A stretch of 64,000 nt of DNA from Chloroflexota bacterium. GTDB lineage: Bacteria > Chloroflexota > UBA11872 > VXOZ01. Of the stretch, positions 1-64,000 are shown in pieces; position 1 is the first letter of the stretch, and each line of letters begins with the position of its first letter. The DNA is taken from NCBI GenBank assembly GCA_963662335.2, contig CAXXVD010000002.1, positions 416,001 through 480,000 on the forward strand. The letters run 5' to 3'. The notes under the pieces were generated by a model. It did not search any database, was not told where the DNA came from, and worked only from the letters and a program-made list of their open reading frames with translations. Made by a program: the position numbers and the translations under genes.

Positions 1-89
1 GCTAGCAGCCATCCGCTTTCTCGCCCTATTGCATCGCCTGCCGGCCGGTCAGTGCGGGAAATCCCTCACCCCGGCCCGCTCCCACTGAA

Positions 90-160
90 AACCTCAGCAG
101 GCCTCTGAGAACCTCAGCCGGCCTCTGCGAACCTCGGCCGGCCTCTGCGAAACCCCGGCG
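90..160. repeat. 20-bp tandem repeat (aacctcrgccggcctctgcg), about 3.5 copies
   Basis: Units start at 90, 110 and 130, with a degenerate fourth copy; lies between two REP-like palindromes. Confidence 0.8.
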
Positions 161-163
161 TAC

Positions 164-292
164 GTCATTCCGAACGGCGCGCAGCGGAGTGAGGAATCTA
201 GAGTGAAGTTCGCCAAGAACCGCGACTCTGCTGAAGCGTCCCGCCGCTCCTGCGCCAAGACCCCTTAGATTCCTCGCTGCGCTCGGAATGAC
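164..292. repeat. Inverted pair of REP-like palindromes, family D (gtcattccgagcgcagcgaggaatct)
   Basis: 164-199 and 267-292 are related sequences in opposite orientation; the same family recurs at 33735, 37761-37833 and 52693. Confidence 0.8.
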
Positions 293-376
293 ATCCTGCG
301 TTCAGAGTGACATTCTGGGTGGCCGGCTACGCGAAGATCTCCACTGGGATGAGAAAACGCCTGCCGGTTGCGCCTC

Positions 377-1786
377 TTACCAGCGCCGCACCGGCTTCTC
401 GCTCTCCAGCAGGCGGTGGAGCAGCATGTCCTCGTGCTGGCGCACCAGGTCGCGGGAACCGGGGTCGCGGGCCAGGTTGCGCGTTTCCAGCGGGTCTTCC
501 TCCATGTCGTACAACTCTTGCCCGTCCGGGGTGTTCCAGAAGGCGTACTTGTAGCGGTTGGTGGTGATCGACTTGCCGCGCACGACCTGGTTGTTATCCT
601 CGAACGCGCAGAGCGCGATGCCGGGCGCATCCGCCGCGCCTTCCACCACCGGCTTCAGGCTGGCGGCTTCCATTTCCCTGGGAATTTCAACCCCGGCGTA
701 GTCGAGGATGGTCGGGGCCACCTGGAAGGTCTCGATCACGCCGTCCACCGCCGGCACGCGGGGCATGTCCGCGGGCGGCACGACGATGAACGGCACGCGG
801 GTGGAGCCCTCCCAGAACGTCCCCTTGCCGCCGCGGGACCAGTCGCCCATGTGGTCGCCGTGGTCGCTGGTGAAGATGATGAGGGTGTTGTCCGCCTTGC
901 CGCACTCTTCCAGCGTCTGGAAGAGGCGTTCCATCATGTCGTCGATGTAGGTGCAGAGTCCCCAGTAGAAGGCCGTCACGCGCCTAATCAGGCTGTCGTC
1001 CGGCTGCTTGGCAAAGCGGCCGCCGCCGTTTTGCAGGTGCTTGGGCTTGTCGCTGTCGTCGGCCAGATAGGTGGGCGAAACGTCCACGTAGTCCAGCGGG
1101 TACATGCTGTCGTAGGGCTTAGGCGGGTCGAACGGCCCGTGGGGCCCGCAGATGCCGCACCAGGCGAAGAAGGGCCGGTCGTGGTCGCGGGACACAAACT
1201 CCCGCGTGTTCTCCGTAATCCAGGTGTCGATGTACTCTTCCAACGGCAGCACGTTGCTAATCGCGGTCATGTACTGGCGGTAGTCGGGTTCGCGGCGCTG
1301 TTCGTAGATCAGTTCGTAGCCGCCGGGATGGACGGAGTCCAGCCAGCGGGCGTAGACCGGGCCCAAGGGGCCGGGACCCAGCGGCGAGCCGTAGGATTGC
1401 GTCCAGCGCGCGCCCTTGCCGCCGGTGAGTTGGGTCTCGTTGAAGCCCTTGGGCGGCATCATGTGAATCTTGCCGAAGGCGGCGGTGACGTAGCCGGCGT
1501 CTTGCAGTTCTTCCATGAACGTGCGCTCCCACGGCGGCAGGCCGGGCGTGCTATCCACCGCGGCTTCCATGTAGGTCACGCCGTGCTGGTGGGTGTAGCG
1601 CCCGGTTTGCAGGCAGGCGCGGGCCGGAATGCAGACGGGATTCTGGTTGTAGGCCTTGGCGAAGAGCGTGCCCTTGGCCGCCAGCGCGTCCAGGGTGGGC
1701 GTCTTGACCTTTTGGTTGCCGTAGCAGCCCAGGGTGTCCCAGCGCTGTTCGTCGGTGGTGATGAGGATGATGTTCGGGCGTTCCAT
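377..1786 (-). CDS. Sulfatase (arylsulfatase A-like)
   Basis: N-terminal PNIILITTDEQR, formylglycine motif CIPAR, GKIH and FTSDHG motifs; start moved to ATG 1786 because the upstream extension is REP-derived. Confidence 0.92.
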   Translation of the reverse strand: MERPNIILITTDEQRWDTLGCYGNQKVKTPTLDALAAKGTLFAKAYNQNPVCIPARACLQTGRYTHQHGVTYMEAAVDSTPGLPPWERTFMEELQDAGYVTAAFGKIHMMPPKGFNETQLTGGKGARWTQSYGSPLGPGPLGPVYARWLDSVHPGGYELIYEQRREPDYRQYMTAISNVLPLEEYIDTWITENTREFVSRDHDRPFFAWCGICGPHGPFDPPKPYDSMYPLDYVDVSPTYLADDSDKPKHLQNGGGRFAKQPDDSLIRRVTAFYWGLCTYIDDMMERLFQTLEECGKADNTLIIFTSDHGDHMGDWSRGGKGTFWEGSTRVPFIVVPPADMPRVPAVDGVIETFQVAPTILDYAGVEIPREMEAASLKPVVEGAADAPGIALCAFEDNNQVVRGKSITTNRYKYAFWNTPDGQELYDMEEDPLETRNLARDPGSRDLVRQHEDMLLHRLLESEKPVRRW

Positions 1787-2042
1787 TGGCTCTTGCTTCC
1801 TGTTGCCGGTAGCGCAGGATTGCAACCTGCGCCTCTGTACGTTCAATTCTCCAAGGCCGGCCTTTCCCGTGTCAGACCGCCGGCGCACGTGCCGAGCGCT
1901 ACACACTTAGGCGGGACTCAGGCTGGGGACAAAACCCCCGCGCAACATTGTAACACTGTGAGAGAAACTGAAAGACCGAACAGGGGCGCGCCCCGGCACA
2001 CTCGCTTGGCCACGCTGGGACGCAAGCGCCCGCGCCTGCAGC

Positions 2043-2123
2043 GGCGCAGGTTGCAAACCTGCGCTACCGGAGAAGTGCTACCGGAGAAGCGTTACCGGAG
2101 ATGAGCTATCGGAGATGCGCTAC
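2043..2123. repeat. REP family B palindrome (ggtagcgcaggttgcaaacctgcgctacc) followed by a 13-bp tandem of its tail (gctaccggagaag)
   Basis: Palindrome, then about four degenerate 13-mers; family B also occurs at 1809, 16184, 29970, 44364, 52515 and 62478. Confidence 0.75.
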
Positions 2124-2158
2124 GCCCTTAGCCTTGGAATCGATGCGTTGACTGTGGA

Positions 2159-3007
2159 CTAGAGACTCGCCTCATCCGCAAGCCGCCTGGTGTATTCCAG
2201 ATCCTGCTTGACCTGGGCGAGTAGTTCGGCCTGGTTCATGTCCTTGAAGCTGTTCGGCCCCCGGTATTCGGCCTGGAACGAGGCGTAGCCGGTGTAGCCG
2301 ATGCGCTTCAAGTACCGGAAAGCCTCGGGGAACGGGATGAACCCCTGGTCGAAGGGCACCACTTTGGCCTGCCAGCGCTCGGCGCCGGTTTCCGGGTCTG
2401 CTTCCTGGAACTGCGCGAGGTTTTCCAGAGCCAGCATGGCAATACGCTCGGCAAGCAGGTCGAGGCCGTGAATCCAGCCGCCGTAACTGCCCTCGATGCC
2501 CATGTGTCCCAGGTCGGGATAGTAGCAGAGCGCCGTTGGCTCGAAGCCGTCCAGCAGGAGCGAAACCGCGTGGGTGGTGGCGGAAAGAGTGGGACCGTCG
2601 TGGGCGTGCACGCCGGCCTGGACGCCGTGCTTCAGGCACAGAGCCTCGATGCCGCGCAACCGCTCCCGCGCTGCCGCGATCTGCCGGCGCATCGCGCCAA
2701 AACCGGCGTAGCGAAAGTAACCGAGCTTCAACTGCTCGATGCCGAGGTCGGCGGCCGTGGCAAATACGTCTTCCGCGTGGGGCGACTGGGCACTGTCGAC
2801 GGCCGTCGTCAGCCAGCCAATTTGAAGGCCCCGGCTGCGGATGGCCCGCGCCGCCTGGGGCAGGTCGGTCTTCGCCCGCTCCGGCAAGACGTGTCCGGGG
2901 GAGCGCACGGTGAGGTCTACGCCGTCCATGCCAAGTTTCGCCACGGTGTCGGCAAGTTCGCCATAGGCGAGGTCCTCAAGCGGTTTTGAGAGCATCAGGA
3001 ATTTCAT
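2159..3007 (-). CDS. Sugar phosphate isomerase/epimerase-like TIM-barrel protein (AP_endonuc_2 family)
   Basis: GMDGVDLTVRSPGHVLPE, DLGH and GYTGYASF patterns typical of xylose-isomerase-like barrels. Confidence 0.8.
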   Translation of the reverse strand: MKFLMLSKPLEDLAYGELADTVAKLGMDGVDLTVRSPGHVLPERAKTDLPQAARAIRSRGLQIGWLTTAVDSAQSPHAEDVFATAADLGIEQLKLGYFRYAGFGAMRRQIAAARERLRGIEALCLKHGVQAGVHAHDGPTLSATTHAVSLLLDGFEPTALCYYPDLGHMGIEGSYGGWIHGLDLLAERIAMLALENLAQFQEADPETGAERWQAKVVPFDQGFIPFPEAFRYLKRIGYTGYASFQAEYRGPNSFKDMNQAELLAQVKQDLEYTRRLADEASL

Positions 3008-3246
3008 GGCACACGTTTCTCCTCGCCCACAGTGTGGGAGACTTGTAGAATTGCCTACTCTTTGCCGGGCGGTTGCGCCGTTGGCAGGTGGAAGCTATGC
3101 GCGCGCCTTGCCGCGGACGCCGCCGCGTCTCAGGCAGGCTTCCCATCGTGTTTCAGTATCTGCTTTGGCAGCATAGAATCTACCGGCGCGGGCTGTGGGA
3201 TGTTGTTGGACCACGTTAGCGCCATGCGCTACTCCGCAGGTAGCGT

Positions 3247-3714
3247 TCACTGGCCCAACAAAGGATTGACCCCTCGGACGTTGATGCCATAGTCGAAGAC
3301 GAGGTCGCCGCCGGTCATGCCGGACATTACCAGCAGGCCGGCGCCAATGGCGACAAGCGCCAGGAACGGGAGCGATGCCCCGCAGTCCGATCCTCTCCGA
3401 CGGGAAACTAATCGCCAGACCGTAATCGCGATGAAAAGCCCCGTAACGGCAAAGCTCCAACTCTGGTGCGTTTCGATGACCCCATGGAGTTCCGTCTCCT
3501 CGTACGGAAAATGAGAGATCAACCCGGAGACCGAGGCGGCGATAGCGCCAATCGTCCCAACCACGAGCAAAAGCCAAGTGGTCTGGAGCATCCAGGGCTT
3601 TGGCCTGACAACCGCATAGACGGTCAGGGCCGCCAGGAGAACAAGCAGGGCGATGGGAAAATGGACGATGATGGAGTGCAGGTCTTCGATGGTATCGGCA
3701 ATCAGTTTTTCCAA
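3247..3714 (-). CDS. DUF2231-like membrane protein
   Basis: LHSIIVHFPIAL N-terminus, four hydrophobic segments, C-terminal GGDLVFDYG. Confidence 0.8.
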   Translation of the reverse strand: MEKLIADTIEDLHSIIVHFPIALLVLLAALTVYAVVRPKPWMLQTTWLLLVVGTIGAIAASVSGLISHFPYEETELHGVIETHQSWSFAVTGLFIAITVWRLVSRRRGSDCGASLPFLALVAIGAGLLVMSGMTGGDLVFDYGINVRGVNPLLGQ

Positions 3715-3977
3715 GATTTCCTCCCAGGGTAGACTGCGCCCCTACAGGCGGATTGCGCCGCGCGGCAGGACTTAACGAGGGCAGTGCGACGGTGCGTTCT
3801 CCACGGCAACCTACCAGGCAAACGTCAAGATTCTTTGAAGAACAAGAATCAAACTACTGCGCCGCCTATCCCGCGCTGGGCCGGCGCTTGCCAACATCAC
3901 GGGCCTATGCTACCAGTTGCAACGTACACTTCCACCAGCCGATTGAGAGCACAGATTAGCGGCAGAGGCAACGGCCG

Positions 3978-4802
3978 TCACTGCCGGGTGCTGAGCAGCC
4001 GCCGCATCGTGCCGCCGAGGATTTGCTTCTTTTCGTCGTCGCTGATGGGCGCCAGCAGGATACGTCCGATCTGGTGCGTGGGGCACATCCAGGGAAAGTC
4101 GTCTCCGTAGAGGATTCTGCCCGCGCCGACGTGCGCAACCAACTGCGCGAATATCCCGTAGTACGCGACGGAACCGGCGGTATCCAGATAGACGTTTGGT
4201 TCCTCGAGTGCCACGTCGTACGTCCCGTCCGTCTCCGGGTGTTTTCTGCCGGCGCCGGCGTGGGCCACGATGAAGTGGGCGTTGGGATAGGCGCGGGCGG
4301 TGCGGCGCAGCACGTCCGGCGAATCCACGCCGTGGCTGATGAGCGGGAGCCGGTGCCTGTCCGCCAGTTCGAAGGCCGGCACGTAGGCCGGCCCGGCGAA
4401 TGGATATTCATGCAGGCTGGTGTGAAACTTGAAGCCGCGCGCGCCGGCGTCGACGCAGCGCTGCAACTCGTCGCGCACCTGGCCGGCCAGGTTGGGGTCC
4501 GGCACGGCGTAGGCCAGTAGACGGTCCGGATGCCGGCGCGCCGCCGCCAGGTTCATGTCGTTGCCGGCGCGCATGTCGGCCGTAATCGCCAGGCTGGAAA
4601 AGACGCACGTCTGGTCGATGCCCACCCGGTCCATGGTGCGCACCAGCGAGTCGGCGTCCGGCGCGGGCTGGTGAAAGCCATAGTACGCGCCCAGGTGGGA
4701 GTGGTTGTTCACGACGAACGTGTCCGTGAGCGGTTCGCCGCGCAGGGCGGCCTCGCGCAGGGTCATGGACTGGCCTGGGGCCGGTGAGGCTGTCTGTGTC
4801 AT
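3978..4802 (-). CDS. Amidohydrolase (Amidohydro_2 family)
   Basis: HSH metal motif, GFKFH, IVAHAG, NVYLDT and LYGDDFP motifs. Confidence 0.88.
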   Translation of the reverse strand: MTQTASPAPGQSMTLREAALRGEPLTDTFVVNNHSHLGAYYGFHQPAPDADSLVRTMDRVGIDQTCVFSSLAITADMRAGNDMNLAAARRHPDRLLAYAVPDPNLAGQVRDELQRCVDAGARGFKFHTSLHEYPFAGPAYVPAFELADRHRLPLISHGVDSPDVLRRTARAYPNAHFIVAHAGAGRKHPETDGTYDVALEEPNVYLDTAGSVAYYGIFAQLVAHVGAGRILYGDDFPWMCPTHQIGRILLAPISDDEKKQILGGTMRRLLSTRQ

Positions 4803-4922
4803 GGTTTCACGTCTTTCTCGCTGTTGCGTTTGGTGGCCACGCGCTTCGTGTTGCGGCCTTGTCTGGCGCGTCCATTCATCCTTCGACAGGCTCAGGACGA
4901 ACGGACGCTGAGCGTGCGTCGG

Positions 4923-5708
4923 TTAGACGTCGCAGTTGTCGATGAGGCGTTGCAGGCTGCCGCCGGCCACCGTGTCGCGCTCTTCTACAGAAAAACTGGC
5001 GTACGTGAGCCCCGTGATTGCCATGCCCGGATCCCACTCCGGCAGGCCGGTGCCAAAGAGCAGGCGTTGCGCGCCCCAGCGGCCGGCAACGTGGGCAATG
5101 GCGTCGTGGCCCTGAAAATAGGAGGTCTCGATGTACAGGTTGTCGTGCCGTTCCATCAGGGTAAAGAGCGTGCGGTAGTTTGCCGGCGGCTCGCGCACAA
5201 GGATGAGCGGCAGCGCGGGATACGTCCGCAGCGCCCACTCGATGAACGCCCAGGGGCGCGGTTCGCTCCAGTGGCGGTTGTTCGTGTCCAGGAAGAGGGG
5301 CACACGGCGCTCGGCCAGGGCTTCCAGCAGCGTGTCGATTTCGAAGGGTTCCAGCGTGAGCCGGTTGATGCCGGTGCAGAGCCGCGCCGCCCGCGCGCCG
5401 GAGTCCAGCAGTTGCGCCACGAGTTCTTGCTCCGGCGGCGCCTCGCCGGTGATTGACGGCATGACCACCCAGCACGGCACGAGCCGGTCTACGCCTTTGG
5501 TCTCCTCGATCACGAGCCGGTTGCCGACGGCGGGATGCTGCCACTTGGCGCGGCCGTGGGTGACCAGCGCGCGGTCGATGCCGTTCGCGTCCAGCGCCGC
5601 CAGCAGGCGCGGCACGTCGTTGGGCGTGTCGTCGTGGCGGAGGAAGATCGGGCCGAGAAAGACGTTGGCGTCGAAGAGGCGCGGCGGCTCGCGTAGTTCC
5701 GTCTCCAT
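4923..5708 (-). CDS. Amidohydrolase-fold protein with degenerate metal site
   Basis: Same fold signatures (NLYIETS, RLLFGTGLP), but DANVF replaces DxHxH and GTG replaces GxD. Confidence 0.78.
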   Translation of the reverse strand: METELREPPRLFDANVFLGPIFLRHDDTPNDVPRLLAALDANGIDRALVTHGRAKWQHPAVGNRLVIEETKGVDRLVPCWVVMPSITGEAPPEQELVAQLLDSGARAARLCTGINRLTLEPFEIDTLLEALAERRVPLFLDTNNRHWSEPRPWAFIEWALRTYPALPLILVREPPANYRTLFTLMERHDNLYIETSYFQGHDAIAHVAGRWGAQRLLFGTGLPEWDPGMAITGLTYASFSVEERDTVAGGSLQRLIDNCDV

Positions 5709-5857
5709 CCTGGCGCTCCATTCTCTGCGCGGCGGAAGTTTTTCTGATTATACAGGAGATGCGCGGAGAGATTCGGCGCGACATTCGCAAGCGCGGGGAT
5801 GTATCCTGTTCCCACGTGCACGAGCGAGACGCAGCCGCACTGAGCGAGGTGAGCGCA

Positions 5858-7228
5858 ATGGATGCTGTGGGCCATGGCCGTGGGCCGTACTTCCAGGTGG
5901 GCACAGCGCGCGCGCGCATAACGCCTTCGGTGGGCATGCCGTATCTCGGCTACGGCTGGGACCGGCAGGATTTCTTTCTGGGCGTGCATGACGACTTGTG
6001 GGCCAAGGCGCTGGTGATCGACGACGGTGAACGGACGGCGGCGCTGATCGCCTGCGACATGATCGGCTTTCCGCCCGCGCCCTTTGCCGCCGGGGTGCGG
6101 GAGTTGGTGGCGGCGCATACGAGTATCCCCGGCGAGTGCGTGATGCTTAGCGCCAGCCACACCCACAGCAGCCACGCCTCGATCGACCTCTCCACGCTAG
6201 ACCTCGAGTGGCCGTGGGTGAAAGACCTAGCCAAGAGCCTGGCTGGCACGGCGATTGCCGCCTGGCAGCAGCGCGAGCCGGCTTCTATCAAGGTAAGTTC
6301 GGGTGAGATTCACGGGATTTCCGAAAACCGGCGGGTGGTGCGCACCGACGGCAAAGTATATCGCAACTGGGACACGAAAGCGCCCGGCGCGGAGGTGCGG
6401 CGCGGGCCGATCGACCCGGAAGTGGGCGTGCTGCTGGCGCAGCGACCCGACGGCGCGCCGTTGGCCGCGCTCTGCAACTTCACCGCCCATCCCATCTGCG
6501 CCATGAGCCAGCCGCTGGTGTCGGCGGATTATCCGGGCTATGCCATGGCCGCGGTGGAGGCGGCGTTGGGGCCGGGCGTGACCGCGCTCTTCAGCCAGGG
6601 CGCGTGCGGCGACGTCAATCCGCCGGTGGTGCGGCGCAACGTGCGCGACGCGCGGGAAGTTGGGCTGCAACTGGGCGGCGAAGTGTTGCGAACGGCGGCG
6701 TCGCTGCTGCCGGACGAGATCCCGGCAGTGGATTGCCGCGTGCGGGTAGCGTCCAGGCGCGTGACGTGGGACTACCGCCCCGACTTGCCCTCACGAGAAG
6801 ATGCCGACCGCGCCAACGAGGCGGCAAGGGCTGCGGTCGAGCGCCTGGAGCGCGGCGGCGCGTCCGCCGCAGAGGTCCGCAAGGAGATCAATAGACACCG
6901 CCTGACGCTGGAGCAGTACGAACTCACCCGCAACGACGCCCGCCAAGAGGAAGGCGAAATCCAGGTGATGGCGATTGGCGAGAGCGCGTGGGTGGGCGTG
7001 CCCGGCGAGCTATTCTGCCAAGTCGGACTGGACATTAAAGAACAATCGCCGTTCACGCGCACGTATATCGTGGGCTACGCCAACTGCTACCAGGGGTATT
7101 TTCCGACGCCGCAGGCGTATGCGGAAGGCGGCTACGAGGTGAACGTGGGCCGCTGGAGCCGCTTCACCGCCGCCGCGGGCGCGAGCGTGCGGGATACGGC
7201 GCTGGCGCTGCTGCGCGGCCTGGTTTAG
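5858..7228 (+). CDS. Neutral/alkaline ceramidase N-terminal-domain hydrolase
   Basis: GVHDDLWAKAL, ASHTHS, NFTAHP, SADYPG, QGACGDVNP and PGELF motifs; GAGGTG RBS before ATG 5858. Confidence 0.85.
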   Translation: MDAVGHGRGPYFQVGTARARITPSVGMPYLGYGWDRQDFFLGVHDDLWAKALVIDDGERTAALIACDMIGFPPAPFAAGVRELVAAHTSIPGECVMLSASHTHSSHASIDLSTLDLEWPWVKDLAKSLAGTAIAAWQQREPASIKVSSGEIHGISENRRVVRTDGKVYRNWDTKAPGAEVRRGPIDPEVGVLLAQRPDGAPLAALCNFTAHPICAMSQPLVSADYPGYAMAAVEAALGPGVTALFSQGACGDVNPPVVRRNVRDAREVGLQLGGEVLRTAASLLPDEIPAVDCRVRVASRRVTWDYRPDLPSREDADRANEAARAAVERLERGGASAAEVRKEINRHRLTLEQYELTRNDARQEEGEIQVMAIGESAWVGVPGELFCQVGLDIKEQSPFTRTYIVGYANCYQGYFPTPQAYAEGGYEVNVGRWSRFTAAAGASVRDTALALLRGLV

Positions 7229-7584
7229 CCGCCACGCTACGGTGCGTCATCACTCTGAGAATAGCCGTAACTGAGCCGTTCGCCCCCGTATCGCGTACGG
7301 GGCAGGCTCTGAGCCGGGTCGAAGGGTGAACGGCGGATTGAGCGTTTAGCCACCCCGAACGCGCCTCTCTCCGTTCATACTTCGACGGTGGGCTGCGCGA
7401 AGCCCTCAGCCACGAACGGTAAGAGGCGCGTTCGTTTTCATTCCCCTGTGCGGCGAGCGGGCGGCCATGGTGATTGCCATGGAAATAGCGCGGCCGGCTC
7501 CGTCATTTCCGCGCACGCGGGAATCCATTATAGGCCCAGGCGAAGGCCCGTGCGAGTGAAGAGCCCCTCCCGCTACGGTGCGAG

Positions 7585-7695
7585 GATGCGGGGGACAAGC
7601 CCCCGCGCTACGTGTGCGCGACAGAGGCGGGGGACAAGCCCCCGCGCTACGCATCTCGTTTCCTCTCCTCGTCGGAGAGGGTTAGGGTGAGGGGA
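7585..7695. repeat. Two copies of REP family A (gcgggggacaagcccccgcgctac) plus a family F hairpin
   Basis: Exact 24-mers ending in CTAC (GTAG on the other strand); roughly 25-30 full or partial copies counted by eye across the window. Confidence 0.85.
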
Positions 7696-7723
7696 AACCG
7701 CTTCGTCTGGACTTCATGGCGCT

Positions 7724-8992
7724 TCACATGGCCGCCAGGAGTTTCGCGCCGAAATCCGCCGGTTCGCTGCGTTCGATTATCAGGTCGGTCGCGTCGTGGA
7801 AGCGCATGAAGTCGCGCATGGCGCGGGCTACGGAAGCCGCCAGCCGTTGGCTGGGGCGGACGCCCGGCTCCAGGTACAGCGCTTTCACGCGGAGCAGGCC
7901 GGCCTTGCGCTCGACCTTGGGATCGAAGCGGCCCACCAGGCGGCCGCGGTCCAATATCGGCAGGCAAAAGTACCCCCAGACGCGCTTGGGCGCGGGCACG
8001 TAGCACTCGAGCGTCTGCCGGAACCGCCACACGGCGCGGTCGCGTCCCTTGGCCCAGAAGAGGCTATCGAACGGATTGAGAAACGTGGTCCGGCGCGGCC
8101 GGAGCGCGCCGTCCGCCGCCGCCTCCAACCGGGGCAGGTTATCGCGGTGCGCCAGGAGTTCGTGCGTCTCACGGTCGGCAAGCCGGCCTTCGATGCGTAC
8201 GAACGTGCCGTCCGCAATCAGCCTCTCCACCAACGGTTTCGCCTCGGTAGCCTTAAGGTGCAGATAGTTACCGACCTGATTCGGCGCGCAGACCCCTAGC
8301 GCCCGCATGGAAGTCGAGAGAAGTCGTCGCAGCGCCTCGTCCGCGGTTGGCTCTTGCGTATCGACCCACGCGGGCAGCAGGCGCTCTTTGCTGTCGTAGA
8401 TGCGTTGGAAATTGACCCGATTGGCAATTGCAAGTTCGCCCACGTCGTAGAGGTACTCAAGCGCGATCTTTGCGTCGTCCCAGTTCCACCACGAGCCCGG
8501 GGCGCGCTTGCCGGTGCGAAAGTCGGCGGGGCGGGCGGGGCCCGTTGCCTTCACTCTTGCAAGGATGGACTCGACCAGGCGCTGCTTCTCAGGATTGGCG
8601 GCCCAGCGCGTGTGCCACGTGCCATGACCCTCTCCGCGCCGCCGCATCTCAGGCAGGAAGCAGGCATATTCGGTCAGTGGGATGATGCAGGCCGCGTGCG
8701 CCCAGTACTCGAACAACCGGCGGGCATTGTCGGGCGAGGTGTTGCCGTCGTCGAAGAGAAGTTTGTCGAGCAGGGCGGTATCGTAGCGGCCCAGCCGGCT
8801 CCAGAGCGTGAGGTACTGCGCGCGGTTGACGACCTGGAGCGTGTCGATCTGCACCCAGCCGACGCGCTGCACGGCGGCGTAGACGTCCTCGATGGTTGGC
8901 CGGCTGCCCCGGCGCTGCGGCGCGTCCAGGCCTTGGGCGTGCAGAATGACCGCGCGCACGGCGGCGAGCGGAAACGGGGCCTGCGCGCTCAC
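7724..8992 (-). CDS. ycaQ: YcaQ/AlkZ-family (HTH_42) interstrand-crosslink DNA glycosylase
   Basis: VQIDT (QxD) motif, LWSRLG, FEYWAHAAC, LNPFDSL and ECYVPAPKRVWGYFCLPIL motifs. Confidence 0.88.
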   Translation of the reverse strand: MSAQAPFPLAAVRAVILHAQGLDAPQRRGSRPTIEDVYAAVQRVGWVQIDTLQVVNRAQYLTLWSRLGRYDTALLDKLLFDDGNTSPDNARRLFEYWAHAACIIPLTEYACFLPEMRRRGEGHGTWHTRWAANPEKQRLVESILARVKATGPARPADFRTGKRAPGSWWNWDDAKIALEYLYDVGELAIANRVNFQRIYDSKERLLPAWVDTQEPTADEALRRLLSTSMRALGVCAPNQVGNYLHLKATEAKPLVERLIADGTFVRIEGRLADRETHELLAHRDNLPRLEAAADGALRPRRTTFLNPFDSLFWAKGRDRAVWRFRQTLECYVPAPKRVWGYFCLPILDRGRLVGRFDPKVERKAGLLRVKALYLEPGVRPSQRLAASVARAMRDFMRFHDATDLIIERSEPADFGAKLLAAM

Positions 8993-10749
8993 GGGCGCGG
9001 CGCCGTCTTGGGCTGCGGGCGCGCGGGCGCGTCCGTCGGCAGGCCATTGGTGGAACTTGCCGCCTCGCGCGCGTAGAGCGACAGCACGCCGCCCTCGTGC
9101 TTGCGCGCCGGCGGCTGCCAGCGGCTGCGGCGCGCGGCCAGGATTCTTTCAATCTCCTCTGGGGACTTGCGCTCGCCGTTCACGCCGACGATGTCCAACG
9201 AGCGCGCCGGCACGTCGATCGCGATCAGGTCGTCCCGCTCCACCAGCGCCAGCGGCCCGCCCAGGGCGGCTTCCGGCATCACGTGGCCGATCGCCGGGCC
9301 CTTGGCCGCGCCGGAGTAGCGCCCGTCGGTGATGATGGCGGTGCTGGCCTCCAGGTCGGGCCGCGCCGAAATGACGGTGGTGCAGAAGTACATCTCCGGC
9401 ATTCCCGACGAGCGCAGCCCCTCGTAGCGGATGACCATCACGTCGCCCGGTTTGATCTCGTCGTTCGTCACGCCCTCAATGGCGTCCTCTTCCCGGTCGT
9501 AGGGCACCGCGCGGCCGACCATCTGGTGGGTGCGCGGGTCGGCGGCCACGTGCTTCATCACCGCCCCTGCCGGCGCCAGGTTGCCGGTGAGCACGGCAAT
9601 CGTGCCGCCGGACTTGTAGGGCTTCTCAATCGGGTAGAGCACCTCTTCCTTGCGCACGCCGTGGTTGTCCAGGTAGCCGCCGATTTCGTCGAACCAGCCG
9701 CGCGCTGCCAGGTCTGCCAGGTTTTCGCCAAGGGTCTTGCCGGTGACCGTGAGGCAATCGAGGTGGAGAAAGTCCTTGACCTCATTCATCAGGGCCGGCA
9801 CGCCGCCGCAGTACCAGATGTATTCCACCGGATGCGTACCGTAGGTCTTCACGTCGGTGAGCACCGGCACCTTGCGGCCGATTTCGTCGAACTGCTGGGG
9901 GCGAATCTCAATGCCCACTTCCGCGGCAATTGCCGGCAGATGGATCAACAGATTGGTAGAGCCGCCGACCGCGGCGTGGAGCACCAAGGCATTGTGAAAG
10001 GCCGCCGGCGTCAGGATGTCGCGGGGCCGGAGGTTCCGTTCCAGCAGCGCCATCACCTGTTCGCCGGCGTCGCGGGCCATGCGGGTGAGTTCGCGCAAGG
10101 CCGCCGGAATGAGCGCGCTGCCCGGCAGCGCCAGACCCAGCGCTTCGGCAATCACTTGGTTGCTGCTGGCGGTGCCCATGAACTGGCAGGAACCCGGCGT
10201 GGGGCAGGCGTGCTTCTGCTTGGCAATAAGCTCTTCCTCGGTTATCTGGCCCTTGTCGCGCATGATGCCGAGCGGATACATAAGCTCGGAGGACATGTTG
10301 CAGGGGCCGTTGGTCTGCGTGCCGCCGGGGACGTGGATCGCCGGCAGGTTCACCCGCGCCATGGCCATCAGGTGGCCGGGCACGGCCTTGTCGGCGGTGG
10401 AGATGCAGACCATGGCGTCGTGGGGGTGCGCCAGCGCGTGGATCTCCGTCATGTAGCTGATGATGTCCCGCGAGGGCAGGCTGAACCTCATGCCGGAGTG
10501 GGCTTGGGCGACGCCATCGCAGATGTCGGTGCAGTAGAATTCGGCCGGCTTGCCGCCGCGGGTGTAGACGCCGAACTTGGCCTGCTCCACCAGATCGCCC
10601 AGGTGCACGCTGGACGGATGCGAGCAGCCGGTCACGCTCTCCACCAGCACCTGCGGCTTGCCCAGGTCGTCCACGGTCCAGTCCATGCCCATGCGCAGGG
10701 CGTCGCCCTGGCGGTTGAGGTTGCGTAATTCTTGGCTCCGCAACTCCAT
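8989..10749 (-). CDS. ilvD: IlvD/Edd-family dehydratase (dihydroxy-acid or sugar-acid)
   Basis: DICDG, CQFMGTA, GGSTN, GNLAP, GMPEM and ITDGRYSG motifs; stop overlaps the ycaQ start (GTGA). Substrate uncertain. Confidence 0.85.
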
Positions 10750-10980
10750 AGTCTTGATCCTCCCTCATCGATTTCCGGCGCATTCGCGTTTGCTGGTTGG
10801 CTGACGCTCTCTATTGTAGCGAAGTGCGGCTGGGAGAATCTGCAAGCGACCGTTCGCCACTGGTTGGGTGACGATGTGTCACACGGGTCTTGTGACCTTG
10901 ACACTGCTGCCGGTTCCTGAGAAAATCTAGGGTGTAGAAATCGGCGGGAACCGATTGTGGACGCCCCAAGTAGGGCAGAG

Positions 10981-11244
10981 ATGGCAGTTGGAGAGGAACA
11001 GCATCCGCGCGGCATGGCCGAGTATGCTACCAAAGGCGACTTGGAAGCTGGTTTGGAGCGGATGCAACACGCCATCGAGTTGCTGGCCGAAAAGTCGCAG
11101 GCCGACATGGCAAACCTGCGCGCCGATATGGCCGACCGGCACAATGCGATGATGCGGTGGATCATCGGGTTCATCGTAGCGGTGATCGTCATGCTGGCCG
11201 CGCTGGGCGTGTTCGAACGCATCATTCCACTTTTCACTGCTTAG
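10981..11244 (+). CDS. Small coiled-coil protein with C-terminal transmembrane helix (DUF1640-like)
   Basis: ATKGDL motif, heptad region, hydrophobic RWIIGFIVAVIVMLAALGV; start uncertain (10957, 10981 or 11014). Confidence 0.65.
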   Translation: MAVGEEQHPRGMAEYATKGDLEAGLERMQHAIELLAEKSQADMANLRADMADRHNAMMRWIIGFIVAVIVMLAALGVFERIIPLFTA

Positions 11245-11375
11245 CCAAGAGCGCGTCCGCGCCGCCCGCCCCAGCGTTTGCGAATCGGCCCTGCCGGTGC
11301 GCGGGCGGCCGGGATACGCATGGGTTTTCCATCCAGAGTCCACGGTGGCGGGCGGATAGAGGATGCGTACGCCGC

Positions 11376-12473
11376 ATGGGTGCAGCCACGGCGAGTGAAC
11401 GCGTACGCGCGGCAATCGCGGCCACGGGCCGCATCACGTTTGCCGAATTCATGGAGATTGCGCTCTACGCCCCGGGCGCGGGCTACTACACCACAGCTTC
11501 TCGCCGCTTTCGCGGGAATGACGCTCCGGCAAGCGACTACTACACCGCGCCGCAGCTTCACGGGGTCTTTGGCGCGTACCTGGCCCGCCACGTGGCACGC
11601 ATCTGGCGGGATCTCGGCGAACCTGAGCATTTCGACGTAGTCGAGATGGGCGCGGGACGCGGCATCTTGGCATGGGACGTGCTGCGCGGCCTGCGGGAGG
11701 CCGCGCCCCGCTGCTGGGAGCGCACGCGCTACCGCCTGGTGGAGCGCGGCCCGGGGCCGAACGCGGAAGAGTTGCAGGCTTTGGCGGCAGCCGCGGCGCA
11801 TCCCGTTGTCGTGTGCCGCGCGCTCGCCGGGCCGGTGGGCGGAGTCGTGCTCTCCAATGAGTTGCTGGACGCGCTGCCGGCGCATCGCGTGCGCGTGCGG
11901 AACGGGGCCTTGCAGGAACGCTACGTCACGCTGCGGGACGGCCGGCTGTGTGAGGAGTTTGACGCCCCGTCCTGCCCGGAACTCACCGCCTACGTCGCGC
12001 GAATGGGCATGCCGCCTGAGGGCTGGCAGGGCGAAATCTCACTCGCCGCCGTGGCGTGGCTCCAGCACGTGGCGCGGCTGCTGACGCGCGGCACAATCCT
12101 CACCATAGACTACGGCGCGGTGTGGGAGGAATTGTGCTCCCCCCGGCACGCCGGCGGCACGCTGGCCTGCTACTACCGCCACCGCGTGAGCACGGATCCG
12201 TATACACGCATCGGCAGCCAGGACATCACCGCCCACGTGAACTTCTCCGCGCTGATGGACGCCGGTACGCGCCTGGGTCTGCGCACGGAATCCTACCAAT
12301 CCCAGGCCGAATACTTGACGGAACTTGGCATTGGCGAGGAACTAACAGCGCTGGCGCGGCAGCCGGCCACGGCGGAATCGCAGCGCGCCAAGCGCGCCAT
12401 CACCGACCTCATCTGGCCCGACGGCCTCGGCGGCTTTCGCGTGTTGGCGCAGGGGAAGGGTGTGCTATACTAG
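11376..12473 (+). CDS. MidA/NDUFAF7-family SAM-dependent methyltransferase
   Basis: ITFAEFMEIALY, DYYTAP, VEMGAGRG, SNELLDALP, IDYG and QDITAHVNF motifs. Confidence 0.92.
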   Translation: MGAATASERVRAAIAATGRITFAEFMEIALYAPGAGYYTTASRRFRGNDAPASDYYTAPQLHGVFGAYLARHVARIWRDLGEPEHFDVVEMGAGRGILAWDVLRGLREAAPRCWERTRYRLVERGPGPNAEELQALAAAAAHPVVVCRALAGPVGGVVLSNELLDALPAHRVRVRNGALQERYVTLRDGRLCEEFDAPSCPELTAYVARMGMPPEGWQGEISLAAVAWLQHVARLLTRGTILTIDYGAVWEELCSPRHAGGTLACYYRHRVSTDPYTRIGSQDITAHVNFSALMDAGTRLGLRTESYQSQAEYLTELGIGEELTALARQPATAESQRAKRAITDLIWPDGLGGFRVLAQGKGVLY

Positions 12474-12637
12474 CCTGCGCTCGCTTTGGGTTGCGCCTGC
12501 CGCTGGCAGCGCCGGGCCGCAGCCGCGTCACCATGCGGCTATAGACGAGTGTGATGCGCGTCAGGCCGAAGCCCAGACCGCGACGCGCTAGGATTCGATC
12601 TCTCCCAGACAGCAACCGGAAGTAGGATTGCCTGCGA

Positions 12638-13924
12638 ATGGGCAAACTTGCCATAGCCGGCGGGACGCCGAGCGTTGCCGAGCCACTCGATACTCCTTGG
12701 CCGGTGCACGACGAGCGCGACCAGAGCGCGCTCGCGGACGTGCTCACGAGCCGGGCCTGGACGCGCTCCAAGGCGCAGGGCGCGGCGTCCTGGGTGTGGC
12801 GGTTCGAGGACGCCTTTGCCGCGTTTCAGGACGCGCGGCACGGGGTGGCGGTCGCCACCGGGTCGAGCGGCCTGGAGGTGGCCCTAAAGGCGGTTGGGGT
12901 TGAGCCCGGCGACGAAGTCATCATGCCGGCGGCCACGTGGATTACGGTGGCAACCGCGGTGATCGCCGTTGGCGCCGTGCCCGTGTTCGTTGACATCGAG
13001 CCCGGCACGTATAACATAGACGCCCGCAAAGTTGCCTCCGCCATCACGCCCAAGACGCGGGCGGTCATGTGCGTCCACAACGGCGGCCTGCCGGCCAACC
13101 TGGACGCGCTGCGCACACTGGCGGAAACGCATAGCATTGCGCTGGTCGGCGACTGCGCCCACGCCCACGGCAGCCAATGGCGCGGGCGCGGCGTGGGCGC
13201 GCTCGAGGACGTGGGCGTCTTCAGCTTTCAAGGCAGCAAGGTGTTGCCGCTCGGCGAGGGCGGCATGGCGCTCACCGACCGGGATGATCTGCAGGCGCGG
13301 TTGTTTGGGTATCAGCACGTGAACGGCATTGTGGGGCGCGCCAAGCCGGAGCGCTCGTTGCCCGCCACCAATCTGCGCATGTCCGAGTGGGTCGGGGCCC
13401 TGGGGCTTGTGGGACTGCAACGCCTGCCCGAGCAGATCGCGAATCGCGAGGCCAACGCCCGCTACCTGATGCAGGGATTGGCCGAAATACCGGGTGTAAC
13501 GAGTCTGGCTTGGGACCCGCGCGTGACGCGGTGGAGTTTCTACATCTGGCACTGGCGCTATACTCCGTCGGAGTTCGAGGGCATACACCGCGATACGGTT
13601 CTGGCCGCGCTCAAGGCCGAAGGCGTGCCGGCGAGCACGGGCCAGACCGCGCCGCTCTACCGGCATCCGGCGCTCACCGAGATGGATTGCGGGCGCGCGG
13701 GCTTCCCTTTCAACGCGCAGGTATACGGGCGGCAGATGGACTACGCCGCCTTTTCCTGCCCGGAAACGGAGCGCATCGCGGCAACGGAGGCGCTGGCGTT
13801 TTCGCACACGCTCTTCCTGGGGCCGCGGCGGCGCATGGACGTGATTCTTGACGCCGTGCGCAAGATTCGGGAAAATGTCGCTGAACTGCATGCTTGGGAG
13901 CGCGCCACCGCTTCACCTGCGTAA
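12638..13924 (+). CDS. DegT/DnrJ/EryC1/StrS PLP-dependent aminotransferase
   Basis: GDEVIMPA, PVFVDI, DCAHAHG and FSFQGSK (PLP lysine) followed by GEGG. Confidence 0.92.
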   Translation: MGKLAIAGGTPSVAEPLDTPWPVHDERDQSALADVLTSRAWTRSKAQGAASWVWRFEDAFAAFQDARHGVAVATGSSGLEVALKAVGVEPGDEVIMPAATWITVATAVIAVGAVPVFVDIEPGTYNIDARKVASAITPKTRAVMCVHNGGLPANLDALRTLAETHSIALVGDCAHAHGSQWRGRGVGALEDVGVFSFQGSKVLPLGEGGMALTDRDDLQARLFGYQHVNGIVGRAKPERSLPATNLRMSEWVGALGLVGLQRLPEQIANREANARYLMQGLAEIPGVTSLAWDPRVTRWSFYIWHWRYTPSEFEGIHRDTVLAALKAEGVPASTGQTAPLYRHPALTEMDCGRAGFPFNAQVYGRQMDYAAFSCPETERIAATEALAFSHTLFLGPRRRMDVILDAVRKIRENVAELHAWERATASPA

Positions 13925-14072
13925 TGGCGCGCGTTTGTGGTACAAATGGATTCAGCAGGTATGCGGGTCGGATAGAGGCCGGGCTCCCGGTCCTCTGGTT
14001 GGACTTTTCCCCTTGCCGTCAGGCGTAGTGTAGTATAGGCGCGTTTGCAGCAAATCAAGTAGGTAGTGAACA

Positions 14073-16148
14073 TTGGCAAAACGGAAGCTCATCGTCGTCG
14101 AGTCGCCGACCAAGGCGCGGACGATCAAGAAATTCCTGGGCCGCAACGTCGCGGTTGAGTCCTCCATGGGCCACGTGCGGGATCTGCCCAAGAGCAAGCT
14201 GGGCGTGGAAGTCGAGGACGGCTTTGCGCCCTCATACGTCATTCCCCGCGACAAGAACGCGGTGGTCAAGAAACTGACCGAGCACGCCAGGAACGCCAGC
14301 GAAATCCTGCTCGCCACCGACCCGGACCGGGAGGGCGAGGCGATCGCCTGGCACCTGCTGGAGGCGCTGAAACGCCGCATGAAGAAGCAGGACCTGACCG
14401 CCCAGCGCGTCGTGTTTCATGAGATTACGAAAGACGCCGTGCGGCACGCCCTCGACGAACCCCGCGAAATTAACGACGACCTGGTGGATGCGCAGCAGGC
14501 GCGGCGCGTGCTCGACCGGCTGGTCGGCTACAAGATGAGCCCGTTCCTCTGGCGCAAGGTGCGCGGCGGGCTTTCGGCGGGGCGGGTGCAGTCGGTGGCG
14601 CTGCGCCTCATCGTCGACCGGGAGCGCGAAATCGAGGCGTTCACGCCGCAGGAGTACTGGTCGCTGCACGCCACATTGGCTAAACGGCCCGCCAAGCGCG
14701 AACGCGACCAATTCGATGCCGAACTGGTGCGGATACGGGGCAAGAAGCCGGAGATCAGCGACAAAGAGACCGCTGCCGGCATCGTCCAGGAGCTTGACGG
14801 CGCGGCGTGGCCGGTGAAGAAGATTGCCGTGCGTGAGCGGCGGCGGCGGCCCAGCGCGCCCTATACCACGAGCACGTTGCAGCAGGACGCTTCCGGCCGC
14901 CTGGGCTTTCGCGCCGGCCGCACCATGCGGCTGGCCCAGCAACTCTACGAGGGCATCGCCATCGGCGGCGAAGGCCAGGTGGGACTCATCACGTACATGC
15001 GCACCGACTCCGTGCAGGTCAGCGGCGAGGCGATCGCGCAGGCGCGGGAGTTCATCGTGGAAACCTATGGCGCGGACGAATTGCCAAAGTCGCCCCACCG
15101 CTACACCTCGCGGGTGAAGAACGCCCAGGAAGCGCACGAGGCGATCCGCCCCACCAGCGTCTACCGCACGCCGGAGCAGATGCGTGATTTCCTGGATAAG
15201 GACCAACTCAGGCTCTATACGCTCATTTGGCGGCGGTTCGTGGCCAGCCAGATGCGGCCGGCGCTGCTGGAGACCAGGTCGGTGGACGTCGTGCCTCAAC
15301 GCGGCGGCGCCGACCTGCCGTACCGCTTCCGGGCGTCGGCCACGCGGGTCAAGATTCCCGGCTTCTACCAGGTCTACCGCGCCGACGAGCAGGCGGACGA
15401 CGAGAAGAAGACCCTGCCGCCGCTGGCGGAGGGCGAGGACTTAGACCTGCGCAAGCTGTGGCCGGAGCAGCACTTCACCCAGCCGCCGCCACGGTATACA
15501 GAAGCGAGCTTGATTAGGTCGCTGGAAGAAGAGGGCATCGGCCGGCCGAGCACCTACGCGCCAATTCTCTCGGTAATCCAGGAGCGCGCCTACGTCGAGC
15601 GCGAGCGGCGCAGCCTCAAGCCCACCGAATTGGGCATGGTGGTGCGGGATATGCTGGTCAAGCACTTCCCCGACATCATCAAGACGGAGTTTACGGCGGC
15701 TATGGAGGAAGACCTGGACGCGATCTCCCGCGGCGAAAAGCGGTGGACGCCGGTGCTCGAAGAGTTCTACGGCGGCTTCAGCGCAGCGCTGGAGAAGGCG
15801 GACAAAGAGGCGGAGCGCGTAAAGGCGCCGGTGGAAGAAACGGGTGAAATGTGCGAGGAGTGCGGCAAGCCGCTTCTGCTCAAGGACGGGCGGTTTGGCA
15901 AGTTCATTGGCTGCAGCGGCTTTCCGCAATGCCGGAACACCAAGCCGTTCCTGGATACCATTGGCGTTGACTGTCCCAAGTGCGGCCAAGGGGAGATCGT
16001 GCGCAAACGCAACAAGCGGCGCAGCGTTTTCTATAGCTGCTCCCGCTATCCCGATTGCGACTACGCGAGTTCGCGTCCCCCATCGGCGCGCAAGGAACCT
16101 GCCGAGAAAGAAACCGCCAAGGAACCGGCGGAAGTAGCCGGGGTCTAG
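14073..16148 (+). CDS. topA: DNA topoisomerase I (type IA)
   Basis: IVVESPTKA, ATDPDREGE, SAGRVQ, LITYMRTDS (catalytic Tyr), GIGRPSTYA and C-terminal zinc ribbons. Confidence 0.98.
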   Translation: MAKRKLIVVESPTKARTIKKFLGRNVAVESSMGHVRDLPKSKLGVEVEDGFAPSYVIPRDKNAVVKKLTEHARNASEILLATDPDREGEAIAWHLLEALKRRMKKQDLTAQRVVFHEITKDAVRHALDEPREINDDLVDAQQARRVLDRLVGYKMSPFLWRKVRGGLSAGRVQSVALRLIVDREREIEAFTPQEYWSLHATLAKRPAKRERDQFDAELVRIRGKKPEISDKETAAGIVQELDGAAWPVKKIAVRERRRRPSAPYTTSTLQQDASGRLGFRAGRTMRLAQQLYEGIAIGGEGQVGLITYMRTDSVQVSGEAIAQAREFIVETYGADELPKSPHRYTSRVKNAQEAHEAIRPTSVYRTPEQMRDFLDKDQLRLYTLIWRRFVASQMRPALLETRSVDVVPQRGGADLPYRFRASATRVKIPGFYQVYRADEQADDEKKTLPPLAEGEDLDLRKLWPEQHFTQPPPRYTEASLIRSLEEEGIGRPSTYAPILSVIQERAYVERERRSLKPTELGMVVRDMLVKHFPDIIKTEFTAAMEEDLDAISRGEKRWTPVLEEFYGGFSAALEKADKEAERVKAPVEETGEMCEECGKPLLLKDGRFGKFIGCSGFPQCRNTKPFLDTIGVDCPKCGQGEIVRKRNKRRSVFYSCSRYPDCDYASSRPPSARKEPAEKETAKEPAEVAGV

Positions 16149-16250
16149 GAGTACAGCGCGTTCACGTCCAGGGCCGGAGCGTTGGCAGCGCAGGTTGCAA
16201 ACCTGCGCTACCGGGGATAAGGGACGCTGTCGCTGTCCGCGCCTGGGCGC

Positions 16251-17288
16251 TCAATCCCAGGACAGATCGATCTCGTGCGCGGTCTCGATGAAGCGCCGCA
16301 CCAGATCGACCGTAGCCGCCACGTCTTGCTTGTGCACCATTTCGTTGACCGTGTGCACGTAGCGGGTCGGCGTGGAGATGGTGATGGCGGGCACGCCGTC
16401 GCGGGTGCGTTGGATCGCGCCGCCGTCGGTGCCGCCGCGCGGCAGGATTTCCATTTGGTAGGGGATGTCCTCTTTGTCGCAGACGGCGCGGCAGTGAGCC
16501 ACCAGGCGCGGGTCGCAGATCAGGGACGAATCCATGATCTTGATCGCCGTGCCGTTGCCGAGTTTCGAGACGCGGTCCGCTTCCGTGCCGCCGGGGATGT
16601 CCACCGCCAGCGTCGAGTCGAGCGCCAGGCCCACGTCGGGCGCAACGCCAAAAGCGGCCGTCGTCGCGCCGCGCAAGCCGACTTCCTCTTGCGAGGAGGC
16701 AACGGCGTAGACCTCCGCCGCGTGCTCGCCCAGGGCGCGCACGGCCTCGATCATGACGTAGACGCTCACCCGGTCGTCCATGGCGGGCCCGACCATCACG
16801 TCGCCCAGGTCGTTGCACGTGCGGTCGAACGTTATCGGCGTGCCCAGCGGCACAAGCTCCTTGGCGCGTTCGCCGGCAAGCCCCACGTCAACGAAGAGGT
16901 CGTCCAGCTTCAGGGCCTTGCCGCGTTCGGAGTCGTCCAGCAGGTGCGTGGGCTTGGTGGCCGGCATGAGCACGCCTGACAGTTCCTCTTTGCCGTGCAC
17001 GCGCACCCGCTGCGCCACCAGCGTGCGGGGGTCGAAGCCGCCCACGGGCTGGAGGCGAATGAAGCCCTCGTCGTCCACGTGCCGCGCCATGAAGCCAATC
17101 TGGTCCATGTGGGCGGAAATCATGACCCGGGGGCCGCCCTGCCCCCGGCGGTAGGCAATCAGGTTGCCCAGGGCGTCCACGCGCACGTCGGTGGCCAGCG
17201 GCGCCAACTCGGCGTGGATGACGCTGCGGATCGGCTCCTCCCGGCTGGCAATGCCCGGGGTCTCGCACAGTCGCTTCAAGAGTTCCAT
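16251..17288 (-). CDS. M42-family metallo-aminopeptidase
   Basis: SAHMDQIG, MDDR, QEEVGLRGA, GGTD and RYVHT motifs. Confidence 0.93.
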   Translation of the reverse strand: MELLKRLCETPGIASREEPIRSVIHAELAPLATDVRVDALGNLIAYRRGQGGPRVMISAHMDQIGFMARHVDDEGFIRLQPVGGFDPRTLVAQRVRVHGKEELSGVLMPATKPTHLLDDSERGKALKLDDLFVDVGLAGERAKELVPLGTPITFDRTCNDLGDVMVGPAMDDRVSVYVMIEAVRALGEHAAEVYAVASSQEEVGLRGATTAAFGVAPDVGLALDSTLAVDIPGGTEADRVSKLGNGTAIKIMDSSLICDPRLVAHCRAVCDKEDIPYQMEILPRGGTDGGAIQRTRDGVPAITISTPTRYVHTVNEMVHKQDVAATVDLVRRFIETAHEIDLSWD

Positions 17289-17654
17289 AGGACTTTCGCG
17301 CTCCTTGCGTCTGAATACGGTGATTGGGTCGAACGGCTGCTAACTTTCCTATAGGATACCCGTTCCGGCGGCTGCGCGCTTTCGAACGATGCGCGGCGGT
17401 GGCGGCGCGGCCCTGGCTGCCGCGGTGACAATGCCGCGACGAGGCCTGTCATTCCCGCTTTCGCGGGAATGACGGAGGTCGTCGCGAGGGCGGAGGAAAC
17501 TACTGAGTTAGCGGTGAGCGGCGGGCATTCGGTATGATAGTCGCGTAACCCCCTGCACGAGACGAGAGATACCGCCATCGATTCCACAGCTTCCTCTCCG
17601 CTTGAGCCGCGCGACGCGGCGGCAGACGCGCCGTCGTCGTTCCGGCAGCGCTTT

Positions 17655-18599
17655 GTGAGTTTGCGGACGATATTCTCGTTTCTCATTGCGGCGGCGCTCT
17701 TGTTCGCGCTGTGGCGCCTGGCGGGCTTGGATTGGCGCGGCATTTGGTCTGAGATCCGGCAGATGGACCTGCGGCTCTTTCTGCTCGCGTTGGCGGTGTA
17801 CTTCACCACACTTCTGCCCCGCGCGGCGCGCTGGCGGCGGATGCTGCGCAACCTGGGGCACCGCGTGCCGCTGCGCCTGCTGGGCGAAGTGATTTTCCTT
17901 TCCTGGTTCATCAACCATCTCATTCCCGCCAAGATGGGGGACCTGTATCGTGGACTGATCTTGCGCCGCCGGGAGAGCATCTCCTTCGTGCTTGCCACCG
18001 GCAGCGTGGTGGCCGAGCGCATCATCGACGTGTTTGCGCTGCTTGTCTTGGCCGGGTGCGCCGCGTTCTTCTTTGCGCGGGGGGAGTTGTTGAGCGAAAT
18101 GCGGGGCGTGCTGTTCAGCGCGGGCGTATTGGTTGCGCTGGTGGCGGGCGGATTGCTGCTTGTCTGGCGGTTGGACAGCAGCCTCTTGGCGCGGTTGCCG
18201 CTCCTGCAGCGGAGTCAGCAGCGGCTGGGAGAGCGATTCGAGCGGCTCAGGCGCGGCATTTTCACGTCGGCGCGGCCGTTGTGGCTTATGGTTCTGCTCA
18301 CGGCGTTGGTATGGACGGCGGAAGCCGGGCGTTTCTTTCTGGTGGCGAACGCCGTGGGCGTGCCGCTGGCGCTGCCGCAACTGTTGTTCGTGTTCGCCGC
18401 CAGCGCGCTGCTGCTGGCCGTGCCGACGCCCGGCGGCCTGGGCGCGGTGGAAGGCGGCATGGTGGGCATGATGCTGCTGCTCGACGTGCCGGTTGACGTG
18501 GCCGCGGCGGCGGCGCTCCTCGACCGGCTTATATCCTACTGGCTCGTCTTGCTCAGCGGCGGCGTCTACTACTTCAGCCAGGCGCGCTTGCGCCTCTAG
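17655..18599 (+). CDS. Lysylphosphatidylglycerol synthase TM / flippase-like membrane protein (UPF0104)
   Basis: RAARW, PAKMGDLYR, ERIID, PTPGGLGAVEG and RLISYW motifs; multiple TM helices. Confidence 0.88.
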   Translation: MSLRTIFSFLIAAALLFALWRLAGLDWRGIWSEIRQMDLRLFLLALAVYFTTLLPRAARWRRMLRNLGHRVPLRLLGEVIFLSWFINHLIPAKMGDLYRGLILRRRESISFVLATGSVVAERIIDVFALLVLAGCAAFFFARGELLSEMRGVLFSAGVLVALVAGGLLLVWRLDSSLLARLPLLQRSQQRLGERFERLRRGIFTSARPLWLMVLLTALVWTAEAGRFFLVANAVGVPLALPQLLFVFAASALLLAVPTPGGLGAVEGGMVGMMLLLDVPVDVAAAAALLDRLISYWLVLLSGGVYYFSQARLRL

Positions 18600-18603
18600 G
18601 GCT

Positions 18604-19761
18604 ATGCGAATTGGCATTGACTTCACGGCGGCGGCGCAGCCGGCCGGCATCGGCCGCTACACGCGCTCGCTGGTGGGCGCGCTGGCGGCGCAGGCGCCAT
18701 CCGACCAGTTTATACTCCTGGCGCCCCGGCAAACCGCGCACGCCCTGGCATCGCCGCGGACGCCGCCGCGCCTCCTGGCGCAGCCAAACGTTACTCTGAG
18801 ACCGTTACCGCTATCGGAGCGTACGCTGACCCGCCTCTGGCACCGCTTGCGGCTGCCGCTCTTTGCCGACATGCTCGCGGGCGGCGTCGACGTCTTCTAC
18901 GCGCCGGACTTTGCCCTGCCGCCGCTGTGGCGCGCGCCGGGCGTGATCACCATCCACGACCTCTCGTACCGCTTCTTTCCGGAATCCTACCCGGCGTCCT
19001 TGCGCGGATACCTGGAGCGCGTGGTACCGCGCAGCGCGGCCCGCGCGCGGTTGATCCTGGCGGACTCCGCGTCCACGCGGCAGGACCTGGTGGCAACGTA
19101 TCAGGTAGACCCGGCCAGAATCAGCGTTTTGCACGGCGGCGTAGATCCGGCCTTTCGCTCCGTAGAGGCGGCTGGCGCACGGGCGGCGGTATTGCGGCGC
19201 TACGGCATCACGTACCCGTACTTCCTCTCGGTGGGGACGATACAACCGCGCAAGAACATCGCCCGCGTCATCGCGGCCATGCGCGCCGTGGTTGCCGCTA
19301 ACCTGCCGCAGCAACTGGTGCACGTGGGACGCCCGGGCTGGCTCTACGAGCGGATCTTTGCCGCGCCGCACGAGCACGACGTTGCCGCGCGGGTGCGCTT
19401 CTTGACCAATGTCGATTCCGACGACGACTTGGCGGCGCTCTACAGCGGCGCGACCGCCTTCGTCTTCCCCAGCCTGTACGAAGGGTTTGGGCTGCCCGTG
19501 CTGGAGGCCATGGCCTGCGAAACACCGGTGATTACGGGAAACACGTCATCATTGCCGGAAGTGGCGGGCGACGCGGCAATCCTGGTTGACCCGACGAATA
19601 CAACCGCCATTGGCGAGGCGCTGGTAACGCTGGCGAGCGATGAGAACGTACGGACTCAGTTCATCGGCGCGGGCAGAGAACGCGCCGCTGCGTTTACGTG
19701 GGAGCGGGCGGCGGGGGAACTGCGCGCGCACCTGGCGCGGGTGGCCCGGGGCGAACGCTGA
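18604..19761 (+). CDS. Glycosyltransferase family 4
   Basis: [20 protein letters not shown] and [18 protein letters not shown] motifs. Confidence 0.93.
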
Positions 19762-19919
19762 ACGCGCCGGCCGCCGCCATGCTCGGCTACGGCGCGGCCT
19801 CTCCCGGCAGGGCAAGGGGCGGGCTGAAGGCCGAGAAGGGCGCACCCATCTGCTATACTGTGCCAAAGCCAATGGACTTCCGTGCGGGTCATTATCATGG
19901 AATCAGCGACACTAACTCC

Positions 19920-19988
19920 GTCATTCCCGCGAAAGCGGGAATCCATCTTTGCGGGCCTCCCGATAGATTCCCGCTTTCGCGGGAATGA
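19920..19988. repeat. Inverted pair of REP family C (gtcattcccgcgaaagcgggaatcc)
   Basis: Two copies in opposite orientation; family also at 7502, 17448, 26664, 40871-40940, 53654 and 60408. Confidence 0.85.
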
Positions 19989-20190
19989 CGGAGCGTGCTC
20001 GCGGGAATGACGGAGCGTGTTCGCGCTATTGACGGACAGAGAACTCGCCGTCATTTTCACTCCCTTGTGTGGTCGTTGCCTGGCCATGGTGATTACTTTG
20101 AAACAGCGCGACCAAGCCGTTCGCCTCCGCATCGAGTGTGGGGCAGCCAATTCCTCGCCGAGAGGCCACTGAGGAGAAAACCGCACCGTC

Positions 20191-21918
20191 ATGAGCAGTG
20201 CTGGCATTAGGCGTTGGTGCGCCCGGCTGTTGCTGGCGTTGTGCGTATTCGCGCTGGTTCCGGCGCCGTTGCTGGCGGATGCGCGACCGGCGCCGCCGGC
20301 GAATGCCGAAGCGCGCGGCGCCATGCTTCGCTACTACGAGCAGATGGGGGGTGAAGCGGTCCTGGGCGCGCCGCTGACCGGCGAGTTGCGGGAAGACGGC
20401 CTGATCGTGCAGTACTTCGAAAACGCGCGATTGGAGTGGTGGCCGCAGCGCAAGCAGGTGCGGCTAAGTCCGTTGGGCCGGCTGCTGTATCCGCACTGGC
20501 GCTTCTTCGGCACGGAAGAAGCGGTGGCGCAGACCTCGGCGCAGCGTCATTTTCCCGAGACCGGGCATACGGTGCGCCATGCGTTCCTCCGTTTCTTCCT
20601 GGCGCACGGCGGCGCGCGGACGTTTGGATTGCCGATTTCCGGCGAGTTGCCGGCCGACGACGAATGGCGCCATCCGGTGCAGTACTTCGAGCGGGCGGTC
20701 TTGCGCTACGATCCGGCCAAGGCCGGCACGCCCGCGGCGGTGCGCCTGGCCCCGCTGGGCCGGGCGTTTTTGGCGTTGCGCGGCGGGGCGCGGCCGGGCG
20801 CGGTTCAGCCCGCCCCGACTCGTCGCACTGCCGGGCCAAAGCTCTTCACGCAAGTCGCGCTCTTCTACAACCCTAAGCTCGACTATACCCTCTCATTGGC
20901 AAAGGCCGCCGGGTTTACGGGCATAAAGCATCAGATACCGTGGAAGGCAATCGAGATCGCTCCCGGCAGGTATACGTGGGGGCAGGTGGACATTATCGTC
21001 GAGGCGGCGAGGCGACACGGGTTGGAGGTGATGCTGAGCGTCTACGCGGCGCCCATTTGGTTGCGCCGGGTAGCGCCCACCGGCGACCGGATCGACGCGC
21101 CGGACGCCGGCCCAACAGGATCGATTCAGGAGTGGTGGGAGCAATTCAAAGGGAACCATAACGGTCCGCCGGCGAACTTTGCCGACTACGGGGCCTTCAT
21201 GGAGCTGATCGCCCGTCGCTACGGCGACAACGTGCAGGCCTACGAGCTATGGAATGAGCCAAACTTAGCCGGCAATTGGGACGGCAAGGTAGCGCCGGGG
21301 GAATTCGTCGAGCTTATTGCCATCGGCTACCGCGGCGTGAAACGCGGCAATCCTAACGCTATCGTCATCGCCGGCGGCCTGGCGCCCACCGGCGTCAACC
21401 TCGAAGGAGTCGCCATGGATGACGTGCGCTACCTCGAGGCGATGTACCAATACCGCAATGGGATGATTCGCGATTACTTCGACGCGCTCGGCGTGCACTC
21501 TTATGGCTACAACAATGCGCCGAACGACACACCGGACAACTACACGACCGCGAGTACCACGTACAAGGAGCACTGGTCGTTCTTCTTCCGCCGCTTCGAG
21601 CAGCACTGGGCAGTTCTCCAGAGATACGGCGATACTGAGAAGACGATCTGGATGACGGAGATGGGCTGGACGACGCGCAATCTCCACCCGGAGTTTGCCT
21701 TTGGGGCTGATGTTTCCGAAGAGGATCAAGCGCGATTTCTCGTCGAGTCCTATCAACTGGTCAAGGAACGGTATCGGTACGTCAGCGGCTTAGTGGTGTT
21801 CAACTTGAACTTTGCGAATCACGTCGTGCCAATGGACAGCGCATACTCCTTTTCCATCCTGGATAAGGACCTCCGGCCGCGCCCGGCGTACCTGGCCCTG
21901 CAAGCCCTCGAGAAGTAG
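20191..21918 (+). CDS. Secreted clan GH-A glycoside hydrolase with N-terminal FPETGH-type surface repeats
   Basis: Signal peptide; VQYFENARLE, HFPETGHTV and FGLPIS repeats; acid/base motif WNEP and nucleophile motif WMTEMG. Confidence 0.85.
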   Translation: MSSAGIRRWCARLLLALCVFALVPAPLLADARPAPPANAEARGAMLRYYEQMGGEAVLGAPLTGELREDGLIVQYFENARLEWWPQRKQVRLSPLGRLLYPHWRFFGTEEAVAQTSAQRHFPETGHTVRHAFLRFFLAHGGARTFGLPISGELPADDEWRHPVQYFERAVLRYDPAKAGTPAAVRLAPLGRAFLALRGGARPGAVQPAPTRRTAGPKLFTQVALFYNPKLDYTLSLAKAAGFTGIKHQIPWKAIEIAPGRYTWGQVDIIVEAARRHGLEVMLSVYAAPIWLRRVAPTGDRIDAPDAGPTGSIQEWWEQFKGNHNGPPANFADYGAFMELIARRYGDNVQAYELWNEPNLAGNWDGKVAPGEFVELIAIGYRGVKRGNPNAIVIAGGLAPTGVNLEGVAMDDVRYLEAMYQYRNGMIRDYFDALGVHSYGYNNAPNDTPDNYTTASTTYKEHWSFFFRRFEQHWAVLQRYGDTEKTIWMTEMGWTTRNLHPEFAFGADVSEEDQARFLVESYQLVKERYRYVSGLVVFNLNFANHVVPMDSAYSFSILDKDLRPRPAYLALQALEK

Positions 21919-21929
21919 CCTGCGCGCCT

Positions 21930-23087
21930 ATGGAAGTCGCCATCAACGGGTATTTCCTCAACGTGCACCACACCGGCAGCGGGCAGTACGCGTACCACCT
22001 GCTGCGGGCGCTGGCGAAGCACAGCCCGGACCTCGCGCTCTCGGTGCGGGTGCCGTACTTCACGCGCAACACCATGCGTCCGGTGGGCGGCATCGGCGCG
22101 CGCGCGCCGCTGTGGGGCGCATTGGGCGGCGGCAATCTTGCGAAGCTGTGGTGGGAGCAGGCCACGTGGCCGCGGCTGGCTGCCGCGTTGGGCACGGATG
22201 CGGTGGGACACGTGCCCTACTTCGCGCCGCCGCTCTTTCATCCGTTTCCGCTGGTGGCGACGATTCACGACCTGATCCCGGTGGTGCTGCCGGCCTACCG
22301 GGGCAATCCGCTGGTGCGGCTCTATACCAGCCTGGCCATGGCGGCGGCGGGCAAGGCGGACGCGATCATTACCGATTCCGTGGCCGCCAGGCGTGACGTC
22401 ATCGCGCATCTGGACGTGCGCGCCGAGGACGTGCACGTGGCGCATCTGGCGGCTGACGCGCGCTTCCGGCCGGACATCCCGCCGGCGGACGTCACGGCCG
22501 CGCGCCAGCGCTACGCCTTGCCGGAGCGGTTTTTGTTCTACCTCGGCGGCCTGGACGCGCGCAAGAACCTGGGCGCGCTGTTCCGGGCGTTGGCTCTGTT
22601 GCCGGCAGAGGTGACGCTGGTGGTGGCCGGCCGCGCGCGCCACGGCAAAGCGGCGCTCTTTCCCGATTGGGTGCGCCAGGCGACCGAGATGGGAGTTGGC
22701 GAACGGGTGCGCTTCCTGGGCGGGGTGCCGGAGGCGGACAAACCGCTGCTGTACCGCGCCGCGACCGCGTTCGTGTTCCCCTCGCGCTATGAGGGCTTTG
22801 GCCTGGATCCCCTGGAAGCCATGGCCTGCGGCACGCCGGTGGTGTGCAGCGACGCCGCGTCCCTGCCGGAGGTGGTAGGAGACGGCGGCATCCTGGCCGC
22901 GCCCGACGATGCGCGCGCGTGGGCAGACGCAATCGGCCGCCTCTGGGAGTCCCCGCCGGCGCGAAGCGAGTATGGCGAACGGGCGCTGGCGCAGGCGGGA
23001 AAATTCTCGTGGGAGCGCACGGCGGCGGCAACGGCGGCAATCTACAAGAAAGTCCGTCATTCCTGTAAGTGTCAGGTAATTCGTTGA
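21930..23087 (+). CDS. Glycosyltransferase family 4 (C-terminus altered by IS481 insertion)
   Basis: ATIHDLIP, RKNL and FPSRYEGFGLDPLEAMACG motifs; the stop codon lies inside the IS end. Confidence 0.92.
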   Translation: MEVAINGYFLNVHHTGSGQYAYHLLRALAKHSPDLALSVRVPYFTRNTMRPVGGIGARAPLWGALGGGNLAKLWWEQATWPRLAAALGTDAVGHVPYFAPPLFHPFPLVATIHDLIPVVLPAYRGNPLVRLYTSLAMAAAGKADAIITDSVAARRDVIAHLDVRAEDVHVAHLAADARFRPDIPPADVTAARQRYALPERFLFYLGGLDARKNLGALFRALALLPAEVTLVVAGRARHGKAALFPDWVRQATEMGVGERVRFLGGVPEADKPLLYRAATAFVFPSRYEGFGLDPLEAMACGTPVVCSDAASLPEVVGDGGILAAPDDARAWADAIGRLWESPPARSEYGERALAQAGKFSWERTAAATAAIYKKVRHSCKCQVIR

Positions 23088-24093
23088 CAGATCTGGTAGA
23101 ACTAGTGCGAGTGTCAATCACCAGATTTGGAAGCAACGAATGCGAGACAGTCGGAGTGACAAGAACATTGAGCGGAACCTGGAGCAGAAGTGTCGCTTGG
23201 CCTTGATCAACGAGTACGAATTGATCAAGGCCAAGCGGCACCCCCGGTTCCGCTTCGTGCAGGGCTTCTATGCGTTCCACGGTACCACCCGGCAGACCTT
23301 TGTCAAGTACTATAACTGCTTTTGCTAGACGCGGAGCGCTGACCCTCTGCTGCCGCGCAAGCGGGGTCCCAAGTGGAAGACCCGGCGTACGCCGCGCTTC
23401 ATCGAGCAGAACGTGTTGGAACAGCGCCGCCAGGATATCGACCGCTATGAGATCTATGCTATACTGGAGCCGGTGCTCAAAGACCATACGCTGTCTGCAA
23501 TCTATGCCATTTGCAGGTACCATGGGCTGAATCGCCTGAAGCCGGCCATGAAGCAAGCCAAACGCACCATCATCAAGGCCCGCGCGGGCGAACTGGGGCA
23601 CTTGGACTGCCACTACCTCAGCCGCGACCTGGTCTTGGGCCGCAACGAGCGCTACTACTTGGTCTGCGGCTGGACGCCTGCACACGCCTGACCTAAGAGC
23701 CTGAGTGTGATGTTTCCGCGGTCAAGAGCATCAACCTGCTCAATGTCGAGTACGGCATCCAGTTTGAGTCCCTGCTCACCGACAACGGCGCCGAAGTGGC
23801 GGCGCGCACCAAGCCGGCGCAACACCCGTTTGAGCGCATGCTGTTGGAACTCGGCATCCGCCACCGCTACACCCGACCCTACCGGCCCCAAACCACGGCA
23901 AGGTGGAACGCTTCTGGCGCACGCTCAACGATGACCTGATCGAGGGCACGATGTTCGCGAACCTGGAGGAGTTCAAGGATGAACTGATTAGTACCTCCTC
24001 TATTACAATACGGCTCGACCCCACCAGGCATTGAAGGGAAATACGCCTCTTCAGACTCTGCAGAATCTGTCAACGAAATAGTCGACACTTTCA
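23064..24093 (+). mobile_element. IS481-family insertion sequence (degenerate)
   Basis: Imperfect 27-bp terminal IRs tgtaagtgtcaggtaattcgttgacag and (reverse complement) tgaaagtgtcgactatttcgttgacag; flanks attcc/attac. Confidence 0.85.
23140..24093 (+). pseudogene. IS481/integrase-core transposase pseudogene
   Basis: Fragments GELGHLD, LLTDNGAE, HRYTRPYRP and GKVERFWRTL lie in different frames; in-frame TAG at 23326. Confidence 0.85.
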
Positions 24094-24139
24094 ATTACCG
24101 CACAGGGGGGAATCCATCTTGAACCAGGCAGGCAGGCTC

Positions 24140-25294
24140 ATGCGCGTGCTCTACATCTCCAAGGCGCTGGTGTTTGGGCAGTACCAACGCAAGCTGGAGG
24201 AGATTGCCAAGCACCCGGACGTTGCCCTCCGGGCGATCGCGCCGGAACACTGGCGCGAAGGCGAACACCGCGAGCGCCTGCAGCGCCGCTACACGGCGGG
24301 TTACGAATTGGTAGTTGAACCGGTGCGCTTCAACGGCCACTATCACCTGCACTACTTCGCCAACTTGCGGCGGCACATGCTGGACTGGCGGCCCGACGTG
24401 GTGCACATGAATGGAGAGGCGTTTAACTTCGCCACCGCGCACGCGATCTGGCACGCCCGGCGCGCAGGCGCCAAGGCAGTCTTCGTCGCGTGGCAGAATA
24501 ACTACCGGGTCTATCCGCCTCCGTTCTATTTCATCGAACTCTATAGCATGCTCAAGTCGACCGCGGCGCAGGCGGGCTCGCGGCAGGCGCAGGAGGTGCT
24601 GCGCCGCAAACGCTATTCTCATCCTTCGGTGGTTTTCACCCAGCACAGCGTGGATGCTGCGCTTTTTGCCCCAGCGGCCAAACCGCAGGCGGGGGGCGAA
24701 GTCTTTCGCATCGGCTACGTGGGCCGGTTGGTAGCGGCGAAAGGGATTAACGTGTTGCTCAGCGCCGTTGCTCGTCTTGATTTTCCCTGGCGGGTCCAAT
24801 TATTCGGGACCGGCCCGGAGGAACCGGCGCTCCGCTCCCAGGCTCAAGACCTTGGCATTCAAGACCTGGTTGAGTTTCACGGCCACTTGGATATCGGCTC
24901 GATGCCGGAACGCTACCGGGACATGGACGTCTGCGCGCTGCCTTCGCTGACCACGCCGCGCTGGAAAGAGCAGTTTGGACGCGTGCTAATAGAGGCCATG
25001 GCGTGTGGAGTGCCGATAGTAGGCTCGGACTCAGGTGAGATTCCCAATACGCTAGGCGGTGCCGGCGAAGACCGGGGCGGATTGACGTTCCCGGAGGGGG
25101 ACGCGGCGGCATTGGCGAAGAGGCTGGACACGCTTTACCGGGAGCCGGCGCTGCGCCGCCAACTGGGAGCGCAGGGGCGGCAACGGGTGCTGCGAGAGTT
25201 CAGCCACGAACGCATTGCCGCCAAGACGGTGCTCATGTACCGCCAACTGACGTACGGCCCGGGACACGGCGCGGAAAGGCAAGGAACCGCCTGA
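24140..25294 (+). CDS. Glycosyltransferase family 4
   Basis: IGYVGRLVAAKG and LPSLTTPRWKEQFGRVLIEAMACG motifs. Confidence 0.93.
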   Translation: MRVLYISKALVFGQYQRKLEEIAKHPDVALRAIAPEHWREGEHRERLQRRYTAGYELVVEPVRFNGHYHLHYFANLRRHMLDWRPDVVHMNGEAFNFATAHAIWHARRAGAKAVFVAWQNNYRVYPPPFYFIELYSMLKSTAAQAGSRQAQEVLRRKRYSHPSVVFTQHSVDAALFAPAAKPQAGGEVFRIGYVGRLVAAKGINVLLSAVARLDFPWRVQLFGTGPEEPALRSQAQDLGIQDLVEFHGHLDIGSMPERYRDMDVCALPSLTTPRWKEQFGRVLIEAMACGVPIVGSDSGEIPNTLGGAGEDRGGLTFPEGDAAALAKRLDTLYREPALRRQLGAQGRQRVLREFSHERIAAKTVLMYRQLTYGPGHGAERQGTA

Positions 25295-25579
25295 AGAGGC
25301 ACGAGCCGCCATCGCGACGGCCGGCGCCGCTGTGCGCCAGCGAAAATGACGGCCAGGCGCTGCTGAGCGCACTCTCTGCGTTGTTGGGACAGCGGTAGGG
25401 GCACGGCATGTCGTGCCCCTACCGCCTTTTGACAAGCCGGATAGAGACGTTTCTGCAATGTGCCCTGCCACATTTGTGCGGCAGCTTTGGAGACAAGCCC
25501 CCGCGCTATGGTTTGTCGCTCCCGCGAAGGCGGGAATGCGTTTTCAACATTGGCGAGTGCCGAGGCGAGGGACGAGCCC

Positions 25580-26637
25580 CAATGCTGTCGCATTGACCGC
25601 TGAGGCGGAGTTCGCGCGGCAAGCAGACGACAAGGACCCGCAACCAGCAGACGTGTGTGATGCTGCGTGGGTGGTGTTCTTCCAAAAGTTGTGCGAGCAC
25701 GGCCACGATGCTGGCGATCGCTAACGTGAGGTGGACGGCGGCGCGGCTGTGGCCGAAGGGGCGGATTGCCCCCAATACATGCTTCAGCCAGCGAAAGAAC
25801 AACTCGATCTGCCAGCGCTTGCGGTAGAGCCGCACTACGTCTGCGGCGCTCAGGTCGTGGCGGTCGGTGATGAAGGCGCGTTTTCCACTTCGCCGTGCGG
25901 CTGACCACGAGGCGCATCTCCGGTAAGACCGCGCCGTTGTGGTTGTGGGCGCTGCCCAGCACGATCACCGCATCCTGCACCACCACGTCTCCTTCCGGCG
26001 TGCGCTCTCCCGTCAGCGTACGCGCACGCACCACCCGGTAGGCGGCCTGCGGGTGCAGCCGCGTCACGAAATGCACACCGGCTGTCCGCATCTGCGCAAA
26101 GACCCGGTGCGCGTAGTAGCCCAAGTCCAGCAAGACCGTCCAGCCGCGCCACGGCGTCAGTTCCCAGCCCTTGAACGCCGTCACGTCATTCACGTTCGCC
26201 AGCGTCACCTGCAATTGCCTTGGCGCCTGCATCCCCACGGCATACGCCATCTGCAGCCGTACCCCCGCCTCATGCCCTTTGTGCACGCTCCACGGACTGC
26301 ACGCCGCGCTCAACGCCAGAAAACTCCCGTCCACCGCCACCACCCGCCGCAACTGCGCCGACCCCTGCGCTGCCACCTGCCGCGCCACCACCGCCCACGC
26401 TGCGTCAAAAACACGCCACGTGAGCGAGCAGCATCCCCACATGCGCTTGCACCAAAAAGTGCTTGCGATACCGACCCACCCCCGCTACCTGCGCTGCTGC
26501 CGTCAGCGCCGGCTCCAACACCCGCCACAACCGCCCCAGTCTTGCAGTCTGTGCTACCATTACCCAGGGCTCCTTTGTAAGATGTATGGTGTTTCCTCTT
26601 ACCAAAGTAGCCCTTTCACTTTAATCCGACAACATTG
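25580..26637 (-). mobile_element. IS4-family element with frameshifted, probably internally deleted transposase, inserted in a family A REP
   Basis: IRs caatgctgtcgcattga and (reverse complement) caatgttgtcggattaa; 11-12 bp duplication gggacgagccc; DDE fragments VDGS, LDLGY and YRKRWQIELFFRWLK (YREK motif) in separate frames. Confidence 0.88.
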
Positions 26638-26916
26638 GGGGACGAGCCCCCGCGCTATGGTTCGTCATTCCCGCGCACGCGGGAATCCAGCACGTGTTGA
26701 GGCCGAGTACGATGTGCCGCGCCGCGCCCCAGATTCCTACGCTGCCCCTCAGTTCCCTTGCTGCGCTCGGCATGACGTGAAGTGCTTGGCGCATGGTTTC
26801 ACGCCAGGTTAGGTGCCTTAGCTTGACGCTCATGGACAGAGTGGCTAACCTACACACGTAGGCTGCACGCGCGTGCGGCCGGAGTGGTGACGTACTCCAT
26901 AAGAGGAGGTACAGAG

Positions 26917-28350
26917 ATGGACAAGGCGCGAGAGAGCAGACTGCATAGCGTCTCCCGGCGCGCGTTCCTGGGGGGAGCGACGCTGGCGGGCGCGGGTGTG
27001 ATGCTGGCGGCGTGCGGCATGCAGGCCGGCCCGGCCGATGACGCCGGGGAGACCCAGCAGGCGGACGCGCCGGCGCAGGAAGAGTCCAAGGCCCCGGCCG
27101 CTGAAGGCGCGGCTGAGGTCCTCCTCTGGCAGTGGGGTTCCACGTACGTGCCCGGCTTCGACGTGCTGGTGGACGAGTACAACGAGATGCAGGATGAAGT
27201 CGCCCTGACGGTTGAGAATCCGTCCGGCTACTGGGACAAGTTGCTGGCGGGGCTGGCAGCGCAGACCGGCCCGGACATCTTCCTGATGAACGGCGTGAAC
27301 ATCAAGTCGTGGATTACGGGCGGCCGCGTAGCCGCGGACCTGTCGCAGTACGTTTCCAGCGACAAGCAGGCCACCGACGACCTGGCGGCCGCGCTGCCGT
27401 CGTTCGTCGATTGGTACTCGACCGACGGCAAGGCGTCCGGCACGCCGTGGAATTACAGCACGAGCAATACCCAGTACGCCCTGGACCACGTGGTAGCCGG
27501 GGGCCTGACCCCGCCGGCCGAGCTTGGCGACGGGTGGGACTGGAACGCGTATCAAGAGTACGGGGAGAAGCTCACACAGCGTGAAGGCGAGAATATCACG
27601 CGCTTCGGCTCCGGGCACTTGCACGGCATCGAGACCGGCTGGGGCAACTTCATTCAGATGAGCGGCGGCAGCGTGCTGAGCGAGGACCGCGCGCGGTGTG
27701 TGATTGACTCGCCGGAGGCGGTTGAAGGCGTGCAGTTCTGCGTCGACATGATTCACAAACATAGAGTGGCGCCTACACCGGACGAATACGTGGCGTTGCG
27801 CGGCGAGAATCGGATACACCCCGCCTACTTCTTGACAGAGGGCTTGGTTTCGATCCACTCGGCCGGCGACTGGTACTTCAACCGCTACTTCGAAGTGCCT
27901 GATTTTCAGTGGGACGTGACCTTCCTGGCGAAGTCGCCGCGAACCGGGCAGACCGGCAACAACAGTAACTTCCGCGGCACGGTCATGAACGCGGCGACCG
28001 GCAACCCGGACGCGGCGTGGAAGTGGATGGCCCACTCGATCACGAAGCCGGTGCAAGATCGCGTAGTGGAACTCTTCAACGAGGTGCCGGGGCGGCTGGA
28101 CTCCGCGATTGAGTTCTACACCAACACAGAGACGGCGGGGCCGCCGCCGTCACGGGCTATGCTCGAGGAATCGCTGCGGGCGACCATTGCGCTGCCGACC
28201 CACGACGTGGTTACGTGGGTGCAGATGATCCGCGAGGGCATCAATCCCAGCATGAACCTGGTCTTCGCCAATGAAATCACGGTACCCGAGGGCTTGAAGC
28301 AGATCCAGGATACGTTGAACGCGATCATCGACGAGGCAGGCTCCGGGTAG
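26917..28350 (+). CDS. ABC transporter extracellular solute-binding lipoprotein (sugar-binding type), Tat signal
   Basis: SRRAFL twin-arginine motif, LAAC lipobox, GPDIF and AAWKWM motifs; GGAGGT RBS. Confidence 0.88.
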   Translation: MDKARESRLHSVSRRAFLGGATLAGAGVMLAACGMQAGPADDAGETQQADAPAQEESKAPAAEGAAEVLLWQWGSTYVPGFDVLVDEYNEMQDEVALTVENPSGYWDKLLAGLAAQTGPDIFLMNGVNIKSWITGGRVAADLSQYVSSDKQATDDLAAALPSFVDWYSTDGKASGTPWNYSTSNTQYALDHVVAGGLTPPAELGDGWDWNAYQEYGEKLTQREGENITRFGSGHLHGIETGWGNFIQMSGGSVLSEDRARCVIDSPEAVEGVQFCVDMIHKHRVAPTPDEYVALRGENRIHPAYFLTEGLVSIHSAGDWYFNRYFEVPDFQWDVTFLAKSPRTGQTGNNSNFRGTVMNAATGNPDAAWKWMAHSITKPVQDRVVELFNEVPGRLDSAIEFYTNTETAGPPPSRAMLEESLRATIALPTHDVVTWVQMIREGINPSMNLVFANEITVPEGLKQIQDTLNAIIDEAGSG

Positions 28351-28407
28351 AACCGGCGCGTGCGCTTGCGGCCGCTCGAGCGGCTGACAATCGCGGACAG
28401 CGGAGAT

Positions 28408-28452
28408 AAGAGAGCGGGCGGAACGATTTTCGTTCCGCCCGCTCTCTTTGCT
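28408..28452 (+). terminator. Rho-independent terminator between convergent genes
   Basis: Stem aagagagcgggcggaacga / tcgttccgcccgctctctt followed by T-rich bases. Confidence 0.8.
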
Positions 28453-28498
28453 TTGCCGCTTGGCTTGCCGCGCGGCGATTACTGGACGCAGCCCCGTA

Positions 28499-29455
28499 TC
28501 AGGCCGGCTGGCGAATCAGCTTTTGCAGCGACCTGAGTTCGCGCGGCGGGTCGAGATTCCGGCCGTACTCGCTCCACGCGACTTCCGCCACGTAGATGTC
28601 GCCCTTTGAGTCCACGGCCAGGCTGTGGGGCGAGTAGAAGCGGCCCGGCTGGTCGCCGTACGCCTCCCGGCCCAGGCGCGCCAGCACGTTGCCGGCGGTG
28701 TCGAGGATAGAGACGCGCGGGCCGAGGTCCGTGCCCATGTTGTTTGAATCTATGCCGCCGAAGTACTCGCCGACGTATACCAGGTCCTCGCCGCGCGGGT
28801 CCGCCAGCACGCAGGCGGCCTTGGAGAGATTGGTCCACTGCGTCAGGTACGCGCCGTCCGCGGAAAAGATCTGCACCCGGTGGTTTTCGCGGTCGGCGAT
28901 GTAGACCCGCCCGGCGGCGTCCACCGAAATGTCGTGCACGATGTTGAAGTGCCCCGGCTCCGTGCCCGACGCGCCCCAGGAGTGCAGCAATTCGCCGTCC
29001 CCGGAGAACTTGTGCACGTGGGCGTTGCTGTAGCCGTCCGCCACGTAGAAGTCGTCCGTGCCGGGCGCGAAAGCGACCGTGGTCGGGCGGTTGAACGGCG
29101 TGCCGCTCATGGGCGGCGGCGGTTCGCCCGGCGTGCCCAGGGTCATGAGGAGTTCCCCCTCAGGCGTGAACTTGCGCACGGTGTGGTCGCCGCTGTCGAT
29201 GCAATAGACCGTGTCGTCCGGCCCTACCGCCACGCCGTGCGGTATGTCGAAGATACCGTGCCCCCACGTGCGCAGCACGTTCCCCGCCGAGTCGTAGACG
29301 AGCATGGGATGCGTGCCGCGGTTGAAGACGTAGACGTTGTCCTGGGAATCCACGGCCACCGACGTGGCTTCCTTGTAGTGCGCGCCGGCCGGCAGGTTGC
29401 CCCAGTTCGTCCCCGTTACGGTGTAGGTGAAATCTCCGTCGCCAAGTGTAACCAT
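28499..29455 (-). CDS. NHL-repeat beta-propeller, peptidyl-alpha-hydroxyglycine alpha-amidating lyase-like
   Basis: VAVDSQDNVYVFNRG, PHG, YVADGYSN, ADRENHRVQIF and PHSLAVDSKGDIYV repeats. Confidence 0.87.
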   Translation of the reverse strand: MVTLGDGDFTYTVTGTNWGNLPAGAHYKEATSVAVDSQDNVYVFNRGTHPMLVYDSAGNVLRTWGHGIFDIPHGVAVGPDDTVYCIDSGDHTVRKFTPEGELLMTLGTPGEPPPPMSGTPFNRPTTVAFAPGTDDFYVADGYSNAHVHKFSGDGELLHSWGASGTEPGHFNIVHDISVDAAGRVYIADRENHRVQIFSADGAYLTQWTNLSKAACVLADPRGEDLVYVGEYFGGIDSNNMGTDLGPRVSILDTAGNVLARLGREAYGDQPGRFYSPHSLAVDSKGDIYVAEVAWSEYGRNLDPPRELRSLQKLIRQPA

Positions 29456-29644
29456 TTTTCCTATGTCTGCTCCTGTGTTCAACGATTCGCACAGTGTACC
29501 CGCTTGTAGCAGTGGCCTCACGCTACGGGCAGCAATCCCAGTGTAACCGTTTTCAAGCGGGAAGGCACTGGGGCTGTGCGGCGAGTAGGACTCCTTGATT
29601 GGTTGTCGGCGATTCTTAGCCGGTGTTTGCGTAGTCAGCAAGAA

Positions 29645-29790
29645 CCGTTCGTGCTGAGCGTGTCGAAGTACGAACGGTTCTGGACGGAGGCGCTATCATC
29701 CGTTCACCCTTCGACACGCTCAGGGCGAACGGGGAAGGTGGGTGGCGTCTGTCGCGGTGGTTCACCCTTCGACAGGCTCAGGGCGAACGG
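29645..29790. repeat. Cluster of REP family E (ccttcgacaggctcagggcgaacgg)
   Basis: One inverted and two direct copies; also at 4880 and 7278-7420. Confidence 0.8.
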
Positions 29791-29807
29791 AGTAACGTAA
29801 ACTGCGG

Positions 29808-29880
29808 CGCCCCCGGGGTGATTCGAACACCCGACCAACTGCTTAGAAGGCAGTTGCTCTGTCCACTGAGCTACGGGGGC
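29808..29880 (-). tRNA. tRNA-Arg (anticodon UCU)
   Basis: Reverse complement gcccccgtagctcagtggacagagcaactgccttctaagcagttggtcgggtgttcgaatcaccccgggggcg folds as a cloverleaf; followed by CCG, so CCA is not encoded. Confidence 0.95.
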
Positions 29881-30047
29881 AGGAGAAAAATGGGCAGATG
29901 GCGTAGACTGGGCGCGGCATGCAGCGCTAGGCGTGGGGCCGGAGCCTTCTACTCGATTATACCGCAGCCGGTAGCGCAGGTTGCAAACCTGCGCTACCGG
30001 AGGCGCGGGCGCGCCGGGTTCAATCTTGCCCCTTGCGGCTGAGCCGG

Positions 30048-30214
30048 CGGGCAGACGTAGCGCGGGGGCTTGTCCCCCGCCGGGCAGACGTAGCGCGGGG
30101 GCTTGTCCCCCGCCGGGCAGACGTAGCGCGGGGGCTTGTCCCCCGCCGGGCAGACGTAGCGCGGGGGCTTGTCCTCCGCCGGGCAGACGTAGCGCGGGGG
30201 CTTGTCCCCCGCCG
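30048..30214. repeat. Five tandem 33-bp units, each containing REP family A
   Basis: cgggcagacgtagcgcgggggcttgtcccccgc x5 with a single substitution in unit 4. Confidence 0.95.
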
Positions 30215-30350
30215 GCCCAAGCGGTATGAGGGCGCAAAGAGCGAACTCTGCACGAGGTTCCTGCCAGGGAGGACAACTTTCACTGCGCCGCCCGGCCGGA
30301 CTTGGCCGAGCACCGCTTTCGCGGGGGCATTCAGCCTCTTGGCCGGCCGT

Positions 30351-31724
30351 CTACCCGCGCTGGCGCAGCGTCACCATTACCCCGTGCTTGGGACGCAGGG
30401 TAATGAGCGGATCCAATTCCACCGGGTGTTCGGGAACCAGGTCGAGTTCGTACTTTTGGGCGATGGTAGCGAGCAGCAATTGGGCTTCCAGCATGGCGAA
30501 GTTGTTGCCGATGCAGAGCCGCGGCCCGCCGCCAAAGGGGAAGTAGGCAAAGCGGTGGCGCTCTTTCACGCGCTCCGGCAAGAAGCGTTCCGGTATGAAC
30601 GCTTCCGCGTCTTCCCAGAAGTCGGGATGGCGGTGCGTCATGTACTGGCTCATAATTACGGTGCTGCCGGCCGGAATGGGGTAGCCGCCGACTTCATCGT
30701 CGCCGATGGCTCCGCGGGAAATGCTCCACACCGGCGGCAGCACGCGCATGGACTCCTCGACCACCATCTTCGTGTAGGGGAGTTGGCGCGTGTCGGCGAC
30801 CGTGGGCGGCCGGCCCGCCAGAACGCTATCGAGTTCGGCGCGCAGTTTGGCGGCGGCCTCCGGGTTGCGCGCCAGCAAGTAGAAGGTCCAAGTTAGGGCG
30901 TTGGCCGTGGTCTCGTGTCCGGCCAGGAAGATGGTGCGCACCTCGTCCCGCAGTTGGACGTCGTCCATGGCCTCGCCGGTCTCCTCGTCTCGGGCGTCCA
31001 GCAGCAGGGAGAGCAGGTCGTTCTCGTGGGGGTCGTCCGACTGGCGGCGGGCGTCGATGAACCGCTGCACCACGTCGTCGATGGTCTGGCGGGCCATGAC
31101 GGCGCGGCGAATGCCCGGCAGGGGCACCCACTCCGGAAAGTCGATGAGCACGTACATGCGCTTGCGGGCCTCGCGCTGGGCCACCGTGATGAGGGGCTCC
31201 AGGCGCTCGGCGTCGTCCTGCACGTCCGCGCCGAACATCACGCGGCTCACGATGTTCAGCGTGACGCGCATCATCTCGCTGCTGACGTCGAACGGCTGCC
31301 CGGCGGCGGCCGGGGCCTCCCACCCGGCCAGCATCTTCTCCGTCTCCGCGATCATGGTCTCGCCAAAGCCGGCGATGTGGCGCCGGTGGAAGGCCGGCTG
31401 CATCAAGCGGCGCTGCTTGAGCCACGACTCGCCGTCATTGGTCACCAGGCCGTTGCCGAGCAGGCGCCGGAGCTTGCGGTAATCGGGGCCGCGCCGGTAG
31501 TTCTGGTGGTTCTCTTGCAAGACGTGACCGACGTACTCGGGATGAGACAAGAAGTAGACGCGGTCGAAGAGGAGCGTGTGGTGCGCAATGTCGCCGTAGG
31601 CGCGGCCGACCGCCTGCATCAACTGCAGCGGGTTATCCTTCAGCGCGCCCACGGTGCGCAGTCCCAGGAAGTCGCGAGGGCCCGGCGGCTTCCGCCGCTT
31701 GCCGACATTGGCGTCTGCGGCCAT
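30351..31724 (-). CDS. Cytochrome P450
   Basis: AGHETTA I-helix, EESMR (ExxR), PERF and FGGGPRLCIG heme-binding motif. Confidence 0.96.
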   Translation of the reverse strand: MAADANVGKRRKPPGPRDFLGLRTVGALKDNPLQLMQAVGRAYGDIAHHTLLFDRVYFLSHPEYVGHVLQENHQNYRRGPDYRKLRRLLGNGLVTNDGESWLKQRRLMQPAFHRRHIAGFGETMIAETEKMLAGWEAPAAAGQPFDVSSEMMRVTLNIVSRVMFGADVQDDAERLEPLITVAQREARKRMYVLIDFPEWVPLPGIRRAVMARQTIDDVVQRFIDARRQSDDPHENDLLSLLLDARDEETGEAMDDVQLRDEVRTIFLAGHETTANALTWTFYLLARNPEAAAKLRAELDSVLAGRPPTVADTRQLPYTKMVVEESMRVLPPVWSISRGAIGDDEVGGYPIPAGSTVIMSQYMTHRHPDFWEDAEAFIPERFLPERVKERHRFAYFPFGGGPRLCIGNNFAMLEAQLLLATIAQKYELDLVPEHPVELDPLITLRPKHGVMVTLRQRG

Positions 31725-31990
31725 TTGGTTGCCTCCGTATCGCGCGGCAATAGCCGCGCACTCTCAGCGCGGTAGGTCGTGGAACCGCAGCCAACAGTTT
31801 CCGGCAACACGCAGGGCGACCACACCGGTTCCGAAACCCGCGCCAGTACACGCTGACCCACTGTGGGCACGCAGCCGCTTGGCTCGAGCGATTCTCACTG
31901 CTAGTATACAGCGCAGCCACAATCTGGTGAAGCGGGTGGTCGGGGATAGTCCGACCAGGCCACATCCAATAGTAGCAGGACTAACAAGAG

Positions 31991-32314
31991 TTACTGCAGC
32001 GGCATGTTCCAGAGCGTCGCGATTCCGCGCTCTAGAAGCTCTTTCACGACTGAAGCGCCGCCAACCGATATGTCTGCGATAGTCGGATTGGCATTCTGGA
32101 AGTTGGGGTCGCGCACGCTAACCGGGGTGCCGACTGGCAGTAGTTCCTCCAATGCCTCTTTGCACTCCTGCTCCTTGTCATCCCGTGCCGCGATTGGTAG
32201 GAATACCCTCTTGATGGTATGTTCAGGGTCGTGCACTCCAACCTCTACGGTATTGAAGTCCGCGACCTTGCAGACAATGCAATGGACCGCTACCATCGCA
32301 CTCTCCTTAGCCAT
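31991..32314 (-). CDS. Degenerate thermonuclease (SNase/OB-fold)-like protein
   Basis: Spacing resembles SNase (KVADFNTVEV, KEALEELLPVGTPVSV, SVVKELLERGIA), but the catalytic DGDT, IDAPE and DxYGR motifs are not conserved. Confidence 0.5.
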   Translation of the reverse strand: MAKESAMVAVHCIVCKVADFNTVEVGVHDPEHTIKRVFLPIAARDDKEQECKEALEELLPVGTPVSVRDPNFQNANPTIADISVGGASVVKELLERGIATLWNMPLQ

Positions 32315-32510
32315 TTCGCAAGATTGTGGTAATGACAGTCAAGAGGCCGCCAAAGATGGCGATGCACAGTATGAGAATGACATGGACTTCCCACTGCGTT
32401 CTTGCCACTACCTTGTTGGTAGCTTCGATCATGCCCTTAGCCTCGGCCACGCTCTCCTTTGTAGCCAAATACTCGCACGTACGTTCGACAATCGCGATCC
32501 TCTCGTCTAG
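32307..32510 (-). pseudogene. Small coiled-coil plus TM protein, 5' end cut by IS5
   Basis: EYLATKE motif and C-terminal TM helix; the reading frame runs into the IS5 end at 32511. Confidence 0.55.
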
Positions 32511-33731
32511 GGAAGGTCTGAACAAGTCGGTTTTAGCCAGGGAAGTAGTGGTGCGGGATTGTGGTGGTCATTTGAGGAGTGTTTTGGCGATTGAGCGGGG
32601 CTGTTTTGCCCCACTGTGGGCGCTGCTGGGAGCGTTTTTTGCTCCCGCTCGTGTTTTGGGCGCACTACGCCTGTGTCAGGCCACCAAGCGGGGTGCGGTC
32701 GTGGCCAGGTTGGCCAGTCCCAGCAGCAGCGCCAGCCGTTGCGTGTATTTGTGCAGGCCCCGGTAGCGCACCGTGGCGTAGCTGTCTTCGACAAGGTCGC
32801 CGAAGCGCCGCTTCACCCAGAGGAACGGATGTTCTACCTTGGCCCTGACCGACGCTTTGCGCTGCTCTGCCAGCGCCGCCGCGCTCCCTGCCGTCAGCCA
32901 CCGCCGCTGCCCAGGCCGCAGCGCCACCTGCCAGACCACCGCGCGCCCCTGATGTTCCGGCCGCTTCTGCACGCCTATGTACCCCGCGTCTCCCCAGACC
33001 TCCTGCTCCGCCCCGTGCAGCAACACCGCCGCTTGCGTGATGTCGTGCACGTTGGCCGACGTGGTGGCAAGACTATGCACCACCCCCGTCGCCGCGTCTG
33101 CCCCAATGTGCAACTTCATCCCGAAATGCCACTCGTTCCCCTTCTTCACCTGTCGCATCTCCGGATCCCGCTCCCCCGCAAGGTTCTTCGTCGATGTCGG
33201 CGCCGCGATAATCGTCGCGTCCACCACCGTCCCCTCCCGCAGCCGCAACCCCTGTGCCGCCAGATGCCCGTTGATCTCCGCCAGCAACCGCTCGCCCAAC
33301 CGGTGCTTCTCCAACAAGTGCCGAAAGTGCAGGATCGTCGTCTCGTCCGGCAACGCGTCCCGCAGCCGCAACCCCACGAACCGCCGCACCGGTTCCACCT
33401 CGTACAGCATGTCCTCCATCCCAGGGTCGCTCAGGTTGTAGAACAACTGCACACAGTGGATCCGCGACCTTGTCGAAGACAGCAGCATCACCGACAAGGG
33501 ATACGGCGGCCGCCCCCGTCCCGCTTTGGGATAGAACGGCGCTATGCACGCCTCCAACTCCGCCCACGGGATCAAGCCGTCCATGTGCTCCAAGAACTTC
33601 TCCCGACGCGTCTTGCGCTTCTTATGCGTGTACTCCATCTCCGCAAACGACTGCTGCTCCATCACCTTACTCCTCCACTCGCGGCATTTCCTTGGTATCA
33701 TAGGTATGCCACGTACTTGTTCAGAGGTTCC
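32511..33731 (-). mobile_element. IS5-family (IS5 subgroup) insertion sequence
   Basis: IRs ggaaggtctgaacaagt and (reverse complement) ggaacctctgaacaagt; flanks CTAG and TTAG fit a YTAR target but are not identical. Confidence 0.92.
32676..33662 (-). CDS. IS5 transposase carrying two 6-aa insertions
   Basis: QQSFAEMEY, PDETTILHFRHLLE, VDATII, HFGMKLHIG, WGDAGY and RAKVEHPF motifs. Confidence 0.93.
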   Translation of the reverse strand: MEQQSFAEMEYTHKKRKTRREKFLEHMDGLIPWAELEACIAPFYPKAGRGRPPYPLSVMLLSSTRSRIHCVQLFYNLSDPGMEDMLYEVEPVRRFVGLRLRDALPDETTILHFRHLLEKHRLGERLLAEINGHLAAQGLRLREGTVVDATIIAAPTSTKNLAGERDPEMRQVKKGNEWHFGMKLHIGADAATGVVHSLATTSANVHDITQAAVLLHGAEQEVWGDAGYIGVQKRPEHQGRAVVWQVALRPGQRRWLTAGSAAALAEQRKASVRAKVEHPFLWVKRRFGDLVEDSYATVRYRGLHKYTQRLALLLGLANLATTAPRLVA

Positions 33732-33837
33732 TTAGATTCCTCGCTGCGCTCGGAATGACATTTACTTGCCCCTGTCAGCCCTCACCCCGGCCCCAGGGAG
33801 AGGGAGTTTCTTAGCGGTACCAAGCGCTTGGGCGTTG

Positions 33838-34725
33838 TCAGCGGGAGACGGGGATGCCGGTCGTATGCAGGCGGATGCGGTAGAGGCTCGTGCGGGCGGT
33901 GACGTAGAGCGTGCGCAGGTCGTCATCGCCCCATGCCACGTTGGCGGGTTGCTCGTCGCCGATGATGCGTCCGAGCACGTGCCCGGCCGGATTCATCACC
34001 CAGATGCCGCCCGGCCCGGTGCAAAATACGTTGCCGTTGGTATCCACCTTCATGCCGTCGGGACTGCCTTCGTCGTTGGAGGTCATGTCCGTCCACAGGC
34101 GGCCGTCCGCCAGCGCGCCGTCGGCCTTGACCGTGAACGCGCGGATGTGACGGCGGCGGCTGTCGTCGATATAGAGCGTCTGCTCGTCGGGCGCCAAGGC
34201 AAGGCCGTTCGGGCGGTCGAAGTCGTCCACCAGGAGGCGCAGCGCGCCGTCAGGCGTAATTAGATAGACGCCGCGAAAGTCCAGGTCCGGGGCCTGCCCC
34301 AAGTCTTCCACGCCGTAGGGCGGATCGGTAAAGTAGAGCGTGCCGTCGGAGCGCACGACCACGTCGTTGGGGCTGTTGAGTTTCATGCCCTGGTAGGAGT
34401 CCGCCAGGGTGACGTAACTGCCGTCGGCTTCCTGGCGGCTCACGCGGCGGCCCGAATGCTCGCACGAGATGAGGCGGCCCGCGCCGTCCAGGGTGAGGCC
34501 GTTCGCGTTGCCAGAGGGCGCGCGGTAGGTGCTTACTGAAAAGCCTTCCGGCGCCTCGCACCAGCACACCGTGCGGTTGTTGCGAATGTCGCTGAAGAGC
34601 AGACTGCCGTCGCGCCACACCGGCCCCTCGGTGAACGCGAAGCCGCCGGCCACGCGCTCCAGTTCCGCGCCGCGGGGCACGAGGTCGAAGAAGGCCGGGT
34701 TGCGTACGTCGAACGTGGTTGCCAT
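33838..34725 (-). CDS. SMP-30/gluconolactonase family protein
   Basis: FTEGPVW, LNSPNDV, YFTDPPYG, PNGL and PDGMKVD motifs. Confidence 0.93.
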   Translation of the reverse strand: MATTFDVRNPAFFDLVPRGAELERVAGGFAFTEGPVWRDGSLLFSDIRNNRTVCWCEAPEGFSVSTYRAPSGNANGLTLDGAGRLISCEHSGRRVSRQEADGSYVTLADSYQGMKLNSPNDVVVRSDGTLYFTDPPYGVEDLGQAPDLDFRGVYLITPDGALRLLVDDFDRPNGLALAPDEQTLYIDDSRRRHIRAFTVKADGALADGRLWTDMTSNDEGSPDGMKVDTNGNVFCTGPGGIWVMNPAGHVLGRIIGDEQPANVAWGDDDLRTLYVTARTSLYRIRLHTTGIPVSR

Positions 34726-34830
34726 GGTTCATTGCCTCCGGGAAGTTTCTGGCGTAGTTGTGCTGAAGTGGCGATTCTGGGCGTGGTTGTGGAGAATCGC
34801 CCTCACTCTCACCCTAACCCTCTCCCTCAA

Positions 34831-35933
34831 GGAGACCTTTGCGTAATCCTGGTTTTGGGCGAGACAGAGGCGTGCCGGGCTGGGAAGCGGGATTTTTCAG
34901 CTTCCGCCGGGGGGTGTTCTTCGCCCGTGCGTGAGTATTGAGCGGGCTCTTTGCCCCCGCGCAGGGGTCAGATTGGTGCTGTGGAGGTGCGGGAACCGGG
35001 TTCCCGCCGTCTCTGCTCTGCCTTTCTCGGTTAGGCCGCGCGTGCCAGCAACGTCTCCGCCGTCCGCAGGTTGTACGCTATCAGTTTGAACCACACCTCC
35101 ACGCCGTTGCGGCCCAGGCCGCGGTAGCGCACCCGCCGGTAGCCGTAACTCCGCTTCAGCGTGCCGAACACCCGCTTCACCACCGCCCGCACCGGCGCTA
35201 TCCGCGCGTTGCGCTCCTGCTGCCACTGCGGCAATTCCCGCTGGTGCTTGTGCGACCGGTGCATGATGCAATCGTCTATCCCCTGTGACCGCAGCCACTC
35301 TCGCCGCCGCTTGGACTCGTACGCCTTGTCTGCGTACACCGCCTCCTCGTCACCACAGACCAAGTGGTCCGCCACCTCACTCTCAGATACTTTGGCCGGC
35401 GTCAGTTCCGCCCGCCGCACCAACCCCGACCCTAAATCCATCCCCACGTGCGCCTTGTACCCATAGTGCGCTTGCCGCTTGGCCCCGCTGCGCGTCCAAT
35501 CCGCGTCCGGGTCTTTCTCCCCTTTCTGCCCTAACTCCGCTTTCACCGACGGCCGCCGCACCTGCGCTTCCACCAGCGTCGCGTCCAGCAACGTCCCGTT
35601 CTTCACCACCAACCCTCGCTCCTCAAACTGCGCTCCCAACTCCGCAAACAACGCCTCGCTCAATCCATGCTCCGCTATCTGCGCCCGAAACCGGCTCAGC
35701 GTCGAGTGATCCGGCGTCTTGTCTGCCAATCCCAACCCCACGAACCGCCGGAACGAGAGCCGATCCCGCAACATCTCCTCCATCACCGGATCCGATAGGT
35801 TGTACCACTGCTGCAACAACAACACCTTCACCATCACCAACGGCGGATAGCTTGGCCGACCCCGCTCAGACGCATAGATGCCCGACACCAACTCCCCCAT
35901 CCGCTCCCAATCCACCGCCGCCAGGATTCACGC
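34831..35933 (-). mobile_element. Second IS5-family element, 5'-truncated transposase, both ends abutting family F REPs
   Basis: End ggagacctttgcgtaatcctgg at 34831; partial inverse ccaggattcacgc at 35921. Confidence 0.7.
35031..35915 (-). pseudogene. IS5-family transposase lacking its N-terminus
   Basis: GRPSYPP, PDHSTLSRFR, LDATLV, YGYKAH and YADKAY motifs; begins at VDW, and VKRVFG replaces the catalytic VE. Confidence 0.8.
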
Positions 35934-35977
35934 TCACCCCGGCCCTCTCCCTCAGAGAGAGGGGGCAAGAGCGGCGC

Positions 35978-36796
35978 CTAGGCCTCGAGCACGTGCTCCT
36001 CAATCGCCACGGCCACGCCGTCTTCCTCGAAGGTGGCGGTCACGAAGTCCGCCGCCGCTTTCACGCGCGGGGCGCCGTTGCCCATGGCCACGCCGAAGCC
36101 GGCCGTCTGCACCAGGCTCAGGTCGTTCAGGTTATCGCCGATGCCCATCACCTGCGCCAGCGGGACGCCGAGCGCGTCGGCAAGCTGTGTCAGGGCGCGC
36201 CCCTTGTTCACGTCCGGATGAATCGCCTCGGTGTAGTAGGGGTGCGACTTGGTGATGCCCAGGCGGTCGCCAAAGTGGGCGGCGAGTTCTTCCACCAGGC
36301 GGTCTGTCTTATCCTCATCCAGGTTCACCAGCACCAGTTTGGTGGGGGGATTTTCCGCCACGAACGCCGCCAAGTCCGGTACCACGGTAGCCTCCACGTT
36401 GGCAATGCGCATGTAGACCTCCGCTTCCGGCGTCAGGGTCTCCACGTGCAGGCGGTCGTCGACGAAGGCGTTCACCTGGATGCCCCGCGCCCGCGCCAGT
36501 TCCACCACTTCAAGCGCCAGCGCCGTCGGCACGGCCAGGTGGAACGTCGTCTCGCCGCTGACCGGGTGGCGCACCAGGCCGCCCTGGTAGCAGATGAGCG
36601 GCGCGGTGATGTTTAGCTCCTGGGCAAAGGGCGCCATGGCCGCGAACATACGTCCGCTGGCAAGCGTGACCGTGACCCCTTGCGCCTGGGCCGCGGCAAT
36701 CGCCCGCTTCACCCGGGGCGAGATCGTCAGGCTATGGTCGATGAGCGTGCCGTCCAAGTCGATGGCGATCAGCCGGTAGCCGGGCTTGGCGCTCAT
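35978..36796 (-). CDS. Cof-type HAD-IIB phosphatase
   Basis: DLDGTL, ASGR, NKG and GDNLND motifs; start overlaps the nfo stop. Confidence 0.93.
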   Translation of the reverse strand: MSAKPGYRLIAIDLDGTLIDHSLTISPRVKRAIAAAQAQGVTVTLASGRMFAAMAPFAQELNITAPLICYQGGLVRHPVSGETTFHLAVPTALALEVVELARARGIQVNAFVDDRLHVETLTPEAEVYMRIANVEATVVPDLAAFVAENPPTKLVLVNLDEDKTDRLVEELAAHFGDRLGITKSHPYYTEAIHPDVNKGRALTQLADALGVPLAQVMGIGDNLNDLSLVQTAGFGVAMGNGAPRVKAAADFVTATFEEDGVAVAIEEHVLEA

Positions 36797-37629
36797 GCGC
36801 AGAGCCCCCGCACGATGTCCATGTTGGCCTGGTCGGGCCCCTTGTCGTCGAACCCAGGCACTTCCAGCACCGCGCACGTGTCCGCCAGCGCCGCGTGGTT
36901 GACGATGTAGCGGAAGGCTTCCAGGCCGATGTGGCCCTCGCCGATGTTCTCGTGGCGGTCCTTCTGGGAGTTGAAAGGCACCTTGGAGTCGTTGAGGTGG
37001 AAGGCGGCCAGGCGCTCCAGGCCGAATTCCGCGTCGATCTCCGCCAGCATGGCGTCGAACCCCTCCGGAGTCTCCACGTGGTAGCCGGAGGCGAAGGCGT
37101 GGGCGGTGTCCACGCAGAGCTTGATGCGCTCATGGCTGCCGCAGGCGCGGAGGATCGCGCCCAGGTCCGCGAAGTTCGACCCGATGTTGCCGCCGGAGCC
37201 GGCGCTGTTCTCCAGCAGCAGCGGCACGGTGTCGGAGGCCGCCAGCGCGTCGCCAATGGCGGCTTCGACGCGGGGCATGGCCTGCTCCAGGCCGTCGCCC
37301 ATGTGACTGCCGACGTGGGTGATGACGCCGGCGGCTTCGAGCAGGTCGCCCGTTTGCAGTTGGTGCGTGAGCGTCATCACCGAATTCTGGTAGTTCTGCG
37401 GTTTGGGCGAACCGGTGTTGATCAGGTATTGGGTGTGGAAGAAAGCGGGCATTGGCGTTTCCGCGTAGGCGGCCTTGTAGGCGGTCACGTGCTCGTCTTT
37501 GGGCAGCGCGCGTTGCCAGCCGCGCGGGTTGGCGCTGAAGATCTGCATGCATTCGCACCCCAGGTCCGCGGCCCGGGCAAACGAGGTGGCAATGCCGCCG
37601 GTGGTGCGCACGTGGGCGCCAAGTTGCAT
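36793..37629 (-). CDS. nfo: Endonuclease IV
   Basis: LGAHV, HTQYLIN, LLENSAG, CVDTAHAFASG, HLNDSK and DRHENIGEG motifs. Confidence 0.95.
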   Translation of the reverse strand: MQLGAHVRTTGGIATSFARAADLGCECMQIFSANPRGWQRALPKDEHVTAYKAAYAETPMPAFFHTQYLINTGSPKPQNYQNSVMTLTHQLQTGDLLEAAGVITHVGSHMGDGLEQAMPRVEAAIGDALAASDTVPLLLENSAGSGGNIGSNFADLGAILRACGSHERIKLCVDTAHAFASGYHVETPEGFDAMLAEIDAEFGLERLAAFHLNDSKVPFNSQKDRHENIGEGHIGLEAFRYIVNHAALADTCAVLEVPGFDDKGPDQANMDIVRGLCA

Positions 37630-37688
37630 GAGTTGATCCCTTCGTGAGCGTTGCTGGAAAGGGGACGAGCGGGCAGTGAACTGTGACT

Positions 37689-37697
37689 ATTATAGCA
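37689..37697 (-). promoter_or_regulatory. Putative extended -10 promoter element for nfo
   Basis: TGCTATAAT on the minus strand about 60 bp upstream of the start, in a GC-rich context. Confidence 0.5.
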
Positions 37698-38047
37698 AAG
37701 CCGGCGGCCGGGGTGGGGCTGGCGGACCGAGACGTGATGGCTTCAAGAGGCGAGGTTCCTGTCATTCCGAGCGCAGCGAGGAATCTACGCGCGCCCGCAC
37801 GAGATTCTTCGTCGCTGCGCTCCTCAGAATGACAGAGCTTGAGAAGGATGACAGCCTGAAAAGGCGCTCTGTGCATGCGCGGTGTCTACGGCCGCCGCGT
37901 GGGGTGTGTCCGCGCCTGCTCATGCCGCGCACGAGCGCCGCCGCCGTGACGCTATAATGTGGAATGTGGGCCGGCCGCCGCGACGAGCGCGCCGCGCGCG
38001 TGAATGCGGGCACGGACGGCGCAAGAGCACAGGTAAGTAGCCGACGA

Positions 38048-38192
38048 AGAGGCGGGGGACAAGCCCCCGCGCTACGACATTTGCGCAGTGGCGGGGATTG
38101 AGACCCCGTGATACGGCATATGCGCAGTGGCGGGGGCTGAGACCCCGTGATACGGCATATGCGCAGAGGCGGGGAACGAGCCCCCGCGCTAC
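38048..38192. repeat. Four tandem 39-bp units derived from REP family A, inner two diverged
   Basis: Outer units gcgggg(g)ac(a/g)agcccccgcgctac; inner units gcgggg..tgagaccccgtgatac. Confidence 0.8.
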
Positions 38193-38229
38193 GATCCGTC
38201 AGTGAATTGTGGAAGAGAGTTGCGGTCGT

Positions 38230-40680
38230 ATGCGGAATATCCTGAGCGGGCTGCTGGGCAGCCGGAGTGAGGAGGAAGCGCGGACCGCCACGCGTGCGCG
38301 GCAACGGGACGCCGGCGACTTTGGCGCGTTGCTGGGCGACCTGGGCGGCGGCGTTCTGCTCTACGAGGATGCGTTCGTCCTGGGCAGCGACGCCTACCGC
38401 CGCCGCCAGCCGCCGCTCGCGCTTGCATTGGAACGCGGCGACGAAACTGCCTACCGCGAGATTCAGAGCCAGTTCGACGGCTGGGACGGCGCGCGGAGTT
38501 TTGCGGGCGCTGTGCCGCGGGCGCGCGAGGTCTTCCGCCATTGCACGCCGCGCATGACCGCCACGCTGCGGCAGATGGCGCACGTGCTGGGCGGCGCGAG
38601 CGCGGCCAACCCTTCCCTGCTGCTCACCGGGCCCACCGGCTGCGGCAAGACCACACTGGCCAAGACCTTCTGCCACCTGGCAAACGAGCCGTGCGTGGAG
38701 ATCACGTTCAGCGGCGATACGGCGCTCAGCGACTTCTACCAATCGGTGGAGGTGGTCACCCAGGCCGGCAGCCAGGCGCACAGCACGGCCACGGTGCTCG
38801 GTCCGGCGGTGGACGCCATGCTCACCGGCAAGAAACTGCTGCTCAACGAGGTGAATATCATTCCCCAGGACCTGCTGAGCGTCTTCACCCAGGCGCTGGA
38901 CGCGCGCCAGGTGGTCCTCTCCGGCAGCGAGTGGGGGAACGTGACCGTGCCGGTGCACCCGCAGTTCGGCGTGATCGCCACCGCCAACCCCAACTACACC
39001 GGCACGCTGGAGATCGGCGTTACCTGGGAACGGCGCTTTGGCCGCGGCACGGGCAACGTGGCGCTGGACTTCCTGCCGCCGGAAGAAGAGGCCGAGGCGG
39101 TCTATCACGAGTTGCGGCGCGTGGCGGCGCTGGCGCAGGTGGGCGCGCCGCCGCCCATGGAGGCCTGCACGGCCGCGGCTGCGGTGGCGGCGGAACTGCG
39201 CAGCCACCCGGAACTCGGCGGCATCATGCGCGACCGGATTTCCACGCGCTCGTTAGTGCACTGGCTCAGCGTGTGCGGCCTCACCGGCTTTGCCATGGCC
39301 GCGGTGGCGCGGGACGCGATCTTGACGCTCGCGCCGCCTGAGGCGCGAGAGGAAGCGGCCGCGCTTGTGGGGAAACTGCTGCGCACCGTGGGCTGGCCCG
39401 CGCGGACGCAGCGCCGGGTGAGCGGCGTGCTGCTGCCGGAGATTACCGTGCCGGAGGAGAGCGTGGTCGCGCTGAGCAGTCTCGCGCCCGCGCCGACGCC
39501 CTTTGCTCAGGACGAAGAGAGCGCCCAGCGCGCCGGCGGGTTGGAGCAAGAGGTCTACCAGCCGCTCGACGGCGCCGCATCGGGCGGCCAACCGGCGCTG
39601 GCGCGCTACCAGTGCGTTCTCCCCGACGGCACGCGCTTGCGCCTGGAAGAGCCGCTCTACACCTGGGCCGGAAACCCCATGGCCCTGGGGCTGCGCCTGC
39701 GGGCGTGGGATCCAAACGGGTTCGAGATTGCGGACCCGGCGCGGCTGGAGGCGTTGGAGGCCGTCCTCGGCGCGGAATACGGCCTCACGGTGCCTAGGCC
39801 AATTGGCAACGTGCCGGCCGCCGGCGTGGCCCTGCCCTGCCTGACACGCTCCGGCTGGACGGCGCTGCGCCTGCTGGAGGCGGCGCTGGCGCTCGACCGG
39901 CCGGTGTACGTCAAAGGCCCGCCGGGCAGCGGCAAGTCGGCGCTGGTGCGCACGCTGGCCCGGCTGCGGCAGACGCCGCTGGTGGAACTCTCGTTTACGG
40001 GCGAGACCTCCAAGCACGACCTGCTGGTCAGCCGCCGCCTGCGCACGGGCGAGACCCAATGGACGGTGCAGGCCTTTCTGGAAGCGGTGCTCAAGGGCTA
40101 CCTGGTGCTGGTGAACGACTATAACCTGGCCTATTCGGACGTGCACTCCCTGCTGAATAGCCTCTTCGACAAGGGCCGGCGCATTACGCTGCCGGACGGC
40201 CGGACGGTGACGGCGCACCCGGGCTTCCGGCTGGTTGCCACCGGCCAGCCGGAAGGCCCGGGCGTGAAGCCGCTCAACGAGGGCGTGGAAAACCGCTTCG
40301 GCGCGATTCTGGAACTCGCGTATCCGTCGTCCGGCGAAGAACTGGCCATCCTGCGCAGCGTGGGGCGCGGCCTGCCCGCGCCAACCCTGCGCGCGGTGGT
40401 GGACTTCGTCGGCCAATGCCGGCGCTGGGCGGCCGGCGCGGCGCCGGAGGACCTGGCGCAGGAAACGCTCTGGCAGGACGCGGTCTCGCCGGAGTTGATC
40501 GCCGCCGTGGCGGCGGCCGGCAACTGGAGCACGGCGGAATTGGTGGCGCTGGCGCGAGAGGCGGAAGACGGCGCGGCGGTGGTGGAACGGTTCCAGGAGG
40601 GCGTGCTCTCAGCCGCCAGCCCCGCCGCCCGCCGCATCCTGGAGGCGCTGCTGCTGCAATATAACGTGACGGTAGAGTGA
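38230..40680 (+). CDS. Tandem AAA_5 (MoxR/CbbQ/midasin-like) ATPase
   Basis: Two Walker A motifs GPTGCGKT and GPPGSGKS, each followed by HPxF..ATxNP/QP and RF arginine-finger motifs; Walker B variants LLLNE and VLVND. Confidence 0.9.
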   Translation: MRNILSGLLGSRSEEEARTATRARQRDAGDFGALLGDLGGGVLLYEDAFVLGSDAYRRRQPPLALALERGDETAYREIQSQFDGWDGARSFAGAVPRAREVFRHCTPRMTATLRQMAHVLGGASAANPSLLLTGPTGCGKTTLAKTFCHLANEPCVEITFSGDTALSDFYQSVEVVTQAGSQAHSTATVLGPAVDAMLTGKKLLLNEVNIIPQDLLSVFTQALDARQVVLSGSEWGNVTVPVHPQFGVIATANPNYTGTLEIGVTWERRFGRGTGNVALDFLPPEEEAEAVYHELRRVAALAQVGAPPPMEACTAAAAVAAELRSHPELGGIMRDRISTRSLVHWLSVCGLTGFAMAAVARDAILTLAPPEAREEAAALVGKLLRTVGWPARTQRRVSGVLLPEITVPEESVVALSSLAPAPTPFAQDEESAQRAGGLEQEVYQPLDGAASGGQPALARYQCVLPDGTRLRLEEPLYTWAGNPMALGLRLRAWDPNGFEIADPARLEALEAVLGAEYGLTVPRPIGNVPAAGVALPCLTRSGWTALRLLEAALALDRPVYVKGPPGSGKSALVRTLARLRQTPLVELSFTGETSKHDLLVSRRLRTGETQWTVQAFLEAVLKGYLVLVNDYNLAYSDVHSLLNSLFDKGRRITLPDGRTVTAHPGFRLVATGQPEGPGVKPLNEGVENRFGAILELAYPSSGEELAILRSVGRGLPAPTLRAVVDFVGQCRRWAAGAAPEDLAQETLWQDAVSPELIAAVAAAGNWSTAELVALAREAEDGAAVVERFQEGVLSAASPAARRILEALLLQYNVTVE

Positions 40681-41032
40681 GCGCGGCGGTCGATCCGTAG
40701 CGCGGGGGCTTGTCCCCCGCCTCCTGCGACGCGCCGCTACCGTCGGAGTAGGGGCACGACATGTCGTGCCCCTACTCCGACGGAAAGAGAAGATGAATTC
40801 CCGCGAAGGGGAATTCACCATGATCGGACAACAGCCACATTAGAGAATGAAGATGAACCGTTCTTTGTCCGTCATTCCCGCGAAAGCGGTAATCCATCTT
40901 CGCCGCGCCCGCAGTGGATTACCGCTTTCGCGGGAATGACGGATACCATCGCGCTACATTCATCGTATTTGCGAAATCGTAGCGCGGGGGCTTGTCCCCC
41001 GCAGCAGCGGGAGCGCGGCACGAGAGCAAGGC

Positions 41033-43030
41033 ATGGCCACAACGGCAACAACAAACGCGGCAACGCGGGCCGAGGCCCGCGTGCGCGAAACGCGCTACAC
41101 CCACGGCGAGGTCGTGGCGCTGGCGCGGCTGATTCTGCGCGACGCGCGCCTGAACGTCGTTGCGGGCAGCGAGTGGGCCTACAGCGCCCGCGGCCACACC
41201 CTCGCGTACCCGTCGCGGGTGCTGGACACCTGGCCCGGCACCAGCGTCGTCGGCGCGATCTGCCAGCAGATGGCGGAAGCGCGGCACACCGGCGTCATGG
41301 GTGAGCGGGCACTCCAGAGCTTTGCCCGCATCGCGCCACTGGACTTCGGCGCCGTCATGCCGTTCGCGCGTTTCGTCAACGAACTGCGCGTCAACCGCAT
41401 GCACCTGGAGCGGCACCCCGGCTCGGCGCGTTTCCTGCGGGCGCTCTACGCCGACAATCCCCAGTGGGCGTCGGCCCGGCGGCGCAGCACGCCCTTGCGG
41501 GAACAGGTGGAGCAGGGCTTGCTGGCGCGCTGGCTCCAAGAGGTGTGGCCGGAGCGCGCGCGCCCGCCGCGGGTTGGCGGCGCAGCGCACCGCTACGTGG
41601 AGGCGCTGTGGCCCGGCGTGCGCGACGCGCTGCTGCGGGACTCCATGCCGCAGATGTTGGACGTGCTCGCGCGGCGGATGCTGCCGATTCTGGACGAACT
41701 GGTGGCGGAAGACGACCGGCGCGCCCGCCAGCGGCCCGAGACCGAACGGCCTACGCCCGAAGAAGACGCGAGCGCCGAGGACGAAGCCGAGGCCCTGGGT
41801 GAGTTGCGCATCGAAACGGTCGTGGCTGAGGCCGGTTCAGCCGCCGCCCGGCCAGAATCCGGCGAGCGGCAAGATTCCGCCGATTCCAGGTCCGATTCCG
41901 AGCCGGAGCCAGGCTCAGCGGCTGAAGACGGCGGCCCGGCCAAGGTGGAGAGCAGCCCCCACGAGCAGGCCGAATTGCGCGACGACGCCGAGCCGGGCGC
42001 GCAGCCGCAATCCCGTCCCCAAGGCCCGCCGCGCCTGATCGACCCGCGCATGTTCAAGGCGCGTCCCGGCCAACTCACGCCCATGCCGCGCACCATCGTG
42101 CAGGGGCTGGGCGAGCGGCCGGCCGCGCCCAAGACCGACTACGAGAACTTCGACTACCGCGCGGCCGTGCGGCGGCTGGAACCGGCCATCCGGCGCTCGC
42201 TGGACGGCGAGGCCGGACGGAAGGGCCTCAAGGAGATCATGATGCGCCGCCGCTTTGGCACCCTGGAACCGGGGCGGCGTCCCCGCCGGCGGCGCGGCGG
42301 CGACAGCGGCGAGATCGACACCGACCACGTGGAGCGCCTGGTCGTCGCGCCGGAACAAGCCTTCCTCAAGGGCGTGCGCGCGCCGCGGGCGGACCACCAG
42401 AAGGACTTTGCCGCTATCATCCTCATAGACGTCAGCGGCAGCATGGTGGCCAAGGGCTACTCGACGCGCAAGTTCGACCACACCGTGAACGCCGCGATCA
42501 TCTTCAGCGAGATCCACGAGCGGCTGCGCATTCCCTACCAGATGATGGCGTTCTCCGAGGAGGTCTGGCGGCTGCGGACGTTCGAAGAATGCGCGTTCGC
42601 GACGCAGGTGGTGGCGAACGAGCGCACCTACACGCCCAAAGACCTGAGCGGCGTCTTTCGCGCCATGTACGAGCAGCCGCACAAGAAGACGGACGACGCC
42701 GGCGCCGTGCGCCAGGCGGTGGCGGACGTGCAGCAGCAGAAGGGATTCAAGACTATACTGGTCTTAACGGACGGCATCTCCTCCAACCGGCGGAAGTTGC
42801 AGGAGGTGCTGCTGCGCGTGGAGCGGCGCAACGGGATGGTCGGCGCCGGCGACGCGCTGGGCATCATCGTCTTCGGCATCGGCGTGCCGGGCGACGCGCT
42901 GAGCGAATCCTACGTGGCGCAGGCCGACGGCAAATTCCTGCGCTGCCTGCAAACGGTGGTGGTGCCCGACGTGTCCCGGCTGCCGCGCATGATACAGACG
43001 ACGATCGAGCGCCGCATCCGCGGCGTATAG
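41033..43030 (+). CDS. VWA-domain protein (CobT-like) with acidic low-complexity linker
   Basis: MIDAS motif ILIDVSGSM, T in KTDD, LVLTDG; E/D/P/S/A-rich central region. Confidence 0.88.
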   Translation: MATTATTNAATRAEARVRETRYTHGEVVALARLILRDARLNVVAGSEWAYSARGHTLAYPSRVLDTWPGTSVVGAICQQMAEARHTGVMGERALQSFARIAPLDFGAVMPFARFVNELRVNRMHLERHPGSARFLRALYADNPQWASARRRSTPLREQVEQGLLARWLQEVWPERARPPRVGGAAHRYVEALWPGVRDALLRDSMPQMLDVLARRMLPILDELVAEDDRRARQRPETERPTPEEDASAEDEAEALGELRIETVVAEAGSAAARPESGERQDSADSRSDSEPEPGSAAEDGGPAKVESSPHEQAELRDDAEPGAQPQSRPQGPPRLIDPRMFKARPGQLTPMPRTIVQGLGERPAAPKTDYENFDYRAAVRRLEPAIRRSLDGEAGRKGLKEIMMRRRFGTLEPGRRPRRRRGGDSGEIDTDHVERLVVAPEQAFLKGVRAPRADHQKDFAAIILIDVSGSMVAKGYSTRKFDHTVNAAIIFSEIHERLRIPYQMMAFSEEVWRLRTFEECAFATQVVANERTYTPKDLSGVFRAMYEQPHKKTDDAGAVRQAVADVQQQKGFKTILVLTDGISSNRRKLQEVLLRVERRNGMVGAGDALGIIVFGIGVPGDALSESYVAQADGKFLRCLQTVVVPDVSRLPRMIQTTIERRIRGV

Positions 43031-43045
43031 AGCGAGAAGGAGCGT

Positions 43046-43819
43046 GTGGTGAGGCCCGGTATTCAACACTACGCAAACGACAACCTGCCGTGGGGCATCC
43101 GTGCGGCGCTCCTGGTGTGGCTGCTGTGGCTTGTGCTGGCGCACCTCTGCCGGGCGCTGCTCGACTTCTACACGGCATTCGCGCCGCTGCGCTTTCTGGC
43201 CGACGCGAGCCCCCAGACGCTGCGCGGCACCAGTTTCTCCCCCGGCGTCTTGGTTGCCGCCGTGTTGCTGCTGCCCGCGCTGCTCGCCGCCGGTATTGCC
43301 TTTCGCCTGGTTGCCGCCCGCTACCCGGGCGCGCCCTTGCAGGCGCTGGCGTTCACGCGGCTCAATCCGGTGTGGGTGCTGGCGGCCGTGGTGCTGCTGG
43401 GGGTGCTGCTGACGTTTCTGCTGCGGCTCGCCCTGGGGTGGTCGGGCTACCCCCTGCCGCTGCTGGAAGCGCCCGCCGGCTACTTCTCCCTGCTCGATGC
43501 GCTCGCCTACGGCGTGAGCGTGCCGCTGACGGCGCTGCTGGCGGGGGTGCTGGTCTTTGGGTTCTGCTATCCGGTGCTGGTGGCGCGCTTGGGCCTCTGG
43601 GCCGGCGGCTTGGCGTGCGCCGTCTGCTTCGCGCTGCCGCAGCTTGCCGCGCAAGGCGTCTACTGGCAACCGGCGGCGGCCCTGCTGGTCATGGGCGTCT
43701 ACCTGACGGCGGTGCGGGCGCGCACGGAATCGGCCTACACCGCGACGCTCGGCTATACCGGCGTTGCTATCTACCTGGCGCTGTCGGCAGTGGTGGCGGA
43801 GCTAGCCGCGGCCGCTTAG
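43046..43819 (+). CDS. CPBP/Abi (CAAX protease)-like membrane protein lacking catalytic residues
   Basis: Multi-TM; topology VPLTALLAGVLVFG, CFALPQ, RARTES, LGYTGVA matches CPBP spacing without EExxxR, FxxxH and HxxxN. Confidence 0.6.
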   Translation: MVRPGIQHYANDNLPWGIRAALLVWLLWLVLAHLCRALLDFYTAFAPLRFLADASPQTLRGTSFSPGVLVAAVLLLPALLAAGIAFRLVAARYPGAPLQALAFTRLNPVWVLAAVVLLGVLLTFLLRLALGWSGYPLPLLEAPAGYFSLLDALAYGVSVPLTALLAGVLVFGFCYPVLVARLGLWAGGLACAVCFALPQLAAQGVYWQPAAALLVMGVYLTAVRARTESAYTATLGYTGVAIYLALSAVVAELAAAA

Positions 43820-44235
43820 CCGTCCCGCAAGAGACTGCGGCCCGTGGCGGCGGCGACGATTGCGTACAGCGGATCGATGACCGACCACATGACCAGATAG
43901 GGCATCTGCTGCACGTCGGCTTCCAAGGTCAGGAAGTCGAACCAATTCCAAAAGAACCACAAGGCCAGCAGAATGGCGGCCCACTTGGCGGCGTTGGCCG
44001 CCAGTGACGCGGCGGCCCCGGCCTCAGAATCCGCGGCCTGCTCCGCCGCCAACCCGCGGCGCACGTTCACCACCACGGCAACCACGATGCCCAACGCCAT
44101 GAACCAATCCAAGACGCTCCACACCGCGATGGGGTCGAGCGCGTCGCGGTAGAACGGGCTGAATACGAAGTGCACCGCCACAACGAGGGCGCTGCCGAGC
44201 AAGTATATGCCTAAGGGTTTCCGTGCGGCGTCCAT
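43816..44235 (-). CDS. Hypothetical membrane protein (about four TM helices)
   Basis: Hydrophobic ORF with AGAAAGGA RBS; no family recognised. Confidence 0.7.
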   Translation of the reverse strand: MDAARKPLGIYLLGSALVVAVHFVFSPFYRDALDPIAVWSVLDWFMALGIVVAVVVNVRRGLAAEQAADSEAGAAASLAANAAKWAAILLALWFFWNWFDFLTLEADVQQMPYLVMWSVIDPLYAIVAAATGRSLLRDG

Positions 44236-44310
44236 GCGCGTATCCTTTCTCCGGCTGCAACCTGAACTCCTAACGAATGACATTCATCCCGTAGCGCGGG
44301 GGCTTGTCCC

Positions 44311-44473
44311 CAATGCTGTCGCATTAAACTCAAATGGCGATGTGAACCACGCCTCGCATCTCCGGTAGCGCAGGTTTGTAACCTGCGAATCTTGCAGGTC
44401 AATCCTTAGCGTACCAGTTTCAATGGCTCCGGCGGGGGACAAGCCCCCGCGCTACGTTAATGCGACAACATTT
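44311..44473. mobile_element. 163-bp MITE with IS4-type ends, inserted in a family A REP
   Basis: caatgctgtcgcattaa ... ttaatgcgacaacattt, 11-bp duplication gggcttgtccc; contains one family B-like and one family A REP. Confidence 0.85.
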
Positions 44474-44560
44474 GGGCTTGTCCCCCGCCCGGCGCCGGGC
44501 CGGATTTCCTGATGGATTCCCGCTTGCCCGGGAATGGCAGACTCTGGCGCGGCGGGAGCG

Positions 44561-46966
44561 TTAGCAGCGGGAGTAGCCGCAGACCAGGCATTTCTCGCAG
44601 CCTTCCTCGTAGACCACGCCGGCCGCGCCGCAATCCGGGCAGATCTCGCCGTGGCGCGCCTCGCGGGTTGGGGCTTCCGCCTGCGCCCCCGGCTGCAAGC
44701 CCAGTTGCACCACCGACGCCTCCTCGGCGGCGCCGTTCGCGCCGGTGGGAATCTCGTAGATCTCGGCAATCACCTGCGCGATGGCGTCCGGCACCGAGAG
44801 CACGCGGTTGGGGCCGATGCCCATCACGTCCAGGGAGCCGATGCCGCGCAGGTGCTTGTAGTGCTCCTTGATCGGCACGCCGCTGCGCAGGCCGAGCGTA
44901 ATCGAGCGCGCCAGCGCCTCCAGATAGGCCTGGTCGGCGGTGCCGGCCTTGCCCAGCGTCAGGAAGATCTCGATTGGCCGCCGTTCCTCGCCGTCGCCGT
45001 CGTGGTTGATGGTCACGTAGAGGTCGCCCCGCGCCGTGACCTTCTTCACGGTCACGCCGGAGACCACGGCCGGGCGTTTGCGCGGGTGCATGGCTACCGG
45101 CACGGCCGGGCCGCGCGGCTGCTCTGTGTCTGCGGCTTTTTCACCAGCCTCTTCCTTCTTCTCCTCCACGCGGGAGAGCACCGGCGTGCGCGAACCGTCG
45201 CGGAAGAACGTGATGCCCTTGCAGCCCAGGTCGTAAGCCAGGGTGTAGAGCTTCTCCACGTCCGCTACCTCGTAGGAATTCGGCGCGTTCACGGTTTTGG
45301 AAATGCTGGAGTCGGTGAATTCCTGCACGATTGCCTGTACGCGCACGTGGTCTTCCGGCCGCAGGTCGTTGCTGCTGGCGAAGTAGTCCGGCACAGGCTC
45401 GCCCGCGTGGGCGTCCTGCCACTCCTTGAAGAGCGGGTGGTAGAGAATGTGCTCGCCGGTGCGATCCACGCGCTTCATGGCAAAGTCGAAGACCGGCTCG
45501 ATGCCGCTGGAAACGCCGGAGAGCAGCGAGGTGGTGCCGGTGGGCGCTTGGGTGAGCAGCACGCCGTTGCGGACGCCGTGCGCGGCAATCTGCGCTTGCA
45601 GCGCGGCCGGCAATTGGCGGATGAAGTCGCCCTGCAGGAACTTCTCAGAATCGAAGTGCGGAAACGGCCCTTTCTCCTGGGCGATTTCAACCGACGCGCT
45701 GTAGGACGCGTCGCGGATGGTGCGGTAGATGCGCTCGACCACCGGCATCGACTCCGCGCTGCCGTAACGCACTTTCAGCTTGATGAGCGCGTCGGCCAGC
45801 CCCATGGTGCCCAGGCCCGTGCGGCGCGTGCCGTGGCGCTGCTGGCGCTCGTTGTCGGCGATGAAGTAGGGCGTGGCGTCGATGACGTTATCCAGGAAGC
45901 GGATGGCGACTTTGGACGTCTCGGCCAGCAGGTCGTAGTCCATCGCGCCGTCGCGCACGAACGCCGAGAGATTGATCGCGCCCAGATTGCAGACGCCCCA
46001 TTCGGGCAGACCCTGCTCGCCGCAGGGGTTCACGCAGCGGATTTGCTCGAAGTACCAGGTGTTGGAACGCTTCTGGTAGCGCTCCATGAAGACCAGGCCG
46101 GGCTCCGCTGAGCGCCAGGCGGCCTCGCAAATCTTCTGCCACATCTCCCGCGCCTTGACCGTGCGCTGGACGGTGACGGCCTTGCCCCGCGCGCGCCACG
46201 CGGCCAGATCGCCGTTCCAGACCTCGTCGTACTCCGGGTCGGTGGTGTCCGGAAAGACCAACTCCCAGTCGCCGTCGGCTTTCACCGCCTCCATGAAGCT
46301 ATCCGAGGCGCAAATGGAGAGGTTGGCGTGGTTGATGCGGGTGAGGTCGGTCTTGACCGTGATGAATTCCTCGATGTCCGGGTGCCAATCGTCCAGCATG
46401 AGCATGAGCGCGCCGCGGCGGGAGCCGCCCTGCTGGATGACGTCGCCGGTGGCCACCGAGTACAACTCGCCCCACGAGCACGGCCCGCTGGCGGTGCCGT
46501 TCACGGACCGGATATAGGAACCGCGCGGCCGTAAGCTGGAAAGATTAATGCCCACGCCGCCGCCGCGCGCCATGATCTCGGTCATGACGCTCAGGTTCTC
46601 CAGAATCCCGCCGCGGCTGTCGTGCGGCGAGGGGATGACGTAGCAGTTGTAGAAGGTGACCTCATGCCCCGTGCCGGCGCCGGCCAGGATGCGGCCCCCC
46701 GGCACGAACTTGAAGTCCCGCAGCGCGTGGTAGAATCTTTCTTCCCACGCGGGGCGGATCGGCTCTTCTTCTACGGCGGCAATGCCCCGGGCCACCCGCC
46801 GCCACATCTGCTCCGGATACTCCTCCAATGCCGCGCCGGTCTCGTCCTTGAACGAATAGCGGTCGGCAAAGACCTTCTGCCGGATGCCGTCGAGCATAGT
46901 GCCGTCTGCTACGTGGGCGACGGGCTGCCCGTTGGCGCTCTTGCCGTTGGTGTGAATGACTGCCAT
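44561..46966 (-). CDS. nrdJ: Adenosylcobalamin-dependent (class II) ribonucleotide reductase
   Basis: PGGRILAGAG, FYNCYV, GGSRRGA, VNPCGEQ, CNLG and APTGT motifs; C-terminal SVPD and CPDC..EGCEKC..CG zinc ribbon. Confidence 0.95.
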   Translation of the reverse strand: MAVIHTNGKSANGQPVAHVADGTMLDGIRQKVFADRYSFKDETGAALEEYPEQMWRRVARGIAAVEEEPIRPAWEERFYHALRDFKFVPGGRILAGAGTGHEVTFYNCYVIPSPHDSRGGILENLSVMTEIMARGGGVGINLSSLRPRGSYIRSVNGTASGPCSWGELYSVATGDVIQQGGSRRGALMLMLDDWHPDIEEFITVKTDLTRINHANLSICASDSFMEAVKADGDWELVFPDTTDPEYDEVWNGDLAAWRARGKAVTVQRTVKAREMWQKICEAAWRSAEPGLVFMERYQKRSNTWYFEQIRCVNPCGEQGLPEWGVCNLGAINLSAFVRDGAMDYDLLAETSKVAIRFLDNVIDATPYFIADNERQQRHGTRRTGLGTMGLADALIKLKVRYGSAESMPVVERIYRTIRDASYSASVEIAQEKGPFPHFDSEKFLQGDFIRQLPAALQAQIAAHGVRNGVLLTQAPTGTTSLLSGVSSGIEPVFDFAMKRVDRTGEHILYHPLFKEWQDAHAGEPVPDYFASSNDLRPEDHVRVQAIVQEFTDSSISKTVNAPNSYEVADVEKLYTLAYDLGCKGITFFRDGSRTPVLSRVEEKKEEAGEKAADTEQPRGPAVPVAMHPRKRPAVVSGVTVKKVTARGDLYVTINHDGDGEERRPIEIFLTLGKAGTADQAYLEALARSITLGLRSGVPIKEHYKHLRGIGSLDVMGIGPNRVLSVPDAIAQVIAEIYEIPTGANGAAEEASVVQLGLQPGAQAEAPTREARHGEICPDCGAAGVVYEEGCEKCLVCGYSRC

Positions 46967-47089
46967 TGCTGGGATCTCCTTGCGTCAGTGGATTGGCAGA
47001 GTGAACGAAGGTGCGCGCAGAAGAGGGATGCGCTCAAGACTCGCGTATGCGCAATGCGGCGTAGCGGCGCTGCTCAAAATGCTGCGTGC

Positions 47090-47137
47090 TCAATATATCT
47101 TGTTGTAGTGGAGATTATAGATAACAAGATATGGGGG
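47090..47137. promoter_or_regulatory. Tandem NrdR boxes upstream of nrdJ
   Basis: tcaatatatcttgttg (47090) and taacaagatatggggg (47122) resemble the NrdR consensus and are offset by 32 bp. Confidence 0.8.
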
Positions 47138-47503
47138 CGTCAAGGGATATAGGCGCGTTTTGCCAGGATTTTTGCGGTTTGGCAATTAAGACAGCGAGAC
47201 AGCCGAAGGCGTTCAAACGAGGGGTGTATACAGCATAGCACACCTGCCGGAGCCGATGCTAGGTTACGCGCCGGTGCGCCGGCACTGCGGCTGTTGCTGC
47301 CATAACTCCCATCCTGCTACATTGGGTACAGCCTCAGCTTGCCACCACTAGCCTGCTTTGACGACACGCCCTAATTCCCGAAGCGCCCCGGCTGCCGCGC
47401 CAAAGACGTATACTGTTCACGTGGACGCCTGCCATCGCTTGCGGCTCCCAGCGCAAGGCGCCGCCCGTAGACCCGCTACCGCAAAGGAGAACGCACACCC
47501 GCC

Positions 47504-49706
47504 ATGCCACCGGAATACGATGCAGCGACGTTGCGCGAATACTGCGGCACGGTCGCATTGACGCCCACCGGCGACGTGGCGGCCGGCTCGTGGGGCACGT
47601 GGACGTTCACCTTTACCGTTGGGACGTACGGCATGGACGACCGTTCCAACCTGCGCCTGGTGATGCGGGGCGTCTGCGACTGGGGCAAACCGAATTTCAC
47701 CGATCCCGCCGCGCCGAACTACTGCCGCGTCCACACCGACGGGAACGCCGAATTGCGGGTGCACTTCGACCCGGAAAACCACGTGCGGCCCTGGCGGCGC
47801 ACCATCCACGTGCACGTGCACGATGGCACCCTTAAGGCAGGCGAGCACATCTGGATCGTGCTGGGAGACCAATCCGGCGGCAGCCCCGGCAGCCAGGCGC
47901 AGACGTTCGTGGAACGCACCTTCGAGTTCAAGTTCTTTGCCGACAACTTCGGCACGCTGCAATTCCGCGAACTGCCCGACGCGCCGGTGGTGCGCATCGC
48001 GGCGGGACCGGTGGCGCATCTGGTGGCGCAAGCGCCGAGCATGGCGGCGATGGGAGAAGAATTCGACGTGCTCGTGCGCGCCGACGACGCCTGGGGCAAT
48101 ACGGCGGACGGCTTTCGCGGCGCGGTCGGCCTCTATCTGCCCCATCAGGCGGAGCCGCTGGCGCGCCACACGTTCAGCGCGGAGGACGGCGGGATCCACC
48201 GCTTCACCGGCCTGACGATTCAAGAGACCGGCATTATCCGCCTGGAAGCGCGCAGCACAAAGCCGGCGTTCAGCGTTCGCAGCAATCCCATCCACGTGCA
48301 GGCGGACGCGCCCGCCGTGCGCCTCTACTGGGGCGACATGCACGCCCAGACCGAGGAGACCGTGGGCACCGGCAGCCCGGACGAGTACTTTACCTACGCC
48401 CGCGACCACGCCGGCGTGGACTTCCTGGGCATCCAGGGCAATGATTTTCAAATTACCGCTGAATTCTGGTATGAGTTACAAGAAATCGTGAAGCGCTACA
48501 ACGACCCCGGCCGTTTTCTCACGCTGCTCGGCTACGAGTGGTCCGGCAACCATCCGGCCGGCGGCGACCACAACGTGCACTTTCTCGGCGATGAAGGCCC
48601 GCTGCACCGCTCGTCCCACTGGCAGGTACCGGGGGACCCGGGGCCGTGGGAAGACACGTGCCCGGTCTCGAAACTGGTTGACCTCTACCGCGGGCGGGAC
48701 GACGTCTTTCTGATTCCCCACATCGGCGGGCGGCGCGCGAACCTCGACTACTTTGACTCAGAGGTCATGCCCCTCATCGAGATTGCCTCGGCCCACGGTT
48801 GGTTCGAGTGGGTCTGGCAGGAGGCGCTGGCGCGCGGCTATATCACCGGCTTTGCGGCCGGCAGCGACGACCACACAGGACGTCCCGGCACCAGCCGCCC
48901 TACAAACGGCGGCATGTTCGGCGTGCGCGGCGGCTTGCTCGGCACGTACGCGCCGGCGCTCCAGCGCCGCTCGATCTGGGACGCCATCCGCGCCCGGCAT
49001 ACGTTCGCCTCCACCGGCGCGCGCATGATTCTGCACGTGACCGCCGACGGACACCCGATGGGCGAGGTTTTTTTGTAACACCAATCCGCCGGTGTTAAGC
49101 GTGCAAGTGGCCGGTACCGCCCCGCTGGAGAAAGTGGAGGCGCTGCGCGGCACGGAGGTGGTCTACTCTCATCCCCTCGTGGAGCGGGAAAGCGGCCTCC
49201 CGCGCAAGATTCGCGTCGGCTGGCGCGGCGCGCGCGTGAAAGACCGCACCCGCCGCCTGCGCTGGGACGGCAGCCTGCGCGTGGAGAACGGCCGCATCCT
49301 GGCGGCTAAGGGCTGGGCCTTCGACGACCCCACGGAAGGCATCGTGGAGTGGAACGAAGAGAGCGTGCGCTGGGTCTCGCAGACCTCCGGCGACTGGGAC
49401 GGCGTGGCGCTGGAAATTGCCGGTGATGCCGAGACCACGCTTCACTTCACGTCCGCGCCCGCCACTTTTGCGGTGCGGCTAGACGAACTCGCCGCTGGCA
49501 GCGAAATCGTGCGCCCCGGCAGCACCGGCGTCGGCAGCGAAGTCCGTATCAGCCACGACCATGAGGAGCGCGCGCCCTATGACGTCGCCTTCACGTTCCA
49601 AGACCCGCAACCGCTGCAAAGAGACCTTACCCCCTATTTCGTCCGCGTCACCCAATACGACGGCGAGATGGCCTGGTGCAGTCCGGTGTTTGTAAAGAAG
49701 GCGTAG
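47504..49706 (+). pseudogene. DUF3604-like PHP-domain protein split by a one-base frameshift (47504-49078 and 49092-49706)
   Basis: YWGDMHAQ, GYEWSG, GGDHNV, IPHIGG and SDDHTGRPG motifs; second part ends YFVRVTQYDGEMAWCSPVFV; removing one T from the run at 49068-49074 joins them. Confidence 0.8.
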
Positions 49707-49777
49707 ACGCGCCTCACGTGCACGATCAAGCGGGTTGGTATTGTCATCCTAGACACGAAGAGGCGGGGGACAAGCCC

Positions 49778-49922
49778 TAATGGTGTTGCATTAAACGTAA
49801 TGGCAATGAGAATCACGTCTCACATCTCCGGTAACGCAGATTTACAATTCACGGCGCTGTAGGGTCAATCCTTTGCACGTCCTTTTTTCTTGCTCCGGCG
49901 GGGGACAAGCCCCCGCGCTACG
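49778..49922. mobile_element. Degenerate copy of the IS4-type MITE lacking the right IR
   Basis: Starts taatggtgttgcattaa directly after gcgggggacaagccc; interior resembles the 44311 copy; ends in a family A REP. Confidence 0.7.
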
Positions 49923-49954
49923 CAGTCACGTGTCTTGACTAAGCGCAGATCTCC

Positions 49955-50725
49955 ATGCCGTATCCAAACTTCCCCAACAAACACCGTGAAGCGGCGCTTA
50001 TCACGCCGCAAGCTGCCGTTGCGCACTTGGTGACCGAGGAGCCGCCTCTGCCGTATCCGGATGCCGTGATCTTCTGCTATCAGTCTTCCTTGCTGGCGCA
50101 TATCCTCGAGCAGCATGAGACCATTAGTCCTGGGCGGGGAAGTTACCGCCATCTACATTGGCTCGCGGAAACGGAAAACCGCGTCGCCGTCGCCGGTGGC
50201 TTTGGTGTAGGCGCGCCCGCGGTGGTGCTGGCGCTGGAAGCGCTGATCGTGCAGGGTGTCCGCCGCTTTCTTTCAATTGGCACGGCGGGCAGTTTGCAGC
50301 GGCACGTCGCCATTGGCGACATCGTCGTCTGCGACCGGGCGATCCGGGATGAAGGCACGTCGCACCACTACGTGCCGCCGGAAAAGTACGCCCAGGCTTC
50401 GCCCGCCATGACCGCCCGGTTGGTCGAGGCGCTACAGGACGCGGACATCGCGCATACCGTCGGCACGAGTTGGACCATTGACGCGCCGTACCGCGAGACC
50501 GTCACGGAAGTGCGGCGCTATCAGGCCGAGGGTGTGCTGACCGTCGAGATGGAAGCCGCGGCGCTCTTTGCGGTGGCGGCCTATCGCGGCGTGGAGATGG
50601 GATCACTCCTGACGATCAGCGACTCCCTGGCGGACCTCACCTGGGAGCCGCACTTCCGCTCCGACACCACGCGCGTCGGATTGGAAACGCTCTACCGCGT
50701 GGCGCTCCAGGCGCTTGCGGGCTAA
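49955..50725 (+). CDS. Nucleoside phosphorylase (PNP/UDP family)
   Basis: GVGAP, IGTAGSL, AIRDEGTSHHY, WTIDAPYRET and VEMEAAALF motifs. Confidence 0.92.
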   Translation: MPYPNFPNKHREAALITPQAAVAHLVTEEPPLPYPDAVIFCYQSSLLAHILEQHETISPGRGSYRHLHWLAETENRVAVAGGFGVGAPAVVLALEALIVQGVRRFLSIGTAGSLQRHVAIGDIVVCDRAIRDEGTSHHYVPPEKYAQASPAMTARLVEALQDADIAHTVGTSWTIDAPYRETVTEVRRYQAEGVLTVEMEAAALFAVAAYRGVEMGSLLTISDSLADLTWEPHFRSDTTRVGLETLYRVALQALAG

Positions 50726-50749
50726 ATCCGGCTAGAGCCAGACAAGCGC

Positions 50750-52240
50750 TCAGGCCGTTGCCCAGTCGCGGGCGCGGCTGACGGCGCGTTGCCAGGTCGC
50801 ATAGCGGGCTTCGCGTTCGTCGGCGCCGATTTGGGGTTCGTAGCGCTGCGCGACGCGCCACTGCGCGGCCACAGCCGACGTATCCGGCCAGAAACCGACG
50901 CCCAGGCCCGCCAGATACGCCGCGCCCAGCGCGGTGGTCTCCGTGACCGCGGGCACGACCACCGGAATGCCAAGCAGGTCGGCTTGGGTCTGCATCAGGA
51001 GCGCGTTGGCTGCCGCGCCGCCGTCCGCGCGCAGTTCCCGCAGCGCCACGCTCGATTCCTCCTGCATCGCCTGCGCCACGTCGCGGGTCTGAAACGCGAT
51101 CGCATCCAGGGTGGCGCGGGCCACGTGCGCCTTGGTAGACCCCAGCGTCAGGCCGAGGATCGTGCCGCGCGCCGCCGGATCCCAGTAGGGCGTGCCGAGG
51201 CCCGTGAAGGCGGGCACCACGACCACGCCGCCGGTGTCGGGCACCGTGTGGGCCAGCGTCTCGCTCTCCGCCGCGCTGCCGATGACGCCCAGTTTGTCGC
51301 GCAGCCACTGTACCGCCGCGCCGGCCACGAAGACCGATCCCTCCAGCGCGTACGCCGGGCCGTGCGCCGCGGCCGCCACCGTAGTCAGCAGGCCGGACTC
51401 CGAGTGCGCGGGCCAGCCGCCGGTGTGCGCGAGCAGGAAGCAGCCGGTGCCGTAGGTATTCTTAGCGTGGCCGGGCCGCCAGCACGTCTGGCCGAAGAGC
51501 GCCGACTGCTGATCGCCGGCAACGCCCGCAATGGGAATTGCCGCGCCCAGCACCGCCGCGTCGGTCTCGCCTATCACCCCCGTCGAGGGCGCGACTTCCG
51601 GCAGGGCTTCACGCGGAATGCCAAAGAGCGCCAGCAGTTCTTCGTCCCAAACCCGCGCGTGAAAATCGTAGAGCATGGTGCGGGAGGCGTTGGTCGGGTC
51701 GGTGAGGTGTTGCCTGTGTCCCGTGAGGTTGGCGATGAGCCAGGCGTCCACGGTGCCCAGGCAGAGGTCTTCCCGCGCCGCCAGTTCCCGGGCGCGGGGG
51801 ACGTTGCGCAGGAGCCACTCGAACTTGGGGCCGGAAAAGTAGGCGTCCAGCACCAGGCCGGTCTTGCGGCGTACCTCATCGGCCAGGCCCGCCGCCGCCA
51901 GTTCCTGGCAACGCGCCGCCGTGCGGCGGCACTGCCATACGATCGCGTTGGCTAGCGGCTCGCCGGTGGAGCGCTGCCAGGCGAGGGCGGTCTCGCGCTG
52001 GTTGGCGATGCCAATTGCCGCTATCTCGTCCGGCGCAACCGCCGTTTCATGCAGCACGGCCTGGATGGACTCACGCTGCGTCCGCCAGATGTCGCGGGGG
52101 TCGTGCTCCACCCAGCCGGCTTGCGGGTAGATTTGCGGCAATTCCCGCCCGGCGCTGCCCACCACGCGCCCGGCGGCGTCGAAGAGCATGGCGCGGGACG
52201 AAGTGGTGCCCTGGTCCAGCGCCAATACGTACGTGCTCAC
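50750..52240 (-). CDS. glpK: Glycerol kinase
   Basis: LDQGTTSSRA, GWVEHDP, NQRET, AIVWQCRRT, GDQQSALFGQ and KNTYGTGCF motifs; GTG start after AAAGGGG. Confidence 0.96.
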   Translation of the reverse strand: MSTYVLALDQGTTSSRAMLFDAAGRVVGSAGRELPQIYPQAGWVEHDPRDIWRTQRESIQAVLHETAVAPDEIAAIGIANQRETALAWQRSTGEPLANAIVWQCRRTAARCQELAAAGLADEVRRKTGLVLDAYFSGPKFEWLLRNVPRARELAAREDLCLGTVDAWLIANLTGHRQHLTDPTNASRTMLYDFHARVWDEELLALFGIPREALPEVAPSTGVIGETDAAVLGAAIPIAGVAGDQQSALFGQTCWRPGHAKNTYGTGCFLLAHTGGWPAHSESGLLTTVAAAAHGPAYALEGSVFVAGAAVQWLRDKLGVIGSAAESETLAHTVPDTGGVVVVPAFTGLGTPYWDPAARGTILGLTLGSTKAHVARATLDAIAFQTRDVAQAMQEESSVALRELRADGGAAANALLMQTQADLLGIPVVVPAVTETTALGAAYLAGLGVGFWPDTSAVAAQWRVAQRYEPQIGADEREARYATWQRAVSRARDWATA

Positions 52241-52461
52241 GGCAATCCCCTTTCGCATTCGCCGAGGCTGTTGCGTATCCCTGGCGGTTCAACCCGCTTG
52301 CAGCGCTGTCGCTTGCGCCGATACTACCTTCATCACAATAGTACTGGACTGCGAAGTATCTTGCCAAGACGGTGAGCGCCCTTGGTTGCCAAGCGGCGGT
52401 GTCCCTGTGGCTGCCAAATGGCGGCGCCCGTCAGCGGTTGCCAAGAGGCGGGGGACAAGCC

Positions 52462-52605
52462 CAATGTTGTCGCATTAAGCAGAACGACAGCAAGACTCGC
52501 GTGCGAAACGTCCGGTAGCGCAGGTTCGCAACCTGCGAAGCTGTTAGGTCAATCCTGTGCGTGCCAGTTTCAATAGCTCCGGCGGGGGACAAGCCCCCGC
52601 GCTAC
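52462..52605. mobile_element. Copy of the IS4-type MITE lacking the right IR
   Basis: caatgttgtcgcattaa directly after gcgggggacaagcc; internal family B-like REP; ends in a family A REP. Confidence 0.75.
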
Positions 52606-52827
52606 TCTTGGTTCACCCTCTTGGTGGGAGAGGACTAGGGTGAGGGAGAGAGTGCTCGCCAGCGGGGCACAAGGCCCCGTGTTGCGATTCTAGATTCCTC
52701 GCTGCGTTCGGAATGACATTAGCTGTCAACACCCCTAGTGAAGAATATCTTGTCAGCGAATTGCTCAACACTAACAAGGAATGACGTGAACTTGCCTGCG
52801 CAAAGCGTGATCCAGTACCAACACAGC

Positions 52828-53499
52828 CTAGCCGCGCCGCGCGCCGATCGCGATTTTCGCCGGCAATCCCCAGAGCTTCTCTTCCTCGCTGTGGGCGATT
52901 GTGAATCCGGCCTCTCGCAGCGCCCGTTCCACGTAGATGGGCCGGCAGTCGATATACTGAGTCATGCGTTGCGCCAGCCACTCGTAGAGCCGCAGCATGG
53001 GCGGCGTTCCCTCTTCCCGCGACAGGCTCACCACGCCCAGCCGGCCGCCCGGCCGCAAGACGCGCCGGACTTCACCGAGCACGCGCGGCATTTCGGGCGT
53101 ATCGAACAACTCGAGGGTAAAGCTCATGAAAGCGGCGTCGAAACTCTCGTCGGTGTAGGGCAGCGCCGCGGCGTCGCCGCAGTGCAACGCAACTCTCTCC
53201 AGCAGTCTCGCCCGCGCCAGCCGCCGCCGGCTCACCGCCGCCATGCCGGGCGAGATGTCGATGCCGCACACCCGTCCCCGCGCGCCCACGGCCGCGGCGA
53301 TCCGCTCCAGGGCGTGCCCCGTGCCAAAGCCGATTTCCAGCACGGCCTCGCCTTCCGCAATGCCGAGCCTTGCCAGCGCCAGGGTGCGCAGCCGCCGCTC
53401 GAACGCGCCCGCAAACAGGTCGTACGAGCGACTCATCCGGTCGTAACTCGCGCGCGCTTGGGCCTTGGTGCGGGAAATGCGGAGCATGTCGTCGCTCAC
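52828..53499 (-). CDS. Class I SAM-dependent methyltransferase (UbiE/Methyltransf_11-like)
   Basis: VLEIGFGTG, GIDISPGM, GDAAALPY and RRVLRPGG motifs; GTG start after AAAGGA. Confidence 0.9.
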   Translation of the reverse strand: MSDDMLRISRTKAQARASYDRMSRSYDLFAGAFERRLRTLALARLGIAEGEAVLEIGFGTGHALERIAAAVGARGRVCGIDISPGMAAVSRRRLARARLLERVALHCGDAAALPYTDESFDAAFMSFTLELFDTPEMPRVLGEVRRVLRPGGRLGVVSLSREEGTPPMLRLYEWLAQRMTQYIDCRPIYVERALREAGFTIAHSEEEKLWGLPAKIAIGARRG

Positions 53500-53845
53500 A
53501 GCTATCCTTTCGCGTATGCCGGCGCGCCTGAGGCCGTGGGTAGAGTATGCCACGGGCGCGTGATGCCGCGCCTCTTCACGCCGGTAGCGCGGGGGCTTGT
53601 CCCCCGCCGGGTTGGCCGCAGTGCGCCTAGGATTTCCCGTAGCCGTCCAAGACGGATTCCCGCGTTCGCGGGAATGACGGATTGTAGCGCGGGGGCTTGT
53701 CCCCCGCCTCTTCGCTTCCCAACGGACACGGTCTCCACCACATCCCTTTGGCCGCGCCGCCTTGCCCGCAGCCGCGCGGCGGCGTATGCTATGGGCAGCG
53801 CGCAACTCACGCCTGACCCCGCAACGAGTGACAGAGATTCTCCCC

Positions 53846-56548
53846 ATGAGCCAACCCTCCGCCGATTCGCTCGTCCTCATCGACGGACACTCCATCGTCC
53901 ACCGGGCGTTCTTTGCCGTGCCGGATACGTTCACCAGCGCCTCCGGCGAGGCCACCAACGCGGTCTTTGGTTTCACGAACACGCTCCTCTACGTCATCGA
54001 CAAGCTCAAGCCCAAGTACGTGGCCGTGGCGTTCGATCTGCCCGGCCCCACCTTCCGCCACGAGCAGTACGCCGACTACAAGGCCACCCGGCCCGAGGGC
54101 GACCCGCAACTCTACGCGCAGATGGGCCGGGTGCGCCAGGTAGTGGAGACCTTCAATATCCCGATTTTCGCGGTGGAAGGCTACGAGGCCGACGACGTGC
54201 TCGGCACGCTTTCCCGCCAGGCGGCGGCGCAGCGGATTCCCACCTACATCGTCACCGGCGATACCGACGCCTACCAACTGGTGGACGACACGGTGCGCCT
54301 GCTGGTGCCCCGGCCCCGCTCCGGCGAGTTGGCCGAAGTCGGCGCGCCCGAGGTGGCGGCGCGCTTCCAGGGTCTGACGCCCGCGCAAATCATCGACTAC
54401 AAGGCGCTGGTCGGCGACACCTCCGACAACGTGCCCGGCGTGCGCGGCATCGGCCCCAAGACCGCCGGGACGCTCCTGCAGAAATACAACGACATCGACG
54501 GCATTCTGGAAAACCTCTACGAACTGCCCGCGCGCCAGCAGAAGGCGCTGGAACAAGGCCGCGCGCAGCTCGCGCAAAGCCGGGACCTGGTGACGATCGT
54601 GCGCGACGTGGACATCACGCTGGAACCGGCGGCCAGCGAACTGGGCAACTACGACCGGGAAGAGGTGCTGGCGCTGTTCCGGGAGTTGAGTTTCCGCTCG
54701 CTGCTGGACCGGTTGCCGCAGCCGGCCGGCGCGGCGGCGGAGCAGGCGGCGCTCTTTGGCGAGGTAGCGGCTCCCGCCGCGGCGCGGGTGCTGGCGGATG
54801 CCGGCGCCGTCGAGGAGTTTTGCGCCGCGTTGCGGGACGTGGGCGAGGTGGCGGTGGCGCCGGTCCTCGAGCCGGAGCCGCCCGCCTGGCCTCACCTGCG
54901 CGGGCTGGCATTCGCGTGGGGCGATAGCGACACGGCCTACGTCGACCTGGCCAACCCGGCGGCGCTCCCGGCGATCGCGCCCGCGCTGGCCGATCCGCGC
55001 ATCCCGAAAGTGGCATTCGACGCCAAGACGCTGGGCCTGGCGCTGCTGGCGCAGGGCGTCGGCGTGGCCGGCGTGGCGTTCGATTGCCACCTGGCCGCGT
55101 ACCTGGCCAACCCCACCGGCAGCCGCGCTCATACCTTGCAGCACATCGTCTTCGATAGCCTCGGCGCGACGCTGGAGGGCGTGGACGCGCTCCGCGACCG
55201 CAAGAAGTCGCTGGCCGCCGCCGACGGCGCGAAACTGGCGCAGGCGGCCGCCCAGGAGGCCGGGGCGCTGCTGCCCCTCCGCGCCGCGCTGGCCAAGGAC
55301 CTGGACGCGCGGGACGTGCGCGCGCTGCACGACGACCTGGAATTGCCGCTGGCTACGGTGATTGCGCAGATGGAGCGTGACGGCATCGCCGTGGACGTAG
55401 ACCTGCTGCGGGAACTCACGGCGGACATGGCGGCGCGCATCGCGGAGATCGAAGCCGCCATCTACACGGAAGTTGGCGGCGAGTTCAAGATCAACTCGCC
55501 GAAGCAACTCGGCGACGTGCTGGTAGAGAAGTGCAATATCCCCTTGACCAAGAAGACCAAGACGGGGTTTTCTACCGATTCCTCGGTCTTGGAACCGCTG
55601 CGCGACTCATTCAAGATCGTCGATCTCGTGCTGGCGTACCGCCAACTCACCAAGCTCAAGTCCACCTACCTCGACGCGCTGCCAACGAAAGTGAACCCGC
55701 TGACCGGCCGCATCCACACCTCGTTCGAGCAGACCGGCGCGGCCACGGGACGGCTCTCGTCCAACGACCCCAACCTGCAGAATATCCCCATCCGCACCGA
55801 CGAGGGCCGGAAGATTCGCAAGGCGTTCGTGGCCGGCGCTGCGGGCCAGGTCTTGCTGGCCGCCGACTACTCGCAGATCGACCTGCGCGTGCTGGCGCAC
55901 CTGAGCCAGGACGAGGAACTCTGCAAGGCCTTCCGCAACGAGGAGGACATCCACACCTTCACCGCCAGCCAACTCTTCGACGTGGCGATGGATGGGGTCA
56001 CCGCCGCCATGCGGCGCACGGCAAAGACCGTAAACTTCGGCATCATCTACGGCGTGACCGCCCACGGCCTGGAACAGCGCACCGACCTGGACTACAAGGC
56101 GGCGGAGGAATTCATCGAGAATTATCTGAATACCTACGCCGGCGTGCGCGACTACACCGAACGAACGAAGCAGTTTGCCCACGAGCACGGCTACGTGCAA
56201 ACGCTGCTGGGCCGCCGCCGCTACCTGCCGGAACTGAACGCCTCCAACTACAACGTGCGCCAGGCCGGGGAGCGCATGGCGATCAACATGCCGGTGCAGG
56301 GCACCTCCGCCGACATCATCAAGGTGGCCATGCTCCACGTGGACGCGCAACTGGCGGCTACCGAACTGCCGGCGCGTATGCTCTTGCAGGTGCACGATGA
56401 ACTGGTCTTCGAATGCGACGCGGGCGCGCTGGACGCCGGCGCGGACCTGGTCGTGCCGCTCATGGAGAACGCGGTCACCCTGGACGTGCCGGTGAAGGTG
56501 GACGCCAAAGCGGGGCCAAGCTGGGACGAGATGGAGCCGCTGGGGTGA
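53846..56548 (+). CDS. polA: DNA polymerase I
   Basis: LIDGH, YEADD and GDTSDNVPGV 5'-3' exonuclease motifs; TGRLSS, ADYSQIDLR, AKTVNFGIIYG and LQVHDEL polymerase motifs. Confidence 0.98.
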   Translation: MSQPSADSLVLIDGHSIVHRAFFAVPDTFTSASGEATNAVFGFTNTLLYVIDKLKPKYVAVAFDLPGPTFRHEQYADYKATRPEGDPQLYAQMGRVRQVVETFNIPIFAVEGYEADDVLGTLSRQAAAQRIPTYIVTGDTDAYQLVDDTVRLLVPRPRSGELAEVGAPEVAARFQGLTPAQIIDYKALVGDTSDNVPGVRGIGPKTAGTLLQKYNDIDGILENLYELPARQQKALEQGRAQLAQSRDLVTIVRDVDITLEPAASELGNYDREEVLALFRELSFRSLLDRLPQPAGAAAEQAALFGEVAAPAAARVLADAGAVEEFCAALRDVGEVAVAPVLEPEPPAWPHLRGLAFAWGDSDTAYVDLANPAALPAIAPALADPRIPKVAFDAKTLGLALLAQGVGVAGVAFDCHLAAYLANPTGSRAHTLQHIVFDSLGATLEGVDALRDRKKSLAAADGAKLAQAAAQEAGALLPLRAALAKDLDARDVRALHDDLELPLATVIAQMERDGIAVDVDLLRELTADMAARIAEIEAAIYTEVGGEFKINSPKQLGDVLVEKCNIPLTKKTKTGFSTDSSVLEPLRDSFKIVDLVLAYRQLTKLKSTYLDALPTKVNPLTGRIHTSFEQTGAATGRLSSNDPNLQNIPIRTDEGRKIRKAFVAGAAGQVLLAADYSQIDLRVLAHLSQDEELCKAFRNEEDIHTFTASQLFDVAMDGVTAAMRRTAKTVNFGIIYGVTAHGLEQRTDLDYKAAEEFIENYLNTYAGVRDYTERTKQFAHEHGYVQTLLGRRRYLPELNASNYNVRQAGERMAINMPVQGTSADIIKVAMLHVDAQLAATELPARMLLQVHDELVFECDAGALDAGADLVVPLMENAVTLDVPVKVDAKAGPSWDEMEPLG

Positions 56549-56555
56549 GGGGGAA

Positions 56556-58127
56556 CTATCCCCGCCGCAGCGCCCGGCCCGGGCGCGCGCCGGTGGGCGC
56601 GCCGTCCGCAATCACCGGCGCGCCGTTCACGAGCACGTGCTCGATGCCCACCGGGAATTGGCGCGGGTTCTCGAACGTGGCGCGGTCAATGACGGTAGCG
56701 GGATCGAAAACCACCAGATCGGCGGCCATGCCGTTGCGGACGATGCCCCGGTCGTGCAGGCCAAAGCGCTGCGCCGGCAAGCCGGTGAAACGCCGTACCG
56801 CATCTTCCAGCGTAAAGAGACCGAGTTCGCGGGTGTAACGGCCCAGGAAGCGCGGGTAGGTGCCGTAGGCGCGGGGGTGCGGCGAACTGCCCATCATGAT
56901 GGCGTCGGTGGAACCCATCTGGGCGGGATGGCGGATAATTGCCTGCACGTCGGCCTCGTTGCCGAAGTGGAAGGTGAAGCCGATGTCCAGCGCGCATTCG
57001 TCCAGCAGCCGCAGCAGGAGCGCGTCCGGCGCGGCGCCAACCTCGTCGGCCACGTCCGCCAGGCGGCGGCCCTCCCATTCGCGGTAGCGCGCCGGGCCGA
57101 TGTGCGTAATCTGCATGCGGGCGTAGAAATCGCGCTCGCGCCCCTGGATTTCGTCCAGAATCTGCGCCATGACGCGGGGCGAGCGCACCCGCCGCAGCAT
57201 GGCCTGCGGCCCGTCCGCGCCCATCCAGAGCGGCAGCACGAACATGCCGGTAGTGGAACCGGCGGGATAGCAGTAGGCGTCGAACGTGACGTCGAGGCCC
57301 TCGGCGCGGGCCGCGTCCACCAGCGCCAGCCGTTCGCTGCTGAGTCCCCAGGTGTCCTTGCCGGAAATCAGATAGTGGGCAATGTGGACCGGAATATCGG
57401 CCTGGCGCGCCACGTCCAGCGTCTCGTGCACCGGGTCGAGGAACTGGTCGCCCAGGTGGTAGCGCATGTGGGTGTTGTAGACGCCGCCGTGGGCCGCCGC
57501 CGCCCGGCTGATGACAACAAGCTCTTCCAACGTGCTGAAGACGTGCGGGTGGTACGAGAGGCCGGTGGCGAAACCCACGCAGCCCTGCTCCATCGCCTCC
57601 GCCGCCAGCCGCGCCATCTGCTTCAGGTCATCCTCGCTCGCGGCGCGGTTTTCCCAGCCGATCACCGCCAGCCGCAGCGCGTTGTGGGGCACCTGGTAGG
57701 CCACGTTCACGGCGGCTTTGCGGTCGAAGCGCTCCAGGTATTCGGGGATGGTCTGCCACGGCTCTACGTCCGCCGGCAGGCCGCCGTTGATGGCGTGGTA
57801 GAGTTGCGCGGTTTCGCGGAGGTGCGTAGGCGACATGGGCGCGTAGCCGATGCCGTCGGAGCCGAGAATCTCGGTGGTAATGCCCTGGGCGACCTTGGGC
57901 GTGTGGTCCGGCTCCCGCAGCAGGATCAGGTCCGAGTGGTTGTGGACGTCGATGAAACCGGGACAAACTATTTTCCCCCCGGCATCGATCACAGTCTCCG
58001 CGGTACAGGTATCCAACCGCCCGACGGCTTCGATGCGGCCCCGGCGAACGCCAACGTCGGCCCGAAACCACGGGTTGCCCAAACCGTCGATGACGCGGCC
58101 GTTGCGAATGAGGAGGTCGAAGGTCAT
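56556..58127 (-). CDS. N-acyl-D-amino-acid deacylase (D-aminoacylase family)
   Basis: PGFIDVHNHSD, QGITTEI, THMR, HPRAYGTYPRFLG and ADLVVFDP motifs. Confidence 0.92.
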   Translation of the reverse strand: MTFDLLIRNGRVIDGLGNPWFRADVGVRRGRIEAVGRLDTCTAETVIDAGGKIVCPGFIDVHNHSDLILLREPDHTPKVAQGITTEILGSDGIGYAPMSPTHLRETAQLYHAINGGLPADVEPWQTIPEYLERFDRKAAVNVAYQVPHNALRLAVIGWENRAASEDDLKQMARLAAEAMEQGCVGFATGLSYHPHVFSTLEELVVISRAAAAHGGVYNTHMRYHLGDQFLDPVHETLDVARQADIPVHIAHYLISGKDTWGLSSERLALVDAARAEGLDVTFDAYCYPAGSTTGMFVLPLWMGADGPQAMLRRVRSPRVMAQILDEIQGRERDFYARMQITHIGPARYREWEGRRLADVADEVGAAPDALLLRLLDECALDIGFTFHFGNEADVQAIIRHPAQMGSTDAIMMGSSPHPRAYGTYPRFLGRYTRELGLFTLEDAVRRFTGLPAQRFGLHDRGIVRNGMAADLVVFDPATVIDRATFENPRQFPVGIEHVLVNGAPVIADGAPTGARPGRALRRG

Positions 58128-58204
58128 GGTGTACACCCTAAGGCTGGATGATGGTGAGACACGGATTGACGCTAATCAAGCGGTACCTTCGAGTAGTTGG
58201 CGCC

Positions 58205-59101
58205 CTATGCGCCGGAGAGCGACTGCTCCGCTTCGGCTTTCGCTTCAGATTCCTGCAGGCCATCGAGAAAGACCGCGTCTTTCATGACCAAATCGCGTGC
58301 AAAAGGCTTAAGTCCGCTCTCCGTGACTACGTCTACCTTACGCTGAAAGTAATCCTGCAGGAAGTGCTGAAGTCCAAAGAGGTTGTCAGCCGTCATGTGA
58401 CCGTTCGGAATGTCAACGAGAATGTCAATGTCGCTGCCGGCGCGCGCGGCGTTGCGGGCAACCGAACCAAAGACCCCAATGCGGCGTACGCCAAACGACC
58501 GCAGTCTTGAACGAACGCCGTAAAGCGCCGCCAGCACGATTTCTCGTGCGGGCGCTATCTCGCCCTCAGTGAGCGCACGTAAGCGCTCAGCGTCTAACTC
58601 GCGTTCTACCCCCGGTCTTGGCCGCCAAACTGTAGCGCGGGGGCTTGCCCCCCGCTCCTCTGCCTGCCTAACCGTAGCGCGGGGGCTTGTCCCCCGCTCT
58701 GCGGCGCCCCCGGTTGAATCCATCGCTGGCTCGGCGCTAAGTACGCTCTCCAGCAGCGCGAGAAGACTCGGCGCAAGTTCCGTCGCAGCTTTCCATACTA
58801 GCTCATCGTCCGTAGGCGCGAGCGACGGCGTCAGATGATTGCGCAAGTCGTCAATCTGTCGCCACGGGAATTCCGTGTGCTGCGTCTTGCAGTCGTCCGA
58901 TACACGTTGAGCCGCCTGACCGACGATCTCCATAATCCGTTCCGTGGCGGCGCGCAGCGTAGAGTTCTCCGCCGCCGTGTATTCCGCTACACTGACGCCG
59001 GAAACCAGGGCTATCGCCATCCTGGAAGCATCCGCCATGTGGAGCAACCGCACTCGATCCACTTCGGTCATCATGCGGACATCCTTCGACCCAACTGTCA
59101 T
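58205..59101 (-). CDS. HEPN (DUF86/HepT-like) - minimal nucleotidyltransferase (MntA-like) fusion
   Basis: N-terminal RLLHM, EIVGQAA, PWRQI..LRN, LVW; C-terminal VFGSVAR, SDIDILVD and RKVDVVT motifs. Confidence 0.85.
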   Translation of the reverse strand: MTVGSKDVRMMTEVDRVRLLHMADASRMAIALVSGVSVAEYTAAENSTLRAATERIMEIVGQAAQRVSDDCKTQHTEFPWRQIDDLRNHLTPSLAPTDDELVWKAATELAPSLLALLESVLSAEPAMDSTGGAAERGTSPRATVRQAEERGASPRATVWRPRPGVERELDAERLRALTEGEIAPAREIVLAALYGVRSRLRSFGVRRIGVFGSVARNAARAGSDIDILVDIPNGHMTADNLFGLQHFLQDYFQRKVDVVTESGLKPFARDLVMKDAVFLDGLQESEAKAEAEQSLSGA

Positions 59102-59355
59102 CGAAGCGCCGAGCCCACGCCCATCGTTAGCATACCATTAGGCGAATCGACGCGCCGCCAAGCACTTTGCCGAGATGGTGGGCGCGGTTTGCGGCAAGAA
59201 GCGGGGGACAAGCCCCCGCGCTACGGTGATGGTGGGCGCGGTTTGCGGCTAAGAGCGGGGGACAAGCCCCCGCGCTACGGCTTGTTCGCTGGGATCAAGT
59301 GCACGTGCAGCACCCGGGGCGCTAGGCAGGTCCAGTTGACTAGCGGCCGGCGCCG

Positions 59356-60324
59356 CTACGGCAAATATCGCTTTGGAAACTTGGCCACCACCGTATAGTT
59401 CGGGTCCACCACGTTGCCGACGCGGGTGCGGCCCACCTGGGAGACGACCTGGAAGGCGTCCCAGAGGTCGAAGCCGAAGTCGGCGGCCAGCCAGCGGATG
59501 AGTTCCACGTGGGCGATGCGGTAGGCGTCCATGAGCGGGCGCGTGTTGGCCGCCACCATAATCCACTCGTCGTCCGCGAAGCGCGGCCAGTTGATAGGCT
59601 CGCGCTCCTTGTATACGCCCACCTCCACCTCAACTTCCGCCGTAGTTTCCAGCGCCACGCCGCAGAGTTCGCCGTCGCCCTGGGCCGCGTGCACGTCGGC
59701 GAATTGCAGGTACGCGCCCTTGACGAAGACCGGCAGGTAGACCGTCGTGCCCGGCCCGGTTTCCACGCAGTCCATGTTGCCGCCGTGGTTGGCGGACGAG
59801 AGCGTGCTGACGTGTTCGCCAAAGCGCGGCGCGACCCCGATGCAGCCGAGAAACGGGTGGCACGGGATGGTGATGCGGCCCAGTTTGCTCTCCGGCAGAT
59901 CCAGGCTTGCCGTTTGGTTCGCGTGGTCGAGTTCCCAGTGGTAGTACTTCTGCGGCAGCGGCGGGTTGAGGCCGGTCGGGCCGCCGGGGTAGTCTTCCAC
60001 GCCCATGGCGCCAAAGCCGGGATTGTAGCGCGAGAACGCCCAGTCCCGGTTCAGGTCTACGCGCAGGATGCGGACGCGCAAGATGTCGCCCACGTCGGCC
60101 TCTTCCACGTAGTAGGGGCCGCACTGCGGATTGGATTGGCGAAACTCGGTGTCGGGACGGCTGTGGCGCTTTGCTTCCGCCAACTGCTCGCCGTTGCTGT
60201 CCCAATGACCGGCGTCCACAGTCTTGACGATCACGCGGTCGCCGGCGTTGATGCGCAGCGCCGGTTCGTGCGGGCCGAACGTGTAGTAGTAGATGTCCGG
60301 TTCGTGCCGGTGTACGGTAGCCAT
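59356..60324 (-). CDS. Acetamidase/formamidase family protein
   Basis: GPYYVE, PFLGCIGVAP, HGGNMD and DVHAAQGDGELCG.ALE motifs. Confidence 0.92.
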   Translation of the reverse strand: MATVHRHEPDIYYYTFGPHEPALRINAGDRVIVKTVDAGHWDSNGEQLAEAKRHSRPDTEFRQSNPQCGPYYVEEADVGDILRVRILRVDLNRDWAFSRYNPGFGAMGVEDYPGGPTGLNPPLPQKYYHWELDHANQTASLDLPESKLGRITIPCHPFLGCIGVAPRFGEHVSTLSSANHGGNMDCVETGPGTTVYLPVFVKGAYLQFADVHAAQGDGELCGVALETTAEVEVEVGVYKEREPINWPRFADDEWIMVAANTRPLMDAYRIAHVELIRWLAADFGFDLWDAFQVVSQVGRTRVGNVVDPNYTVVAKFPKRYLP

Positions 60325-60621
60325 GTGATGCGCCTTTCTCTGTGATGTGAGGCTTTATTCGTCCAGCTGTTTCGCGTTGTTCCGGGAACCGGCGTCCCGC
60401 TACGATCGTCATTCCGGCGAAAGCCGGAATCCAGTCCCCCGGCCCCGCCAGTCCCTACGGCAAGGAAGTCTGTCACCGCCTATACCGGGGAAACACCCTC
60501 CGCAACTTTGGAGGATTCAGGGGGGCAAGCGGGGGACAAGCCCCCGCGCTACGGCTTGTTCGCTTTTCTCTTGCTCCGGCGGGGGACAAGCCCCCGCGCT
60601 ACGTCCCAACTTCCTTCCAAG

Positions 60622-62274
60622 CTAGCCGCCCATGCGGCGGTATTCGTTCACGTCGATGTCAACCGCCACCAGCGCGGGCTTGTTCAGCGCCAGTGCTTCC
60701 GGCAGCGCGGCGGCGCAGTCTTCTTCCTTGTCAATATGAAACGCGGGCAGGCCGAACGCCGCCGCCAGCGCCAGGTAGTCGGTCTCGCCGAAGTCGTTCT
60801 CGCGTCCCTCGTAGCCGCGCTCTTCCGACTTCATGCGAATCAGGGCCAGGGTAGAATCTACGAAGACGACGATGAGGAACGGCGTCTCGCTCGGCGGCGC
60901 GAGACGCTTGACGGTTTCCAGTTCACCGGCGTACATCAGCAGGCCGCCGTCGCCGGTGACGCAGACTACCGGCCGTTCGGGCGCGCGGAGTTTGGCCGCC
61001 AGCGCCGCCGGCACGCCAAAGCCCATGGTGGAGAGGCCGTTGGAGACCAGGAACGTCCGCGGCTGGGTGCTCTGCCACCACTGGCACGCCAGCAGCTTGT
61101 GCGACCCCACGTCGCAGGCAAAGACCGTCTCCGGCGGCGTGAGTTCGCGCAGCGCGGTGAGCACGGCCTGCGGCGCGACGCCAGTTCTTGGCGGGGACGC
61201 GGCGCCCGTGCCTTGCGGCGCGAGCAGCCGCCGGATCTTCTCCCGGCAGGCGGCCGCGGCGCGCGTGCCCCACTCGCCCTGGTGGGTGAGTTCCGGCGTG
61301 AGCCGGCGCACGGTGGCGTCCAGGTCGCCGACCAGCGCGTAGTCCGCGCCAAAGGCGGAATCGACCTCCGTGTGCGGATGGATGGCGATGGTCGTCGCGT
61401 CCGTCTGCCAGGGATGGATGAAGTCGGAACCGTCGAGGCCCACCGCCAGGATGCAATCGGCCTGGGCGAGAAACTCATCCACAAGGGCGTAGCCGTAGAC
61501 GCTGTGAATGCCGGCAAAGAGCGGGTGGTCTTCCGGAAAGACGCCCTTGCTCATGGGCATGTTCACCACCGGCGCGCCCCACTGCTCCGCCAGCGCCACT
61601 ATCGCATCCTGTTCCAGGTGGTGATTGGCCTCCAGGCCCAGCACGATCACCGGCGCGTCGCAGGTGGTGAGGCGCGCCAGGGCCGTGCGCGGCAGGGGCG
61701 CGGCGTCCAGCACGCCCAGCGGCCGGGCCGCGGTCTGGAGCGGCGGCGCGGCCAGCGTCTGGCGCGCCACGGCCGCCGGCAGCGCCAGGTGCACGGGCCC
61801 CGGCCGCCCCTGCGCCGCCACCGCCCAGGCGTAGGCCAGCGCGCCGGCGACGTTGGCGGGCGTGAGCCGTACGTTCCACTTGGTGATGGGGCGCAAGAGT
61901 TCCAGCAGCGGCGCGTTCTGGTGGGTGGCAAACTCCACCGTAGGGTCTTCGAAGTCGGCGGTGATGACGATCAGCGGCAGCCGCGCCAGAAACGCGTCGG
62001 CCACGGCGTTGATGATGTTCGTGGCGCCGGGGCCGAGGGTGGTGAGGAAAACCGCCGGTTCGCCGCTGAGGAAGGCGGTATTTTGCGCCAGAAACGCTGC
62101 CGTGTTCTCGTGGTGCACAAGCTGGAAGTCGATCCCCTCGGCGTAGCAGGCGTTGATGAGGTCCACGTTCTCGCCGCCGGTCACGCCCCAGAAGCGTTGA
62201 ATGCCCTGCTGGCGCAGGAATCTGGCGACGTACGCGGCGACGGTAAGGTCTGAATGCCGTGAAGTTGCGGTCAT
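60622..62274 (-). CDS. Thiamine-diphosphate-dependent enzyme (acetolactate synthase-like)
   Basis: HHE, TLGPGATN, PGPVHL, DVGSH, STMGFGVPAA and GDGG motifs. Confidence 0.9.
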   Translation of the reverse strand: MTATSRHSDLTVAAYVARFLRQQGIQRFWGVTGGENVDLINACYAEGIDFQLVHHENTAAFLAQNTAFLSGEPAVFLTTLGPGATNIINAVADAFLARLPLIVITADFEDPTVEFATHQNAPLLELLRPITKWNVRLTPANVAGALAYAWAVAAQGRPGPVHLALPAAVARQTLAAPPLQTAARPLGVLDAAPLPRTALARLTTCDAPVIVLGLEANHHLEQDAIVALAEQWGAPVVNMPMSKGVFPEDHPLFAGIHSVYGYALVDEFLAQADCILAVGLDGSDFIHPWQTDATTIAIHPHTEVDSAFGADYALVGDLDATVRRLTPELTHQGEWGTRAAAACREKIRRLLAPQGTGAASPPRTGVAPQAVLTALRELTPPETVFACDVGSHKLLACQWWQSTQPRTFLVSNGLSTMGFGVPAALAAKLRAPERPVVCVTGDGGLLMYAGELETVKRLAPPSETPFLIVVFVDSTLALIRMKSEERGYEGRENDFGETDYLALAAAFGLPAFHIDKEEDCAAALPEALALNKPALVAVDIDVNEYRRMGG

Positions 62275-62430
62275 GGGAGTGCGCAGAATAGTGTAAGGGT
62301 GGTGATAGCGTTCATCGCATAGCTTGCGCGTCGCAGGTGGCTGTGTCAACTTGGGGCGACTCTTGCCTAGCCCTGCAAGTTGCTTGGAGGTGGATTGCGG
62401 CAGCGGCGAAGCGCCTCCCTCACCCTAGCG

Positions 62431-62569
62431 CTGTCGCATTAAACGGAACGATGGCAAAACTCGCGTCCAAAGTCCCCGGTAGCGCAGGTTTGCAACCTGC
62501 GAAGCTGTTAGGTCGATCCTCTTTCGTGTCAGTTCAATGGCTCCGGCGGGGGACAAGCCCCCGCGCTAC
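62431..62569. mobile_element. Truncated copy of the IS4-type MITE
   Basis: ctgtcgcattaa, then an interior closely similar to the 52462 copy, ending in a family A REP. Confidence 0.7.
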
Positions 62570-62747
62570 AGAATTCCCCCTCTCCCTAAGTGTATAGCCC
62601 GAGGACATAGGTAACACATGTACCCGGGCTGTACAGGGAGAGGGCCGGGGTGAGGGGGCAGAACGCGCGCGGCATTTGACCTGGAGGGCGCGCGTGTGTT
62701 CTGCTGGCTGCAAGCGCGCGGTATTTCCAAGGAGTGATCGTTCAGCC

Positions 62748-63722
62748 ATGGTGCGCCAACTGGCCAGAGTTACCCTGAAGTCCGGTGAGCGGATGCGGTG
62801 TCTGCTGGTGGAAGAGCCGGAAGAAAGCTGGGCCGCGGACGTGCAGGAGTTGCTCGTGCACAAGCGCGAGCACGTGCACTGGCACATCGCCCACGCCATT
62901 GCCGGGCCACTGGACGCGCTGGAGACGCGCTTCTACCTGGGCGTGGTGGAAGGCCGGGCGGTGGGCAACGTGATGACGGTTGAATACGGCGGCGTCGGCA
63001 TCCTGGGCCACGTCTTCACCCGGCCCGACCAGCGGCGCAAGGGCATCGCCAGCCGCATCATGGCGGCGCTGATGGAGGACTTCCGCGCGCGCGGCGGACG
63101 GGCGCTGACCCTGGGCACCGGCTTCGAGTCGCCGCCGTATTGGATCTACCACAGTTACGGCTTTCGCAGCAGCGCGCCGGGCACGGGCGCGATGTGGTAC
63201 TGGCGGCAACCGGAACAGGCGGAAGACCTCTGGCAAGCCGCGGTTGTGGGCGCGGAAGAAATACGTTGGGAGCACTGGCCGCTGCTCAATCTGCTCTGCC
63301 ACCAGCCCCGCGGCGACCGGCTGCGCAACGCCGCCCGGCGCGTCTGGGGCCAACGCAACTTCGAGGGCGAATTCGTGCCCTACAAGCGGGCGCTGGATTC
63401 TGAGGATTTTTCACCTGCGGCGCGCGTGCTGCGGAACGAGGCCGGCCTGGTGGTCGGCTGGGCGAGCCTCGAGGACGATCCGCTCTGGGGCGGCGCGGCG
63501 GCGCTGCTCGACCTCTTCGTCCATCCGGCCGCCTGGCCCGCCGCCGGCTCCCTGCTGACGGCTCTCCCCCTGCCGCCCAAGCCCACCTTCGCCTACGCCG
63601 ACCAAGATTCCCCCAAGAACGACCTCCTCCACGCCCACGGCTTTGCTCAACAAGCCTCCTGGCCGGCTTGGCTGCCGGTGGGCGGCGAGTTGCACGGCGT
63701 AAACTGCTGGCTGCGGCGCTAA
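62748..63722 (+). CDS. GNAT-family N-acetyltransferase
   Basis: HVFTRPDQRRKGIA acetyl-CoA motif and YHSYGF; AAGGAG RBS. Confidence 0.85.
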   Translation: MVRQLARVTLKSGERMRCLLVEEPEESWAADVQELLVHKREHVHWHIAHAIAGPLDALETRFYLGVVEGRAVGNVMTVEYGGVGILGHVFTRPDQRRKGIASRIMAALMEDFRARGGRALTLGTGFESPPYWIYHSYGFRSSAPGTGAMWYWRQPEQAEDLWQAAVVGAEEIRWEHWPLLNLLCHQPRGDRLRNAARRVWGQRNFEGEFVPYKRALDSEDFSPAARVLRNEAGLVVGWASLEDDPLWGGAAALLDLFVHPAAWPAAGSLLTALPLPPKPTFAYADQDSPKNDLLHAHGFAQQASWPAWLPVGGELHGVNCWLRR

Positions 63723-64000
63723 CGGCCCGCTCTGGGCCAGCCCCCGCGTCACTGTCCACAGGCCTACCTTAATGTTTTATTCCCTTCTATCCTATTGACA
63801 CACCGTGTTACAATGACATTATGAGGTAAGAGGGCAGAGAGCGGGAACCGCTGCAAATGTGGGGGGACTGCGCGATGCTTACACGACGCGCCTTGATAGG
63901 CGGCACGGCGGCATTGGCGGCCGGGTGCAGCACTCTCGAGTCGTCGTTTTCCGTGCCGAGTCAGCCTCAAGTAATCAATCTGACGTGGGCGTCAAGTGCC

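Follow-up and report, generated by a model that had tools for sequence, protein, structure and literature searches.

Two copies of one short DNA unit lie in frame and in opposite orientation within a single IS5-family transposase gene of a Chloroflexota bacterium, and the same unit recurs, again in frame, in an unrelated gene of another Chloroflexota genome. On balance, we lean towards the reading that this sequence is a discrete, recurrent 18-bp insertion unit with the fixed 16-nt core GACCTTGTCGAAGACA, which enters at a GC dinucleotide and is then flanked by GC on either side. Finding an identical 18-nt unit in frame in unrelated genes of different genomes was unexpected, and the unit would represent a very small, apparently undescribed kind of recurring insertion. 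The window, by which we mean the whole stretch of DNA that was analysed, comprises 64,000 nt with a G+C content of 65.9% (Chloroflexota bacterium, GCA_963662335.2 CAXXVD010000002.1:416001-480000).

The host insertion sequence and its two inserts

The element that carries the two inserts is an ordinary member of the IS5 family with respect to transposase, inverted repeats and probable target. The whole insertion sequence extends from 32511 to 33731 on the minus strand (ends read by eye) and measures 1221 bp, or 1185 bp without the two inserts. Its terminal inverted repeats were located by an inverted-repeat search at 32511-32527 (plus strand, beginning with GGAAGG) and at 33715-33731 (minus strand), the match covering 22 nt with 86% complementarity when flank bases are included. 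IS5-family elements duplicate 4 bp of their target and prefer YTAR. The tetranucleotide CTAG at 32507-32510 and its partner TTAG at 33732-33735 differ in one base and are probably a 4-bp target duplication with one mismatch. A REP-like repeat of family D12 (four copies) abuts the element at 33732-33761 on the plus strand, and an unoccupied copy of this repeat at 263-294 is identical to 33730-33761.

The transposase gene (32676-33662, minus strand) encodes 328 amino acids from the probable start MEQQ; the open reading frame from 32676 to 33701 on the same strand is intact and corresponds to 341 amino acids. The protein matches the Pfam families DDE_Tnp_1 (76.8 bits) and DUF772 (56.4 bits), and with 298.6 bits against the NCBIfam model transpos_IS5_4 (cut-off 140) it belongs to this family. 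In the protein collection the identical 328-residue protein, which is the window's own transposase, is present on one contig (P0122). No second copy of the insertion sequence was found within the 64-kb window, and its plasmid relatives reach an identity of at most about 68%. An alignment of 80 sequences, made up of the window protein and 79 homologues with 71-93% identity, was used to assess its state of preservation. The window protein departs at 8 positions from residues that are conserved to at least 90%, while the other 79 homologues show a median of 3 such departures and nine of them reach 8 or more. The host element looks old and apparently single-copy, and it is possibly decaying. The AlphaFold model of the transposase is poor (mean pLDDT 55.9), and no solved structural homologue was found by sequence search.

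Within this gene, the sequences GCTGTCTTCGACAAGGTCGC at 32781-32800 and GCGACCTTGTCGAAGACAGC at 33464-33483 are exact 20-nt reverse complements, as the preliminary description of this DNA had stated and our recheck confirmed to the base. In the inverted-repeat search the pair extends to 23 nt with 96% complementarity, the perfect part being 20 nt and the distance between the arms 657 nt. With uniform base frequencies, the expected number of perfect 20-nt inverted pairs is about 7e-7 for the insertion sequence and 0.002 for the window, and a chance origin of the pair is negligible. Allowing up to three mismatches, the 16-mer has five matches in the window compared with a mean of 0.29 in 100 shuffles, none of which reaches five. 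Only two exact copies of the 16-nt core are present in the window, both inside the insertion sequence.

The insert close to the N-terminus of the protein (site 1, 33464-33483, plus strand) contains the core on the plus strand at 33466-33481 with GC on each side. It encodes LSSTRS, residues 61-66 of the window protein, and falls within the N-terminal DUF772 region. The insert close to the C-terminus (site 2, 32781-32800, minus strand) contains the core on the minus strand at 32783-32798, likewise with GC on each side, and encodes DLVEDS, residues 289-294. It is located four residues past the K of an R-x3-E-x6-K stretch of the DDE transposase (read by eye), which we take to be the stretch named the R/E/K motif. 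Where the homologues point to one GC only, both sites have the 16-nt core with GC before and after it. Each site has thereby gained a net 18 bp, the placement of which is ambiguous by 2 bp. The 20-mer is free of stop codons in all six frames, which read ATLSKT, RPCRRQ, DLVEDS, AVFDKV, LSSTRS and CLRQGR. Such openness is in itself unremarkable, as it was found in 3245 of 20000 shuffles of the same composition (16%) and in 10246 of 20000 random 16-mers with the composition of the window (51%). The unit has no terminal inverted repeats, its core starting with GACC and ending with GACA as read by eye. Six contexts of 32-41 nt were folded as DNA, and none gave a fold stronger than shuffled sequences (z between -1.41 and +0.20).

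Both 18-bp inserts are foreign to the IS5 family. The possibility, raised in the preliminary description, that homologous transposases carry these residues natively is not borne out: the 12 insert residues are the only columns of the 80-sequence alignment occupied by the window protein alone, and all 79 aligned relatives have gaps there. The remaining observations made at the outset, namely two stop-free inserts in frame and in opposite orientation, each a 16-mer with a duplicated GC whose removal restores typical IS5 text, were reproduced. Without the inserts the protein reads ...SVMLRIHCVQ... and ...RRFGYATVRYRGL..., as does the 90%-identical homologue P0002. Three word-indexed searches and a cluster look-up supplied a wider set of 321 proteins. 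Of these, P0009, P0121 and P0122 alone contain an insert peptide, whichever of the six frames is considered, and the other 318 have none. These three carriers are the sole members of one 90%-identity cluster in the collection and lie on different contigs of 3,269,340, 3,278,480 and 866,876 bp, the last being that of P0122. When the C-terminal 61 residues served as query, the carrier cluster scored 115 bits and the next protein, which is free of the insert, 90 bits.

The carriers also reveal the order of events. Two further assemblies, from which P0009 and P0121 derive, encode DLVEDS, while LSSTRS occurs only in P0122 among the 321 fetched proteins. In P0009, which contains DLVEDS and is 96% identical to the window protein, site 1 is empty at the protein level, the sequence there being MLRIH. 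Because P0009 combines a filled site 2 with an empty site 1, the filling of site 2 preceded the divergence of these genomes, and that of site 1 came later. Judging from this comparison of protein sequences, site 1 is filled in the window's lineage only, and the two insertions took place at different times. P0009 and P0121 are truncated N-terminally at or near site 1, which was considered as a clue to a larger element. This idea was rejected since insert-free homologues start likewise: the starts MLRIHCVQLFYN (three times) and MQLFYNLSDPGM (once) were found in unrelated insert-free IS5 homologues. A dedicated search for short N-terminal fragments yielded none closer than 79% identity.

Recurrence of the unit in other Chloroflexota genomes

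Genome contigs were scanned with the 16-mer, which gave at least 119 loci; none of those listed comes from the genome of the window or from the contigs that carry P0009 and P0121. Flanks of 2000 nt were examined for 80 of the 119 loci listed. The 16-mer is a common coding word: among the loci listed, nearly all are single matches in ordinary coding sequence of unrelated taxa, and the longest open reading frame reads VFDKV through the 16-mer in 52 of the 119 and LVED in about 48. No IS5 relative was detected by tblastn in the 119 loci listed. Four of them carry a Chloroflexota or Anaerolinea label, and here two loci stand out, L028 (record OZ244775.1) and L076 (record OZ219802.1). GC on both sides of the core was found at one of the four Chloroflexota-labelled loci and at none of the 115 other listed loci.

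At the first of these loci the unit is present twice in direct succession (1981-2018), the order being GC (1981-1982), GACTTTGTCGCAGACA (1983-1998), GC (1999-2000), GACCTTGTCGAAGACA (2001-2016) and TC (2017-2018). The two core copies agree with the core of the window at 14 of 16 and 16 of 16 positions, respectively, and an adjacent second core copy occurs only here among the 119 loci listed. The host is a gene of the MmgE/PrpD family (Pfam) on the minus strand, which encodes 483 amino acids and belongs to another Chloroflexota genome. Its product contains a 12-residue insertion, DVFDKVAVCDKV, between PLDAET and AEAVF, which is absent from all ten aligned homologues; one homologue in this alignment, P0322, is 81% identical (exhaustive HMMER search). 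The insertion corresponds to 36 nt in frame, which is exactly 2 x 18 nt, and its edges coincide with the unit boundaries. Both units have the same phase as those in the window and are read as an AVFDKV-type peptide, i.e. in a third reading frame. Elsewhere, the tandem unit found only chance-level matches, with a best E of 0.7 in plasmids and 0.07 in phages.

Over a stretch of 26 nt, the MmgE/PrpD-family locus agrees with site 2 at 24 positions, and 6 nt of this stretch correspond to native flank of the insertion sequence. This gene was considered as the donor of the insert via the shared stretch GCTTCGGC; the idea was rejected, as the stretch is itself an insertion there. Several REP-like repeat families are common to this locus and the window. 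The core contains C-GAA-G and the variant of the MmgE/PrpD-family locus C-GCA-G, both of the GNA mini-hairpin type. GNA mini-hairpins are described as unusually stable in the relevant parts of two papers (PMC13037366, PMC3201870). Both substitutions of the variant fall in the putative loops, for which the chance is about 1 in 8, so that this is weak evidence.

The second locus carries GC, core and GC in the spacer ahead of a Cpn60 gene, beginning 5 nt past the stop codon of a Cpn10 gene, and matches site 2 over 22 nt. Since flank frequencies predict about 0.8 matches with GC on both sides by chance among the 119 loci listed, this copy taken alone is not significant.

The known set comprises five units at four sites, distributed over three loci in three genomes. 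The phase is constant in all five units, with GC 5' of the core in five of five and GC 3' of the core in four of five (TC at the MmgE/PrpD-family locus), and the cores of four units are identical. The four bases before the 5' GC are TTCG, ATCC, ACCG and TTCG, and nothing consistent follows the 3' GC; possibly there is a weak target preference for YCSGC. Three of the four sites are located inside genes. As three different frames are used (DLVEDS, LSSTRS and the AVFDKV type), the conserved factor is the DNA and not the protein. So far as the compared sequences indicate, the unit is not tied to its host insertion sequence.

Possible origins of the unit

If the sequence is a discrete insertion unit, it would enter in either orientation and sometimes in tandem. 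The first entry into the transposase gene would have taken place at the C-terminal site, which is shared with two related genomes, and the second at the N-terminal site in opposite orientation. The perfect 20-nt inverted repeat would then result from two entries in opposite orientation, as a by-product and not as a functional pair. We propose that entry might start at a break whose strands are offset by the 2 nt of a GC, or at a 3' end that terminates in GC, that this end might be extended or filled from a fixed short template ending in GC, and that it might then be rejoined on GC. A GC end combined with a fixed template would account for the unchanging phase, for what looks like a 2-bp duplication, and for the occurrence in both orientations and in tandem. 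GC is self-complementary, so that either orientation is allowed; a template ending in GC would permit repeat addition, and tandem copies fit re-entry at a regenerated GC. With a length of 18 nt and no stop codon in any frame, an entry only adds six residues, and therefore the unit can persist in genes.

The agent could be a transposase-like nuclease, an HUH enzyme, a recombinase, or a reverse transcriptase with a fixed template. Forty open reading frames of the window were scanned; they are ordinary chromosomal genes (topoisomerase I, DNA polymerase I, ribonucleotide reductase and others) and two IS5-family transposases. Among these 40 the two transposases are the only mobile-DNA genes, and no plausible mobilising enzyme or recombinase was found. 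We know of no mechanism of the proposed kind, and the literature searched (open-access papers and preprints) yielded no report of an 18-bp in-frame recurrent unit. Two insertions in one 1.2-kb gene are surprising if the element is rare, except where it hops locally or meets a tolerant, decaying insertion sequence. The set also comprises only three loci with five units, drawn from a listing of at least 119 loci.

The preliminary description had read the inserts as either a frame-preserving micro-element or an excision scar. This reading gained support from the MmgE/PrpD-family gene, which contains the same 18-nt unit with the same edges and GC flank, and also from the copy in the chaperonin spacer; it may be taken either way. 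As an excision scar, the unit would be what remains of a longer element that inserts at GC with a 2-bp duplication and always leaves the same 16 nt on exit, so that site 1, site 2 and the sites at the two other loci would be old insertion sites of that element. The discrete and identical boundaries, GC on both sides and the occurrence in both orientations are in line with such an origin, and tandem scars could come from re-insertion into the regenerated GC. Comparable eukaryotic remnants, the Stowaway/mariner footprints, consist of duplicated target and element ends in the sections of the source that deal with them (PMC4561436). However, no sequence in the window begins or ends with half of the core: neither of the 8-mers GACCTTGT and CGAAGACA is found there outside the two inserts, and 10-mers of the core halves, with one mismatch allowed, found only unrelated matches in the window. 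The longer element ending in the core sequence that had been suggested at first was thus looked for within the 64-kb window without success. Moreover, the core as read by eye is not an end followed by the reverse complement of that end, as inverted termini would give, and footprints usually vary between events, whereas four of the five cores here are identical. To our knowledge, a deterministic 16-nt footprint is known for no bacterial IS family. We regard the excision of a longer element as an improbable origin of the unit.

A different origin is conceivable for site 1, which could be a local inverted copy of site 2 made by template switching. A nascent strand ending in GC would jump about 660 nt, copy on the other strand to the next GC and jump back, while site 2 and the units of the MmgE/PrpD-family gene would derive from other donors. 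Site 1 is indeed the younger of the two, and its exact reverse complement lies at a distance of 663 nt; both junctions have 2 nt of GC microhomology. Since the core contains no internal GC (by eye), a copy that enters at one GC would naturally exit at the next. Short switches which produce inverted copies of nearby sequence are treated as an established class of mutation in the pertinent part of one study (PMC5453318). On the other hand, the copy must match the exact edges of the earlier insertion, although roughly 100-200 GC dinucleotides were available nearby. The origin of site 2 is left unexplained, as is the presence of the same unit in the same phase, twice, in a different gene and genome. 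With up to three mismatches allowed, no donor for site 2 was found in the window, and the only second copy at the MmgE/PrpD-family locus is the tandem neighbour. Untargeted copying driven by microhomology could use any dinucleotide as its junction, and the constant phase speaks against it. Template switching as the source of site 1 therefore seems to us quite improbable.

The preliminary description had further suggested that the two sites could invert the roughly 660-bp core of the transposase gene, in which case the 20-nt inverted repeats would be recombination sites switching the gene on and off. A perfect 20-nt inverted pair does flank a 663-bp gene core, but this idea is scarcely credible: a colinear frame crosses both sites here and site 2 in two relatives, P0009 has one of the two sites filled, a recombinase gene is absent among the 40 scanned open reading frames of the window, and elsewhere the unit is single (chaperonin spacer) or in direct tandem (MmgE/PrpD-family gene). 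The proposed link of the tgtcgaag core with REP family E has also been given up; this 8-mer occurs eight times on both strands of the window (four in REP family E, two in the inserts and two elsewhere), which is at chance level, and no similarity extends beyond it.

An adapter or an assembly error could finally have put in the 18-mers; in favour of this, site 1 is seen filled in one assembly only, and P0122 is on one contig in the collection. Such an artefact is very unlikely, given that site 2 is found in proteins from three assemblies (contigs of 866,876, 3,269,340 and 3,278,480 bp) and that the tandem pair of the MmgE/PrpD-family gene has diverged; in addition, the gene sequence on either side of the clean, in-frame inserts is colinear. 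We know of no common Illumina, PacBio, ONT or 454 adapter that the unit matches.

Returning to the discrete insertion unit, we speculate, as a tentative extension, that Chloroflexota harbour an active system by which a fixed unit of 18 nt is written at GC dinucleotides in the DNA. Such a system could be either the smallest transposable unit known or a polymerase or reverse transcriptase with a fixed template, acting in a telomerase-like manner. If this is true, an 18-nt unit that is open in six frames can spread through coding DNA as additions of six residues, and would be a source of six-residue protein insertions which standard annotation never flags. A unit that is repeatedly written would be smaller by far than the mobile repeats known to us, REPs of 20-40 bp (PMC3733652) included. 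Its sequence would also provide a handle for finding the enzyme or the template through co-occurrence of genes or RNAs across genomes. Read as a scar or as the product of template switching, the inserts would still be a rare case from bacteria in which the order of events is dated. For the host insertion sequence nothing special follows; it is an old, probably decaying IS5 copy which has tolerated two harmless additions.

Comparison with known mobile repeats and short insertions

MITEs are tens to hundreds of bp long and numerous in a genome. The unit, at 16+2 bp, is far below this usual range, and two copies are present in 64 kb. With MITEs it shares a target-site duplication, visible as GC on both sides at site 1, site 2 and the chaperonin spacer and as GC and TC at the MmgE/PrpD-family gene. 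In contrast to MITEs, which have terminal inverted repeats, the unit is devoid of them. An invertible DNA switch needs a site-specific recombinase nearby and occurs in both orientations within a population; no recombinase is encoded among the 40 scanned open reading frames of the window.

REPs are very short repeats (20-40 bp) of high copy number, as characterised in the part of the literature consulted for them (PMC3733652). The unit resembles REPs and REPINs, which are mobilised by RAYT HUH transposases, in being very short, and the window is full of REPs headed by GTAG. However, REPs lie outside genes and form stem-loops tagged with GTAG or CGTC, whereas the unit is untagged, forms no significant stem-loop and is intragenic at three of four sites.

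With the footprints of Stowaway and mariner elements, the unit has in common that a short remnant of fixed size lies between 2-bp target duplications in either orientation, as far as the footprint sections of the paper describe them (PMC4561436). Those footprints have a TA duplication and consist of a few, variable bases, whereas here the duplication is GC and no parent element is found in the window. Quasipalindrome and template-switch mutations give an inverted copy of nearby sequence with microhomology at the junctions, according to the pertinent part of PMC5453318, and this is like the relation between site 1 and site 2. The template-switch model predicts no constant unit and phase across unrelated genes of different genomes.

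In its effect, an in-frame insertion into genes, the unit comes nearest to Rickettsia palindromic elements (RPEs) together with some MITEs. RPEs are portrayed, in those portions of PMC10969869 that concern them, as selfish elements which lie in frame within protein-coding genes and are tolerated as an extra peptide. The unit has the same feature, being in frame in unrelated genes, twice in the IS5 transposase and again in the MmgE/PrpD-family gene. Unlike RPEs, which are palindromic and about 100-150 bp long in the same portions of that source (PMC10969869), it measures 18 bp and has no significant fold. The unit thus lacks those defining features of MITEs, REPs and RPEs that were tested, and it resembles all three as a short, recurring and tolerated insertion.

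Apparent landing site of the IS5 element

The IS5 element is adjoined at 33730-33761 by a REP-like repeat, the head of which is the TTAG target of the IS, and further copies of this repeat are located at 263-294, 26747-26778 and 52688-52719. Because the 32-nt copy at 263-294 is identical to the one at 33730-33761 and is unoccupied, carrying no IS, the element appears to have landed on a YTAG that heads a repeat family. At the edge of the element, a 72-aa ORF on the minus strand (32307-32525) starts within the IS terminal repeat, reads outward and is without a Pfam match; it may be spurious, or it may be what is left of a gene that the IS interrupted.

Related IS5-family transposases

A second IS5-family transposase gene is encoded on the minus strand at 35031-35915, only 1.3 kb from the first. 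Its product of 294 aa, with DDE_Tnp_1 and DUF772 domains, is a distant relative of the first transposase (33% identity), and no copy of the 18-bp unit was found in this gene. Close homologues from other assemblies (P0001, P0003, P0015, P0017 and P0114) reach 358-463 aa because of apparent internal segmental duplications, in which 40-135 residues of the transposase itself are repeated. These duplications are either real or assembly errors.

REP families and other short repeats

The GTAG-headed REP family GTAGCGCGGGGGCTTGTCCCCCGC is very abundant in the window, where it occupies 30044-30248, an array of six 33-nt units arranged head-to-tail, and about 24 more places, for example 7587-7653, 38044-38200 and 59199-59290. 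Additional REP families are represented by GTAGCGCAGGTTGCAAACCTGCGCTAC and ATTCCCGCGAAAGCGGGAAT, and no RAYT-like gene was detected among the 40 window ORFs scanned. Outside the REP families, distant coding regions of the window have several exact repeats of 15-32 nt in common (19737-19765, 46784-46799 and 48266-48280; 48291-48312, 36441-36455 and 27057-27071; 61636-61667, 25954-25970 and 62326-62340; 41565-41588 and 44036-44061), and these may represent motifs of paralogues, tracts of gene conversion or further short insertions.

The unit in a groES-groEL spacer

In the Chloroflexota-labelled locus L076 (1990-2030), the filled groES-groEL spacer has the unit bracketed by the 7-nt direct repeat CACCGGC, and when the 18 nt are taken out, the spacer reads as a tandem of two CACCGG. 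The CACCGGC repeat could mean that the event duplicated a longer stretch, or it could stem from a tandem that was already there.

Follow-up and report, generated by a model that had tools for sequence, protein, structure and literature searches.

Several described systems pair a MoxR-class AAA+ ATPase with a VWA protein. For NorQ-NorD, a finger-in-pore and linker-stretching model has been described, and a docking role of the NorD C-terminus has been shown there (PMC13036017). In midasin and dynein, concatenated AAA_5 modules are described as lying within one ring (PMC7973254). VWA8, an animal mitochondrial and peroxisomal protein, is described as combining two dynein-like AAA+ domains with a VWA domain at the C-terminus of the same chain (PMC10743472). 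A MoxR-vWA-YebA operon with a membrane-embedded peptidase is reported to be widespread, with a proposed role in protein degradation at the membrane (PMC3495828), and ternary MoxR-vWA systems with a variable third component are reportedly common in Chloroflexi (PMC7159879).

Here we analysed a three-gene locus in a 64,000-nucleotide stretch of Chloroflexota DNA (the window). The data support a pair of the MoxR-class AAA+/VWA kind whose ATPase, unusually, has two modules. We consider it reasonably probable that this pair is a Chloroflexota-specific remodelling chaperone, NorQ-NorD- or CbbQ-CbbO-like and membrane-near in some lineages, which would make it an uncommon variant of a chaperone type already known.

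Results

The three genes, g1 (38230-40680), g2 (41033-43030) and g3 (43046-43819), are real and all lie on the + strand, in agreement with the preliminary description. Their third-position GC (0.88-0.89) matches that of the remaining window genes, all three frames are intact in 16/16 members of the window's clade, and dN/dS values of 0.10-0.33 indicate purifying selection on each of them (0.21-0.33 for g3). The g1 start at ATG 38230 is consistent with the homologue N-termini MRNILSGLLG. As had been described, g3 follows g2 after 15 bp and is multi-TM, with at least six hydrophobic segments. A small convergent ORF on the - strand (43816-44283, 155 aa, 3-4 TM) overlaps the g3 stop by 4 nt and is kept next to the trio in 12 clade loci and in the window (cluster 12); Pfam, NCBIfam and PADLOC searches gave no match for it. 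A Pfam scan of the 37 window ORFs revealed no cob, cbb, nor, gvp or cox genes, and the earlier statement that cob, cbb and nor client genes are absent nearby therefore holds.

In the window a 352-bp spacer of repeat elements (40681-41032) lies between g1 and g2, a gap that the preliminary description did not mention. The spacer holds a 25-nt direct repeat (40696-40720 and 40978-41002) and perfect inverted repeats (40740-40783 and 40868-40943), and a 24-nt repeat core occurs in 24 copies within the window versus 0 expected. The spacer is missing in 13/16 close relatives, where the genes are spaced by 2 nt or share 4 nt; g1 and g2 are translationally coupled in most relatives.

g1 encodes an 816-aa ATPase for which we found 83 homologues. 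Pfam AAA_5 matched two stretches of it, residues ~129-260 and 559-690 (E 3.4e-36, 124.7 bits, cut-off 22), bearing out the two modules read from the sequence earlier. The motifs of module 1 (core residues 129-260, nt 38614-39009, + strand) were mapped against annotated CbbQ. This module retains Walker A (GPTGCGKT, residues 134-141, nt 38629-38652), the catalytic Glu within its Walker B (LLLNE, residues 203-207, nt 38836-38850), the sensor-1 Asn, the Arg-Arg pair and the sensor-2 Arg. Walker A, the N-E Walker B, sensor-1 TANP and sensor-2 STR are found in 64/64 orthologues, and RRF in 63/64. Module 2 (core residues 559-690, nt 39904-40299, + strand) is only 29% identical to module 1. Its Walker A (GPPGSGKS, residues 563-570, nt 39916-39939) and an ENRF motif with the Arg retained are present in all 64 orthologues. 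All 64 lack the sensor-1 Asn (ATG/ATA), and the sensor-2 position reads TAE, without Arg, in 62/62 readable ones. The module 2 Walker B (LVLVND, residues 625-630, nt 40102-40119) is LVND in the window's clade and xVNE elsewhere (N-D in 19/64 and N-E in 45/64 orthologues). Between the modules lies a partly conserved segment (residues ~395-545, nt 39412-39864) that is shorter in some clades of the alignment and had no sequence relative in PDB, the top match having E 0.71.

In both modules the Walker B Asp is replaced by Asn in 64/64 orthologues. Together with the purifying selection, this means that the Asn is a conserved family signature and not decay, although it could leave both modules weak hydrolases. 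The preliminary description had considered the catalytic motifs of all three proteins degenerate. This is only partly right: the Walker B motifs are indeed changed and g3 lacks catalytic residues (see below), but the Walker A loops and the MIDAS of g2 are intact.

The closest solved single-module relatives of g1 in PDB are NorQ (58.1 bits) and CbbQ (44.1 bits). Against midasin in PDB the match reached E 8e-48 when summed over many modules, with 46.9 bits for the best single stretch. A midasin-like reading of the locus, proposed earlier, stands in so far as concatenated AAA_5 modules occur in fused relatives, but module for module g1 is nearer to NorQ than to midasin. In NCBIfam the GvpN score was 65, short of the cut-off of 267.

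g2 encodes a 665-aa VWA adaptor (+ strand), with 45 homologues found. VWA_2 matches 24/24 family members (best E 3.3e-8); the window's own protein scores 23.2 bits, under the Pfam cut-off of 27. The helical N-domain, E/D-rich linker and intact MIDAS described earlier were confirmed. The N-terminal domain (residues 1-235, nt 41033-41737) is CobT-N-like: residues 17-235 of a homologue (P0127) matched CobT, CobT_C and VWA N-domains at TM 0.64-0.75 in an ESM Atlas structure search. The family profile is collinear with CobT 9uka_G, yet this match is not significant (E 0.3). A motif in this domain reads QQMAE in the window and HExxE in most other clades. The acidic, Pro-rich linker (residues 240-345, nt 41750-42067) has 25% D/E and 13% Pro, with a net charge of -18 across 241-330, and both its length (roughly 100-150 residues) and its sequence depend on the clade. 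Directly before the VWA domain lies a basic-then-acidic segment, RRFG..RRPRRRR..GDSGEIDTDH (residues 406-432, nt 42248-42328), with invariant columns R406-G409, R415-R419, G423, G426, D429 and D431; this segment aligns with CobT where its C-terminal region begins. The VWA domain itself (nt 42416-42952) has a complete MIDAS, consisting of DVSGS at 466-470 (D466, S468, S470; nt 42428-42442), T553 (nt 42689-42691) and D580 (nt 42770-42772), and DxSGS plus TDGIS were found in 57/57 readable orthologues. The combination of helical N-domain, acidic linker and MIDAS had been taken as a pointer to midasin. The same layout occurs in NorD, CobT and CbbO, so it is not specific to midasin.

g3 encodes a 257-aa multi-TM protein (+ strand) that is Rce1/CPBP-like. 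For a 70% identical homologue (P0139), 30/30 nearest ESM Atlas clusters were PF02517 (score 0.95). PF02517 was matched at E<=1 by 19/25 family members (best 1.6e-4), and the window's own g3 had no match in Pfam, PF02517 included. In this protein Asp and Glu are absent between residues 152 and 227, as is His beyond residue 33, meaning that it lacks the Glu-Glu and the two His that we take to be the CPBP motif residues. Language-model features and weak Pfam matches suggest that g3 is an inactive CPBP-like pseudo-enzyme. Its invariant residues include E141, D151 and Q199. APH-1 is a derivative of the CPBP family.

We found that g2 is the next gene after g1 in 61/63 Chloroflexota loci; at one locus (L048) the ATPase is present and a VWA gene is absent within 8 kb. 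Synteny of the trio, as opposed to the pair, is confined to the window's 16-member clade, with the g3 family in 15/64 loci. What had been described as one three-gene unit is therefore general for g1-g2 and clade-specific for g3. An unrelated membrane family (M2), in which a protease signature was not found, occupies the g3 position in 17/64 loci. Another 22/64 loci have no membrane gene after g2, several of them ending at a contig edge, and 10/64 have rpsA and a ClpB/ClpC-like gene in its place, indicating that membrane association is not a family trait. The neighbours are housekeeping genes that vary among clades (LexA, rpsA, a ClpB/ClpC-like ATPase, a RadA-like protein, RNR, MutL and RNase J) and so indicate no client. 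A long stem of 1.42 substitutions per site leads to the window's clade; along it, E became D in the Walker B of module 2 and HE became QQ in the N-domain motif of g2.

Among 29 distant g2 relatives scanned for domains, 15 carry CobT_C and 10 combine AAA_5 modules, a g2-like N-domain and VWA in one chain. The number of AAA_5 modules in these fused proteins ranges from one to six, with four in some, such as P0280, and the Pfam 'Midasin AAA lid' often accompanies them. In a 4471-aa protein (P0256) module-2-like and module-1-like units alternate three times, followed by the g2-like N-domain and VWA. Its six alternating modules fit a ring of three double modules.

Discussion

With NorQD as a template, three g1 chains would form a single six-module ring in which a hydrolytic module 1 alternates with a nucleotide-binding or regulatory module 2. 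g2 would dock on this ring through its VWA domain, with one element inside the pore, and its MIDAS could grip an acidic residue of the client. ATP turnover might then stretch or twist the g2 linker and so remodel the client, for example by cofactor insertion, complex assembly or release. The system may, in the window's clade, have taken on g3, a putatively inactive CPBP-fold membrane protein, to anchor it at the membrane or to serve as receptor, or g3 may be the client itself; in a sister clade an unrelated membrane protein may have been recruited at the same position. The presence of g3 in one clade and of the unrelated membrane protein in the other suggests that in about half of the lineages the system probably acts close to the membrane.

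The modules could also be arranged in a type-II-like manner, six g1 chains forming two stacked rings of module 1 and module 2 as in ClpB or p97, with the NorQD-like mechanism otherwise kept. Such stacking is known from tandem AAA+ proteins of other clades, the inter-module segment, at ~150 residues, is sufficiently long for it, and four-module fused relatives (P0280) are not divisible into one six-module ring. We nevertheless regard stacking as unlikely, as P0256 has exactly six modules of two alternating types ahead of its VWA, the Arg at the finger position of each g1 module could be used by an adjacent module of the other type, and the concatenated AAA_5 proteins described, midasin and dynein, form one ring (PMC7973254).

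The other explanations concern what the locus does. One would be a MoxR-vWA conflict (defence) system resembling the ternary ones of multicellular bacteria, with g3 serving at the membrane as effector or sensor. Such a role would suit the changing third gene of the locus and the reported frequency of such systems, with a variable third part, in Chloroflexi (PMC7159879). It appears very unlikely given that g2 has no C-terminal effector domain, that no VMAP, iSTAND, FtsH or beta-propeller partner was found, and that the surroundings are housekeeping genes with stable synteny inside clades. Furthermore, PADLOC returned generic P-loop matches for g1 and none for g2, g3 or the 155-aa ORF; g2 had no phage match; and none of the 1168 plasmid records matched by g1 reached >=80% query coverage, the best 10 of them being single-module genes. 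Membrane-proximal ATP-dependent proteolysis, with g3 as the peptidase of a MoxR-vWA-YebA analogue, draws on the widespread operon with a membrane-embedded peptidase (PMC3495828) and on the assignment of g3 by features to an intramembrane protease family. The loss of the acidic and His residues from g3, its limitation to one clade and the lack of a protease signature in the other clade's membrane protein make this highly improbable. That the locus is a drifting relic, its motif changes reflecting lost enzyme function, could be argued from the long stem with its E to D and HE to QQ changes and from the repeat elements that split g1 and g2 apart, but the intact frames throughout the clade, the low dN/dS and the universal Walker B Asn, along with dozens of further invariant columns, leave this extremely unlikely.

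Comparison with known systems

Like NorQ-NorD and CbbQ-CbbO, the favoured chaperone pair places an AAA_5 ATPase beside an adaptor of ~70 kDa, whose helical N-domain is followed by a long flexible linker and, at the C-terminus, by a VWA domain bearing a MIDAS, and g1 module 1 has the same sensor 1, RF motif and ISTR sensor 2 as CbbQ. Unlike NorQ and CbbQ, g1 carries two modules in each chain, its Walker B is N-E or N-D in place of D-E, its module 2 is without sensor 1 and sensor 2, and nor or cbb genes are absent from its surroundings. g2 differs from NorD and CbbO in its invariant Arg-rich segment, and in hhalign its VWA part alone aligned with Nitrobacter CbbO (probability 48%, E 1.8e-4). By analogy, the conserved g2 C-terminus RRIR could dock like that of NorD. 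CobS-CobT resembles the pair in the CobT-N-like domain, predicted from a homologue's structure, in the end-to-end alignment of the family profile with 9uka_G and in the CobT_C of distant relatives. It differs in the non-significant CobT match, the tandem ATPase and the absence of CobN or other cob genes among the 37 ORFs scanned. The preliminary description had allowed that the proteins might belong to a CobST or CbbQO clade; they fall outside, and membership was rejected (NCBIfam CobS equivalog 29 bits versus cut-off 558).

MoxR-vWA-YebA is described as likewise joining a MoxR ATPase, a vWA protein and a polytopic membrane protein of peptidase fold (PMC3495828); g3 is CPBP-like instead of transglutaminase-like, lacks catalytic residues and is present in one clade only. 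CflP and LnsB, the partner of LnsA, are described as CPBP-family members serving as regulators or partners and not as proteases, although in the accounts consulted none is reported alongside a MoxR/VWA pair, and our literature search found no paper with both 'CPBP' and 'MoxR'. Midasin/Rea1 shares concatenated AAA_5 of the H2-insert type, an acidic region ahead of the MIDAS domain and the 'Midasin AAA lid' of fused g2 relatives, but has six modules to the two of g1, whose VWA is on a separate protein in a bacterial host; we know of no UBL-type clients here. VWA8, as it is described (PMC10743472), is a fused counterpart of g1 and g2, eukaryotic and in one chain where g1 and g2 are bacterial and separate.

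The locus and its surroundings

An ORF check placed three plus-strand genes exactly where the preliminary description had them: g1, a tandem AAA_5 MoxR-class ATPase (38230-40680, 816 aa), g2, a VWA adaptor (41033-43030, 665 aa), and g3, a multi-transmembrane (TM) Rce1/CPBP-like protein (43046-43819, 257 aa). The spacers are 352 bp between g1 and g2 and 15 bp between g2 and g3. Third-position G+C of the three genes is 0.88-0.89, typical for genes of the window (G+C about 66%), and what surrounds them is usual for a chromosome: genes for topoisomerase I, IlvD, PolA, class II ribonucleotide reductase and sugar enzymes, and a pair of IS transposases. Upstream of the trio, at a distance of about 2.5 kb, DDE_Tnp_1/DUF772 transposase genes at 32676-33701 (-) and 35031-35915 (-) bracket an SMP-30/gluconolactonase gene (33838-34725), which together possibly form a composite element. 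Facing g3 in convergent orientation, with a 4-nt overlap at the g3 stop, is a 155-aa ORF (43816-44283, -) with 3-4 TM segments and without a known family. It is conserved: in 12 related loci it sits between the trio and the class II ribonucleotide reductase gene.

The g1-g2 pair in Chloroflexota

We collected relatives with a word-indexed protein search, in which the named matches were Chloroflexi or Chloroflexota MAGs. Among the 83 relatives of g1, a close set is at least 79% identical and a distant one 38-49%; the 45 of g2 included a distant set at 34-37%, and the 25 of g3 were all at least 65% identical. A scan of genome representatives with the g1 alignment as query gave 140 matching stretches, of which 112 were confirmed; the best 80 of these resolved into 63 distinct loci. 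All 63 belong to Chloroflexota, in a scan that used two family-specific peptide patterns and could miss distant tandem forms in other phyla.

Profile searches of six-frame ORFs in these loci revealed that g2 is the next same-strand gene behind g1 in 61 of 63. One exception (L043) has its contig end inside g1, and the other (L048) has no g2-like ORF within flanks of 8 kb on either side, even at E<=10. The g1 orthologue of L048 (7875-10322) lies on a long branch of 1.34 substitutions per site and carries N-D in module 2. The g3 family was found in 14 loci and the window. In a maximum-likelihood tree of 64 g1 orthologues, run in quick mode and uncertain in its placement of several long branches, the window falls within a 16-member clade that has full support and a long stem (1.42 substitutions per site). 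Fifteen of its members carry g3, and the remaining one, L002, ends at the contig edge. With the pair present in 61 of 63 loci and g3 restricted to one clade, the conserved unit is g1-g2, and the trio is a single-clade feature; the three-gene arrangement of the preliminary description is thus general for its first two members and not for its third.

What follows the pair varies. A membrane protein comes after it in 32 of 64 loci. In 10 loci rpsA and a gene for a ClpB/ClpC-like ATPase come next after g2, and in the other 22 either a convergent gene follows or the contig stops. The flanking genes are housekeeping genes that depend on the clade (LexA, RadA-like protein, IspD, MutL, RNase J, PolX, LeuA, LeuB, glycosyl hydrolases and transferases), and as pointers to a client they indicated none. 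In one clade (L019, L020, L023, L027, L039, L040 and others) the pair lies inside a core housekeeping cluster, between a divergent lexA and a string of rpsA, ClpB/ClpC-like, RadA-like and ispD genes.

Repeats between g1 and g2

The g1-g2 spacer measures 352, 271 or 190 nt solely in carriers of a repeat core (the window, L001 and L013); in the 13 other close loci, which are without the core, g1 and g2 are separated by 2 nt or share 4 nt. Gene order and spacing show g1 and g2 to be a conserved ATPase-adaptor pair with predicted translational coupling, and repeat invasion is the apparent cause by which this ancestral coupling was lost in the three core carriers. Promoter and terminator scans of the spacer gave results at chance level. 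We rejected a regulatory RNA in the spacer, as there were only sub-threshold matches of miRNA models on the hairpins.

The repeats themselves are of more than one kind. A 24-nt hairpin element, GTAGCGCGGGGGCTTGTCCCCCGC, has 24 copies in the window with three mismatches or fewer, against 0 expected, over a span of 7588-62569. All copies appear intergenic, and the element looks like a REP-type repeat family. Five copies with a 33-nt period form an array (30044-30215) beside a tRNA-Arg gene, and further sites at 38051-38194, 40697-40720 and 40979-41002 flank and split the g1-g2-g3 operon. A second family is represented in the g1-g2 spacer by a perfect inverted repeat (40868-40943) whose arms measure 29 nt, and has related copies at 19920-19989, 26664, 53653 and 60408 (7 matches with three mismatches or fewer). 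There is also a unique perfect palindrome of 44 nt at 40740-40783.

Two unequal modules in g1

Pfam AAA_5 matched g1 in two stretches, residues ~129-260 and 559-690 (124.7 bits, where the cut-off is 22; E 3.4e-36). The two modules share 29% identity over 143 residues (E 2e-16), and their presence in one chain is unlike the one-module layout of MoxR-class AAA+ proteins (CbbQ/NorQ/GvpN-like). A motif census of the 64 orthologues, with column assignments verified on an annotated, plasmid-borne CbbQ of Nitrobacter, revealed that Walker A is invariant in both modules (GPTGCGKTT in module 1 and GPxGxGKS in module 2, each 64/64). The canonical Walker B hhhhDE is absent from both; where CbbQ shows D-E, module 1 has hhhN-E throughout (64/64), and module 2 has N-E in 45 orthologues and N-D in the other 19, the latter being the window's clade together with L048, L057 and L061. 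Since Asn occurs in both modules and these are only 29% identical, Asn at the two Walker B sites looks like an old, selected feature. Plant Rubisco activase may have an active N-D Walker B, which is not used as evidence for g1.

The remaining motifs separate the modules further. Module 1 keeps the sensor-1 Asn (TANP, 64/64), the Arg finger of the RF motif (RRF, 63/64) and the sensor-2 Arg (STR, 64/64). Module 2 keeps solely the Arg of ENRF (64/64); its sensor 1 is without Asn (ATG or ATA, 64/64) and its sensor 2 is T-A-E, without Arg, in all 62 readable sequences. The census shows module 1 with the full predicted catalytic set apart from the Asn, and module 2 as a candidate nucleotide-binding module with few sensor residues.

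In the comparison with solved structures, the g1 modules are not closer to midasin than to bacterial MoxR proteins. Midasin is the best match at E 8e-48, a value summed over many modules, and its best single stretch scores 46.9 bits, compared with 58.1 for NorQ, 44.1 for CbbQ and 29.5 for CobS. The NCBIfam equivalogs fall far under their cut-offs (GvpN 65 versus 267, CobS 29 versus 558), and the inter-module segment has no relative by sequence in the PDB (best E 0.71).

The adaptor g2

The window's g2 matched Pfam VWA_2 at 23.2 bits, a weak score below the cut-off of 27, and all 24 aligned family members matched it, with a best E of 3.3e-8. The MIDAS is complete (DxSxS, T and D: D466, S468, S470, T553 and D580) and is kept in all 57 orthologues that could be read. 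A nearly invariant stretch, first Arg-rich and then acidic (RRFG..RRPRRRR..GDSGEID.DH), immediately precedes the VWA domain, and a C-terminal RRIR is nearly invariant as well. Residues 240-345 contain 25% D/E and 13% Pro; composition together with variable length and sequence supports a long, presumably flexible linker that joins the N-domain to the VWA domain.

The N-domain gave no Pfam match, and g2 alone found no PDB relative by sequence search. In the ESM Atlas, the model of residues 17-235 of P0127, a 34%-identical g2 homologue, matched N-domains of CobT-, CobT_C- and VWA-bearing proteins (TM 0.64-0.75 by query). The family profile aligned end to end with CobT (9uka_G), at an E of only 0.3. 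The N-domain also has a motif at residues 77-82 (window 41261-41278) that reads HExxE in most clades, QQxxE in 16 of 16 members of the window's clade and HQ or HL in five loci. Its role is possibly metal binding.

Membrane proteins behind the pair

The window's g3 had no Pfam or NCBIfam match, and its profile found no sequence match in the PDB. Its family is nevertheless close to the CPBP proteins: PF02517 was matched by 19 of 25 members at E<=1 (best 1.6e-4), with the homologue from L010 at 19.2 bits, below the cut-off of 22.4. By language-model features in the ESM Atlas, the nearest clusters of P0139, a 70%-identical g3 homologue, were Rce1-like (PF02517) in 30 of 30 cases, with a score of 0.95 and 196-197 of 256 features shared. 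The catalytic motifs of CPBP proteins are EExxxR, FxxxH and HxxxN/D. As g3 has no acidic residue at 152-227 and no His beyond residue 33, the Glu-Glu and the two His of these motifs are absent. Q199, which occupies the position of an expected His, is invariant in the family, as are E141, D151, R224 and S229. A conserved loop at residues 87-105, with the motif RYxGAPL, three Arg and no acid, would lie on the cytosolic side according to a hydropathy scan and the positive-inside rule.

In 17 loci of another clade, the position behind g2 is taken by a multi-TM protein of 285-330 aa (the M2 family; for example L021:12086-12952 and L038:8949-9935) with a conserved, cytosolic-looking N-terminus. M2 belongs to no Pfam or NCBIfam family, and kinship with g3 was rejected at an hhalign probability of 0.1%.

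According to the preliminary description, all three proteins had degenerate catalytic motifs. This holds in full only for g3, and in part for module 2 and for the N-domain of g2 in the window's clade, but the MIDAS (57/57) and both Walker A motifs (64/64) are intact.

Fused multi-module relatives

A profile built from the g2 alignment and searched exhaustively retrieved 440 cluster representatives at E<=1e-3, of which 121 reached E<=1e-10 and 23 reached E<=1e-30. We scanned 29 of 150 listed matches with Pfam, namely the long proteins of up to 5000 aa and a sample of those of ~600 aa, with one 5198-aa protein omitted for its size. CobT_C was found in 15 of the 29 and the CobT N-terminal family in one. 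Ten of the 29 have AAA_5 modules fused to a g2-like N-domain and VWA domain, and several such fusions also carry a 'Midasin AAA lid' domain or HEAT repeats. Those with names come from Deltaproteobacteria MAGs. Walker B N-E recurs in the fused relatives P0196, P0205, P0227, P0231 and P0264.

In P0256 (4471 aa), six AAA_5 modules of two types alternate three times, with TPR repeats between module pairs, and are followed by a g2-like N-domain and VWA domain. Type one scored 51-54 bits on the module-2 profile and 26 bits on that of module 1; type two scored 20-26 bits on the module-1 profile and 2-6 bits on that of module 2. P0280 (2105 aa) has four AAA_5 modules before the same two domains. These architectures support the view that g1 and g2 are functionally coupled, and with them a single ring in which the modules alternate becomes plausible.

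Possible mode of action

Overall, we consider it reasonably probable that the locus acts in the manner of NorQD, with a tandem-ATPase ring and a VWA adaptor remodelling a client and g3 as partner or client. Three g1 chains would form one ring, to which the g2 VWA domain would bind, placing an element in the pore. An acidic residue of the client would be held by the MIDAS, and ATP-driven movement might be transmitted via the g2 linker, as proposed for NorQD. The membrane protein g3 would be an anchor or receptor, or the client itself.

Other arrangements and functions were weighed against this reading. A stacked double ring of g1 is unlikely in our estimation. It is very unlikely that the genes form a MoxR-vWA conflict (defence) system: PADLOC returned only generic P-loop matches, and neither it nor Pfam found a VMAP, iSTAND, FtsH, beta-propeller or effector domain. 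Still less likely is a membrane protease system with g3 as its peptidase, as g3 lacks the CPBP catalytic residues despite its Rce1-like features. Least likely of all is a decaying relic; between the window and four clade members, dN/dS was 0.10-0.23 for g1, 0.12-0.25 for g2 and 0.21-0.33 for g3. A phage or plasmid origin was rejected: g2 had no phage match, and the 1168 plasmid records matching g1 did so in partial stretches, none covering 80% or more of it, with single-module genes in 10 of 10 among the matches listed.

Beyond the NorQD-like reading lies a wider proposal, which we hold to be improbable. The pair and its fused two-, four- and six-module relatives would constitute a prokaryotic lineage of multi-module AAA_5 rings with a VWA/MIDAS arm, a g1 trimer would present six alternating hydrolytic and regulatory modules, and this lineage, not single-module MoxR proteins, would be the nearest prokaryotic model for single-chain machines of the midasin/VWA8 type, or even their source.

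Comparison with known systems

MoxR/VWA chaperones such as NorQD, CbbQO, CobST and RavA-ViaA insert metals or remodel complexes, and to our knowledge all characterised bacterial examples have a single-module ATPase. The layout of N-domain, linker and VWA domain is common to g2 and NorD. In NorD, linker residues 242-393 are described as unresolved and essential, the VWA finger as entering the NorQ pore and the C-terminus as touching the ring (PMC13036017). NorD, CobT and CbbO have their client operons (nor, cbb, cob) adjoining; in contrast, no such genes lie beside g2 in the 37 window ORFs scanned, which are also free of gvp and cox genes, or in the scanned cluster representatives of the 63 loci. 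MoxR-vWA ternary conflict systems are described as having a VMAP, iSTAND, FtsH or beta-propeller protein as third component and a vWA protein that bears effector domains (PMC7159879); these third components and domains were not found here with Pfam or PADLOC.

Searches of the open-access literature turned up no account of a Chloroflexota MoxR protein that has tandem AAA_5 modules and a VWA partner. Within the same scope there was no CPBP protein with a MoxR/VWA pair, 'CPBP' and 'MoxR' never occurring in one paper. MoxR/VWA chaperones and MoxR-vWA-membrane-peptidase triads are already known, the latter from PMC3495828. The two-module form found here is conserved in at least 63 Chloroflexota species-level genomes, with Asn conserved at the two Walker B sites and a predicted division of labour between modules, and its relatives fuse two to six modules with the adaptor. 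The locus adds the case of an apparently dead CPBP-fold membrane protein recruited as a putative partner.

Midasin/Rea1 carries six AAA modules and the MIDAS in one chain, whereas here two modules reside on g1 and the VWA domain on g2; a D/E-rich region before the MIDAS is found in both, in g2 at residues 240-345. Animal VWA8 is described as combining two dynein-like AAA+ domains and a VWA domain in one chain (PMC10743472). Set beside midasin, dynein and VWA8, the pair would offer a small, tractable model for the evolution of concatenated AAA_5 rings, and would also let the coordination of active and inactive sites in such rings be asked.
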